A DNA stretch of 64,000 bases from Rhynchobatus australiae (lineage: Eukaryota): the NCBI GenBank assembly GCA_034780895.1, contig JAUZTB010000087.1:38946026-39010025 (forward strand), given 5' to 3'. The notes beneath the pieces were generated by a model that saw only the letters and a list, made by a program, of their open reading frames with translations, ran no database searches and had not been told where the DNA came from. Each line of letters starts with the position of its first letter. The first letter of the stretch is position 1. Positions 1-64,000 of the stretch are shown here, piece by piece. The translations under genes were made by a program, and so were the position numbers.

Positions 1-382
1 GCCTTCTCCACCGTTCAATAAGATCATGGCTGATCTGGCCGTGGACCCAGATCCACCTACCTACCTTTTCCCATAACCCCATAACTCGCTGAAATTCAGA
101 AGAACGAGAGGGTATCTTATAGAAATGTATAAAATTATGAAAGGGATAGATAAGATAGAGGCTGGGAAGTTGTTTCCACTGGTAGGTGAGACTAGAACTA
201 GGGGACATAGCCTCAAGGTTCGGGAGAATAGAATTAGGATGAAAATGAGGAGAAACTGCTTTTCCCCAGAGAGTAGTGAATTTGTGGAATTCTCCACCCA
301 AGGAAGCAGTAGAGGCTGCCTCATTAAATATATTTAAGACACAGTTAGATAGATTTTTGCATAGTAGGGCAATTAAGGGTTA
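1..382. mobile_element. CR1-type LINE 3' fragment with internal inversion
   Basis: 86-382 (+) encodes the ORF2 C-terminus (YKIMKGIDK...TRGHSLK). 1-84 is the following 3' UTR on the minus strand. Confidence 0.85.
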
Positions 383-1401
383 CTAATCATACCTCTTTTT
401 TGATATATAATTCTGCAGTGTAGTTCTCCTTTTAAAAAACCTCTTTTTTACATATCAAAGCCCTGAACAATCATTGTAGGCATTATAAAGGTGGATGTAC
501 ATTGGAGAGTCTGTCCAACTATTCCAAGTAATGAGTATCTTTAAGTTCAGGTGGATTACCCTACCATTAACTACCATCTGGGGCATTACCTTGGAAAACT
601 CATTGTTCCTGGCCACCTGAGCAGAACTGAAGAGTTGTAAGAAAAAAATTGGTAATTATTTTGAAAAGCTGTAAGATTTGTTGTAGTGAGTTGGGCAGCC
701 CTAGATATTCCTTTATCAAAATCATCACAGGTACATGTCTAGATCATACAGATGGTCTATAGCGTCTAGAGTCACTTCGGATGCAAATGCTAAGAATTCC
801 TACTGCCCACATTTGTTTATGTTTGAGGAAACGTATTCTACAAGTGGATTGGCAATTCCAATGAATGCAAAAAGCCAAACTAACACCTCCCCAGTTTCTG
901 CTCTGTTGACACCAAGTACAACGTTGCTAGGCCACAGGTTAGAGAAACGTGGTTTGCATTAGTGGTGTGCATTGGTGAATAGGAGAATGATAGGTTGGAG
1001 AGATGTATTTTTTCTGTTGATGTTATAGTTTTCAAGCTATATGGAGGACAGCAATACTTAACTATGATAGAGCTGGCTCACTAGCCAGACTGGAAAGCTC
1101 TGTAACATAAATAGAGGTCAAGAGGTCAGAGAGGTTTCAATGTAGGCCAGAAAGCCTAGAATAGGAACAACTGGAGCCTGAGAAGAGATTGCTCAAATAA
1201 CATAGCTTAGCGCCTCAGATTTCAAGGAGTTATTGCATTCCCCAGCACAGCATTATCTTTGGAGGACACTTAAATAATAAAAGTTTAATGAAAAATTTCT
1301 CCAAGGCTGTTAAGATTGTAAGCTTTGGCTGTGTGTTGGACAATTATGGTTGCATGGAAACATGTCAAGATGAATTTTATCACACTCCTTTGTTTTTACA
1401 G

Positions 1402-1476
1402 CACAGGCGTGCTTCGGAAGCCTCAATCTCTCCTCCTGGATCCAGCATTTCAGGATCTCCTAATCGAGTCATCTGT
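1402..1476 (+). CDS. ABLIM3: ABLIM3 internal coding exon (HRRASEASISPPGSSISGSPNRVIC), phase 0-0
   Basis: Acceptor tttttacag and donor gtgagt; 75 nt. The peptide matches recalled human ABLIM3 HRRTSETSISPPGSSIGSPNRVIC, just after the LIM domains. Confidence 0.93.
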
Positions 1477-2165
1477 GTGAGTACCTTCTGCAGCCTGGAA
1501 CTACCGCTGACTGTGCACAGAGGAAACTCATAAAAACCTTAGGGAAATAGCAGTGGAATCTACTTAAGATCAGTTTTATAAAATTAAATCCTACTTTTCC
1601 AAACAGGCTCAATAGGAAGAGTCTGAGGATGTCATCTCAACATCGATAACCACTCCTTGCCTCCCCCAAAAGTCAGATCAACTTGCTCCATATACATGCA
1701 TCTAAACAACTGTACTTAATAAGACCGGGCTCATTAGTAAGGAAAGGTTTGATGCTCAAAGCAACTTAAATAAACCGACTTGGACACAGCTTCTTAACTC
1801 TCTGTCACGCTTGCTAATATAACAGATGTAAGCTTCCTACCCTTCTCTCCTTCATTGCTGTCAACATGAGTTCTNNNNNNNNNNGTTACTCCAGTCATTA
1901 ATAGTCCAATTCTTTTCAGCAGATGGAGAAGCTTTGGAAGGAAAATCAATTTAAGCTGTCACAAACTTCCCTGTGGCAAAACCAAGCTTTAAAAATAAAC
2001 TCTAATTTGCAAAATGGGCTGCTAAGAGTTGTTAAATAAATGGGATCTTTCTGCCAGTCTCTACTTGCAGATTATTTGAAGACGTAGGATTTATATAAAC
2101 TCATTTAAAACAATATCTGCTCCCCTAAACCTCATACAAATTATTTCATATTTTACATTGTTTCT

Positions 2166-2455
2166 CACAACATAGGAGGAGGCCATTTGGCCCATGGAGT
2201 CCATGCTTGCTCTCCGAGCATTCCCATCAGTTCCATTCCTTCATTTAACTCCCTGTAATCAATCACATGCCCATCAGTTACCCCTCTCCCCGATTCTGCT
2301 TCCACCCACCCACACGGGATAATTTACAGAGGTCGTTTACCTTATCAGCATATCTTTGGCACATGAGGGAAGACTGGAGCACCCTGGAGAATGTTTAAGC
2401 TCTTCATAAACAATATCCAAGGTCAGGATCGAACCTCGATCATTGCAGCTGTAAG
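2166..2455 (-). mobile_element. tRNA-derived V-SINE with CR1-like tail (decayed)
   Basis: Tail (aggccatttggcccat), V-domain-like gactggagcaccctggaga, B-box region ggatcgaacc. Confidence 0.7.
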
Positions 2456-3748
2456 ATTCATTTGTAGGACAAGCAAAGTATATGCAAAGCATGGCCTGAA
2501 AGCTGGTCCTGAAATCTGTGAGGCAGAGTGGTTTGAAATATAAATCTTTCTCAGGAGTTCAAAGAACATTTGGAAAACAATGATGAGACCTGGAACATAA
2601 ACTATTGCAATGTTCGTTCATTTTCCACATCCAGTTTTATTGTAAACAGCCCAATGGAAATCTATCAACATCTGCCGGTGCAGCTTATTAACAAAGTGAC
2701 CTTATAAACATTAAGAGGATCAAATTGGCTCATAACGTTCTGATGTTATCATACACATTTCCAGGAACACGTCAGAAATCTAAGCAATGTAGTTGGGACT
2801 CGTATCCTGTGTTATGAAAGAGGCAAAAAGGTCAATTTTGCAGGGCTATACTTTGGGCCCAAAAGATGCACAACCTCAATGCTGCTTCAGATGAGTTTCC
2901 AAGTGTCAATGACAGGTAACTAAAACAAGTATTTAGGCTCTAAGTGTGCTAATTAAAGGCCTAAATGGCCTTTTTAGTACCCATTCTGGAAATTTGTAGG
3001 TGGTGAGGTGAACAAAATAAGTGAAAGAGTTGCTCCATTCAGCATCAGTCTATATGAAATCTATCCAGTGCACTATAATGCCTCGAGATATCCATTGCTG
3101 TGCTCTTGAGGCCAACTCAGCCTCATAGCCACAGCAGTGATCTGTAGGTTTATGATCTTGTTGCTAGTGTGAAAGTAGTATTTACAGAGGTCTTTCCTTA
3201 ATGCTGACATTGAAAGGAGCTTCTGAGGGAAACTTCTCTCTTCAGAGTCTGTTGTCCTTTATAACATCTGTGACCAATTTCATTGAAATATTATGGCAGA
3301 ATGTCAAATGCAGTTTTATTATGCAGGATTTAAGTGCTTCTAAGATCACATTCTGCAATTTCACTAATTTACAATTACATAATTATCATTGTATTTCCCA
3401 TGGTATAGAAAAGGTATCACAATTATAGGTAACTTTTCTCCAGAAGGGTTAATTACTCAGTACTAATTCCTTTGCTTAACAAGATGTCGTAATGTCTCTT
3501 TAACCTTGGGAGTTAGTACACTGAGACATTGTCACCCTAACAAATTTCTTCATTCTCTTTGTTCTGTAATTAAAATCTAACACTCCTATCTTTGCATAAA
3601 GCAGAATTTAATATTTGTATGTTTCAGGAACTAATGACTTTAACTCAGGAATCGATAGTTTGAAATGTTTCCTTTCAAATGTCTGTATCATTGTATCTAA
3701 CAGCTTCTGATTCCTTCTTTTGTCCTCTTTCCACTATCCTCATCTCAG

Positions 3749-3904
3749 GCAAAGGTGGATAATGAAATACTTGACTATAGGGATCTGGCCGCTCTTCCCA
3801 AAGTTAAAACTATCTATGATGTTCAGCGTCCTGATCTGGTTTCCTATGAACAATATCAAAAATCTGCATCAGAAGACAGACTTGAAAGACACAGTTTCGG
3901 GGAG
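3749..3904 (+). CDS. ABLIM3: ABLIM3 exon (AKVDNEILDYRDLAALPKVKTIYDVQRPDLVSYEQYQKSASEDRLERHSFGE), phase 0-0
   Basis: Pyrimidine tract plus cag acceptor, donor gtactg; 156 nt. Contains the ABLIM/dematin motif DY(K/R)DLAALPKVK.IY.V.RPDL. Confidence 0.95.
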
Positions 3905-5061
3905 GTACTGTGCAACTAAGCAATTTTTTGTTCGCATGAAATGGTCATTCCTCCCCACCATTTAAAGACGTTTTGATCTAAACATTACAGAATTTAAGTG
4001 TATGACGTGCTCTCATTGTGTTCCCATTTACCCTGATGTGATGGGAGAAGTCGGAATGAATAATTCCTCCTCTGCATGCTTATGGCATTCTGCAGCACAT
4101 CAGTTTAAAAAAATGACACCTTAATGCAAATCTGTGCAATAGCTTGTAAATTTTAAAAACATCGATGCTAATTTCACATAAACATCATTATTCATTAAAT
4201 CTATCAAGAGAATCAAATGTTCCAGCAGGTTGAATTTGAAGCATTTTTTTAAGTCTACTTTTTATGTTTTGTCAAATTTATGAAGCATTGGTTAAGAGCT
4301 TTTTAACTATTCGTATTTTCCTTAAGAATATCTAACATCCATATGTAATATAGATTTGAGAATACATCTGATGATAGGACACTGGATAAACTTTGGTGCA
4401 AATTAAACTTTTTTTAAAAATTGCATTATGCACTTGTAGTAATAGCTAAAAATTCCATGAAACTTCACANNNNNNNNNNNNNNNNNNNNNNNNNNNNNNN
4501 NNNNNNNNNNNNNNNNNNNNNNNNNNNNNNNNNNNNNNNNNNNNNNNNNNNNNNNNNNNNNNNNNNNNNNNNNNNNNNNNNNNNNNNNNNNNNNNNNNNN
4601 NNNNNNNNNNNNNNNNNNNNNNNNNNNNNNNNNNNNNNNNNNNNNNNNNNNNNNNNNNNNNNNNNNNNNNNNNNNNNNNNNNNNNNNNNNNNNNNNNNNN
4701 NNACTCTTAACCTACATTCATTCACCTGTCATACCATAACTGATTTTCTCCCAAGATAACATTCTTTATTTTTCAGTAACCTCTTGCATGATTTCTGCTA
4801 CTTCAGCAATCTACTCATCCAAAGCAAATAATAATTATGTATAGACACTTTTGTAGTTGATGCCTCTGATCTCATGATGAGTGAAGAAATTATGTAAAAC
4901 AAATAATGTATTCAACAGCAATTAGTTATTGTACCAGGAACAAAATAATTTAGTAATCCATCACCTAACACTCAGCTGTGAAATTTGCCTTTAAGGTAAT
5001 GTCTGTAATATTTGGTTTGTTCATGCCCTAAGTGTCATCTTCTATTATTTTTCTGCTATAG

Positions 5062-5091
5062 TCTCTTGGAATGCTATCACCATACTCACAG
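5062..5091 (+). CDS. ABLIM3: ABLIM3 30-nt exon (SLGMLSPYSQ), phase 0-0
   Basis: Acceptor ttttctgctatag and donor gtaatt. Matches recalled human SLGTLSPYSQ. Confidence 0.9.
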
Positions 5092-5324
5092 GTAATTCCA
5101 ATCTTTTTGTTTGTTATAAAAATGCAATGTATTTAGAGGCTTGTGAACAGATAAGAGAGATCAGCATTATTGAGCCAGATCAGCCTTGATCCTGCCCACC
5201 ACTGTGCCACACTTGGCCTTCCTTCCTTCCCTCCCTCCCCGTCCTCAGTACTTTTCCCTTATTCACATTAACTTTTTGCAGCCTTGTCTGCCCAATCATC
5301 CTGGAAGCCTGGAGAAACAAGAGA

Positions 5325-5482
5325 CTACAACTGCTGAATTCTGGAGCAAAATAAAACAAACCACTGGGGGAACTCAGCAAGCTGAGCAGCATCTGTGGAG
5401 ACAAAGGGATAAGTCTTGATGCAGTGCCACAACCTGAAACGCTGACAATCCCTATGCCCCCACAGATGCTGCTCAAGTTCCT
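5325..5482. mobile_element. Penelope-like terminal repeat fragment in inverted-repeat arrangement with degenerate hammerhead motif
   Basis: ggaactcagc...gcagcatctgtgg family motif; perfect 15-bp inverted arms at 5384-5398 and 5460-5474. Confidence 0.6.
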
Positions 5483-5842
5483 GGAAACCTGCCCACTGCA
5501 GCCACCCCGTTCAGTAGAACATGCCACAAATACAGCTAGATCTCAGACAGCAGATTCTGAGACCCCACCCCACTTTAGAGCTCGTTGCTCTCAAAGTCCT
5601 TTGAAGAGTTTCAAGTGTCTATGATACTGAGAAACCTCTAAAAACAAATCAGGTAGAAAACAAATCAAATAAAAACAATTTTATTTCATTCAAATAAAAT
5701 TAAAAAGGAACACATTTAAATATGATCACTTTAAAACACTTTAATTAAAAGCATGAAGATAATGTGAGAAAAAAGACTTACCTGCACTGATCTTTAAATC
5801 AAGGTCAAGTAAATGAGGTTGTGGTACAGATATCCAGCATCA

Positions 5843-6130
5843 CTGGAAACACAGAAACAGGCCCTTCAGCCCAACTCATCTATGCTAACCAAGATGCTGT
5901 TCTGAGCTAGTCCCATTTGCCTGTGTTTGGTCCATATCCCTCTAAATCTTTTCCAACCACGTACCTGCCTAAATGTCTTTTAAACATTGTAATTGTACCT
6001 GCTTCGACAATTTCATCTGGCAGCTCACTCTATATATCCACCAGCCTCTGTGTGAAAATGTTTCTCCTCAAGTCCCTGTTATATCATTTCCCTTTCAGCT
6101 TAAATCTTTGTCCTTCAGTTTTAGACTCCC
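5843..6130 (-). mobile_element. CR1 LINE 3' end fragment
   Basis: gaaacaggcccttcagccca tail hairpin and ccaccagcctctgtgtgaaa, the reverse complement of the CR1 FFTQRVV region. Confidence 0.75.
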
Positions 6131-6914
6131 ATATCCTGAGTGTGAAGTGCACCTGTCCCCTGGACTTGGTGCTGAGTTCAGCTCAGACCTCCAGCTCATC
6201 TCTGATGTCTGTGATTTAGTACACAGTCGTGGAGGTTGGAGGCAGGTTGACCCANNNNNNNNNNGAACCACTAGTAAAAGACCAGTACAATGCAGGCCAA
6301 TCTGGTTTTCTCATCAAAAGGATAAGAATCTCAGAAAATTCTTAACGAATCATCTGTGACAATGTCCCATAGAGAATATTGATTAGCAAAGAGTAATTAT
6401 TGCTTCAGACTATCCATCAAAAACTATAAAAGAGCTTTTTGCTCTCATCAGTGTGCTAAGAGCCTGAAGATAGGATCTACCATCAGCTGCTGNNNNNNNN
6501 NNNNNNNNNNNNNNNNNNNNNNNNNNNNNNNNNNNNNNNNNNNNNNNNNNNNNNNNNNNNNNNNNNNNNNNNNNNNNNNNNNNNNNNNNNNNCTTCTTGT
6601 CTAAAACATTTCAAAGCGAAATGTATAAAACGAACATCCAATGAAAGAGGCAGAAGGCCAGTTTAATATGTAATTGGGGTCTTGCACTTATTGCAGAGAA
6701 GCTCACTTGGTGTGGAGAGGCCCAGCCTTTAATAAAAGGTGCCTCAATGTCACACTCATTTTAATTCTGAATCAAAAAAAAAATCTATCAGTTTCTCCAT
6801 GTGCCTGAATAATTGCTTTACTCCGAGCAAAAGTAATTGGATGCACACAACACAAGAAGATAGGTGCAGGAAAAGCCCACTCTGCCCTTCAGGATTGCTG
6901 ATCTATGCTGGTCT

Positions 6915-7235
6915 CAGTTCCTCTTCTGTGCCAGTTCCCCATAGCCCTCAATTCCTCGACCCTTCAAATACTTATCTATCTCCACCTTAAATAAATCTAA
7001 TGATCTGACCTCCACCACCCTTGGGGGCAGAGAATTCCAGAGATTCACGACTCTCTGAGAGAAGAAATTTCTGCACAGCTCAGTTGTAAATCACTGACCC
7101 CTGATTTGTAGCTATGTCTCTTTGTTCGGAACTCTCCTACACAGGAAAAATCTCAACCTCTACCCTGTGAAGCCTCCTTAGGATCTTATATGTTTGAATA
7201 AGGTCACCCTTCATTCTTCTAAATTCGAGGGAATC
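6915..7235 (-). mobile_element. CR1 LINE 3' fragment
   Basis: agagaattccagagattcacgactctctgagagaagaaatt and ataaggtcacccttcattcttctaaa are typical reverse-complement CR1 ORF2-end sequence. Confidence 0.75.
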
Positions 7236-8349
7236 CAAACCTGAAATACTGGATTTCAATGGAGAAAATTGATCAATTGAAAACTAATTAGTTGAAATGT
7301 TCCAAGCTCCAAAATGGAATCATCTTAAACATGGTTTACTAAATCTTCAACTGCAATGCCTCTGTCTCTCAGAGTACTATTTTCCCTTCTACTCTCTGTA
7401 ATGGCACAACATTTGAAAGATAGTGTGAAATGGCCATTTAGTAGCACTACTTAATTTTTAAGTGATGGCCCACAACCAATTTGTACAACAGCATGGCACA
7501 GAGTGACAGATTAAGACACTGCCGTGGGTGTCGAAGAATTTATAGCCTAAAGAATATTCAGGCATTGTCAATGCTCCATTAAGTGATTGACAGTTCCACT
7601 TTTCACGTCAAAGTATTAAAGAAGAAAATGGAGTGTTTTACTTGCGACTGAGAGTTTTTCAGCTAAAACATTCTCTAAAATTGTTTAGTGTCCAAACAAG
7701 ATTCTTTAAATACCTTTGAGCCTCAACGTTGGATAAATGTAAAGTTGCAGTCTCATTTTGTAAAGGAATTAGGTGCTGATTTTATCCAATGTTGAATCTT
7801 CAGGTCCAGTACCTCAGCTGGAGAAATAGTTCAGAACATCTGCAATTACCCCAACATCTGGCAGCCTTTCAATCACTTTTCAGATAATGAACTGCAAACC
7901 TGGAATGACACCTATTTTATCCAGCAATACAACAGCACTGGAGGGATCTTGCTGTGCCTTTTAGCAAAGAGAAAAGCATTCTGACCAGCAGGATGAAACG
8001 TTATGGCACATTTTGCAAAGCAGATGGAAGCAGTAATATTTTGCTTTTTCAAGAGCCTCACTGATCAATAGATGTTTTTGATGGAAGATGAAATGAACTG
8101 AGAAACCCATAGACAACAGCTATTTTTCCAATGCCTTTAATATTTAATCACCCTCATCCCTGTCTGTGCTCCCCAAGTATGTTTTACATGATTTGAACTT
8201 AATTATGAAATTTATAATATAATTCTAATTCCATAAGTTACAATGTATGATTGCATTTTAATTTGCTATAAAGCAAAGCTGGAGCTTTCAGGACAGCATC
8301 CTGTATATTTGAAATGCTATGATAACTTTATTATTAANNNNNNNNNNNN

Positions 8350-8890
8350 TCATTACAAGATAGAAGACCATACAGCCCATCAAGTCTGTGCAGGCTCCTG
8401 TTAACTCAATCCTGTCAGTCCCATTTCTCCCTTTCTTTCTACGTGGCACTGCACATTATTTTCCCTCAAATGCATATTCACTTCTCTTTTGAAAGCTCTG
8501 ACTGTTTCCATCACCTTCATAGTCACCAAGTTTTGGATCATAATTGCTCTCATGGTGTATAAAAGAAAATTCCCTTACATCTCCCCTGAATCTTTTGCCT
8601 AGGGCTTCATGTCTATGCCTCTTGGTCCTTGAACCATCCACTAATGGAAACAGTATCTCTATATTTACTCAATCTAAACTCCTCAGGATTTTGAACACCT
8701 CTATTTCAACTTCCTTTGTTGTAAGGAGAACAATCCCACCTCCTCCAATTGAAACTTATAGATGCACTCCCTCGTCTTTGAAATTATTCCAGTAAGTCTT
8801 TTTTGCCCCTCTCTATAGTCTGTACAGAACTGGATGTAATACTCTAATTGTAGCCTAGCCAGTGTTTTATAGAGTTTGAACATAATCTCC
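8350..8890 (-). mobile_element. CR1 LINE 3' fragment (decayed)
   Basis: Minus-strand remnants LYKTLARLQLEYYIQF and TKRHRH...RFRGDVREFSF. Confidence 0.75.
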
Positions 8891-9117
8891 TGATAATAAG
8901 AGTATGCTGCAGTATAATATCTAGGAGACTCACTGTTTGGAGTACATTAAATAATATATTAGTCTCTGATCTAACAGAAAGCAATAAGTATTTGTACAAG
9001 GTAAGGATGGACACTAATTAGATTGGTACAACATATTAGACTGATGATATTAGGTACAATTAATGCACCTTTTGTAATTCTTATGTACCATCTGTAGTCC
9101 ATTTTGCCTCTGAACCT

Positions 9118-9370
9118 CAATCACAAGATAAGGGAGCAGAAGAAGGCCATTCGGCCCATCGAGCCTGCTCCATGAAAATGGAAATAAGAGGGAGAANNNN
9201 NNNNNNNNNNNNNNNNNNNNNNNNNNNNNNNNNNNNNNNNNNNNNNNNNNNNNNNNNNNNNNNNNNNNNNNNNNNNNNNNNNNNNNNNNNNNNNNNTTTT
9301 AAATGTTTCAATGAGATCCCCTCTCATTCTTCTGTACTCCAGTGAGTACAGTCCAAGAGTCAACAAGCGC
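9118..9370 (-). mobile_element. CR1 LINE 3' fragment spanning a gap
   Basis: LGLYSLEYRRMRGDLIETFK plus the 3' UTR hairpin GGAGCAGGCTCGATGGGCCGAATGGCC. Confidence 0.85.
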
Positions 9371-10245
9371 TCACAATGTACAGGTAGGGTATTTCCACCA
9401 AAATCTCAACTAAGAAGACTGACTGGCTGCTTGGATCATCATGAGTGTTAATTTTATCTTTAGTTGTTTCCTTCTTCCTGTGAAAAGGTTTCCCAACTCT
9501 GCTGAGTGATTCCTTTGTGCTAACCAGATAAAATGAAGATATGAATCACAGATGGAACCACTTATCTTGTCACTTCAAAATACAGTGTAATTCTATTCCT
9601 TGGGGCTTGCAGTAGAACACACATCACAGGACTCAGAAGTAATATTCTGGTGCATTTTTAAATTAACAGTGCATCTGTTGTAAGTAGGAAATCTTTATTG
9701 TAACAAATAATTAGCAATGGTTCATCTTGGACAATCAGGCAGAGCTGCAAAATATTTTCTCCTGAAAATTATATTACTTTAGGTATCAGAACTGTGTGTG
9801 GCTCCATGGCAGAATGTTTCTATGGTATTAAGCACTTTAAATCAGAACTTGTCTAATAATTTTGCACATCAAAATATACCAAGATTATTGTTTTATACAT
9901 CGGTTTATCCAGCTTATTAACTTCTACAATAGTCCCAATGCAAAGATTATTACTTTACTTTTCTCATATGAACCTTAATAAATTTTGGGGAATAAAGGAT
10001 CTGCTCAAGGTAAAGCCACACAACCAAATTAATGTCACATGATCTGTTTAATGTATCTTACTTAAATGATGTGCAACTATGTGTCAGATTGACTTAGGAA
10101 AATATCTTTCAACCTATCTGAAATCCAACATCCATTTCCTTAATCACTGTACTATAAGCAGCATATGTACTGAATTGCTAACTTGTTACCAGAGGAACAA
10201 ATTGCATGGCATTACACTAATGATGTTCCTGTTGACTTTTGATAG

Positions 10246-10375
10246 GACATATATGACGGGATTGATTTAAGACAGAGGAGATCTTCTAGTCCTGGATATA
10301 TTGACTCACCCACCTACAGTCGACAGGGAATGTCTCCCACATTGCCTCGATCACCTCAACATTATCACAGACCAG
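10246..10375 (+). CDS. ABLIM3: ABLIM3 exon (DIYDGIDLRQRRSSSPGYIDSPTYSRQGMSPTLPRSPQHYHRP-G), phase 0-1
   Basis: Acceptor gatag with a cactaat branch-like site upstream, donor gtaatg; 130 nt. Near-identical to ABLIM3 DLRQRRASSPGYIDSPTYSRQGMSP. Confidence 0.95.
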
Positions 10376-11464
10376 GTAATGAATGACCTTGAACCAGTCA
10401 GTTGATCTGGTGAATTCATTTTTGGATGTGACGTTCTGAAGTGATATTCTATTATTAAAGGAAAATAAACTCAACACAAGGAACTGTTTTTGTCTCACCT
10501 GTCCTTTGATTGAACTGTACTGCAAAATTGCTTAACTGTACGGTAGGAATCTGGGTCTATCCAGATTATCTTAAGTTCAGTAATTGTGTTTTAGCATCTC
10601 GTAAGTTATATGAGATGCACACAATGTTGTCTCTTGGAGAAAGAAGTACTTGAAAATGTAGAACAAAGGAAGGTGAACCTGGGTTAATGTTTCTATGGTT
10701 AAGTATATAGATGGAAATTTATTAACTTCAGCTAAATAAGCAAATTGATCATGTAAAATATATGACATTGAACTGTGATTTCACAAAGTATTTGAAGATA
10801 AATAACCTACCCATGCAAAATTTGTCCCACAGAAAGTGAACTGTGGCATATTCCTCAAATAGGTAAAAGTGACTGTACAAGAAAATATTAAAGAAAGGCC
10901 AACCAATGTTATTGTAATTTTGTTTCTTAAAACATCCAAGCATTCCATTTTCTTGCTTGCAGACAAGAAAATAAATGTAAGCACTTAAGCATTTTTGATG
11001 TCACCGTCACTGAATATGTATGTTATGTCAGATTCAATGGGAGACTGCAGTAGGAATGTAATTTTGATGTTGTCACAGCTAGAAATCACTCATTTTGCTT
11101 CATGTTTAGTTAGGCCAAGCATTGATTCACAATGGCCATGAATATAACATTTGGATTTCAGCATCATTTTTGCATGGGGTTCTGCAGAGGATATCATGGC
11201 TGAATATGGTACGAGATATTCATTGAAACAAGCATGGAGATAGTCTGATGAAGACCCAAAGAGTATTTGAAGCAACGGTTATTTTCTCCAAGGGAAATAA
11301 CTACCAGGGAAATCTAAATTTATTTAGAATAGTTGTTGAGATGCTATCAAAGGTTTAGCAGATTGATTTTGTGAATAGCTGCACTTATAAGCCAGTAAAG
11401 TCACTGGAATGGTCCTAAGTCTGTGCTGGAGTACCTCATCTTTACAGCATTATATTTACAGCAT

Positions 11465-11785
11465 GTTGGATAGGAATATGGAGGAATGTGGGATAGAGGA
11501 ATATGTGGGAGGAAAGGGTTAGATAGTGTGAGGTGTGGTTTGATGGGCGGCACAACACGGTGGGCTGAAGGGCCTGTATTGTGNNNNNNNNNNNNNNNNN
11601 NNNNNNNNNNNNNNNNNNNNNNNNNNNNNNNNNNNNNNNNNNNNNNNNNNNNNNNNNNNNNNNNNNNNNNNNNNNNNNNNNNNTGCGGGAGGAAAGGGTT
11701 AGATAGTGTGAGGTGTGGTTTGATGGGCGGCACAACATGGTGGGCCGAAGGGCCTGTATTATGCTGTATTGTTCTATGGCTCTAT
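11465..11785 (+). mobile_element. CR1-type 3' tail, duplicated either side of a 100-N gap
   Basis: gggccgaagggcctgt...gttctatg terminal motif; 11508-11580 is repeated at 11688-11760. Confidence 0.75.
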
Positions 11786-13654
11786 AGCATTGGCACTACA
11801 GTTCTCTCAGTCTTCCTTGGTTGGAACTGAAAAATCAAACAGAAACTCAGTTTTGTTTTCCTTCCCACTGACTGGAATCAAATAGGCATTGTAGATATTA
11901 TTTGGGGATAGGATACTTCTCAGTATCATATATGAAAATTCAACATCCAGATGTAATTATTGGCAGTTTTAATGAGGAACATCGGAATGTGTAAGATGGG
12001 TCATTGGCCTCTCAGTTCTTTTCATTAAATTCACACTTCTCTGTACTCCCAATTACCAATCTTGGACTGCTGTCTCTAATACCATTATCTAACAAAAAAT
12101 CAAATCACTGAAGTTTTCAGTTGACCCAGCCTTTAACTGCTTTATTGGAGAGAGATTGGGGAAAAGGTCTTCTTGGAACCAGTAAGTAAATGGAATGGTC
12201 TAAAGTGGATGGAAGATGAACTCTTGCAATGATCTCTGAAAGGATGTGAAAGAGACTGAAGAATTATTCCATTCCATTTGGTATTTTATTTTTCCCCTAT
12301 AAATACAGTCACTGAGGACAAAATCCCAGAGCCTTTTATCCTTGAACTGATTCCACATTGCTCTGTATTGCTAAATCTGATATATTTCAGGGCCCCATAA
12401 AAAATTGGTTCATTTGTGAATGTCTTGTGAGAGCCACCTTCAAGTATCTCTGATCATTTTGGTTATTTAAGCTCGTGCTTCTCCTGAGCCTTTCACACTG
12501 CATCACGACATTCAGCTGGAATACTGAACATAGTTATGGAACGTAGATGAGCTGCAAATTAAAACACACAAGCAGTAGATATTCCGTAGATCATGAACTG
12601 TAGAATTGTGTACGTGTTCCCCAAGCATCACTTCATCTGGTGTATCACATGCTATAAATAAGATTGAAGCTTATACCTCTATAAATCTATACTATTTACA
12701 TCCAGAGTACAACACAGAGAAACAAACAATTCTACCAATCTGGGCTCTTGTTCCATATAAGCCTCCTTTGTCCCCACTTCACCCGGAGAGCATTTCATTC
12801 TATTCCTTCCTCCCTCAAGTAGTCATCTAGGTTCCCTTAATTGGAACTATACTATTTGCTTCTACTCCTAATTGTGATAGCATGTCCAATATTTATACCA
12901 CCCTTTGGGCAGAGGAGTGTCTGATTTCCATTTTGGAATTATTAGTTACTACTTATTATGAGGCTTTGGATTCTAGCACAAGTGAATATATTTCCTCTGC
13001 ACATATCAAGCTCTTTCTTTAAGATCTTTATCATATTACCCCCCCCATCCTCCTTCCAGAAAAGCTGCTCTCAGAATTAGTGTGGATTAAGTCCATTTAA
13101 AGGCATGGTGGAAGCGATCTTCACTGTGCAACAGCTCTAAGAGAAATGTAGGAGGCAGTATCAGCCACTATACAAAGTCTTCTTCAATCTCACTAAAGCC
13201 TTTGACTCCAACTAGGACGGACTAAGGAACAGTCCCCCACCTCCACCCCCAAATGTGGCTGCCCACAGAAATTTATTTTGATTTTTATGTCTGCTTCAGT
13301 GATGTAAACCATGATCCGAACTAACAAATATATTAAAGAGCCAATCTCAGTGAAGAACAGTTTCAAGCAAGGCTGTATCCCTGTCCCAGTACTTTTCTCA
13401 ATCTTTCTGCGTTGTTGCATCTCACTCCAGCAAACATCTCATGGGGGTGGATCTTCAAAATGAATAGGAAACTCTTCAATCTTCAGAATCTACACTCCAG
13501 AATTAAGTTTACTCAAACCTCAGTAGTCAGATTCAATATGCAGGAGACATTTGCACTTGCACAGGTATGCAGGCCAAGCTCCAGGCTATCATTAGCTAAT
13601 TCACTGAAACACACAAGCAGATGGTCCTTGTACTCAATATCTGCAAGACAAGGT

Positions 13655-14142
13655 TGATTGGAATAGGTTGTTTGTGGGCAAAGGGACATCTGGCAAAGGG
13701 TTTTATAAGGCTTTATGGGTGGAGCTGAGAAATAAGAAGGGGATGATCACCTTGTTGGGGTTATACTCTAGGCCTCCATATAGTCAATGGGAATTTGAGT
13801 AACTAATATGTAGAGAGATTGTGGAGAGTTGCAAGATTAATAGGATTGTCATATTAGGGGATTTTAACTTTCTGAACTTAATCTGGGACTGCTGCAGTGT
13901 TAATGGTTTAGATGGGGTGGAATTTGTTCAGGAAAGTTTCTTAAGGCAATAATATAGAGGACCTTACTAGGGGGAAGGCAAAGCTCAATTTATTCTGAGG
14001 TAATAAGGTAGGGCAAGTGACTGAGGTGACAGCTGCGAGTGTTTTGGGATCAGTGACCATAGTTCTATTAACTTTAAAATAGTTATGGAAAGGGATAGAA
14101 CTGGTCTGCAGGTTCAAATTCTAAATTGGAGCAAGGTAGATT
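13655..14142 (+). mobile_element. CR1 ORF2 endonuclease-domain fragment (pseudogenised)
   Basis: Remnants of RPP, VILGDFNF and GISDHSSINFKI (APE endonuclease motifs), with frameshifts. Confidence 0.75.
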
Positions 14143-14242
14143 NNNNNNNNNNNNNNNNNNNNNNNNNNNNNNNNNNNNNNNNNNNNNNNNNNNNNNNNNN
14201 NNNNNNNNNNNNNNNNNNNNNNNNNNNNNNNNNNNNNNNNNN

Positions 14243-14345
14243 GTGGAAAACACAATGATGTTGGAGGATCTCAGCAGGCTTGCTGAGTTCCTCCAGCATC
14301 ATAGTGTTTTTCGCCTAGATTCCAGCATCTGCAGTCCTTTTATTT
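14243..14345. mobile_element. Penelope-like terminal repeat fragment forming a hairpin
   Basis: 30-bp inverted arms (14247-14276 and 14281-14310) of the same family as the copies at 49258 and 55940. Confidence 0.6.
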
Positions 14346-17300
14346 CTCTTTCTTTACAGGTGGTAACATTTCTGTGAATCTTTTTTGCATCATCACCATT
14401 GTTTCTTTACTCTCCTCTGCGCAGCATGTCCATTGTGATCTAATCAAGGGCAGTTCCATCTCTGTTTCTCATTTCTTTGACTCTAGCAAAGAGCACCAGT
14501 GATTGCCTTGCATTTTTATGGCTTTATTAATCTGCTTTGCTGGTTTTAGTGATTTATGTGTCGAGATATCTAGGTTTTATTATAATGATTAAAATCACTT
14601 GTGAAAATGTGGATTATTGCAGTCCCCTTTAGCAATTCCCCAGTTCTCCCACTATAACATCTTAGTCATCCAGTTTCAAAATGCCAGCTCTAGGTTAACT
14701 AAACACATTCTCCTCCTTGACTCAAAGATGGAACACTAAGATACTCATGTACAAACATGTCATGACTCAATGTTCAGTGGATGAAACTTTTTGAGATAAT
14801 CTGAAGTTCTATTTTATTGCAGTGACATATATTTACACAAAATTTATCCTCAGCTTATTAAACAGGTGGTAAAAAAGTTAGCTATACTTTGCCTTGTCAT
14901 GTTCATTCTACATATGTATAGCTACCCACAATCGCCATCAGGTAAATCTCTCTGATGCTCTCAAAAGGAAGCTTGAATAGTTGTGGTCTACAATTTTTAT
15001 TTTCTACAAAATTAGAGCATTGTTTGTAGTTTTGAGGAACAATTAAAAATGTTGGAATGGAATTTTGCAGAAGTTATTGTTCTCCTTCCTGTATCCCAGG
15101 TTTGATTCATAACACAGAGCAATCTATGAAAATGCAGTTGTAGTTCAGTGTAAACATTAACCCTGTCTTACCTAAAGTATTTAACTAATGACAATAATGA
15201 CTAGAGAAGTTCATTATTATAGTATTGATCATCACAGAGTAATATTTTGAAATGTTGCATTGTCTGTCATCTTACAATTTATTTATTTTCCAGCCTATTT
15301 ATCATTCCTTATATTTATAATTTACAAGATGCCCAAATATCAATGCATTAGGTTTTGAAGTGGCAAAGAGTAGAGCTCATTTTTACTTTCACATTAAGAG
15401 TTGCTGCTGTTATTTTTTATCTTCTGTGTGACCCCATGATGTGTTTACTAGGGGAAAAAAAGTTTTTTTTCCACAATCACTGATTCACCTTTTTGGGTGA
15501 TTTCTAAAAGATTTATTTTCAAATTATTACTGGTGTTAATATCTTTAAGGTGAGTAACAGAATTCTCATAACCATCCAAATTANNNNNNNNNNNNNNNNN
15601 NNNNNNNNNNNNNNNNNNNNNNNNNNNNNNNNNNNNNNNNNNNNNNNNNNNNNNNNNNNNNNNNNNNNNNNNNNNNNNNNNNNAATGAATATATTATTGC
15701 AAATGCATGTGTATATTTATTAATGCACCCCAAAAGAGCAACATAATTAATTTGACTGAGTCACATGGGACTACTTGGGATATCATGCCAAGTTGGGATC
15801 TCATTGGATATCAGTGGGATAAAGGCTAGAGATCTGTTGAAATCCACAAGTGCTTTAATGCAGCATCCAATTGTTCAGAAATCCTAAAGGTTTGGCATCT
15901 GGCTCATTCATTAGTTCAGACTGTGAGCCGGGGGCAGAGTTGGATTTAGTATGCAGCCAGAGCCAAAATTGGGGTCCAGAACAGCAGCGGTCAAAAACAC
16001 GGAAGGTTTGCGACCGGAACCAGAGTCCAGAGTGCTTGTATATTTTCCTCTCCCTTTAAACATCAGTGCACTGGAAGATGTATTATATCTCCATGTAACA
16101 TGTAAAAAAATTAAAATGGAGTAACATCCAATAATCCATAAATCTGCTGGTCCAGCACAACCAAAATCCCAGGGGTGACGAATCATCAAGTTTTACCATA
16201 TAACTGCATCAATTAATTAATTTATCAGAGCAGCAGCATCATTCTCTGGCTTTCTTCAACTAAAGTCTTGCTATTATCAAAAAAACTGTGGGTGCTTGAG
16301 TTATGTGCTGATGTACAACATGACACCAAAATTCTATAGTCCCTGACACTGCATTCATATCTTGTAGCTCCGTCAGTAACAGCAAAAAAGATGAAAAATG
16401 TCCTCTCAGTAATATACTGCTCATTATACCCTAGCTTTGTGTGATTCTCAGCAGGGGTAATGGTAGCTGTGTCATGATTAGCCTTTGCTTAAAAAAGGGT
16501 AGAGCAAAGTCAGACAATCTCAGTTCAGATTGCTGAATGTTGCTATTATTGCCTAGCCTGCTAACACTCACAATTTAGTGAAGAGTTTTACATTGGTAAA
16601 GTACTGAAGGGCAATTAGTGCCATAAAACCATTCCCACAATGAACATGAGTTAGGGAGAAAAATGAAATTAAGTTAAAATGAAAGTTTTTATCTTTCTTG
16701 GCAGAGCAGTGATTTTATTTCATAAATAATCCATCTGTATCTGGAAGATTTCTGGCCCTATCCTAGCCACTTGATCTTAGGGAAGGGTTTAGACAAATTA
16801 TTACTGCTTTTGCATAGTTTCAGGGCAAAATCAGCTCTGAGTGTAAATATAAGACTCCATGTAAAAATCAGTCAACTGAACATAGGAATAATGTCGATGA
16901 GAAAAAAAGAAATCTAATATCTTAAAAAGTAGTGTTATAAAAGAGGGTCTGTGCTCTTCTGGACACATCTGCTTTGATTTCAGATTCCTGATGTATAAGT
17001 TTGTAGATATCACTATTCATTTCAATTATTATAAACTTTTTTTATCGGTGGGTATGTCATCTCAAATGCACATCAGGGATTCAAAAATATGTGCATGATA
17101 TTCATTAAGTCCAGTTCTGCTCCTTGAATTAGTGAATGGGATAGATATGGAATCTTGTTTCCCAGAAATAAAAAGCTACCACAAAATATACCTTTTGAAA
17201 TATTCTTTGAACTGTTTAATAGTACTTGAGTAAACTCTAGCTCAGAAAATAATTGTGGAAGTTTAAATATTACCTAAAGGATTTAATGGCAAGATGTAGA

Positions 17301-18434
17301 ATTTGAAAACAGTGAAAAGTTATTGAACCAGTTAAATATTGTATTCATTCTAAAAGCAAATAAATGAGTAAAATATTAAAGCTTAGAAATTCATCCCTGG
17401 TCAGAATGCTGAATATACCACAATGTGGCATCAGCCATATTCTTGAATTTCGGAGGCAGAATATTATATGCGAACTCATAGATCTTCGAATTATAACTTT
17501 GACACACCCCAAAAAATCCTGAATAGAAAGTAATGTTATTAATGTATAAATCTACTAAATATTGAAAACTATGTTATTTTTATGTAGGTACAGTTGCTTA
17601 ACTTTGAGTAAACATCTAAGTATAAGGAATACATTTCATATTAATGCAATCCAATCAGAAAATGGTGGAAATGGTAGATTTCTTGATTGTGAAATAGGAT
17701 TTTGTTACCAGTCCAGGGAGATTTGAATCATGATGTCAAATGTTCGTTGACAAATATTGCAATGCAGCTTAGATGTTTTTAGTTTCTGGTTGTCAGAAAA
17801 TTCCATTTGATTAACAAGGTGAAAGAAGAAATTTCAAAATGCATTCTTTCTTTTTGAAGGTTGATTGTGGGGTCAAGAACTTAGATAAGTGAGAACCTTC
17901 TATTCGTGCTTCATGTGGCAAGATGCAAGCAATCTGACCAAGAGTCTAATTTACCATATTTTCTGGCAAGGAGGTCACAATTGATGTTCATTTACACAAA
18001 ACTCTTATTAAGGTAGGGCAGGTATTGGAATTGGAGGGGAGGGATCCAGTAGTTGGGGGAGTAGGGAATTAGAGGGAAAATCCCATTGTCTTTCAGTTTA
18101 GTGATTCTGGAATTAGCTCTTGAGACTTGAAATCTCTTGATTGATTTTGTGATATATTGACATCAAATTAATGTTCAAAAATGAAAGACCATGGAGAAAT
18201 CTGAATAGATAATGTGCCTGTCATTCTTTGTGTGAAAGTATGACTGGATTGACAGTGTAAACAGAGCACCTTGCAAATTGTGAAAAGAAATCAATGGAAC
18301 TTCCATGACAGTACAAGCTCCTTGCTGGAAAAGCATGGTACTCTGAACAGATTACTCATTCTTGTTTGCTTCACAGCCTTTGCCTTTTATTTATTTATTC
18401 ATGTTTCTGCTGCTTTCTTTGCAATTCTTTGGAG

Positions 18435-18524
18435 GCACTGAAAGCGGCCGGAGTTCACCTTATTATAGCCAGCTAGACATCAAGCCAAGTCCTGTCCAGA
18501 CTCCTATACATTTCCATATACCAG
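18435..18524 (+). CDS. ABLIM3: ABLIM3 symmetric exon (G-TESGRSSPYYSQLDIKPSPVQTPIHFHIP), phase 1-1
   Basis: 90 nt, donor gtagga, acceptor is GAG after a long U-rich tract. Matches ABLIM3 GPESGRSSPYHSQLD...HFHIP. Confidence 0.88.
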
Positions 18525-18929
18525 GTAGGAGCTTACGCATTCACCAGCATGGCTTGAATGCATTAGACAAAATAATAGAATTTCTATTTTACATTAAGCT
18601 GATAGTTTCAAATGTAAAATTGCACACAACAAAAATCAATAGCTGTTGCACAGAGACATGAAGATTTGGGCTCAGTGGGAAACAACATTAACCATTTTGA
18701 TTCTGAGTTAGAAAGTTTCAAATCAATTATTAAACACTGCCTATAAATAGATGACTGCATGTTCATCTCAGTAAATTATTTGGAGTGAGATTCCACATGC
18801 ATAAGACTGTTGCCAAATGCAGAAATACATAGAGATGCTGTGGTGACTTGGTAGGAAAATATATTTGTTCACCAACCTATACAGAGAAAACAAATTGCCA
18901 CAAGGAAGAAGGTCTATGCAAATCTAGAT

Positions 18930-19155
18930 GGCAAGGGTAGTGGCACAAGTAAATTCCACTACAGTGAGGTTCCCCTCCAAGTAACACCCATTCCTCACTT
19001 GGAAATTTATTATCACTTCTTTATCAACGCTGGGTCGAAATCCTGGAATTCCCCACTCACAAGCACTGTGGAGCTAACTTCTGTTCAAGACAACCACAAT
19101 TCAAGAAGGCCGATTCTTCTACTTTCTCAAGGGTACATGGTTTCCAGCATCCCAT
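18930..19155 (+). mobile_element. 3' fragment of the second LINE family (same as 59630-60620)
   Basis: cacttggaaat...aaatcctggaattcccc...ttcaagaaggc...ttctcaaggg matches the reverse complement of 59690-59850. Confidence 0.6.
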
Positions 19156-20892
19156 AAAATAACTTTTAAAATATTCCTGTCATCATCAATTCCCAATCTC
19201 AGTCAAAAGGAGTTGGGAAGCACAAAGTTATGGAGCAGAGTTGCAATAATTTCCTCAAAAGAGAAATGTATTGAGTCGTTCATCCTTCAGAATTCTTGCA
19301 CACAGTGCACTGAAGTTGGAAATGGAGATGATTATGTATAGCAAATGCAGGAAGCTCATGGGTAAAGAGTTCAGTTGGAAAGACTTGTAAACAGAGTATC
19401 CTTCTGCTGTACGTTTGGTACTTATATTTTCTCATAGAGCTCCGAATTAGAAGAAAACAGTTTTTACCCTTTCCTCAAACACAGCTATGTTGCACAAAAG
19501 GTTCCCATGATTGCCCATTACTTAACCTTTCCAGATCTATAATGTTAGTTAGAAATAAATATATTGTCAAACTTATAACTGTCAAAGAACTAAAGCAGCT
19601 ATTTTCACATGACTGATCATGGCTTAAATTGAAAATACCTACATTTAGAGATAAGTCTGTATTCTTAAAGAAAATACAGATGCATTAAGTAAGTGGCTGA
19701 TTTTTACATGTAATTATTTACATGTACTTAATGACATTCATGGTATTTTCACATGTCCCAGGCATGTGACATCTTTTGCATTTATGTATGTCTCATTCAT
19801 TATGTCAAAACATTTCAAAAGGCAATAAGAAAGTGCATCCCCATTGGCACTTTACCATGCTTCCAGAGCAGGATAATAATGTAGCTTTACCCCAGCAGGT
19901 CCCAGCAGTGGTATACTGCTAAACAGATGGAAATTATTAAGATTGTTGCCTAGCTCACTTATTCATTTTCTAGAGTAAAAAGCAACACTGACAATAAGTT
20001 TGGAAAATCTATATAGAATGTTAGCGTTCAAGGGTCAAATCTACATTTGGGTCACTGCCTTACAATAACTTCTTAGTATATCTCCATTTTTGCCTTTTAA
20101 TATGTGATACACAACCTATGGAATATGATAGTCATTAATGATCAGTTGTAAGCTTACTTCATATAGGCTCTGAATGTTGACAGAGTTGCTTTATCAAACA
20201 AATATGCAGCATTTTGTTTATGCCATGAATGTGCCAATATTTTGCATCATTTATTTGTCTGTTGGCTTTCTGGTGATTTTCTTTTCAGTGGAACTTGCAC
20301 AGTATGTAATTGTACAGTCGAGCACCGTTACTACAATGCAATGCCAAGCTCGAGGATCATGTCCACATGCCGTTCCGATCATTGGATTTGCTTCCTTTAT
20401 TTATAAGGCCACTTTCATGGCATATTACAAGAAGAAATACCTCAAAAACATAGCAAGTAAAATGAATTAACCCACAAAATATAGACCGTTAATTTTGTTG
20501 GAAATTTTGGATATCACCACAATTCAAGAAGTATCAAATTGACATGTGTATCAGATCCAGCATTGATTTTATACTTTAAGTAAAATAAGTTATGAAACAG
20601 GACTAAAATAAAATTTTATGTATTTATGATGTATTATTAAGATCCAATAGCTAACTGAAGTAAGATTTTCTTGATTAATGCTATTTCAGTATAAATCACT
20701 ATTCTATATGACGAACTATATTGGATTTTGCAGGTTAAGTTGTATTANNNNNNNNNNNNNNNNNNNNNNNNNNNNNNNNNNNNNNNNNNNNNNNNNNNNN
20801 NNNNNNNNNNNNNNNNNNNNNNNNNNNNNNNNNNNNNNNNNNNNNNNAGTTGTATTAACAATCACTATCCTTGCTTTCTTCTTTTTCTTCAG

Positions 20893-20946
20893 CAAGTGGA
20901 GAAATTTCTAATATCTACCGGAAGCCCCCTATCTATAAGCGACATG
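20893..20946 (+). CDS. ABLIM3: ABLIM3 exon (A-SGEISNIYRKPPIYKRH), phase 1-1
   Basis: Acceptor ttctttttcttcag, donor gtacta; 54 nt. Contains the conserved ABLIM/dematin motif NIYRKPPIYK. Confidence 0.95.
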
Positions 20947-23900
20947 GTACTATCTGCATGATTCTTACACAAATCTTTTGATGTTTGCATTATTTATAAA
21001 ATGTAGAGTTAGTTCAGTAAATTCCAGTTAAACTAGAGCTGATGAGTTAAATTCAACTTTAAGAATAATTCCTCATTTATTACCAAGTGGCTCTGATGTA
21101 GAGAATTTCTCTGTACTTCAGTTTTTGGATAACATATTCAGTCCACATCCCTTTCTTATGGATTTTGAAAAAGTAGATTTTCATACATTATTCTGCATCA
21201 ATATTCCATGCAACTCCAGACCATTTCAGAGAAAATAGTGAACATCCTTATGATTAATATACTTTATTAGGACTTATTTTCACCAAAGGAAATTATTAGC
21301 TTAGTCTACTTCAAACTGACTACCAACATCTGGATCTTTCTTTTTTATTTTGAACNNNNNNNNNNATTAGAACTGAGTGTTCAGTGACGTTATACAGGAC
21401 AATGTGTGTGCTGCTGTTAATGATTTTCAGGGAGATCAGTGATAATTAAGTGTGGCAGAACTGAACCTGATAATGAAATGCATTCAACTGACTGCTTGAC
21501 AAACAGGCTGCTCCCTGCATATCTTTCTTTTTTATTTTGAACCAGCAGAGAAAGTTTGTCAGTTTTTTCCTCCTGATATTTCTTTTTGCATCAATCACCA
21601 ATTCAATCTGGTTTGCAACCTATATGAAAAAAACAAATGACATGAGAAGGCAACTTCTCTCATCATCTTGTGGATGAGTATCATTTCACTACATCTGAAG
21701 CAAAAAATAAGAAACCCTGTGTCATTCCATTGTTTGGGCACCAATGTAATTGACAGATTCATTAATATGTCCATTATTAAACCTTTTTTTCATGCTAAAT
21801 AATGGCAAGAGGCTGCATCTTTATTAATTAATCCATCATCTAAATAAATATTAGAAATCTGTAATTTAAAATAAAAATATTTCCCAGGTGAAGTAAGCAA
21901 TAATTCGTAATCACTTATTTGTCACTGTACCTATACATTAAAGTAATAGTGATGGGAAAGGCATTGTTTTCTATTTTTTTGTAATTGATATAAGACAAAT
22001 TAAAACCTACAATTCAGTATGGAACTGTAAAATAAAAATAGACATTAATTTGCACTATGTTACCCTCTGCACCACCCTGCAAAAGGGGTATTTTCTCTTC
22101 AGTATATATTTTTTTTCTTCTTTACCCCTTTGCTTATGTTCCTCACTCTGATGCTTGTCTCTTTTCCTGCCTGCTAACTGGGCCTTGGTTCATCAATATG
22201 CTGTAAGTAAACTTGGTTACTTTCATACATTTGTTCAGTGTCTGAATTTCAATGTATGTCTCTTACAGAAATAAGAGCTTCTAAATCAACAGTCTGTCTC
22301 TGATTTTATATCATTGAGAGGAATGCAGTTATGGTTACAAAGATACTAAGAGGATTTACTTTATTGAGAATAGTACATTGAGATCATTTGAAGCAGCAAA
22401 TTCATATCTAAAAAAATTCTCTCCAGCAATATAATTTCCCTAGAGTTGTAATTAATCCAAGATTAATTAATTTTAAGAGCATGGTTTGTACCTTCAGTAG
22501 CATGCAAATACTAGGTTCATACCATGGTGAACTCCGTTCTATATTTCTGCATCCTTGTTTATTATTGACAAATAAATGTAATACTTGCATTTATTATCAT
22601 TGGGACAATGGATATTTCAAGAATGTATTTTAAGTAAAATAATCTTATTGGCTAGAGTAACTGGTAGGAAGATGGATTATTAACTTGGTACCAAAAATGT
22701 ACTATGTTATTGGCTATCAATAGCATGTGAACTATTGGATGATTGGTTATGTATTATAGAAGGAAATAAGTCTACAAAAATTACAATGGTTAGTAAATAA
22801 TCTAATACCAAGGCATATGTGATGGGGAATTGTATCACATATGTTAAAATAATGATGTCANNNNNNNNNNNNNNNNNNNNNNNNNNNNNNNNNNNNNNNN
22901 NNNNNNNNNNNNNNNNNNNNNNNNNNNNNNNNNNNNNNNNNNNNNNNNNNNNNNNNNNNNGGGTTACTTAGGGTCCTTTGCAATTCCATATGAATTTGAG
23001 GATTGCTTTTCCATTTGGACATGGTGCACAAGGCATCATGCACATCAAGGGCAGAACTGCTAGGCCTTTGCTGCAGCTGTGCTCAGAACTGCGCATAGGC
23101 TCAGGGGTCTCATGAGAAGCACAAGTTTACTTACATGACGTCTTGGCATGGCAGGAGCGTTGAAAGTGTCAGGTCTCAATTTTGGACATCATGGCAACAA
23201 AGCTAGAGACCAACAGGTGAGATGGACACCTTCAGGCAGGCCTTCTTTCTTCTGTGACCAAGCTCCATCCTGTCACACATTCCCAGTCCAATGATCCAGC
23301 AGGAACAACTGTGCTTTGCATAAAGGTTACTCCAGTGTCAACGGACTAGTATACTGATGCATCAGGCACATGGAAGTTTACAATTTAATTTTCTGTTGTG
23401 CATTGTGTGTATTAAGGTTTGCAGTGATTGACTCAGTAGCACATAAAAAGCATACACAACACAATACTATTAATAAATAACAAAAGGCCAGGATTATCAC
23501 TAATAAGATACCCAGGTCCCATAATCTTAATAATTGTGAGAAAATACCAAAAATAGCAGTGGGCATTTGGAAGTCAGAATTATTTTGACTCAAAATTAAT
23601 TCTCATCCTTTCCTGCAAAGCCTTTCCTAGTCAACACTACTCCTGTGACTTACTGCTTTAGCCCTTGTGACCTAACTTTCATAAATCCGACAGTTTGTTT
23701 TCAGGTGCCCCCTTTTGAGCAGACAGTCTGACAGTGAGATGTTAATGAGAGTCAATCATTAAAACGGGCTGGGTATCATACTGCACCTCCTAGTTGGGCA
23801 ACTCATAAATCCTATCTACCCGCCCAGGATCTCAAATCTGCCTTCAAGCATGGGATTGTGTCCTTACTTTGATGAATAAATCTTGCCTGTATATCAGTGC

Positions 23901-26900
23901 TTTGCTGAAGAATAGCTTTTTAATGCTATTTTTATAAAACATCTTAATTGATAACATAGAAATCATCTAACTACAGTAGTTGTCGTTAAATAAGAAGCAT
24001 CTCTTGTAGTTCATTGTATTACTCCCTTGAAGGGCTCTAATGACTCAGCCAAAGTGGCATTCAATGCCACTGGATGAGTGGTCGATGAGATCTCAGCCTT
24101 GAATATCTGAATGTTTTGAATAAAGGAAATATATTTATTGATAAGCTCTGAATATCTTTCCTATACAGTGCATCAAATGCTCCCAAGGTAATCATGACAT
24201 TTCAGTATTACATTCATTATTAGGAGAACATCCAACTGTTCAAGAAATATTTCTATTCCTTATAATCTTTCCGTAAAATTTCATTGAACATTATGCTGTA
24301 TTAGTGTTAAATTTGTGCATGCAGTTGATCAGAAGAAAACTAATTAAAAATCAGTAAAGGCCACTTAACTTGAGCTTGCCTTTCCCTAGTATGTCAGTTA
24401 TTATAATGTCAGTTGTGCTTGTTCAAGCAGAGCCATTAGGTATGCTAAGTTCAAGATGCATTTTTAACTTTGAGCTCAAATAAAAGGTCATCTCTCCAGA
24501 CAGGATAAGAAGCCAGTTCAGATTGCAAAAATACGGAGAATTTACTGTTCATGTATGTTGGAAAATGCTCCTTCTGTTGGTCGGCATTCACCTTAATTTA
24601 GAAAGCATATGCCTAGAGAGAAATGTGCTTCTATCTCTGGGCACACCAGCAAAGGCTGCCTCAAGCCAAAACAATTTTAGCAAGAGGACCTTAATCCAGT
24701 ACTCAACCCCTTATTTACAAAAATGAAGGGACAACAACCATAGTAATTGAATGGTTAGTGTAGCTCTGGCTAGAGTATGTGGGCATTTCTTATCTGCTGT
24801 TTTGAAGCCTTTGGAGCCCAATATTTGGATGTTGTGGGGCACAGTTTTAGAGCAGGGTTTATGTTTTAAGCATTCCATTTTAAATTAACCTTTACTACAA
24901 CTGGAATAAGTAACCTAAAGTGCCAAATTTCTGCAACTGTGAACAAGATTCAGCAGCAGATTTTAAATGTATATTTCACATAAATGCAATTAATCCATAG
25001 CACTGAACACTCTGGGAGAAAAGCTTCACATACCCTAGGGCTCTGGCACTAAAGCAAAGAAGAAAATAAAAATTTTAAAAAAGAGAAATTCATAGTTTTT
25101 AAATTTAGTTGAGAGGCAAGTGACGATGTATACGTATATTACACCAGATTTTTACATAGCTACACAATGTATATTTATGTGCTTTGAGAATTAAGTCCAA
25201 AATCATCCAAATAGCAGAGACCAAGATTACGAGCCATGTAGCAGAATAGCCAGAAACATTCAAGGTTGTGGATATCATGAGGAGTTCCTTTTTTGTCCTG
25301 TTACTATCTGGAGGCATAAAGAGTAAGTTCAAAGGGGTTTATGAGAGCAGTCATTGAATTGTTAATGTTCTTAACATTTTTGCTTTGTTTTGTTTTTTTT
25401 TTAATGTTGGTGGTTACTGATATGAGAGTGAAGATGATAGAAATAACATTACCAAAGTTGAAAGGATCCTGTGTTATGAGAAATGATCACATAACCTACT
25501 GCCATTATATTCTCACTTAGTCCTTCCTTCCCTCAGACAATGGACAGTGATTTCTTTTCCTCTCTGATATTTTTATGTGCTTGCACAGGAACTAGTTTGC
25601 TTATGTTGCAAAGACATCTGCAACTTGAACTACTCTTCAATGAGATTTATAAGTGTTAGCTTCTTATGAGGAAGAGCCTGACCTCAGATAATGGGCAGTT
25701 ATTTCTTTTCCTGTCAGATGTATATCTGTTTGCACAAGGAATCATTTGCCCACTATATAGGGAGTTGAGTTGGAATGGCCTGTTTTGTACTGTAGAACAA
25801 TAGTAACTACTTATGGTGGAAACTTCCCTAATGGAAGCTGCATCATAATTGTTTGTTTGGTCTGTGTGTAATTTCTGTTCCATTTCTTTCCCAGTATTTG
25901 CAGTTCACACTTTGCCTGTGTGCTTACCTTATTTCTCTGCGATGTCCCAATCCACTGGGAAATATGTCTAGTGTTATAAATTCTGACAACTGTTATTAAT
26001 AGGACATAGATAAGCAGCTTGACTTGCCTAGTGATTACATTCTCAGTATTCACTTTGAAAACCTGAGCNNNNNNNNNNNNNNNNNNNNNNNNNNNNNNNN
26101 TCTGGTAAATACTTAGTGTTTGACATTGGAATGTTATTCAGCAGGTTTCATTCTTGGTTCCAGTGACATTTCCTATCAGGCAGAGACAGTAAATGTCATA
26201 CTAATCACTGTTTTCTCACAGCTGAAATAAGATATTTTATGTTGCCCCCATTGTATATCGTATGTTGTTGTTAATAAGTAAATTTGCTGGTGTTAATGTT
26301 CCCAGAAGAACAGGTTATACTGATTTAAAAAAAGACTTAGAATGATATCTTCGCGAAACTTAAAACTGAAATAAGAATTTTAGGAGTCATTCAATTAATA
26401 AGTTAATTATTAACTTAAGTTAAAGGACTTTAAAATGAAATTACACCTGCCCTTCACAATACCTCTGAACCATTGTGTGACATTTGTGTTAAACAAGCAG
26501 TATTTGTAAGGCTATCAAATCTCAGTAAACATCCAAACACTCAGAAGTGGTGCTATGTGCAGAAATGGATAATTAATAAGTATATCTTCCAAGTCAGGTA
26601 ATTAAATGTGTTCAAGTTTAATCAGCATGATCATAATTAGGCTGTATTTGCCACCATTAAGTTTGAGCGAGTAAACATTGTGAACTAACAAACACAAGAC
26701 TGGTTATCTGACTCTTCCAAAGGGAGTGATAGCCCACTGTATCCATGTTCTTGATTGAGAGCCTTGTGTGTGTCCACATGTGGTGTGATCCTACGAGTAT
26801 TGGAGTTCATCTAGTAATATCAGCACCAGACTCTTGGAGGAGATTTTGACCTCCTGTGCACAGGGCAGTGTTAAGATAGAGGTGATAGACTCACAGTTTC

Positions 26901-28882
26901 ATCCCTATTTGACTTCTAGTTTTCCCAATACCTTTTGTTGGCCAGGTGAGGTGCCTGCTCAAAGCAGATGAAAAACTCATTAATCTTTGCAAAGTGGAGT
27001 CGCACAATTTGCATAGGACTCTAATAACATTTTAGCTACCTGTTTGCTAAAGCCTTACAAGAGATCTGGCTTGAAAGGGTAAGCACTACAATTGTTTATG
27101 GATGTTGAGGAAGAGAAGGAGCAATGTGGTCATCTCCACCCCCACACCCTCATAAAACACTCTTTCCTATTTACACAATTTTCCCTTTCCTTTTCCTCCA
27201 CCAGCCTCTATAACACTGATCACATGGAAACTCAGCACCAAGAGTAGCAGCAGGACGCTGCCTCCAACTAGTTGTCCAGTATTGAAACTGTTATTTGAAT
27301 TGCAGGATTTCCTCATTTACCTGAGGTCAATAAAAATGATCATTCTGATTTGGTATCTAAATTTTATTTTGTCAAACATTGTACAAAATATATTAAGATG
27401 AGGTGCTGTAAGTTTCTATGAGACCTAGAAGGAATGATGTTTTGTCCTCAAGATAAAGACTCATAGAGTCANNNNNNNNNNATCAAGGACACATCAGTAC
27501 TCATCCTTCTGATTGTCTCTGAATGTCCTTGGCATGTGGAAACATTTTTGAATGTTTCAGAATCATTCTGGGTATTTTAAAAATGATTTTCAGATTTGAC
27601 ATTCTTGGTTAATTCTGGAAGCATAACTTTGCTGGTTTGTGGGTAGGAGCTGCCCACATGATACCCCTTATTGATGATAGAGGCTCTTATGATGCATGGG
27701 GCCTCTCTGTGAAGAACCTACCCAGTAGTTTCGCACATTCCTGCTGGGTTGATCACTAGAAGAGGTCGTATCAAGGTGCATGATAAGCCAGCGGCATTGC
27801 TGCTAATGTAAGATTGGTCCTGTTATCTCTTTGTAATTTAACACTTCTGCTTACAGAGCGTACAATGCTTCTTATCTCTGACCCGTTGGCATGCTTGGAT
27901 ATGTGGCTCCCTATCCCATCATCTAAGTTGAGACCTCAACACAAATCCATGCAGGATACCACTAATTTCATACTGCCAATTTGAGTAGCTGCGCATTATC
28001 CCTCCCTTGTATCTGCTGCTATTCACTCAATTTCTAGACAAGTCAATAAAATAGCAATTGAAATTCAGTTCCAGCTACATCATATACAATGCAGTTATAG
28101 TATTACTGCATTGTTATTTCAGTTGTGCCAACATGCATCCAGCCAGTTTAATGCAAGTGGGATTTACTGGATAGCGCATTTCCATTTCATTTTAGTTAAT
28201 AAATATTTTATAGTTAATTATTGGTGGAGTCAGAAAGTCAGAAATGGATGACCACCATTGCTTGATGAATATATTATGAAGGTGTGTATGTTCTGAGTAG
28301 CTTTGACCAGAACATGTACAGGCATATAATGTACCTGCACTGTGATATTATTATGTTTATTTTTTTTACTTGAATACAGTCAGTACAAAGTTTTGCTGAT
28401 GTACTTCGTACAGGATAGACAATGGAAGCTAGTGTATAAAATTTAACACTACATTGCATTGGCACTTGTGTCATTTGCTGGAAATGAGACATTATTTTTA
28501 CATGAAACAAAATGCAATGAAAATTCATTTGTATCTCCACAGATGATACAGTAAGGAAAGCTATTGCCTGAAGTAGCATTAAGAAGGTTATAGGTTTGAT
28601 GTAAATTTGCTTGGTCAATTGATACTAACTGAGACAAACTTTCTCAGCTTTCCTTGCACCAGTAGGAAAGTGAAAATCAGCTGGGCCCTACACCTGATTG
28701 CTTTTCAATTTCTGATTCAATGTGAAGAAGCGAGAATGAGATCAATATACCAGGAATTATCCCTCAGAGAAAGAGAACAATGGAACAAAAGAATGGTGGT
28801 TAATTGGTAGACAATAGGGGGAACTGGAATTGGAAATATTATGGAAACATAATATGCTAACTGTGGTGTATTTATTTCTCAG

Positions 28883-29017
28883 AATATGTGTACATAGCAA
28901 CAAAAAGCAAAACCAGCGAGGATATTGTACAGTCTGCAAGATATCCTGCAGCTTACTCTCCAGATATCTTCCAGCAGACAGAGTCAGAGTATTGGCATTA
29001 TCCGACTTCACCTAAAG
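28883..29017 (+). CDS. ABLIM3: ABLIM3 exon (E-YVYIATKSKTSEDIVQSARYPAAYSPDIFQQTESEYWHYPTSPK), phase 1-1
   Basis: gctaac branch site, tttctcag acceptor, gtagac donor; 135 nt. Matches ATKSKTSEDI...YSPD...ESEYW...SPK. Confidence 0.93.
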
Positions 29018-29969
29018 GTAGACATACAAATTGATAGATGTTAATGTGTTTTTATTTGTAAGGTAACGCATTATTAAGCTAGTGGAAACTCTAACATGTG
29101 TAATCAGAATCCACATCTGTTGTTTTGGAGTGGTGAAGAGGGAACCTAAAATTATTGCTATACCACCTGAAAATAAAAAAATTGGCTATAGTCTATTAAA
29201 AATAAAAAATGGAAGTATGATTTCATTACATCATCTTTTTGTTTCACAATTGCTACTACATTGGCAAGAAAATTATATGAAGCAAAATAAATGTTCAAAC
29301 ATTAAAATAAATAAAGTAATGCAAGCTAAAATTGAGTGNNNNNNNNNNNNNNNNNNNNNNNNNNNNNNNNNNNNNNNNNNNNNNNNNNNNNNNNNNNNNN
29401 NNNNNNNNNNNNNNNNNNNNNNNNNNNNNNNNNNNNNNCTAGCCTTTGAGACATGAAAAGGCTTGAAGCATTGAACAGGAAACTAGTGTGCTATTTTTAG
29501 TACTAGTACATATTAATTGCATTTTATGGTCCAAAATAAAATTAATTAGGTTGCATTTGAATTTTGTGATGATTGCTAAAAGTCCTTTTTTGTTTTCTTA
29601 ATTTATTCCTTAATTTCCATCAGTGTTAAGACTTTTTGTGTTATTTTTCTTTAAGATACCTTTATTAGTCACATGTACATCGAAACGCAGAGTTTATTGA
29701 TAAACTGGAAATATTAAAAAGAGTTCTCAAATCTTAAACCAAATGTGAGGGTGGGAGTAGCTGCAATTAATCTAATTCTTCTTTCCATCCCTGCAGAGAA
29801 ACACCAGTTGTGCCTTTTCTAAGGTATAATCAACATTTAGGAAATCAGACAGATAGCTGTCTTGCATCAATCTGTCATGTCTCATTAAATCTGACTTTTG
29901 CTTTGCAGCATAGCTATGTAACTGGAGAAATTCACATTGCATTGTTCAGTTGACTTTCTATGCCTAGAC

Positions 29970-30300
29970 CAATTGAGTTTCTGGTCAGTGATAGCTTCCA
30001 GAATGTTGATGGTGGAGGAGCACAATGATGGTAATGCCATTGAATATTAAGGAAGGGTGGTTTGGCTCCTACTGGAGATGATTATTGTCTGGTGCTTCGT
30101 GAGGCAAACGTTGCTTGCTGCTTATTGACCCATGCCTGAATATTGTCTAGGTTTTGCTGTGTGCAATCATAAACTGTTTATTTAGTTGAGGAATTGCAAA
30201 TGGAATTGAACACTATGCAGTCATCCACAAGCATCTGACATTATGATGGAACATAGTTCTTTGATGAAGCAGCTGAAAATGATTGAGCCTTAGACACTCC
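29970..30300 (-). mobile_element. RT fragment of the second LINE family
   Basis: atggtaatgccattgaat...attattgtctgg...gatgaagcagctgaa aligns by eye to 60290-60580. Confidence 0.6.
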
Positions 30301-30847
30301 CATGAGAGAAATGTGGGTACAGAATCATGTTCCAGTACTTACTACTGCTACACACCATTCAAACTTAAACAATTTGGGCAAAGTGAGGTAAATGTAAGCT
30401 CTGCCACACATACTGTTATGAAGCAGAACTGGCATGTAGTTCTGCTTATGGCTCTGAACAAAATTTGTTAAATCTCATCCAACCTGATTGATGGTGTCAA
30501 AAGCTTTCAATTTAACAAATGTCCACGTAAATATCTTGGTTTTGTTCCATTCATTTCTAAATTTGGCAAGCTCAGAGATGTTATGTCCAGGATTCATATA
30601 CTGGTCCTGAATTCCAGAACTAATTCCAGAAGCCCTCTTTCCATTATATTCAGGAGCAGATGATTGAGAGGAATCCATTTCAAGACCTTTTTGGCTTCTT
30701 CTTGTTTATCTCAATAACATTTGCCAGTTTTTCTAACACCATCTTTTTCACTTTCACTACCACTATCACTCTCTACCTTTATTGCCCTGGATTTACTACA
30801 GTTGCATAGAGTGTACAGCAGGCAAATGGGTCTTTCAGCTAGTGGGT

Positions 30848-31160
30848 CATAGTCATCCAACGTGGAAACTGGCCCTTTGGCCCAATAGGTCCATGCTGAC
30901 AATCAAGCACCCATACATCCCATTGTATTCTCCCCACATTCCCATCAATTCCTCCCAGATTCTACTGCTTGCCTACATACTAGGAGCAATTTACATTGGC
31001 CAATTAACCTACCAACCCACACATCTTTCAGATGTGAGAGGAAACTGGAGCGCCTGGGAGAAACCCACACAGCCATAAGGGAGAATGTGCAAACTCCACA
31101 TAGACAGCACTAGTTGTCAGGATGGACCCCAGGTCACTGGAGTTGCACTACTGTACTGCC
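30848..31160 (-). mobile_element. tRNA-derived V-SINE (HE1-like) with CR1-like tail
   Basis: Tail ggccctttggccca; V domain ggaaactggagcgcctgggagaaacccac...gggagaatgtgcaaactccaca. Confidence 0.75.
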
Positions 31161-31297
31161 ACTAAGCCTGTACCTATGTTTCACATGATACTCCCCTCCA
31201 TCTGCTGTGCCTTGCCTTTCTGAATTTCTTTCTATTCCTTTTTTCCATCGGGTATTTGTGTAGCCTCTCCTTTAAGACTTCTATGCTGTTTGCTTCA

Positions 31298-31592
31298 ATA
31301 AGATCAGATAAAATATCTTTATTAGTCACATGTACAACAAAACACACAGTGAAATGCATTTTTTGCATCCAGTGTTCTGGGGGCAACCCGCAGTGTCGCC
31401 ACACTTCCGACGCCAACATAGCATGCCCATAACTTCCTAACCCGTATGTCTTTGTTGTGGGAGGAAGCAGGAGCACCCAGAGGAAACCCACACAGACACA
31501 GGGAGAATGTACAAGCAGGCAGTGGCCAGAATTGAACCCGGGTCGTTGGTGCTGTAAAGTGTTACGCTAACTACTACACTACTGTGCCTGCC
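31298..31592 (-). mobile_element. tRNA-derived V-SINE with a non-CR1 tail, nested in an old CR1 fragment
   Basis: Minus strand has an A box (TAGTGTAGTAGTTAG), a B box (GGGTTCAATTC), the V domain, and the tail GTACATGTGACTAATAAAGATAT... Confidence 0.8.
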
Positions 31593-33273
31593 ACGTTTAC
31601 TTTTTAACCATTCCCGAGTAAAGATATTTCTCCAGAATTTGTTAATGGGTTCATTTCTCTGTGTTAATACAGAATGTGCTGTGGTGAAATCTATACCATG
31701 CACATTTTGTGCCTTTTTAACTACAAGAGCATTAAGATTTTCCTAGCTTATTGAAATAGAAATATGAATTAAATCAAGTCAAAGTTATCTGCTAAGTACT
31801 GCTGGTGCCTACTAAAGAGTACTGTCCAGACCTTTCAGGACAAACTCATAAGGTTGACTTTCTTGTATTTGTGTTAATCAAAAAAGTGACGTGCATAAGA
31901 AAAATGCAATGTGGAGAAATAGTGGCAATGAAATCCTACCCTGCATCTGTGAAGCACTTAGCTCTCAAACAGAGGAGTTAGAATTGCTGATGATGAAATT
32001 TTGAACAGGACAGCTGAAATTTTTTAAAGGTTATTGATGAACAAATGATGAAACTTTCTCACAGGTGCAGAGGCACATTGAAGTGTCAATGATCCACGAA
32101 GGACCAGCATGGCAATTTTTGTTACATTAAGTGTTATTTGAAACTGGAAGGAAAATATAATTGAAACCAAGGTATCTGTAGCAGTTAAATGTAGACAGCA
32201 ATCTTGTGTGCAATTCCAGCTATCGCTTTGTATGTTCAAAATGGTATTGCATTACAAAAATCAAATTCTATTTCATGAAATTTTAACCACAATAGATAGA
32301 TGCAAAAACACACAAGTTTCCACCTTAGGAGGTCAACACAGGTATTGGTGCAAAATCAGAGATTTTGGTGTAAATTTCACTTTTGGATCCTTAATAATAA
32401 TATTCAGTTCAAATTTTGACATTTTTCAGAGTGTGGTTCCTCTAACTTTCAATCAATCGTACTATTCTGTTGTAGTGTTAAATTCCATTTTATAATAGAG
32501 CATTCTACACTTGTCAAATGTATACATTTGAGAGCCAGCTGCCTCCCATTGTTTTGCTTTTAATCGTTTATAACAAGTATTTACAGCAGAGCAAAATAAT
32601 TAATCATAGTCATAATTAATCACGATAATATGTGGCTTGGACTGCAGAATGAATTTTAATTATAATAGTTTTAATGCCTAAATCACGAGAGTATATTTGA
32701 GCCAAATGTAATGTAAATACTATTTGGAAACAGTAGGCTTTTCATAACATCTATGCACAAAGATAAGTACACTTTCAAGTAATTTATGTCATCGTCAGGG
32801 GTAAAACTAAGCTTATTGTAGATCAAACAAAACCATATCATTTGAGCTTAAGCATAAAGAGGACATTGATATCTGACATTGAGCATAGCTCCAATAACTA
32901 CTGAAAGATCGATAGAGGTTGTTTTTCTCCTCAGAGCAGAGTGAAGGGAGCTATGAGGCAGTGTTAGTGAAAATATTAACGAGCTATTCTGAATCGATGC
33001 AGAGAACAGATATAATGTAAGCATAACTAACTGATTTCCAGAAAAGACTGAATTAAATAGTTTATCGATTCAGAATAATGGATTCAATGATCACCCAATG
33101 CTATTCTTATGGTAACAATTTAAGAGAAGCTGGACAATTGTTGAATAGAAGAATATGGCAAAATAGAGACGACAATAGGGTCAGCCTGGTAGCTGGAAAT
33201 GTTCTGCTTTGGTTCACCTGCTGATGTACTGATGACTGAAGATTGCTTTTGATAGATCTGTCTTGTTTTTCAG

Positions 33274-33350
33274 CCTCAAGATGGAGTCGAAGATCTTCTT
33301 CTGGTGCTGAGGACGATGGCCAAAATATTTGGGACCAGGGTATTCAGAGG
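33274..33350 (+). CDS. ABLIM3: ABLIM3 exon (A-SRWSRRSSSGAEDDGQNIWDQGIQR), phase 1-0
   Basis: Acceptor ttgtttttcag, donor gtatga; 77 nt. Homologous to human RARRFSSGGEEDD, and its phases join the flanking exons correctly. Confidence 0.85.
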
Positions 33351-34764
33351 GTATGAACTTTATCTCATACAATTAGTTGCCAGTAAAAATATGTTTACAC
33401 AAATAAAGAAAACTATGGCAGTAGGTAATCCCAGTTATCGATTAGACAATGCATATCAAAGAGAAGTCCATAAATACTTTTTAAATTATTGTCACATGTA
33501 AACACCAAGTAGATGCCTAAATTGAAAGATTGTTGCAGATATCTGGTCTAAACATTTTCTGAATCAATCCCAAGCACTTTTTCATATTATATTCAAATAA
33601 TTGAATAAAAATAAATAAATTCAAAATCAGCATGTATCAATTGTAAATTGACATTTGAAAATGTTTAGATGAAAAATCCTAAATATATATCAATGACATC
33701 TTGACCTTGTTTGTGTTTCTACACACCCATTTTTTTCTTCCCATGCTATTCTAAGATTCTGCTTTGCACCTGGGGTACACTTCCACAAATGTCATATTTT
33801 GTTTATTCATAAGTAAAATGGTTTTTGTCAGTAACAAAATGAGAAGACAGATGGTTGGTGCACTCGTTGTGGTCTTCATTGATGAAAGAAAAGAAACCTA
33901 AATTGTAACTAAACAGAACATCTAAATGCCCAATCATTTCATCCAGTATTCAACAGGCTAGGAACTAATTGAAATTCTTGGGATGATCCAAGTCAGTTCC
34001 AGTTTTTGACATTATCATTTACCTTCACTACAGCAAAGTACAATTTCAGCATGGTCACATCACACTGGAGATCTCACTTTCTGTTCCCACATGGTAAAAT
34101 GTAGCATTATTCAGCACTATTTTAATAATATGAAGACCACAGTGCAACTATCAAAAGTCCTTGAAATGACTGAAAAGCTGCTGCTGGGTCATGGTTCTGT
34201 CATTACTGCTGGTACAGAGCTGAGAAGAAACTAAGTATCATCTCAATATTGTAGTTTATTTCTGTACTATATATGCCACTGTGGGTTCTTTATCAAAACA
34301 TGCAGAATATGCACAGTAATACATTGGAAACATGGAAAGTTCTATTTGGTCTGCCTGGTTCAAGATTCCTTTTTGATTGTGCACGATGATGCACTTGATT
34401 AAATACATCAAGCAGTGAGTTCACATATACTTTTCAATTATTTTTTCTCTTTAAAGCAAAGAGTAAAATTTACAAATTTATGAAGGTTTAATTAACTAAC
34501 TGGCTGGTGATTCTGATCTTCATGACAGTACTGTTGTAGCATGACTTGATGTTGGAGACTCAGCAAGTGTTGACCTACCACCTGCCTTTGGTATCACCTC
34601 TTAGCCCTCTTCAGCTAAGTTCCATATCAACTTCTTCACCAACTGGACAGCTCCCTCCAGGACTATGTTCAAACTCACCATCTTCTCTTGGATGCCTTGC
34701 AGTGTGATGCAGCAGCCTACATTGCCATTTTCAATTCTCACCCGTCTTGTGAGATAATTGTTGG

Positions 34765-34986
34765 AACCATCAGTGTCTCTGATATCCCATCGTCAATGCT
34801 GCCCCAGAGAGCAATCCCATTCCCCCACCTATTTCCTTGCAACCCATTTTCACTCATATGCCCATCCATACATGCAGACTCAGGGAGGATGTGCAAACTC
34901 CACACACCCAACACCAGGGATCAGGATCAAACCTGGGTCTCTGGAGCTTTGAGGCAACAGCACCACCCACCGCCCCACTGTGCCAC
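34765..34986 (-). mobile_element. tRNA-derived SINE (V-SINE family, decayed)
   Basis: gggaggatgtgcaaactccacac...ggatcaaacctgggtctctggagct...ccactgtgcc head. Confidence 0.7.
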
Positions 34987-35099
34987 CCATAATCAAACTT
35001 CCCCTACCTGCAGTATACTGCCACTTGAAGTATTTGACCACTGCAGCAGCTTCAATCCTTTTCCATCCTACCCTCACTATCAGTCACAGACTATAGTTA

Positions 35100-35585
35100 A
35101 GTAATATAGAAAGGATGTGTTTGTGCTGGAGAGAGTGCAGAGGAGATTCACCAGGGTATTGCCTGGACTGAAGGACTATAGTTATTGGGAGAGATGGGAT
35201 AGGCTGTGTTTATTTTCCCTGGAGCAAAGGAGACTGAAGGTTGCCCTGATAGAGGTATATAAAATTATAAGAGGCATAGATAAGGGTGGACAGTCAGAAT
35301 CTTTTTTTCATGGTAGGTGGTATCAAAAATAAGAGGACATAGATTTAAGGTGTGAGGAAGGATTTATATAAGGGATTTGAGCAGAAAGTTGTTTTACACT
35401 AAGAATGGTTGATATCTGGAGCTCGCTGCCAGAGGAGATGATGGAGTCAGATACAGTCATTATATTTTAAGAGATACTTAAATAGGCAAGGCATTGAAGA
35501 ATATGAACCTAATGCAGGCAAATGGGATTGCGGTCAATGGGCAAAAAGAGTGGCATGGACTTTTCTATGCCGTACAATTCTATAA
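35100..35585 (+). mobile_element. CR1 LINE 3' fragment
   Basis: LERVQRRFTRVLPGL...LFSLEQRRLK..LIEVYKI, ending in a ttctatg-type tail. Confidence 0.85.
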
Positions 35586-35866
35586 CATGCAGAATATGTA
35601 CAATGATATGTGGGAAATCATGGAGCCTTCAGGATTTCTGTCTAGTTGAGTAGAAGTTCTTCATACTGTGTACATGCATATAACACAAATCACATATGTT
35701 ATTTAGTAATGTCACATTTATTTATATATACTACAACTTATTTGTCTTCTCGTGCAGGGTAGCAGTGGCTCTTTATTATAGCACATTGGCCTATTTCAAA
35801 ACTGTGTGTGCCAACGACTGTCATTTGTAATCCTTCTGGTTTTGAATTTTTTGACTATATCTCATG

Positions 35867-35878
35867 GCCATCTGCTGG
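35867..35878 (-). promoter_or_regulatory. Possible CTCF site
   Basis: Minus strand CCAGCAGATGGC is an exact match to the CCASYAGRKGGC core; sequence match only. Confidence 0.3.
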
Positions 35879-36601
35879 TTGTTAACACAAGCATCTTCTC
35901 TGTATTCACAGTACATTATTTTTGAATGCAAATTATTTAGAGAGGATCACCCAATTAGTCCTGGAACCTGACAGTGCTTCCTTATCAGGCAGAGGTTGGA
36001 GGCCAACAGGATTTGCAGCAGTTCTGGTTATTAGAAATAATGGCTGCTGAAAGTCATTGTGCTCATGCCATGGCAAGGTTTAAAAGTCAACAGCCTGCAA
36101 AAAATTTGTTTTCATTTAGCTGAGTTAACCCTTTTCATGAAGGGCTTTAGTAAAATGAATAAAGTGCTTTTGGACCATGGGTATGATTATAAATTGGTAT
36201 TTTTAATGTTTATGCTATTTATATGCTTTCACTTGGGTGATAATATTGTGCCATTGCTTTTAACTTAATCCAACTAGTTATATTTTAAGCTAATTAATAC
36301 TAATGAAGTGTGCATTACCAATTTGCTCTAGTCATATCAATTGGTCATATAGTCACATTCATTGTTTTCTCTATGTGTTCCCAAGCTTGATGTAATTGTG
36401 TCTCTGGGATAATTAAAATAGCAGAACTATTGTTTTGGCAAAGGCACAATTTGATTCTCTTGCTTCCCTTATTTTAGATACAGAGTGGCTGATATCTGGA
36501 NNNNNNNNNNNNNNNNNNNNNNNNNNNNNNNNNNNNNNNNNNNNNNNNNNNNNNNNNNNNNNNNNNNNNNNNNNNNNNNNNNNNNNNNNNNNNNNNNNNN
36601 G

Positions 36602-36749
36602 ATACAGAGTGGCATTAATCGACTAATTCTGAAGGAGGAAATGAAAGCTAGATCAGGGAGTTATGATAACGACCCTTGGACAACACGAAGCTCCACAACA
36701 AGTAGGGAATACCTACAGAATGTAGGCTATGAATCTCCAGTTAATGGAT
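36602..36749 (+). CDS. ABLIM3: ABLIM3 exon (IQSGINRLILKEEMKARSGSYDNDPWTTRSSTTSREYLQNVGYESPVNG-S), phase 0-1
   Basis: 148 nt, donor gtaagt. Contains the SG(I/L)xRLILKEEM coiled-coil motif. The real acceptor appears before the gap (tttag at 36473-36477, followed by the same ATACAGAGTGGC). Confidence 0.93.
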
Positions 36750-38842
36750 GTAAGTAGCAGCAAAACCATCTTTCAGTAGATTCTGTAGGCAAGCCCCTGA
36801 TGGCTCCCTAACTCAATCAATCGTTAATGGACAAATTCCTTACAACCTTGTAATCTTTGTCCATATGTAGGCCAGAATAAAGGCCCAATGCTTGTGGTGC
36901 AATTGAGTAAATCTACATTTCTAGAAATCTAGTTAATACTTCAGTTTTATTCAAAATTTGTCCCATTAATATCCAGATTTTAAGGGACTGTTATTAAAGT
37001 ACAAATAAAATGAACTGGTGATAAGGACTTTGTAACTTTCATCCTGACTTTGCAAAGTGCAAATGAGGTCTAGGCTGCACAATAGGTTTTCAAAGATGTT
37101 GAGAAACTCCAACAATACCCAGCAAGTGAGCACAGTGAGCAGTTGAGTGAAGGAGCTGGAAAGGTTCCAATTGCATTTCTTTGACTGCTCAGAGCTAGCT
37201 AAGGGTGCTTATAAGGACTATATCACTATGTCATAGAACTTCTAGCTGATTGGAAATTGGTTAAATCTTGGCTTTGTTTCTTCCTTTACTGTACCAGCCT
37301 TGAAAGAAAGCACACAGATATAAGGAAGGGTTTTTCAATTCTATGGCAAGAGTTATTGCTGAATAGAATTTTTTTTAGAAAAACAATTAACTCCACAAGT
37401 AATCATATGGACCCATGTCCATTTGCTGATTGGTTCCTTTGACTAATATACACGGGTAATATACATTTGATCCTGGTATATCAATTAGTTACAAGGAATA
37501 TAAACCTGACAGCTCAGATGTTTGAAGATTGGCTGCCATGAGCGATTTGGACTCCCCGTATCTTATTCACATTAGACATGCAGCAATAATATATAAGAAT
37601 GACACTAATTTATAGCAACTATATTTTGCACTGTAGCTCAGTTGTTTTTAAATAAGAGGCAGTAAATTTTGGAGTAAACATGCTATATTATTTTATGGGG
37701 CAAGATTACAGGTTTTGCATAAAGTTCCCTTGCAATCCCTTATGTAGTTCAATTGTATTATCAGAGAGCACAGGTGAGCAGAAACAAAGTTACTTTCACT
37801 AGAGAATGAAAATAATCAACTATTCTGCTGCCCCAATCTGTTTTCACATAATTCCTAACATTTGGCGTAAGCAGTTTTTGCAAAAGCTTAAAATCTTGGA
37901 ATAGATTTTGAAGAGATGTAAACGAGGGCTGTGGAGATAAAAAAAATATATAAAAACACCAAGGCTTTTGTATATTTTTTAAAAAGACAATTGTTTTGTA
38001 TTCCTTTCACAATCAATGCAAATTGTTCAGTTTTGTAACCCTGATCTGCACATTTAGCAGAAATTCACTGACTGATAGCTGCTGGTTTCATTGAGAACTG
38101 AAAGGCAACTGCAGTGCATGTGGTAGTGTGTAGTAATCTTCTATAATAGTGTACTGCAATGCAGAAGTCAGGAGACCAGATGTTTGTGCATCAGGTCTCT
38201 CGCTTTGCCAGTGGACTCATGGTTGTGCCCTGGATGAACCAGAAGTGGCTGAGCTAAGGAGCTATATACCTGCAGCTTTATCTCATCCATGCCTGGTGCA
38301 TCTAGTACAGACCAATATATTTGATTGAGGTTGTTGACCTTTACTAAAAAGATAAGTGTATAGGAAATTTTCAGGTTTTCTTCATTTTACCATATATTTA
38401 TAGTTATACTTAAGCAATAGGAGTTTCATACATTTTTACATATACTATATCTTAATTTTCCAGAATAATCTAAAATTTCTTTTTTAACTGTTTCCAATTA
38501 TCAGAGACATTTGCAATCTGTACAAAGGTGGAATGACCACATGAGCAGTCAGGTGCTGTCAGGCCACCATGAATAGGGCCTTCTTTCCACTGCCTGAGCC
38601 TGGATGCTGCCCGTGGGCCCCTGCACTTTACAGAAAAGCCACAACAGCCATTATAGCATAGGGTTGGGAGCTTAGTGTGGATACTGGGCTTGTGAGGGCA
38701 GCGACCATGAGTTGTGGGATGGGGGCGTACATTCTGGCCCGTGGTATTTTCAGATTCATGCCCTGTGCCTGAAGTTATACCAGTCTGTCAGAGGAATATG
38801 ACACAATTTATTGGAGGAGGTTGATAAATAGGAAAGTCCATA

Positions 38843-39195
38843 AGAACATAAGAAATAGGATCAGGAGTTGGCAATNNNNNNNNNNNNNNNNNNNNNNNNN
38901 NNNNNNNNNNNNNNNNNNNNNNNNNNNNNNNNNNNNNNNNNNNNNNNNNNNNNNNNNNNNNNNNNNNNNNNNNNNAGGATCAGGAGTTGGCAATTCAGTT
39001 CCTCGTCTACTCTGCCATTCACCACAACTGATCTTCTACCTGATTCTGATTCATCAAATCCTGTAATATCCAAAAGTCTATTGACCTTAGTTTTAAATGT
39101 AATTGATGGCTGGGCTTCCACTTTCCTCCAGGGTAGAAAATTTCAGAGATTCACCATCATCTGAATGGAGAAATTTCTCCTCATTTCAGTCCTAA
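38843..39195 (-). mobile_element. CR1 LINE 3' end
   Basis: ataagaacataagaaatagga terminal repeat and agaaaatttcagagattcaccat motif. Confidence 0.75.
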
Positions 39196-39405
39196 AGGAA
39201 TTGGATTTAGTTATCTAGGAAGATGCAAAATCTTCAAATATGGAACGGTACTAAAGCAATCATGGGAAATTTGTGACACGGGGGAGATGTGTCTTTTGTT
39301 GTTTGCCTTAATTGAGGGGGCAGAGATTTCAAATAGTTGGTAAAGGATTAGAGGAGAGCTGAGGGAAGATCTCCTCACCTAGAGGGTGAAGGGGGTTGGG
39401 AACTT

Positions 39406-39695
39406 TATAAGATATCTTTATTAGTCATATGTACATTGAAACACACGGTGAAATGTATCTTTGCGTAGAATGTTCTGGGGGCAGCCTGCAAGTGTCGCCA
39501 CGCTTCCGGCGCCAGTGTAGTATGCCCACAACTCCCTAACCCGTAGGACTTTTGGAATGTGGGAGGAAACCGGTGCACCTGGAGGAAACCCATGCAGACA
39601 CAGGGAGAATGTACAAACTCCTTACAGGCAGTGGCCAGCATTGAACCCGGATCACTGGCGCTGTAATAGTGTTATTGCCAACCGCTACACTACCG
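39406..39695 (-). mobile_element. tRNA-derived V-SINE with a non-CR1 tail (same subfamily as 31298-31592)
   Basis: Colinear similarity to 31298-31592 over the whole length; B box GGGTTCAATGC; tail ...GACTAATAAAGATATCTTAT. Confidence 0.8.
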
Positions 39696-40237
39696 TTTGT
39701 TGAAGAACTTGTATTACATGGTTACATTTATGTTTGAGACAAATGAAAGCAAGAACCCCCATGATGACATTATACAGTAAAATCATTGAGCCAGAAAAAC
39801 ACCTTGNNNNNNNNNNNNNNNNNNNNNNNNNNNNNNNNNNNNNNNNNNNNNNNNNNNNNNNNNNNNNNNNNNNNNNNNNNNNNNNNNNACTCAAATTGGA
39901 TTAATTCCTGTTAGTAATGTCATCAACTTTGGTCTTTCAAACAGACATCAGTCCTTCCATATTTCAGTTGGAAAGAAATTGCTAATGGTAATAATCATCA
40001 GGAGATTGTTGGCAGCAATTTTCCACTGGCTGTTCATTTCAGTAATTTCAATTGCAATCAATAGCACTATCTCAGACTGTGATTAAAAAAATCTATTTTC
40101 TCTAGTTGACATCCTTGCTGAGTTAGATGAAAGGTGCTCTTTGGTAAAGCATTTGAACCAATTTAGGTAAGAGTGAGATTCCAGGAGGAACAATTCCACT
40201 ACCTTATTCTAATTTGCATTGAATCCTCTGATTGCAG

Positions 40238-40267
40238 CTCCACGAGGAATGCACATGGGTGACAGCG
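40238..40267 (+). CDS. ABLIM3: ABLIM3 30-nt exon (S-PRGMHMGDS), phase 1-1
   Basis: ctaat branch site, attgcag acceptor, gtgagt donor. Corresponds to human SPRSHYLADS. Confidence 0.82.
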
Positions 40268-41721
40268 GTGAGTTAAAAGCCGTTTAATATTGAATTCCAG
40301 TTTTAACATTTCCAAGGACAGATTAGATTAGGGCACCTCTTTTGCAGTCACAGTTTAGTCTATCTTCAATCTCCAATCACTGCTTTACACAACCAACCCA
40401 TTCTACTCGTTTCATAATCTCTCAACACCTGATGCCAAGCTCTTGGAGGTGCTTCATGATATCAGTGCTGGGAGGGTTACAGCTGGTTGGAATCAGTGAG
40501 CAGCTAATTTTAATTGTTGTTGCATAACACGGGCATTTGGACAATAGAATGCTTCCATTGTTGCTTTAAGGCACTGATGAGAGCAATGTATCGATCTACA
40601 GTATTACAGAGTTGTGTACTTCATCACATAATCCTGTACTACTTTGCTTGGTTTAGTAGTACATTACATTTCATTGCATAATTCTATAATATGTGTAACA
40701 TAACACAAAAAACATTCCTCATAATGGTTTGCTTTTCTAAATCTAAAAGCCATGATCTGCCATGCCATTGACCCTCTATTTAGCTTATTTAAAGAAGTTT
40801 CTTGACTGAAGTGTATTCATTTTATGACTTTTTTAGCATCATTGTTATGTTTTACTGATTTTTCTTTACAGAGGTTAGGTGTTAATAAAATGATATAACT
40901 CCCATATTACTTACTTAAACAGCATTTTACATTAACTTTAAGTTATAATGTTGCTCTGACATTATGATATAAATTTGCTTGGCTGTTGCAGTCTTTATCT
41001 TGTGCTGTATATAGTTCTGGTCTGGATGCCTCCCTTTATTTGATATCTGGATCTTCTCCTCAGCTGGTATTGCACATGTTACAGTTTCTGCTTATGCCTG
41101 CTGTTCTTCACAGTGTGCCCTGCCCAGATATTAAACACATCTGTTTGACACAGTAAAGGGATGGGGAAATAAACGATGATGGAGGGAGAGGAAAGCTCTG
41201 CTGTTCAATTATAACCTTTTATCTAAAGAACACATACAAGAGTTTTCTATAAGCAGTAAATCAGGCNNNNNNNNNNACATACATTTTTTAGAAAGTTGTA
41301 TTATTACCTTTCATTGTTTCCATAAGATTCTAGTGCATTGTATCAGGCTGCATATGTAGGTTGTTAAGAGTGAGCAAAGACATTTCTACCTTAACCAACA
41401 CCAAACTATCAAGTTTCTTATCCATCCATCCTGCCTGTCGCCACAGAATTATTCTACTCTTTAACTTTAAGCACCATCTAGTGGTCCTAGATAGAGCTAC
41501 GGTAGATAAACTCACAGGTACAAGGAGGCTTGTTTGACAGAAGCACACCCCATCAAGGCATTGTTGGGTTGGAATTCAGACCTTNNNNNNNNCTAGGAAA
41601 TGTATTTTCCGTTCATATGCTTCAGGCCTTTTCCATTGGTTCATCAAGACAGTTTGGTTTTATTTTTGTCCTTAGTAATGCATGTAGCTAGCTGATAGAA
41701 GTGTTATGTTGTATATCACAG

Positions 41722-41780
41722 ATCCACTGATTTCCAAGTCTGCTTCTCTTCCTGCCTACATGAGAAATGGAATGCACAGG
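41722..41780 (+). CDS. ABLIM3: ABLIM3 exon (D-PLISKSASLPAYMRNGMHR), phase 1-0
   Basis: Acceptor tcacag, donor gtaaga; 59 nt. Matches DPLISKSASLPAYRRNGLHR. Confidence 0.95.
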
Positions 41781-42219
41781 GTAAGATTTCAATCAATTTA
41801 TCTTACTCTGAATTTACTCCCTTGAAAAAGCAGTAAACAAAAAGGCAAGGGTGTATGCGGAATAAATGCCTACTCCCCACACCCCTCTCTCTTCAAGATA
41901 TTTTGTTGTCATGTAACTTTCTGCACTCCAAGTATTTGGTTAATATTAAGATTTCAGATTCAACTGACCTGAGAGTCATCAGTTTATACCATTCAATTGT
42001 AACAGCATTATTTTAATAGGGGAAATTGTAGGTTATATCTAAAATTTATAATTGTACATTTGCATCAGTTGAATAGGAAACGAAAACTTGCTATGGGTCC
42101 AGCGTAATTTGCCTCGAAGATAATGTGCTGTAGATAAGTCACGAGGCCAAGATAAAATGCATGCCAGGCTATTAAAAGAAGCAAGGGAGATACAGCACAG
42201 GCTCTACCTGTTTTCCAAT

Positions 42220-45200
42220 TTTCTTTGGCCAGAGGTGTGGTGCTGATGGACTGCAATGGTATAGTTACAGAAACAGACACTGTTCCTTGCCACAAAGACA
42301 GAGAGTTCAAAAGGTTGTGGTGCCTGCCTGGTGCTAGGGTTAAGGACATCTCATGANNNNNNNAACTTGGAGTGGGAGGAGAAAAATCCCAATTGTCATG
42401 GCCACATATGCACCAATGACATAAGTGGGACTATGAAGGAGTTTCTGATGAGAGATTATATAGCGCTCAGGGCAAAATTGAAAAGCAGAATCATTAGGGG
42501 ATAATCTTCAGATTATTACCTGAGTTACATGCAAATTGGCAAAGGGTAAATAGGATTAGAGAGTTTAATGCAAGACTCAAAGCATGGTGTGAGAGAAATG
42601 GGTTCCAACCCATGGGACACTGGCAACAATACTGGGGAAGAAGAAAGCTGTTCTGTTAGGATGGGCTCCACCTGAATCATACTGGGACCAGTGTCCTGGC
42701 AAATCACATAACTAAGTTATAGATTGAGCTTTAATCTAAATAGGAAGAGGGAGGGCTCCAAGAATGGGATAGTTGATAAATCAGGAGGAAATGAAAGAGT
42801 GGTGATGGAGAATAGTGACGTGAAAGCTGATAAATGAGATGTGACAGGCTGGAGCAGAAAATGTGAAAAGAGGTGGGTGGTAGGATTGTTAATCCACAAA
42901 GGTATCAGAGCAGTTCTGAGTCGTGATATACAGGCATTTGACTAGTAATGTACATTTGGTTTGGGTTGAAACCATGAATGGCAAGGGAAAGAAGATACAG
43001 GGGTGGGTCATCTATAAGCACCCAAAATGCGACCTCTTGATAGGGCAGAGCTTAATTGGGGAAATGTCAAGGGCATGTCTGAAGGGAACTGCAGTTGCTA
43101 TGGGAGATTTTAGTCTACATATTGATTGGATGAACCAAATTGACAAGGGTATCGTTGAAGAATTTGTGAGAGAGGGTTAGAGTTGCTTCCTAGAAAAGTA
43201 TGTCACAGAACCTACCTAGGATCAGGTTGCTTTAGATTTGATTATAAGATATGAGAAATGATTAATAAGAAATCATATGGGTAAAGACACCTAGGAGGCT
43301 GTGGCCACAATGTGATAGAATTCCAGATGCATTTTGAAGGTGGACACCACAGGACTAAATCTGCTTTCTTAGATAAGGGTGATTACAATTGTTTGAAGGT
43401 GGAATTGTCAAAGGCAGACTGGGAAAATCAGCTAAGAGACAGGTTATTAAGGAACAGTGATAGATGGTCCATAACACAAGGCAGGAATTTATCCCAATTA
43501 GAAAGAGGGATTCCATGAGGAAGAGGCACAATCTATGGTTAACAAAAGTGATCAAGAATAATGCTAAATTGAAAAGTAGAGCATAAAAGCAGCAGGGGCT
43601 ACTGATAGGCTGGAGGACTGGGAATTTTTTAGGATCTAGCAGCAAAAAACTAAAAAGCTCATAAGAAGGGAGAATATTGATTTTGAGAGAAAACTTGTGG
43701 GTAATATCAAAACAAAGAGTAAGAGTTCCTCTGGATATATAAAGAGGAAGAAGGCAGCTGAGGCAATTGTAGGACCTCTGGAAAACAAAGCTGGTAAATT
43801 AATAACAGGAAACAAAGAAATGGCAGATGTGTTAAATCTATTTTTTTTTGCATCAGTCATCACCTTGGAGGACATGGTAAATATCCCTAAGATAACAAGT
43901 GGGCTGTTTTCAAATAACAGTAAAGAACTTCTCAAAAATCCCAATCACAAGGGATAAACTATTGGAAAAACTCACAGAACTAAAGGCAACAAATCTCCAG
44001 GACCCGTTGGCCTGCACTCAAGGGTTTTTAAGAAAGTGGTTGCATAGTGGACACATTGGTTTAAATTTTTCAAAATTTGCTAAATTCCTGGAGCTAACCA
44101 GAAGATTGGAAAACAGCCAACGTGATTCCTTTCTTCAGAAAGGGAGAAAGACAGAAGATGGGGAACTATAGGTCAGTTATTTTAACATCTTTTGTTGGCA
44201 AGCTGCTANNNNNNNNNNNNNNNNNNNNNNNNTAATGAATCATTTAGGATCAAACCTAATTAACATTTTTTTTGAAAGGGAAATCTTGTTTGACAAATTT
44301 GCTTGAATTTTTTGAGGATATGGCAGGAACAGTTGATGGAGGGGAACCTGTAGATATAGAGTATTTAGATTTCCAGAAGGTGTTTGACAAGTGCTGCACA
44401 AGAGGCTGGTGCAAAAATTAAGAGCCCAAGGTCTTAGAGGAAGTGTGTTAACATGGACTGAAAACTGGTTGTGACATAGAAAACAAAGAGTTGGAATAAG
44501 TGGGTCATTTCGGGCTGGAAGGATGTGACCCTAATGGAGTATCCCAGCGATCAATTGTTTACTATTTGCATTAATGGCCTGGAGAAAGGAGCGAAATGTA
44601 AGGTTTCAAGGTTTGATGATAATACAAAAATAAGTGGAAGGGCATGTTGTGATGAAGGCATTGTGAATCTGCAATGGGATATAGAAAGATTGAGTGACTG
44701 GGCAAAAACCTTGCAAATGGAGTTTAATGTGGGGAAGTGTGAATTCAGGTACTTTGGTAAGAGGAAGCAAAAGGAGGATTATGNNNNNNNNNNNNNNNNN
44801 NNNNNNNNNNNNNNNNNNNNNNNNNNNNNNNNNNNNNNNNNNNNNNNNNNNNNNNNNNNNNNNNNNNNNNNNNNNNNNNNNNNGGTAAGAGGAAGCAAAA
44901 GGAGGATTATGATCTAAGTGGAGAGAGACTGGAATGAATAAAGTTCAGAGGGTTCTAGGTGTTGTAGTGCATGAATCACAAAAATTTTGCAAGCAGGTCC
45001 AACAAGTAGTTAAGGAGGTCAAATAGAATGTTGGTCTTTGTTGCAAAGAAGTTGGAGTTGAAGAAGAGGGAGGTTTTGTTACAGTTGCATAGGGAGTTGC
45101 TGAGGCCACACTTGGGAAACAATGCACAGTTTTGGTCCCCTTAACAAAAAACAACATAGCAGCATTGGTGGCAGTCCAAACTAACCTCTGTAAAGAGATT

Positions 45201-45397
45201 AACCAGGCTAATTCCTGGGATGAGAGGATTGCCCTACCAACTGAGGCTAGATAGTTTGGGACTATATTCCTTGGAGCTTAAAAGATTGAGTGGTGACCTT
45301 ATTCAAACATATGAGATCCTAAGAGAGCTTTACAGGGTAGATGCTGAGATGTTTTCGCCAGTGGGAGATTCACAAAAAAGGGGACATACAGTAGTTA
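42220..45397 (+). mobile_element. Long decayed CR1 LINE: ORF1 esterase (SGNH) remnant plus ORF2 endonuclease and reverse transcriptase
   Basis: ORF1 remnants WCLPGARVKDI and DGLHLNHTGTSVLANHI. ORF2 remnants MGDFSLHIDW, NYRSVILTSFVGKL, KSCLTNLLEFFED, YLDFQKVFDK, FDDNTKI, LGLYSLELKRLSGDLI. Many stops and frameshifts. Confidence 0.9.
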
Positions 45398-45939
45398 NNN
45401 NNNNNNNNNNNNNNNNNNNNNNNNNNNNNNNNNNNNNNNNNNNNNNNNNNNNNNNNNNNNNNNNNNNNNNNNNNNNNNNNNNNNNNNNNNNNNNNNNNNN
45501 NNNNNNNNNNNNNNNNNNNNNNNNNNNNNNNNNNNNNNNNNNNNNNNNNNNNNNNNNNNNNNNNNNNNNNNNNNNNNNNNNNNNNNNNNNNNNNNNNNNN
45601 NNNNNNNNNNNNNNNNNNNNNNNNNNNNNNNNNNNNNNNNNNNNNNNNNNNNNNNNNNNNNNNNNNNNNNNNNNNNNNNNNNNNNNNNNNNNNNNNNNNN
45701 NNNNNNNNNNNNNNNNNNNNNNNNNNNNNNNNNNNNNNNNNNNNNNNNNNNNNNNNNNNNNNNNNNNNNNNNNNNNNNNNNNNNNNNNNNNNNNNNNNNN
45801 NNNNNNNNNNNNNNNNNNNNNNNNNNNNNNNNNNNNNNNNNNNNNNNNNNNNNNNNNNNNNNNNNNNNNNNNNNNNNNNNNNNNNNNNNNNNNNNNNNNN
45901 NNNNNNNNNNNNNNNNNNNNNNNNNNNNNNNNNNNNNCT

Positions 45940-46780
45940 AGGAAGGAGTTTGTTGAAGTCCCGCATGGCAGATCCAGAATGTAAAAGTCAATGGGATCCA
46001 AGTAAAGTGGCAAATTGGATTAAAAATAGGCTCTGTAGCAGAAAGCAGAGGGAAACAATCAACCAGAATTTCATTAATGAGGGAGCTGTATGTAATGGTG
46101 GTTCCTGTGCTCCCCGACAACTCACTAGGGCTCCGTTTCCCAAGCTCCCCATCTCAGAGCTGGGACCCTGATTCCTGTACTCCCTTTAAAGTCACCCGGT
46201 TCTGTTGGCCACACTTCCCTTGTAAATTACTGGGTTCACTGAAATGTCGGTGTGTGGCATCTGTACCTAAGTAAAGAGGTTGTGCTAGGACTGTAAAAAG
46301 CATTCAGTTACGCTGCATTTGGAGTACTATGTGTAATTCTAGTGACCACATTGCAGATGTGCTCGCAGCAGCAAGAGGAGATTGTGAGGATGTTGCCCTG
46401 GTTGGAGAATTGTGGTTTTCAGGAGAGACGTCCAGGCCATGGTTGTTTTCTTTGGAACAAAGGAGATAGAGGAGAGATTTAAATGAGGTGTATAAAATTG
46501 TAAGAGGCCTGAGCAAAGTAAGGACCTACTTTCTTCAGTAGAAAGGTGAGGAATCAGGGAGCATAGATTTGTTAACTGGTAGAAAGATTAGTGGAAGGGA
46601 CTTCAAATATTTTTCACTCAACAAGTGTAGGGGCTCGAACTCAGTGCCTTAAAAACTCAAGGAATATCTGGATGCCTATGTGAAGAACCAGAAGCCAACT
46701 ATAGAGCAAGCATTGGGAAGTAGGATTGATCTAAGATCTATTCTTGACTGTCATGGACATAATTATCTATGATTCTGAGA
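45940..46780 (+). mobile_element. Fragmented CR1 LINE RT/3' pieces
   Basis: KVANWIKNRLCSRKQR and LFSLEQRR.RGDLNEVYKI remnants; atctatgattctg terminus. Confidence 0.7.
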
Positions 46781-46853
46781 AATAGCTGGAAGAACAGTAT
46801 CTAAAATTGCAAATAACTGACAGGTATTTTTATTTTCACTCAATTTCTTTTAG

Positions 46854-46914
46854 CCCCAGAGTGCTGACATTTTCCAATATGACAATGACAGTTCCGTTAA
46901 CTGGGGAATGAGAG
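46854..46914 (+). CDS. ABLIM3: ABLIM3 exon (PQSADIFQYDNDSSVNWGMR-E), phase 0-1
   Basis: Acceptor tttcttttag, donor gtaagg; 61 nt. Matches TPSADLFHYDSMNAVNWGMRE. Confidence 0.92.
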
Positions 46915-48764
46915 GTAAGGTGCTTTCAGTGGCTGCATCAAAATAAAATGCTTAACTGGACTCATGTTGTACTGTACAATCACTTTTAATCTGTTGAAAG
47001 TATTGCCAACATAATAGACCCACACACTATTACCAATTGAAAAGACATTTCCCCCTTCCCTTCGCTGTTACGTAATCTTAAGGCAAAATGCAGCTGAGAA
47101 CTTCTCCACTGTCAGGATTGTTCAAGGAATGTTTTAAAACATTGCACCCAAATTTTATGAGGATGAGAAAGTGCACAAGTTTGTAACTGCACAACCTTTA
47201 AAATGTTGGTGATTAGATAATATGTAACATTGCTGCTTTTTAGCATCTGTATTCCGCTGTGAACATTTCCTTCAATGCATAAAACTGGACAGGTTCCTGT
47301 GAACTGTCTGTAACCTGAACTGTTCACAAGTTGGAAAGGCAACTGCAAACCAGGTTCCCACACAGCAGAAGATGCCTGCAGCCCGGCAGCAGCCAGCAAA
47401 TCTATACTGACGGTCTTCCATACACTCATTCATATGTACTGTAATTCATAAACTAGGGAGGACCTGTATACAGTGATGATGATGAATTTTAAACCTAGGG
47501 AGTAGAAGAAGCCCTGGTTATTTCTGGTAGNNNNNNNNNNNNNNNNNNNNNNNNNNNNNNNNNNNNNNNNNNNNNNNNNNNNNNNNNNNNNNNNNNNNNN
47601 NNNNNNNNNNNNNNNNNNNNNNNNNNNNNNNNNNNNNNNNNNNNNNNNNNNNNNNNNNNNNNNNNNNNNNNNNNNNNNNNNNNNNNNNNNNNNNNNNNNN
47701 NNNNNNNNNNNNNNNNNNNNNNNNNNNNNNNNNNNNNNNNNNNNNNNNNNNNNNNNNNNNNNNNNNNNNNNNNNNNNNNNNNNNNNNNNNNNNNNNNNNN
47801 NNNNNNNNNNNNNNNNNNNNNNNNNNNNNNNNNNNNNNNNNNNNNNNNNNNNNNNNNNNNNNNNNNNNNNNNNNNNNNNNNNNNNNNNNNNNNNNNNNNN
47901 NNNNNNNNNNNNNNNNNNNNNNNNNNNNNNNNNNNNNNNNNNNNNNNNNNNNNNNNNNNNNNNNNNNNNNNNNNNNNNNNNCTTCACATTAAAAAATTCA
48001 ATTCAGCATATACCAAGAAGCAAAGGACACATTTTTAATTAATGTTTCAAATTCTACTCAGAGGGTTAAATAAAAATTTTAATCTGCACATATGATTTTG
48101 AGTGAGAAATATCATAAATAAACCTACAAAAGAATTAAGTGCACTTACATTTTGAAATGTTCATGAGGGAACTCTATATTTTTAGAATCAGATAATTTGG
48201 TAGGCAGCAATTATGGCTTAGTTACCCATTAAAAACTCAACAGGAGAAAAACAAAGTATGAGATTTGTTTCCATAAATACCTAAAAATCATATCAAGTGA
48301 CTTCTCTTGATTGTTTTGTAGAATGTTGTGAACAGAATGGCATGCAAAGGGAGCAGTGAATCATTGATAGCATCTTCAAGCTTTCTACACCACAACATAC
48401 ATGCACAGAAATCCCAAAGTTGCTTTCAGTTTTGCAGAGTAATGATGGTGAACGCCATTACTACAAAATCTAGTCCATTACATTGTTAATGCCTGGAATG
48501 ATGAAACTGGTTATTTGCGAGACCTGTATTGCTGGTGGAGAATTAGTGCTAATGATACTGCGTTATTCTCTGTGACAATACCAAAGTAAATTCTTTGCTT
48601 ACATTTAATCAGAACAAACCCTAATCTTCTATTTGAACATGCTGACATTATGTTATTGAAGGTTGGTGTTCATCATCCATCTAAAATAAAGCAGAATTTT
48701 CAAGCTGTAAGGACAGTTTTGATGCTTACTGTCTAAAATAATTGAATGTATATTTAGATGATAG

Positions 48765-49257
48765 CCATTTGGCCCCTAATTCCTGTGTCAAGATAGCTTA
48801 TTTAACTTCATCTTAGTACTGTGGTTTCATTTATCTGCTCTTTCCCCTTATAATTTCATATAATTCCATCAGGTCCCTCCTCAGTCTTCTCTGCTCCAAG
48901 GAATCCAAGGAAAGCAAGCCCAATCTATCCAAGCTCACCTTATTTCTGAAAAGTTCCGTCCCAAGTAGCATCCTGGAGAATCTTCTCTGCACCCTCTCCC
49001 CTGCAATCATGTCCTTCTGGTAGTATGACAATCAGAACTCCACACAACTCCAGCTGTTGTCTAACCAATGTTTTATCAAGTTGTATGAAGACCTCCCTGC
49101 TCTTGTATTCTATACCCTGGGTAATGAAGGCAAGCATCCCAAATCTATCTGTGGGTGAGCAACCTTATCTACCCTTACTGCCACCTTCAAGGATCTTTGA
49201 ACTTGTACACCAAGGTCCTTTCTTCCACAATGCTCCTCAGGATTCAACCATACCTGG
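48765..49257 (-). mobile_element. CR1 LINE RT C-terminal fragment
   Basis: Minus-strand remnants KDLGVQVQRSLKV, MLAFITQGIEYKSREV, ERVQRRFSRML. Confidence 0.85.
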
Positions 49258-49429
49258 TGTGTGAAAAAAACAATGATGCCGGAGGAACTCAGCAGACCAG
49301 GCAGCATCCGTGGAGAAAAGCAGGTGGTCAACGTTTCGAGTCAGGACCCTTTTTCGGGACTGAAGATAGGAAAAGGGGAAGCCCAATATATAGGAGGGAA
49401 AAGCAGAGCAGTGATAGGTGGACAAAAGA
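49258..49429 (-). mobile_element. Penelope-like terminal repeat with mutated hammerhead motif
   Basis: ggaggaactcagcag...gtcaacgtttcgagtcaggaccct; same family as 55940-56100. Confidence 0.6.
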
Positions 49430-50386
49430 NNNNNNNNNNNNNNNNNNNNNNNNNNNNNNNNNNNNNNNNNNNNNNNNNNNNNNNNNNNNNNNNNNNNNNN
49501 NNNNNNNNNNNNNNNNNNNNNNNNNNNNNATAATTTCATATAATTCCTTCAAATACCAGTCAATTCCATTTTAAGTATAGCACTATAGTCTCTACTGCAA
49601 TAGTAAATAATCCAAAACTTGTCCAAGTACAAATAACTCTGTACATCTAATTTATCTTTATCTCCTTTTCATGATAATTCTAAGTCTTGTTGGTAATTTC
49701 TCTATCAGTGGAATCTTTCACTATTTATTCACTTGGCCCCTTTAATTTCTTTTGAACTTTTGCCTTTGATGTTCCCTGCTTTGATAAGCACCAATTTTTA
49801 TTATAATTCATTTTCCAGCTATTGTCCCAGTTATTTTTTGCATTACCTTTCCCAAGACTTTCGTCGTCTGCCCTATAATGAAATATAGAAGTGTATGCAC
49901 TACCTCTTTAGTGACCTAATCAATACCTTGTATAGATTCAGCATCATTCTCCTGCATTTTTATATTATCTGTCCTGTACAAAACCAGAATCCCATTTTCT
50001 TTCCTGGCCTTTCTTCCTTTGGCTTTACGCCTTTAAAGATTCCCATATCCACATCACAAGATCTTTTTTACCAGTCAAATATTTTCCAGGCAAATGTTTC
50101 TTCTGCTAAAATATTGATGCCCCACACTTAAGAGATGGCTTGCTTTCTTGTAGCACACTATAATACTGAAGAGTTACATTGTTCACTTCAGAACTTCTGT
50201 GATGGGAATGTGAAAGAAATGCTGACATTAACTCCATTTATACACATGGGTCTTCACTGTTTTATGAGATGTGCTGCTAATAAACCTCTCCACTGTTGTC
50301 TATAATCCAATTTCTGTAGTTCTTATTGAAATTCCAAGCCAAATAGGTTTAAAGTGATTTAATACAGTTAGTTGTTTACTTTCTAG

Positions 50387-50467
50387 ATTTATCCATTTCA
50401 ACTTCTAATGGTAACCACCAGAGGTCGGAATAAATTGCCAAAAGATGTCGACAGGACAAGATTAGAG
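50387..50467 (+). CDS. ABLIM3: ABLIM3 exon, N-terminal part of villin headpiece (IYPFQLLMVTTRGRNKLPKDVDRTRLE), phase 0-0
   Basis: Acceptor tactttctag, donor gtgtgt; 81 nt. Contains the headpiece motif LPKDVDRTRLE. Confidence 0.95.
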
Positions 50468-51505
50468 GTGTGTGATGTGGAACAATTNNNNNNNNNNNNN
50501 NNNNNNNNNNNNNNNNNNNNNNNNNNNNNNNNNNNNNNNNNNNNNNNNNNNNNNNNNNNNNNNNNNNNNNNNNNNNNNNNNNNNNNNNNNNNNNNNNNNN
50601 NNNNNNNNNNNNNNNNNNNNNNNNNNNNNNNNNNNNNNNNNNNNNNNNNNNNNNNNNNNNNNNNNNNNNNNNNNNNNNNNNNNNNNNNNNNNNNNNNNNN
50701 NNNNNNNNNNTTTATATTATTATTTAATGTTTCAGGTAAAAAACCCCATGGATTACTTACTCACACAGACTGAACATATTTCACATTCCTCCAATCTACT
50801 TCCACAATACCTCACTCCCAGTGGTAGCATTTAAATTGATTCTTCCCTGCTTTTTCATTATTTGCTGTCCTGGGATAAAGTAATGTAATGGAGTAACGTC
50901 TTAATGTCCTTCCATTTATGTTCCTTAAACTGCGTTCTTCATGGGATCTTTGTTCTGTGTATCACATCCGTTTGAACATATTCATAACACGCTTCTGAGT
51001 AATATTTTGAACCTTTCTGAGGTTCATTAGAGATGCCCCACATTGCTATCAGCAGTCTGATAGCTGAAATGATGCCCACACTGGGTAGGTGCATCATTTT
51101 GTCCTAGCTTTCCTAAATCACTTCTCTTGATCTGATAAATTAGAGATCCAGTTTGTATAAATTGCTTTGTAAACTAACTATTTTGTAGGGAGCTGGCAAC
51201 CTTTATGTTCTCACATTTCATTGGCTAATAACAGAGAAAAAGTGTCTCCGCAAGATCAGTTCAATGCAATTCAGAGCAGAAAAGAACTGCTGACTTATTA
51301 CAGATGAAGTTGATTAGGTTAAATATCTACTTCCTAATGTGTTGGGTGCAGTTATCACAGTAGACTTGCACTGCTTCCTGATGTTTAATTTAGCANNNNN
51401 NNNNNNNNNNNNNNNNNNNNNNNNNNNNNNNNNNNNNNNNNNNNNNNNNNNNNNNNNNNNNNNNNNNNNNNNNNNNNNNNNNNNNNNNNNNNNNNNNNNN
51501 NNNNN

Positions 51506-51606
51506 CAGAAGATTTCTACCGTGTGTTTGGAATGACACTCGCAGAGTTTGATCGACTTGCATTATGGAAAAGAAATGAACTGAAAAAGCAAGCAAGGCTC
51601 TTTTAA
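51506..51606 (+). CDS. ABLIM3: ABLIM3 last coding exon, 5' end hidden in gap (..[32 protein letters not shown])
   Basis: Villin headpiece C-terminus [14 protein letters not shown], stop TAA at 51604-51606. The acceptor and the expected RHLS residues fall in the N run 51396-51505. Confidence 0.95.
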
Positions 51607-52218
51607 ACAAATATAAGTATCCTGTTAAAGAAAAAAGCTACCTACCCAAGTATACAAGCATTTAATCACACAATCTGTTAGTAGTGTTTTCACATCATAT
51701 AATGTTAAGAAAGCTACATGTATCTAATGGATGTTCTGCAAATATCTGTCAGCTGTGGGCTCAATTTTCCATTATTTTTTGCAACTTTAGTGATATAATC
51801 CACTAATCATCAAGTTTTTTGGGAGTAAGATTGCAGTGGCCATGATTCATATTCAAAACTGGGATTTTTGAATAAACTAGGATTATTTGATATCTATCTT
51901 TTTTCTCATTTATCTTTTGTTTGATTTCCTTCTCTTGCTCAGATGAGATTTTCATATCCATTCTCAATGCATTTTATTATTTTGGAACATTTAAGTTACC
52001 ATACGTATAGAATTGCTGAATGTCAAAGTTCTACAGAAGAGGGAACTGTCGATAAAATGTATTACTGAAGTAGCTCTTGTCCTAGATGGGAGACTTGATG
52101 ATATCACAGATAAACACATCTGTAAATGATGACATTTACTTTAATGATTATTAAGCTTTTTTCTCAGCTGATAGAGTCCCATAATTGTTTGTTCATTGAT
52201 AATTGCTGCATTTTGTTC

Positions 52219-52228
52219 AATAAATAAA
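52219..52228 (+). terminator. ABLIM3: Probable ABLIM3 polyadenylation signal (two overlapping AATAAA)
   Basis: AATAAATAAA about 610 nt after the stop, followed about 30 nt later by GU/U-rich ctgtgtttatttcatttc. Another AATAAA lies at 51871. Confidence 0.55.
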
Positions 52229-55200
52229 TGATGCAAATTTGGCTTAGACTGATTCTGTGTTTATTTCATTTCAATCATGTGTTCCAAACTTGTAGTTAAC
52301 CACTTCATGGAGATTGGGAGGTCAGGATTCCAGCCCAGATCAAAAGTGGAGAATCACTAAACTACATGAAATTTGCGGTCAAGATTTTGCTCCTTTTTTA
52401 TTATGCTCAGCTTTTGTTCTGTTCAGGAGGTAGGAGCATCCATATCGAAGAAGGATGTCTGGGCAGTTCCCTGTTATTCCAACAATAGACATCCAGAAGG
52501 CCAGTGGAAAGTTTTCACCTGCTGGGAGCTGGAGTGAATTGGGATGTGAAATATAATGGAGCTGTATTTTTTTTAAAGTTGGGGAAGGATAATTGAGCTT
52601 GGAAATGATTGATTTCCTTTTGAGTTGTTAAAACATCCTCCTTAGAGATAAAAACTCTTCTTCATCAACCCTGAAAGGATTGTGGGAAAACAAAAACAAA
52701 GCCTAACACATAACTGAGCAAAGTTTTGAACTAAAANNNNNNNNNNATGGCTAAATACTTTGTTTCACATTCCACAATTACTTGCATTGATTTCATTACT
52801 AAACTGATCATGAAATTATTTTATTTTAGAATGCAATGTACATACATCACAATCAATCATCTTAATAGCAACAGCATGTTTGCAAAATTCAACTGTTTGA
52901 AAGCTATATTTTTGTTGTTTTAGTTTAATTGATGACTTATTTATTGATTAATATGTATAATGGTCAAATGTCCATTTAAATGGAGTATTTGTGGCAAAAA
53001 TGATTAGGCACAGTGCTAATATGTGACAGATAAAAAGTAGTGGCAAAATAAATGGTGCCAAGAACCCAATGTAGAAGAATATTCCATTAGATTTTCAATG
53101 CAACAAAAAAAAATTAAAATCTTAGTAAATAATATAGTAAATCACCAAATTTTGCAGCATAAATAGGAGCTCAATAAAGGATTTTGCAAATGCATTGGTT
53201 CAAAAAGATTAATACATGAGGAACTTCAGGGTAGTGCAGAGAAGGGAAAAATTATTTATGAAATGCAGAATATTTTAATCATACTGGTACATCAAATTGG
53301 CTTGATAAGATATATTTAGGACTGAGGTTCAAGCTTACTTGGTTTCCATAAAAAATAAATTGCAGTTTTCATTCTGGGTCCTCTTCTTGTCCAATGCCCT
53401 TATGTAAGAAGGACCCCTGGACATGTGCAATCTTATTTAATGATGNNNNNNNNNNGTACACTGCTTTGAAAGTTTCAAGGGCATCACCTGTGGGCCATTC
53501 ATGCAGAGGCAGGCTGTGAAGGCTTCATGTGAGACATAAAGGGTATCCCCCTAAGCAGAGGCCATACTGGCAGAGGGAACCAACCTTAGGTTCTTTTACT
53601 TACCTGAATGTCCTTGGGGCCCCTTCTATGGTGGTGACTCTCATTGCAATCTTCAACTCCCTGCCCTGACTGCCCCAACCACCAAACCTGCCAGTTAACT
53701 AACTTGATACCCTCGCAAACACTCAACAAGCTCCCAACCATTGGCCCCCACCTCCGAATATTAAAGAAACTCATTGGNNNNNNNNNNNNNNNNNNNNNNN
53801 NNNNNNNNNNNNNNNNNNNNNNNNNNNNNNNNNNNNNNNNNNNNNNNNNNNNNNNNNNNNNNNNNNNNNNNNNNNNNTCCATCCACCAGCCATTGAACAC
53901 CCTCAGCTTCCCCCCTTGAAGACTGCCAATTGTGCCCCCTCCGAGGACCAACCCTGCCTCCCAACAACCAATCTCACCCCACAATTACCAATCCCAACCA
54001 CCCTGTCTACTAATCAGGCCTCCCCTCCACATACTACTGAACTCCCAGCCAGAATCAATCATCAGAAGATCCATCCATTCAGTTCACATGAATTCAATGA
54101 AATGGGCTGTGCAGAGTTGCCCAGTTGACATTCATCTCTGAGTTGTGAAAGACTAATTCCTCCCCTCTTTTGACAATGACTGTCCGACAAGCAGGATTTC
54201 TTCAAGTGAGATATTGAAGTAGTAATTAAAGATATGATTGTCTTATATGATGAAAAGGTGTAGATGCTTAGAGCAACTTACAATTTTGTATTAACAGTTA
54301 TTTTATAGTATCTAGATGTCGGGATTGAGCAAGGGAGAAATGAGTGGCATTGCCAAATACACTGTAGATGCAGTAACATTTAAAGACACCTTTAATCATG
54401 GGAAAATGTACCAAAACGGAGGAGTTTGGGAGGGATTCCAGAGGTTAGACCTAGGTAGTTGTATACTCCACTAGTGATTTTAAAGATGGGAAAAAGAGGT
54501 AGTGGAGACTTGGCATAGTGAAGGGTGCAAGTAAGACTGGGGGTGCTGGAGGAAGTTACAGAGTCAGTGGGATGGAGAAGGGGGAGAAACGGAACAGGAA
54601 TAAATTTGTATAGAAGTAAGAGAATTTTGAAGTCAATTCATGAAGGAGTGTGGAGGAAATGGAGTATGTTAAAAACAAGCATAAAGAATAATTGAATGAG
54701 TTTTTTATGTAGATTTGTACTGGAAAGTCTAGATGAGTTTCCAGTTATGCAGAGTGTCATTCAAAGGGTGTGAAATTATGGTATGAAGGTGGCAAAGACA
54801 AGAATGACAATTTCACTGACTAAAGAATTGTTTGGAAGTGGACGTGGACAGACTTGGTACTGTAGGATTTGAGGCACAATTCATTGCAATGAATGATGCT
54901 GACGTTGTACTGAATATGACTGGGCATATGAGAAAGAAATAAAATCAACAGCTAAACTTCTAGGAGGGGCACAGAATTTTTTTTTCAGGAATTGAACAGA
55001 ATAGCTTCATTCTTGCCACTGTCAAAATTACATAAAATACTTAGTCCCCTGGCTCAAACTTTTTTAAAACAGTACTACCAAAAATAAGCGAAAGAATGAA
55101 TAGACATTCATCGCAAGCTCCGGAATGTAGGTGGCTCAGAATGGGTGCTGCGTTTACCAACATAACATTAGTCACTGAATTTGAAAAATTACAGTGTCTG

Positions 55201-55939
55201 AGACATGTTGGTTCAAAAGGCACCGTATTACCATTATTATCTGGATGCAAAGAGTTTCAAAACAACTCTCAAGATAACATCATTGGGAAAGGTGGTTATT
55301 GGTCTACTAAATTTAAATCCTGACCAACGTCAATTGTCTATACCATATAATTCAACAGAACTTGTTCATTATTGTTGTGCTGCCTGACAATTTTAATCAT
55401 TATTCCCTGAGGTAAGAAATTCAGTGTCCTTCCATATAAGATGCAACAGTGCCCTACAAAGAATGTTGCCCATTAGTTTTGGGAATCTGAAAATCTAAAC
55501 ATCTAGTGTGATTTGTACAGCTGACATAATGGGGCTGATTTTTTTGTTTCCATGGTGCAAATGTGTGCGTGATGGATGAGCTCAAAGTGAGACCTTGGGA
55601 CGACATGAATAATTTTCATAATCAGGCTTCATTACCATGAGTGACAGTGCAAAATGAGCATGACAATAGGTCAGCCACTGTGGGGACAGGAAATCCAATA
55701 GCTCCTCTGTCAGTTAATCCAGGCATGTACAGTTAAAGAGGATAGAAACCTATCCTGAGGAAGAGCAGGAAAGGACCAACACCAGGCCAGAAAATGTTGA
55801 AGGCTCATTTTACTACATTCTTATAAATCAGTGCTCTGGATTATCTGACAGCATTTTTGGATTGGCCTTCAGCAGTTCCTTCAGGAATGACTGCTTAGAT
55901 CCCGCTATGTCCTGTAGCCAACAGATGGACTGTGCAGAA

Positions 55940-56100
55940 TCACAAGAGATTCTGCAGATGCTGGATGTATCTGGAGCAATTCACAAAAAGTGGTGCAGGA
56001 ACTCAGCAGGTCAGGCAGCATCCATGGAGGGAAATAGACTGTCAACGTTTCAGGCCAAGACCCTTCATCAGGACTGGAAAGCAAGAGGGCAGAAGCCAGG
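55940..56100 (-). mobile_element. Penelope-like terminal repeat carrying a hammerhead ribozyme motif
   Basis: ctgcagatgctgg...ggaactcagcaggtcaggcagcatc...gtcaacgtttcaggccaagacccttcatcaggac. Confidence 0.65.
56041..56074 (-). ncRNA. Minimal type I hammerhead ribozyme motif
   Basis: Minus strand reads GUC-CUGAUGA-AGGGUCUUGGCCU-GAAAC-GUU-GAC: complete catalytic core, stem I GUC/GAC, stem II AGG/CCU, palindromic minimal stem III, NUH triplet GUU. Confidence 0.7.
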
Positions 56101-59073
56101 GGTGCACAGAGTTAGTTCACCCCTGGAATCCCACAACCGATTTGATTGGTCTTCGATTTCAGGTAGGTGCAAAGGTGCCCATTTCAAGTGCAGTCTCAGA
56201 ATAACAGCATGCCTGCTCCCCAACCATTCACTCTGCACAACAGCTATCTGAGTCAGATTATCCCAGCCCTCACTGAAATAGTGCTGTCTGCCTCAAGGTT
56301 CAGAGTTGCTCCAGGTCATCCTCTGCAGCCATTCAATATGCCTTCAGTGGATGCTCAACATTAGAAGAGGAAGATAAGCAGACATGACAGGTACAATAGA
56401 GTGCACAAAAAATTTCTGTACCACCAGCTAAGGGCAGGAAACACCAGAATCAGCAGCACTGCACTAATTTAGATTTAATTGGTTCAGCACAAGCCAGGCA
56501 CCATTCCTGGAAACCTATATCTGTTAACAATTAGAGAAAGATGGAATTGATTTCTTTTCTGGATATAGTACTGGTGTTTCATTTACAAGACACATAAAAA
56601 TGGATCTAAAAAGTTAATAGGATGATGGTAGAAAGGGAAGCTTGGTGCAAGCCTGGGTCTGGCTTTCTGTGGTTCCTTCAGGAATAACAGATCGGATCAC
56701 CAATGGATTCCAGAGGTCAATGTCGATCTTGGTCATCTCTCATTCTATGCTGCTGCTCCTGCTCTTCCTTTCTTTTCTAGCTGCCCGGGTTGTGCTAAGA
56801 TCTGGTCTCAGAACGCAGCAGGCCACCACAGACTCATAAACCTACTCTGGGCTACTGCCAAGGTAGTAAGCTCCAGAAATGCTGATGACATGTCTACCTG
56901 ATTACGATTATTGATTTTACTGTTTTTAGCCAACTCTGCAGCTATAACCAAGCTCCTGACAGAAGTCTCAAATGCTATCTGAAGAATCTTGCTTTTGTTA
57001 CCTGCATGCTAAGCTCTAACCTTATAGCCTGGTTGGGATAAAGGCAGCACAGAGGGCTGGCATAGAATAAATGAACCATGACTGCCACCCAGCAAACTAA
57101 GTGCAGAGCTGCAGGAAGCACTGCTAGTATTTGCAAACAGACTTAACGTTAAGGGAGTGACATTTCTTTCTATTTAGAAAGATTCTAGGCTGATAATGCA
57201 GTCAAGGTATTGTGAGTACAGTATAAGACATATTGAACCTTGGGGAAATTTGCTGTACATGTGGCACCTAGTGCAATTTTGTCTTGAATAAATCTGTCCG
57301 TAGAGAGCCCAATCCTCCCAGTGTGGGGAGTCAAGATGATCTCTCAGATATGACTGCAGAGGAACGTTGCTGGTATCATCTCCAGAAAGCTCTGGCCATC
57401 TGAATAACACATCATAAACAGGATTTCCTCCAGAACCCTTGACCATAATTATACACAAATGAAGATGGAATTGTGCAACATGATATGATATTGTTGTTGA
57501 TCATTATATTTTCCAATCCTAATTTTTAGTAAATCTGAGGGATGATATGAAAGCCACATTAAAAGGATTAACAATATTCAAAGTCCAGAAAGTAACATGG
57601 TGATCTTGCAGTGTTGCTATCAATGTACTGGTACTATGAAATCAAAATCAATTGAATTACAGATTGAAAATATATCCTTAACTCCTTATGCATTAGGGGC
57701 AATGGATTATAGGCAAGCAAAGGGTCCTAGCTTGCTTATGCTGTTCTATCATAAAGCCCACCATATAAGTCGACTTGTGCATATCTTCATTGAAAACTTC
57801 TCAGCATCTTTTCACAAACTGTTTTCTCTATGTGATTGAGAGCTACTCATCTTGTAAGCAGTGCATAGCATGGCCAAAATCTNNNNNNNNNNCGACCAGA
57901 TCACAAGGGTTATAAAACTTGCAAGTCAAAGCTTGAAACTTGTGGCACTATCGGCAGTGTGTGGACATTTGCAGAATGGGTTGGTATGGCAGGTCTTCAC
58001 TATCCAAGCAGCAGGGAAGGGGACAGCCAATACAACATTCAGTGGGTGGTGGGGTCCAACAGACAAAGCAACGTGGCAGAACAAATGTGGCTCCAGCTGA
58101 TGTCTTGATCTGTGGATTGATACTTTAGCAACGTACACAAGAGTGTGCAGGTAAGCCCCTGCACTCCACCCCTCCTTTTTGGTCCCTTCAAAAATTTCAT
58201 TGGAAACCAGAGCATCTAGAGAAAACCTATGCTCAACCTTCACACAAACAGCAATCAAGATCAGGGTTCAACCCAGGTCCTGGAGCTGTGATTCTACAGT
58301 AATCAAATCAGGGCAGCATTGGCATCATTGGTACTTGTTCAAGCATCTCTCAACATTAACTAAGTATTAACAAAATTAATCGGTACCCAATTACCTGCAC
58401 TGGAAAGCACATTTTCGTATGGATTTGGTCCATGCAGTGATGTCCTCCATGCTCAAGCAATCTGCTAAGATACAACATCATGACTCAACCATGAAGAGAG
58501 ACTGATGAATGACAAACAGTGTTGCCAACATCAAGCCATTTTACTGATGCAAAGGACATTTCTTATGTGGGATCTGAAATTTTGAGGTGATATTTGGACA
58601 GGAAGAGACCTCTTTTAACCACATCCCTTCCCTGAGCAAAGCTACCAATAAAATTATTGCCAGTAATAGAGTGGAATAATAGAGATAGAATAATAGGTTT
58701 GCGAGATTTCTTCTCCAAAATCAATTAAAAATTAAATTGAATAATGATGAAATGAAAAATAGAACTGATAATAAAACTTTGTTTCCTTTTGTCAATTTGA
58801 TGCAATTCATTTTTCAGTGAAAATCTCAAGTAGAAAACTGACATTCTGAAAAGCTTCCTTTTCCAGATATCAGCCTTTATTTCAGTAACTGCAGATGCTT
58901 CTCTTATGATGAGACATGATATTGATTGTAAATAAAAGCAGAATCTTCTGGAGATAATGTGCATAATTTTCAGATGAGGGTTACAAAGTTCTACTATGTA
59001 GGAACAATATGAGTGACCTAATTTATTTTGTGTAGAAATGTAACANNNNNNNNNNAGAATGACTGAAATGGAA

Positions 59074-59362
59074 ATGGTGGGACATCAGTTAGTGCTGCTG
59101 CCTCACAGATCTCGGACCTGGGCTCAGTCCTGACCTTTGGGTGCTGCTTGTGTGGAGTTTGAGTATGGGTTTCCTCTGGATGCTCCGGTTTCCTTCCACA
59201 TGCTGAAGATAATTGGCTGCTGTAAATTAGTGCAGAAAAGGAGATAAGATCCAAAAGGAGGCTGGAGGGCATGTGAGAGATTAAGGGGAATGGGGCTGAT
59301 AGGATGACTCTGCTGGGAATTGGCATGGATCTGACAGGCTGTATGGACCCTCCTGTGCTATA
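59074..59362 (+). mobile_element. tRNA-derived V-SINE with CR1-like tail
   Basis: gttagtgctgctgcctcacag head, V domain gggtttcctctggatgctccggtttcc, tail ggcatgga...cctgtgctat. Confidence 0.75.
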
Positions 59363-59624
59363 ATAGGCAAGAAACTGTACATAAGCTAGAAATTCTAACA
59401 CCTATCCATACTTGCAGGAATAGAAGCATGCACACACACTTTACACCCCTTCTACCCATAAAGTGAGTAACGATGAAAGATCCTGGAGGCAAAATCTAGG
59501 TATCTGTGCAGCTTCAGGCCTACCACATCATTCTTGCATTTAAGGTACAGTTCTACTGACTGCAGTATAATTGCAATGTGTTATACATTAAAATATTGCT
59601 CTCCAGAGGACTTGAGCAAATTTA

Positions 59625-60620
59625 TTTTATTCATTCAAGGCATGTGGTCTTCAATAGGCTGAGCCAGCATTTAATTTCCCATCCCTGTTTACCCTTGAGA
59701 AGGTGGTGCTGAGCTGCCTTCTTGAACCGCTGCAGTCCATGAGATGTAGATATGCCCACAATGCTACTAAGGAGAGAATTTCAGGATTTTGACCAAATAA
59801 TAATGAAGAATTGGTAATACATTTCCAAGTCAGAATGGTGTGTGGCCTGGAGGACAACTTCCAGGCAGTGGTGTTTCCCCACGCTTTTGCTGTCCTTGTC
59901 CTTCTAGCTGGTAGAGCTTGTGCATTTGGAAGGTACTGTCCAAGGAGTCTTGATGAGTTGCTGCAGTACATCCTGTAAATGGTACAAACTGTTGCTACTG
60001 TGTGCTGATGGTGGAGTGAGTGAATGTTTGTGGACAGGGAGTCTATTTAAGTGGGCTGCATTGTTCTGTATAGTGTCGAGCTTCTTGAGTGTTGCTGAAG
60101 ATGCACTCATCCAGGCTAGTGGAGAGTATTCCATTACACTCCTGACTTGAATCTTTGGAAGCTACAAGATGAGTTACTTGCCACAGGACTCCTAGCCTCT
60201 GATCTGTTCTTGTAGCCACATTCTGTATTTGGCTATTCCAATTCAGAGTCTGGGCAATGGTAACTCCCAGGATATTCAGTGTGAGATTCAGTGATGGTAA
60301 TACTATTGAATGTCAGGGGGTGATAGTTAGATTTTCTCTTGTTGGATTTCATTATTGTCTGGCACTTGTTTGCTGCAAATGTTACTTGCCACACATCTGC
60401 CCAGGCCTGGACATTGTGCAGGTCTTGCTTCCTTTGGATGTGGACTGCTTCATTATATGAGGAGTCATGAATGGTGTAGAACATTGGACAATCACCAGTG
60501 AACACCCCTACTTCTGACCTTATGTGTGAAGGAAGGTCATTTATAAAGCAGCGAAAGGTGGTTGGGCCAAGGACTATATCCTGAGGAGCTCCTGAAGAGA
60601 TGTCCTGTCCAGGCACCTAT
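59625..60620 (-). mobile_element. 3' part of a second non-LTR LINE family (CR1/L2 superfamily), RT remnant plus 3' UTR
   Basis: SGAPQDIVLGPTTFRCFINDLP (PQG..LGP RT motif), AWADVWQVTFAANKCQ, MEYSPLAWMSA...LDTIQ; distinct from the CR1 family above. Confidence 0.8.
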
Positions 60621-62099
60621 GCAATTCCACTTCAAGTTTTTACACATTTAAAAGAATTTTTAAATTGATGTGCTTTCCAGATTTATCTGCATTGCTCATT
60701 GGCCTTAAGCAGCATCTGTATGATAAAGGTCAATTTATTTCTGACAGTTGGTCAAGTGAGTTGCACTAACATTAAATTGTTTTCTTGACATTCTTGAAGT
60801 CATTTTTTTGTATGAATTATGTTTTTTTTCCTTAGGTTTTTACTGAAACACCAAAAATAGTCAGCCCCAGAAACCAACTTTAAAGAATTGTTTTTTTTTC
60901 TTTTTATACAGATAACATTGGGTTGGCAATATATTTTATAATACATCTAGGCTTTTCACTTTAAGCCTACAGCTTTTTAAATGAGGGTAACCATACATAG
61001 ACCATTGTATTTGTTTGTGAACACTTAATAAGGAAGCTTAATTGTGATGTGACTGGTTAATTCAGGATTGGTNNNNNNNNNNNNNNNNNNNNNNNNNNNN
61101 NNNNNNNNNNNNNNNNNNNNNNNNNNNNNNNNNNNNNNNNNNNNNNNNNNNNNNNNNNNNNNNNNNNNNNNNAAAATGTGAGCTGTGGTGAATGACTTTG
61201 AACACACGTGTCATTTATTATCATTCCTGAAACTCTACCTAAATTGCAGGATGAACATAAAAAAGATGTATTTGAGCTGTGGACAAGATAAATAAAATTG
61301 CAGAAAAGTAATATTTTTTTCTTTATGACAGTAATTTGCAATAATCATTGGGCACATTCACTTCTCCAGGGAAAAACTGCTTCAACCACAGACATTTTCC
61401 ACACTTAATAAAAAACATTTTATACTTGTTAATAATGGCTTGTGGCTCCTCTTGGGAATCAGCTGATGTCCTTGTTCTTCAGGAAGGACAAGGGAGTGAG
61501 CAAGGAGGCATTGGCCTGTGATAATCTGGGGAGGTAGGTGACCACTCACGCTCAATCTGTGGAGACATGGCCCCAGCACAGTCCAAATCCAACCCTGGAC
61601 ACATCCACCTGTCTGCTCACTGACCCTCAATGGCAGTGTGAACTGACTCCTCAAAGCCTTTGCACAGTCTACATCACTCAATGTTTGTCCAATTCTCCGA
61701 CACTCACTGGAGCGTGCTCATCCCCACTGGTCCCTTTACATGCTCCCTCCGCTGCATCCCCGCAACTGCTTCATCTGCGCTGTTTGTCTCAATTCTCCTT
61801 TCTGGACCAGGTGTCCTGAACAAAGTCAGTGTGGGAAGCAGTGGGCAAGTCAACACTCAGCACACGCCAGAAATTTGCAGTAAATCCCTTAGTGCGGAAT
61901 CTACAATTTCTGTAAAATCATTATTTAGGTAGGGCCTTGGTTATTACCAATGCAGTTGCAATTTAATGGAAAACTGGATGTTGATGGAGAAAATCCAGAA
62001 TTAGCCAAACAATGATAATAACTGAGGAGGAAAAACCCCTCCCAACTGAAACAAAAATAAAATTTAAAGCCGACAAATTCAAATCTTGAGTAGTAGTTG

Positions 62100-62318
62100 T
62101 CCATGTCTGTTTGATTGGTAGAGGGCGCTAGGACCCTGGGTGGGTGTTTCTCTCTAACCGTGGCACTTGGGAGACTAAAGAAACTTCAGGAGGATGCTCA
62201 CTGTCCTGGAGTCTAAGCAAGCGGGTGTCCCCGACAGGATAGAGGCGGCGTTGCTCTTTGCTGTGTCCTGGTAACTCTGCAGTCTTCATGCTCTTTCATT
62301 TGACACCCTTCACCAACC
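62100..62318 (+). promoter_or_regulatory. Putative promoter/5' UTR of the downstream gene
   Basis: Reverse CCAAT box (ATTGG, 62114-62118), GC-rich TAGAGGGCGCTA, and raised CpG density relative to the AT-rich flanks. Confidence 0.45.
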
Positions 62319-62334
62319 ATGGAGAAAAACAGTG
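62319..62334 (+). CDS. AFAP1L1: Probable first coding exon of AFAP1L1 (MEKNS-V, 16 nt, phase 1)
   Basis: Strong Kozak ccaaccATGG and strong donor G|gtaagt in a locally CpG-richer region. As recalled, AFAP1L1 follows ABLIM3 on the same strand in other vertebrates, and AFAP1L1/AFAP1L2 begin with a short exon (MDRGQ-V / MERYK-A). Identity is inferred from synteny only. Confidence 0.65.
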
Positions 62335-63557
62335 GTAAGTTTAACTTTTAAGTACTCTTGTGTTTTGAAGCTGTTGTGACCAGCTTGAACATTTAATTTC
62401 ATTCAAAGCACACATGTGCAGCAGCTTATAAATAATGACCGTGCTTCAGTTTACTGATCTTTAAATCAGAAGTTGCACCGACTTCGTGAAATGGAGGTTA
62501 CCCTGTGGTTTAGTTCTCCAGATAACTAAACTGTGTGCACCTGGACGCTTTGCGTGCAGTTTACCTTCAGACTGGTGGAGTTGCTGTTCCCCCCNNNNNN
62601 NNNNNNNNNNNNNNNNNNNNNNNNNNNNNNNNNNNNNNNNNNNNNNNNNNNNNNNNNNNNNNNNNNNNNNNNNNNNNNNNNNNNNNNNNNNNNNCTTAAA
62701 ATGCCATTCCCATTCCTGTTACATTGCACCTTCGGAAATACACCATGGAAATCGATTTGATTGCAGATGCCGCTGCCGTGTAACACCTGGGGTCCATCCG
62801 AAAGCAGAGATTTACTTGCCTTCGTTCTCTCCTCGATGTTTCAAAGTTTACATTAAGCCAAATGATAAAAGGCTGTTTCCAAAACTACTCTCTTCTGGGC
62901 CTCTCGCAAAGGATGTTTGTTTGTTTATTTTCTTGATTCCTGCGAAATCAAATGGAAAGAATGCTAATCAGAAGTCCAGAAAATAAATTTCTGATGCTTT
63001 AAGTCACTACTGTAACAATCTGTGTAGTTTTGCTTGGATTGCAGTGAAGCATTGCACTGTGAGTCCTCTGCATGCCACGATTTTAATTGGTCTACGAAAC
63101 AAAAGCCCTCTCCTTTCATTTGCCCGGGGGGGGGGGGGAATCAGTAATAAAGACATTCGGGGATGAACTGACACATTGAAATCTCATTGCAGTGGCAAAT
63201 ACTTAAACCCTGGCTGCAAGTCCGAGTGGGATATCACTGCCGTTGTGTTGTTGCTGATGAGCTCATTCTGTTCGCCGTGAGCTGATCCCTGGGTTACTGA
63301 CTTGCCCGACCCACACCCAGGTGCGGCAGCAGCACGGCCTCAGCCAGCTGGGCCTGGTCCCATTTGCAGAGGGTTGCTCACCCACTCAGCTGTTCATGCT
63401 CAGTGTTATGCTGGCAGTAGGCATATATGTATTCTCAGGAATAGTATAGTTTGGTGGGGTTTTATTTTAGTCTATTGTAACATTTTTTAATGAGCCAAAA
63501 ACAAAATCCTCAGCAGAATTTTACAAGGAAATACAACAATCTGAGTGATAATTCTTT

Positions 63558-63905
63558 TTAATTCATGGCTGATAGGGCCAACATTTGTTGCCCTTCCCAA
63601 ATTGCTCATGAACTGGACCACTCTTTAGGCCATTAAAGTGTGCATCACGTTTGTGGGCTTTAGGTCACACATACAAGCCAGGATAACCAAGGGTGGTGAC
63701 TTCCTCCTTCCCCTGAAGGATATTACTGGACCAAATAGGTCTTTGCAACACACTGGTAGTTTTTTGGTCATCATTACTGCTGACTAGTTTCTTATTAATT
63801 TCAGATTATTAACTGACTTTAAATACCACAGCTGCTTATGGTGGAGTTTGAATTTAGTTTTCTACTTTGTTGCTCCAGTGACTTAATCACTTCACCACCA
63901 CCATA
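63558..63905 (-). mobile_element. tRNA-derived SINE (decayed) whose tail resembles the 3' end of the second LINE family
   Basis: Degenerate A box (GGTGGTGAAGTGATTAA) and B box (ATTCAAACTCC) on the minus strand; tail gccaacatttgttgcccttcccaaattg resembles 59660-59700. Confidence 0.5.
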
Positions 63906-64000
63906 CCCTAAGGTGCCAGGAGCGAACTTCATGATGGTCATTGTCAGTGAATGCAGGGAAAGTGTTGAAAGTAGGCTCATGTGGCGACCAGTTTAAAGAA

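Follow-up and report, generated by a model that had tools for sequence, protein, structure and literature searches.

The window, i.e., the whole stretch of 64,000 nucleotides from contig JAUZTB010000087.1 of Rhynchobatus australiae, contains five matches to one repeat family at four places (Table 1), one of them an inverted pair at 5314-5483, in agreement with the four repeats counted in the earlier note. Three of these places cover a hammerhead ribozyme motif, as that note had stated, but the core is broken at the two besides 56041-56074. On the minus strand, positions 56074-56041 carry a complete hammerhead core with C3 at 56071, A9 at 56065, an extra A at 56064, stem II at 56063-56052, G12 at 56051, and H17 at 56044 (sequence readout); the letters, coordinates, core, and predicted cut were all as previously claimed. 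No host exons were recognized by eye among the 46 window frames of at least 110 aa. X1, possibly RNA, covers the repeat and nothing beyond it, and was left aside as a sign of expression. Two frames (44480-46171 and 60233-60616) are by eye what we take to be CR1/LINE RT fragments, and a repeat family of ~290 bp occurs at 31005-31585 and 39407-39696. Weak Rfam miRNA matches at the inverted pair correspond to the Penelope-like element (PLE) pair itself, and fold-backs of this kind could seed small RNAs.

Table 1. Features of the hammerhead-bearing repeat family in the window.
Feature	Position	Strand	Remark
Minimal type I hammerhead	56039..56076	-	Core intact; predicted cut 56044/56043
Changes in the window hammerhead	56063/56052, 56044, 56040, 56057	-	G·U at 10.1-11.1 (56063/56052), U at 17 (56044), a mispair in stem I (56040), C>U in loop II (56057)
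Penelope-like pLTR fragment lacking its 5' part, subfamily A	55941..56099	-	~7-10% diverged from closest relatives
Tail downstream of the cut, up to the shared 3' end of the family	55941..56043	-	Putative internal RT start
Last part of the element's pyrimidine-rich 3' UTR	56076..56099	-	Resembles, together with the AG that follows, a splice acceptor; spliced forms not seen
First A of stem I, 32 nt before the cut	56075	-	Putative +1 of the family transcript
Second copy, subfamily B	49264..49379	-	Core broken (U4C, G8A)
Head-to-head inverted pair, C-type (C at position 9)	5314..5483	.	Core broken
Tail-only fragment	14277..14336	+	Adjoins assembly gap

A target-site duplication was not found for the window copy (55941..56099). 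Contigs from a related organism (X3, flanks ~2.5-3% different) reach the element from either side and enter it by 30 and 21 letters, overlaps that fall below the 31-letter minimum and suggest an old insertion that X3 may share. In contigs from two other runs, 55748 is followed at once by 55941 (with 21 letters on the shorter arm), and without the intervening 192 bases (55749-55940) the usual last four bases of the element come directly next. Both junctions of this segment, which may be a later insertion into the end of the element, bear short inverted repeats. A 9-bp inverted repeat with a 13-nt loop (56095-56125) lies at the copy's 5' junction, and one of its arms overlaps the first bases of the element.

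The family register consists of a bulged A followed by a 4-bp stem II with G10.1-C11.1 and a tetraloop, and its stem III is the 4-nt palindrome ACGU without a loop. The window copy contains the CUGANGA and GAAA..UH parts of the core and the palindromic 15.2-16.2 (ACGU), without helix III, and has U at 11.1, at 17, and in loop II, all three of which are CpG sites, as well as A at 1.4. The G10.1-C11.1 pair, kept by the family and by subfamily A (C11.1 in 11/13), is absent from it (G·U). The description of the motif as intact was borne out for the core, which is whole, but not for G10.1-C11.1 (now G·U), C17 (now U), or stem I, which is one pair short. The 3-bp, A-U-closed stem II that had been proposed is possible in the window copy because C11.1 is U there, contains one mismatch in the intact natural copy L111, and gave way to the family register. 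Similarly, the proposed palindromic AACGUU stem III arises from C17U, and GUU is the right cut site for the window copy but the subfamily A site is GUC. Stem I, of 5 bp in subfamily A, is down to 3 bp in the window copy since U1.4 is replaced by A at 56040.

By itself, the loose core pattern is weak, with 13 matches in the window compared to 5.6 expected; the window 34-mer folded no better than shuffles (z = 0.17), and an Rfam search of the window at E ≤ 5 gave no hammerhead match. The genome-wide search for minimal hammerheads that the earlier note had called for returned 367 exact matches to the family motif versus 0 for the reversed control, and the motif in the window is not a chance occurrence. 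Among 149 sampled motif-covering copies, 23 keep the core and a single one keeps everything; the window copy, in which the core, the CG palindrome, and a 3-bp stem I are all there, ranks among the better preserved. Its predicted stem I and II fold has -5.9 kcal/mol compared to -11.5 for L111. A G·U at 10.1-11.1 and a GUU site both slow hammerhead cleavage. No single lesion proves inactivity, as GUU is native to subfamily B (17/17) and subfamily D has A/G-U at 10.1-11.1. No paper measuring the effect of G10.1·U or GUU on cleavage was found in the literature, and the available part of PMC544870 mentions G10.1-C11.1 solely for the miniribozyme.

The possibility that the window copy works as a ribozyme within a host transcript, by itself or paired in trans with any of the thousands of copies, would have in its favor the complete core, the ability of stems I and II to form at the predicted energy, and the trans partners supplied by the very high copy number. 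The monomer, however, has no helix III and carries three weakening changes, single minimal hammerheads did not cleave and dimers did so little (PMC4209133), eight of nine Xenopus dimers failed to cut (10.64898/2026.07.22.740005), and the window copy displays no sign of selection since its changes are the usual CpG decay of the family. Such activity was considered very improbable. The window copy is worn and solitary, and likely inert. We hold with good confidence that its motif is a solitary minimal hammerhead, now decayed, from a Penelope-like retrotransposon's terminal repeat (pLTR); the clade is likely Neptune, and the motif is likely unable to cut.

Five subfamilies (A-E) were distinguished by sorting 83 copies on tail sequence only. 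Subfamily A (13 copies) has a 5-bp stem I, the bulged A, a stem II of 4 bp with G10.1-C11.1 as its closing pair, the ACGU palindrome, and a GUC site, the latter in 10/13 of its copies and in 74 of the first 100 of 367 exact motif matches listed. The extra A between positions 9 and 10.1 was conserved in 13/13, 17/17, and 23/23 subfamily copies. Subfamily B, likely the youngest, has A at N7, its GUU site in all 17 copies, and 1,812 exact tail matches. In subfamily C (194 exact motifs), position 9 is C in 22/23 copies and is followed by an invariant A (23/23), and position 4 is A in 8/14 copies of subfamily E. The most decayed subfamily, D, changed the pair 2.1-1.1 from C-G to U-A (11/16 on each side). 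Regarding the conserved core and stem covariation on which the earlier note had made its proposal depend, the core was present in the majorities of subfamilies A, B, and D, and compensatory change amounted to one clear and one probable event. Among subfamilies, N7 and loop II vary; this variation, with that at paired positions, is consistent with the parent elements having been selected for the fold.

In three subfamily B copies (L286, L287, and L300), the A at N7 gives, by eye, a 7-bp inverted repeat together with the sequence immediately preceding stem I. Read-through RNA, unlike RNA from the putative +1, could have the 5' half of its ribozyme masked by this repeat. An initial impression that C-type copies were without a coding part (0/30) was overturned by L117, L152, and L264, which link the two. 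Literature searches did not find the U4A hammerhead variant, the position-9 variant, or the G surplus described below, and the extra nucleotide next to G10.1 came up in PMC4209133 only; supplements were partly covered, and others may bear on the latter two.

The parent is a Penelope-like element. In the 30 best copies the 3' end is common to all, ~105 nt past the cut, and the 5' ends are ragged. Longer copies continue upstream into the pyrimidine-rich UTR and then a frame that encodes a CX4CxxC finger and a GIY-YIG/CCHH domain (GIY-YIG at E = 0.034 in Pfam, below cut-off). The EN frame search gave 49,587 first-look candidates in the genome, among which long "open frames" were rejected as runs of N, and Pfam returned nothing relevant on six degraded frames. 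The RT part of L057 has 45% identity to P0004 across 355 aa (E = 1e-94), P0004 bears both RVT_1 and GIY-YIG with Pfam scores below cut-off, and RT with a C-terminal GIY-YIG was found in one frame (frameshifted copies; Pfam near or below cut-off). Among the 98 EN matches examined, 33 copies show the motif downstream of EN, with the stop codon 271-551 nt upstream of the motif in 32 and 40 nt in one. EN-linked copies exist for all five subfamilies. Two copies (L004 and L112) have the pLTR tail directly followed by the 5' part of the element, so that the pLTR lies on both sides of the ORF across copies; a single gap-free copy with both, or an intact full-length element, was not recovered.

The family further displays 5' truncation, inverted 5' copies, and partial tandems, and TSD-like matches of at least 10 bp were found in 24/154 copies with whole 3' ends, some of them being chance or neighboring copies. 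The finger and GIY-YIG/CCHH frame, the RT, and the pLTR before the 5' part give the layout of an EN+ Penelope-like element, supporting the earlier proposal of a high-copy hammerhead-bearing PLE family and tying it to RT and GIY-YIG frames. The CX2-5CxxC linker and the CCHH in EN were seen in P0001 and further frames. Such a linker marks Neptune or Nematis (PMC8557442, in the part available), and the clade is likely Neptune, although both marks are shared by Nematis and would also fit it.

Abundance was estimated from large contigs, in which 136 stretches of 10 kb at even spacing (1,112,233 non-N bases; 1.11 Mb) gave 212 nhmmer matches, or 263 after one rebuild, with none in reversed decoys, extrapolating to ~350,000-430,000 family fragments in the 2.23-Gb genome. 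Of the 263 matches, 36 head-to-head inverted pairs were identified. Tandem arrays (TRF, period at least 50) in the 1.11 Mb overlapped the family in 0/7 cases, such that the family is not a retrozyme in the sense of the available parts of PMC7229834 and 10.64898/2026.07.22.740005. Rare arrays may still exist, since short-read assembly can collapse arrays. An apparent 154-nt dimer (L301) was rejected as a duplicate across a gap, and L111 is likely to be another such case. In L281-L300, 11 of 20 subfamily B copies adjoin an assembly gap in or near the ribozyme, as expected for young inverted copies in a short-read assembly.

A non-LTR retrozyme, whose tandem ribozyme repeats are processed into small circular RNAs, would be suggested by the derivation of retrozymes from pLTRs and their occurrence in one chondrichthyan genome (10.64898/2026.07.22.740005), by 24 same-strand neighbors at most 500 nt apart among the 263 matches, and by the two motifs 306 nt apart in L004. 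The spacer in L004 is nonetheless the element's own 5' part, the close pairs are dissimilar copies or identical duplicates across 100-N gaps (L301, L200, and L126), no array overlaps the family, and the motif is minimal and not of the canonical type with loop contacts (PMC7229834). A retrozyme was thus regarded as extremely improbable, and the small circular RNAs anticipated by the earlier note found no support given the lack of overlapping arrays, the solitary copy, and copies apparently made from uncut RNA (4/128, below).

The 5' ends were read in 128 copies with readable flanks, picked regardless of the ribozyme (32 tail-anchored and 96 from the sample, gap-ended ones being dropped). Ends at the cut as a sign of cleavage in vivo were rejected, with only four copies within 2 nt of the cut, and the copies of the family appear to have been made from uncut RNA. 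A start between -34 and -27, on the 5' edge of stem I, was seen in 32/128 copies. Missing D and E references can create false 5' ends there, and a local test gave a plateau across five positions (10, 15, 16, 16, and 19 copies), not a spike. There were 10,319 exact matches whose first base is the first A of stem I, 1,571 of them preceded by non-C; the preceding base was G in 40, T in 40, and A in 20 of the first 100 of the 1,571 listed, and the G rows fell to subfamilies A (11), B (20), and C (9). One base further up, a purine was present in 457 (G in 36 and A in 64 of the first 100 of 457 listed). Scaled from the matches listed to all matches, G accounts for 6.1% before the first A (10,319 matches) compared to 1.9% one base up, and A is equally common at both places (3.0% compared to 3.3%). 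The surplus of G is not explained by mutation, as G never precedes the first A in the 118 copies with further upstream sequence. The first A of stem I sits in what is presumably an initiator-like context.

Splicing at the pyrimidine tract plus AG, or RT stalling and template switching at the local inverted repeat, could also produce the pile-up at this edge: a pyrimidine tract and CAG occur there in all subfamilies, helix I is where an intron of D. virilis ends (PMC4209133), the stop codon is overlapped by a donor-like GTAA, and several inverted arms join near the stem I edge. Against this, a spliced join was seen in 0/33 copies that link EN to a motif downstream (gaps of 40 nt at the shortest and at least 271 otherwise) and in none of the 15 joints listed out of 113, and neither model predicts an excess of G over A before the first A (40:20) but not one base up (36:64; Fisher p = 0.0003 among the matches listed). 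Both models were considered rather unlikely. Untemplated 5' G has been ascribed to cap copying in L1 and SVA (PMC3287187), and the Penelope start site sits within its pLTR (PMC2377424). The G surplus likely reflects a copied RNA cap, which would place the ribozyme at +1 of the transcript; a fixed RNA 5' end, and likely the start of transcription, would lie at the first base of the ribozyme. The window copy begins 24 nt upstream of the first A and would derive from the 3' pLTR or from read-through RNA.

In the proposed life cycle, the RT of the element would start inside the tail and copy uncut RNA back through the ribozyme, stopping in the 3' UTR (56 nt before the cut for the window copy) or at the capped 5' end, likely the first A of stem I. 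The ribozymes of the 5' and 3' pLTRs of one transcript in an active parent would pair via the ACGU palindrome and trim the RNA, probably aided by a protein of the element. After insertion, the copies would decay at CpG sites first (C11.1/G12, C15.2/G16.2, and C17/G1.1). The fixed 3' ends of the family agree with the start of RT inside the tail found in the Anolis element. There, this start produces the tail, the RT works on uncut RNA, and no cutting by the ribozyme was seen unless the protein was present (PMC11167929). A broader reading is advanced tentatively, at somewhat short of an even chance: the hammerhead would be the first 32 bases of a capped transcript, with the cap-derived Gs before stem I in three subfamilies as proof, and the ~140-nt copies would be full-length cDNA of a 5' leader left uncut. 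By cutting, the ribozyme would remove the cap from the RNA of the element and so act as a brake or translation switch and not as a copying step. As the subfamily with C at position 9 still spread, catalysis would be dispensable, or the base would be a bulge between G8 and A9.

As a single motif the window hammerhead is ordinary and belongs to the minimal kind of PMC4209133, and the role of the hammerhead in Penelope-like elements is still open (PMC8557442). The family comprises hundreds of thousands of recorded insertion events, a record suggesting that uncut RNA gets copied and pointing to a precise RNA start at the ribozyme, and it holds natural core variants with C at 9 and A at 4. No on-topic paper on Penelope hammerheads in sharks or cartilaginous fishes was found, supplements being partly covered; those of PMC4209133, as far as covered, contain no shark or ray term, and the rest may list chondrichthyan motifs.

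The comparisons with known systems refer to the available portions of the cited papers. The minimal hammerheads described for metazoan PLE pLTRs by Cervera and de la Pena (2014; PMC4209133), for which no monomer activity was reported, share with the present family the type I arrangement, a palindrome without helix III, the extra nucleotide before G10.1-C11.1, a short helix I, mostly single, dispersed, and truncated PLEs, and several families of sequence in each genome. In R. australiae, helix II has 4 bp compared to 7-8 bp in S. mansoni, the estimated fragments are far above the 4,000-9,000 motifs of coelacanth and Xenopus with intact motifs in <1% of copies, and position 9 is C in one subfamily and position 4 often A in another. 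The EN+ PLEs of the Neptune/Nematis type (Craig et al., 2021; PMC8557442) likewise have RT followed by a C-terminal GIY-YIG with CCHH and the CX2-5CxxC linker, 5' truncation, partial tandems, an inverted 5' copy, and a tail, but no intact copy was found in the present family, whose clade was read from the Nematis-shared linker and CCHH. PAc, the Poseidon element of Anolis (Frangieh et al., 2024; PMC11167929), similarly has fixed 3' ends downstream of the ribozyme and copies from uncut RNA with no ends at the cut site. Its ORF starts inside the ribozyme whereas the presumed coding 5' part comes after the tail here, and the start at the first base of the ribozyme, probable for the present family, is not reported for PAc in the part available. 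Lastly, the non-LTR retrozymes (PMC7229834; 10.64898/2026.07.22.740005) share the type I hammerhead and the kinship with pLTRs, but form tandem arrays with one ribozyme per unit whereas the present family is dispersed or inverted.
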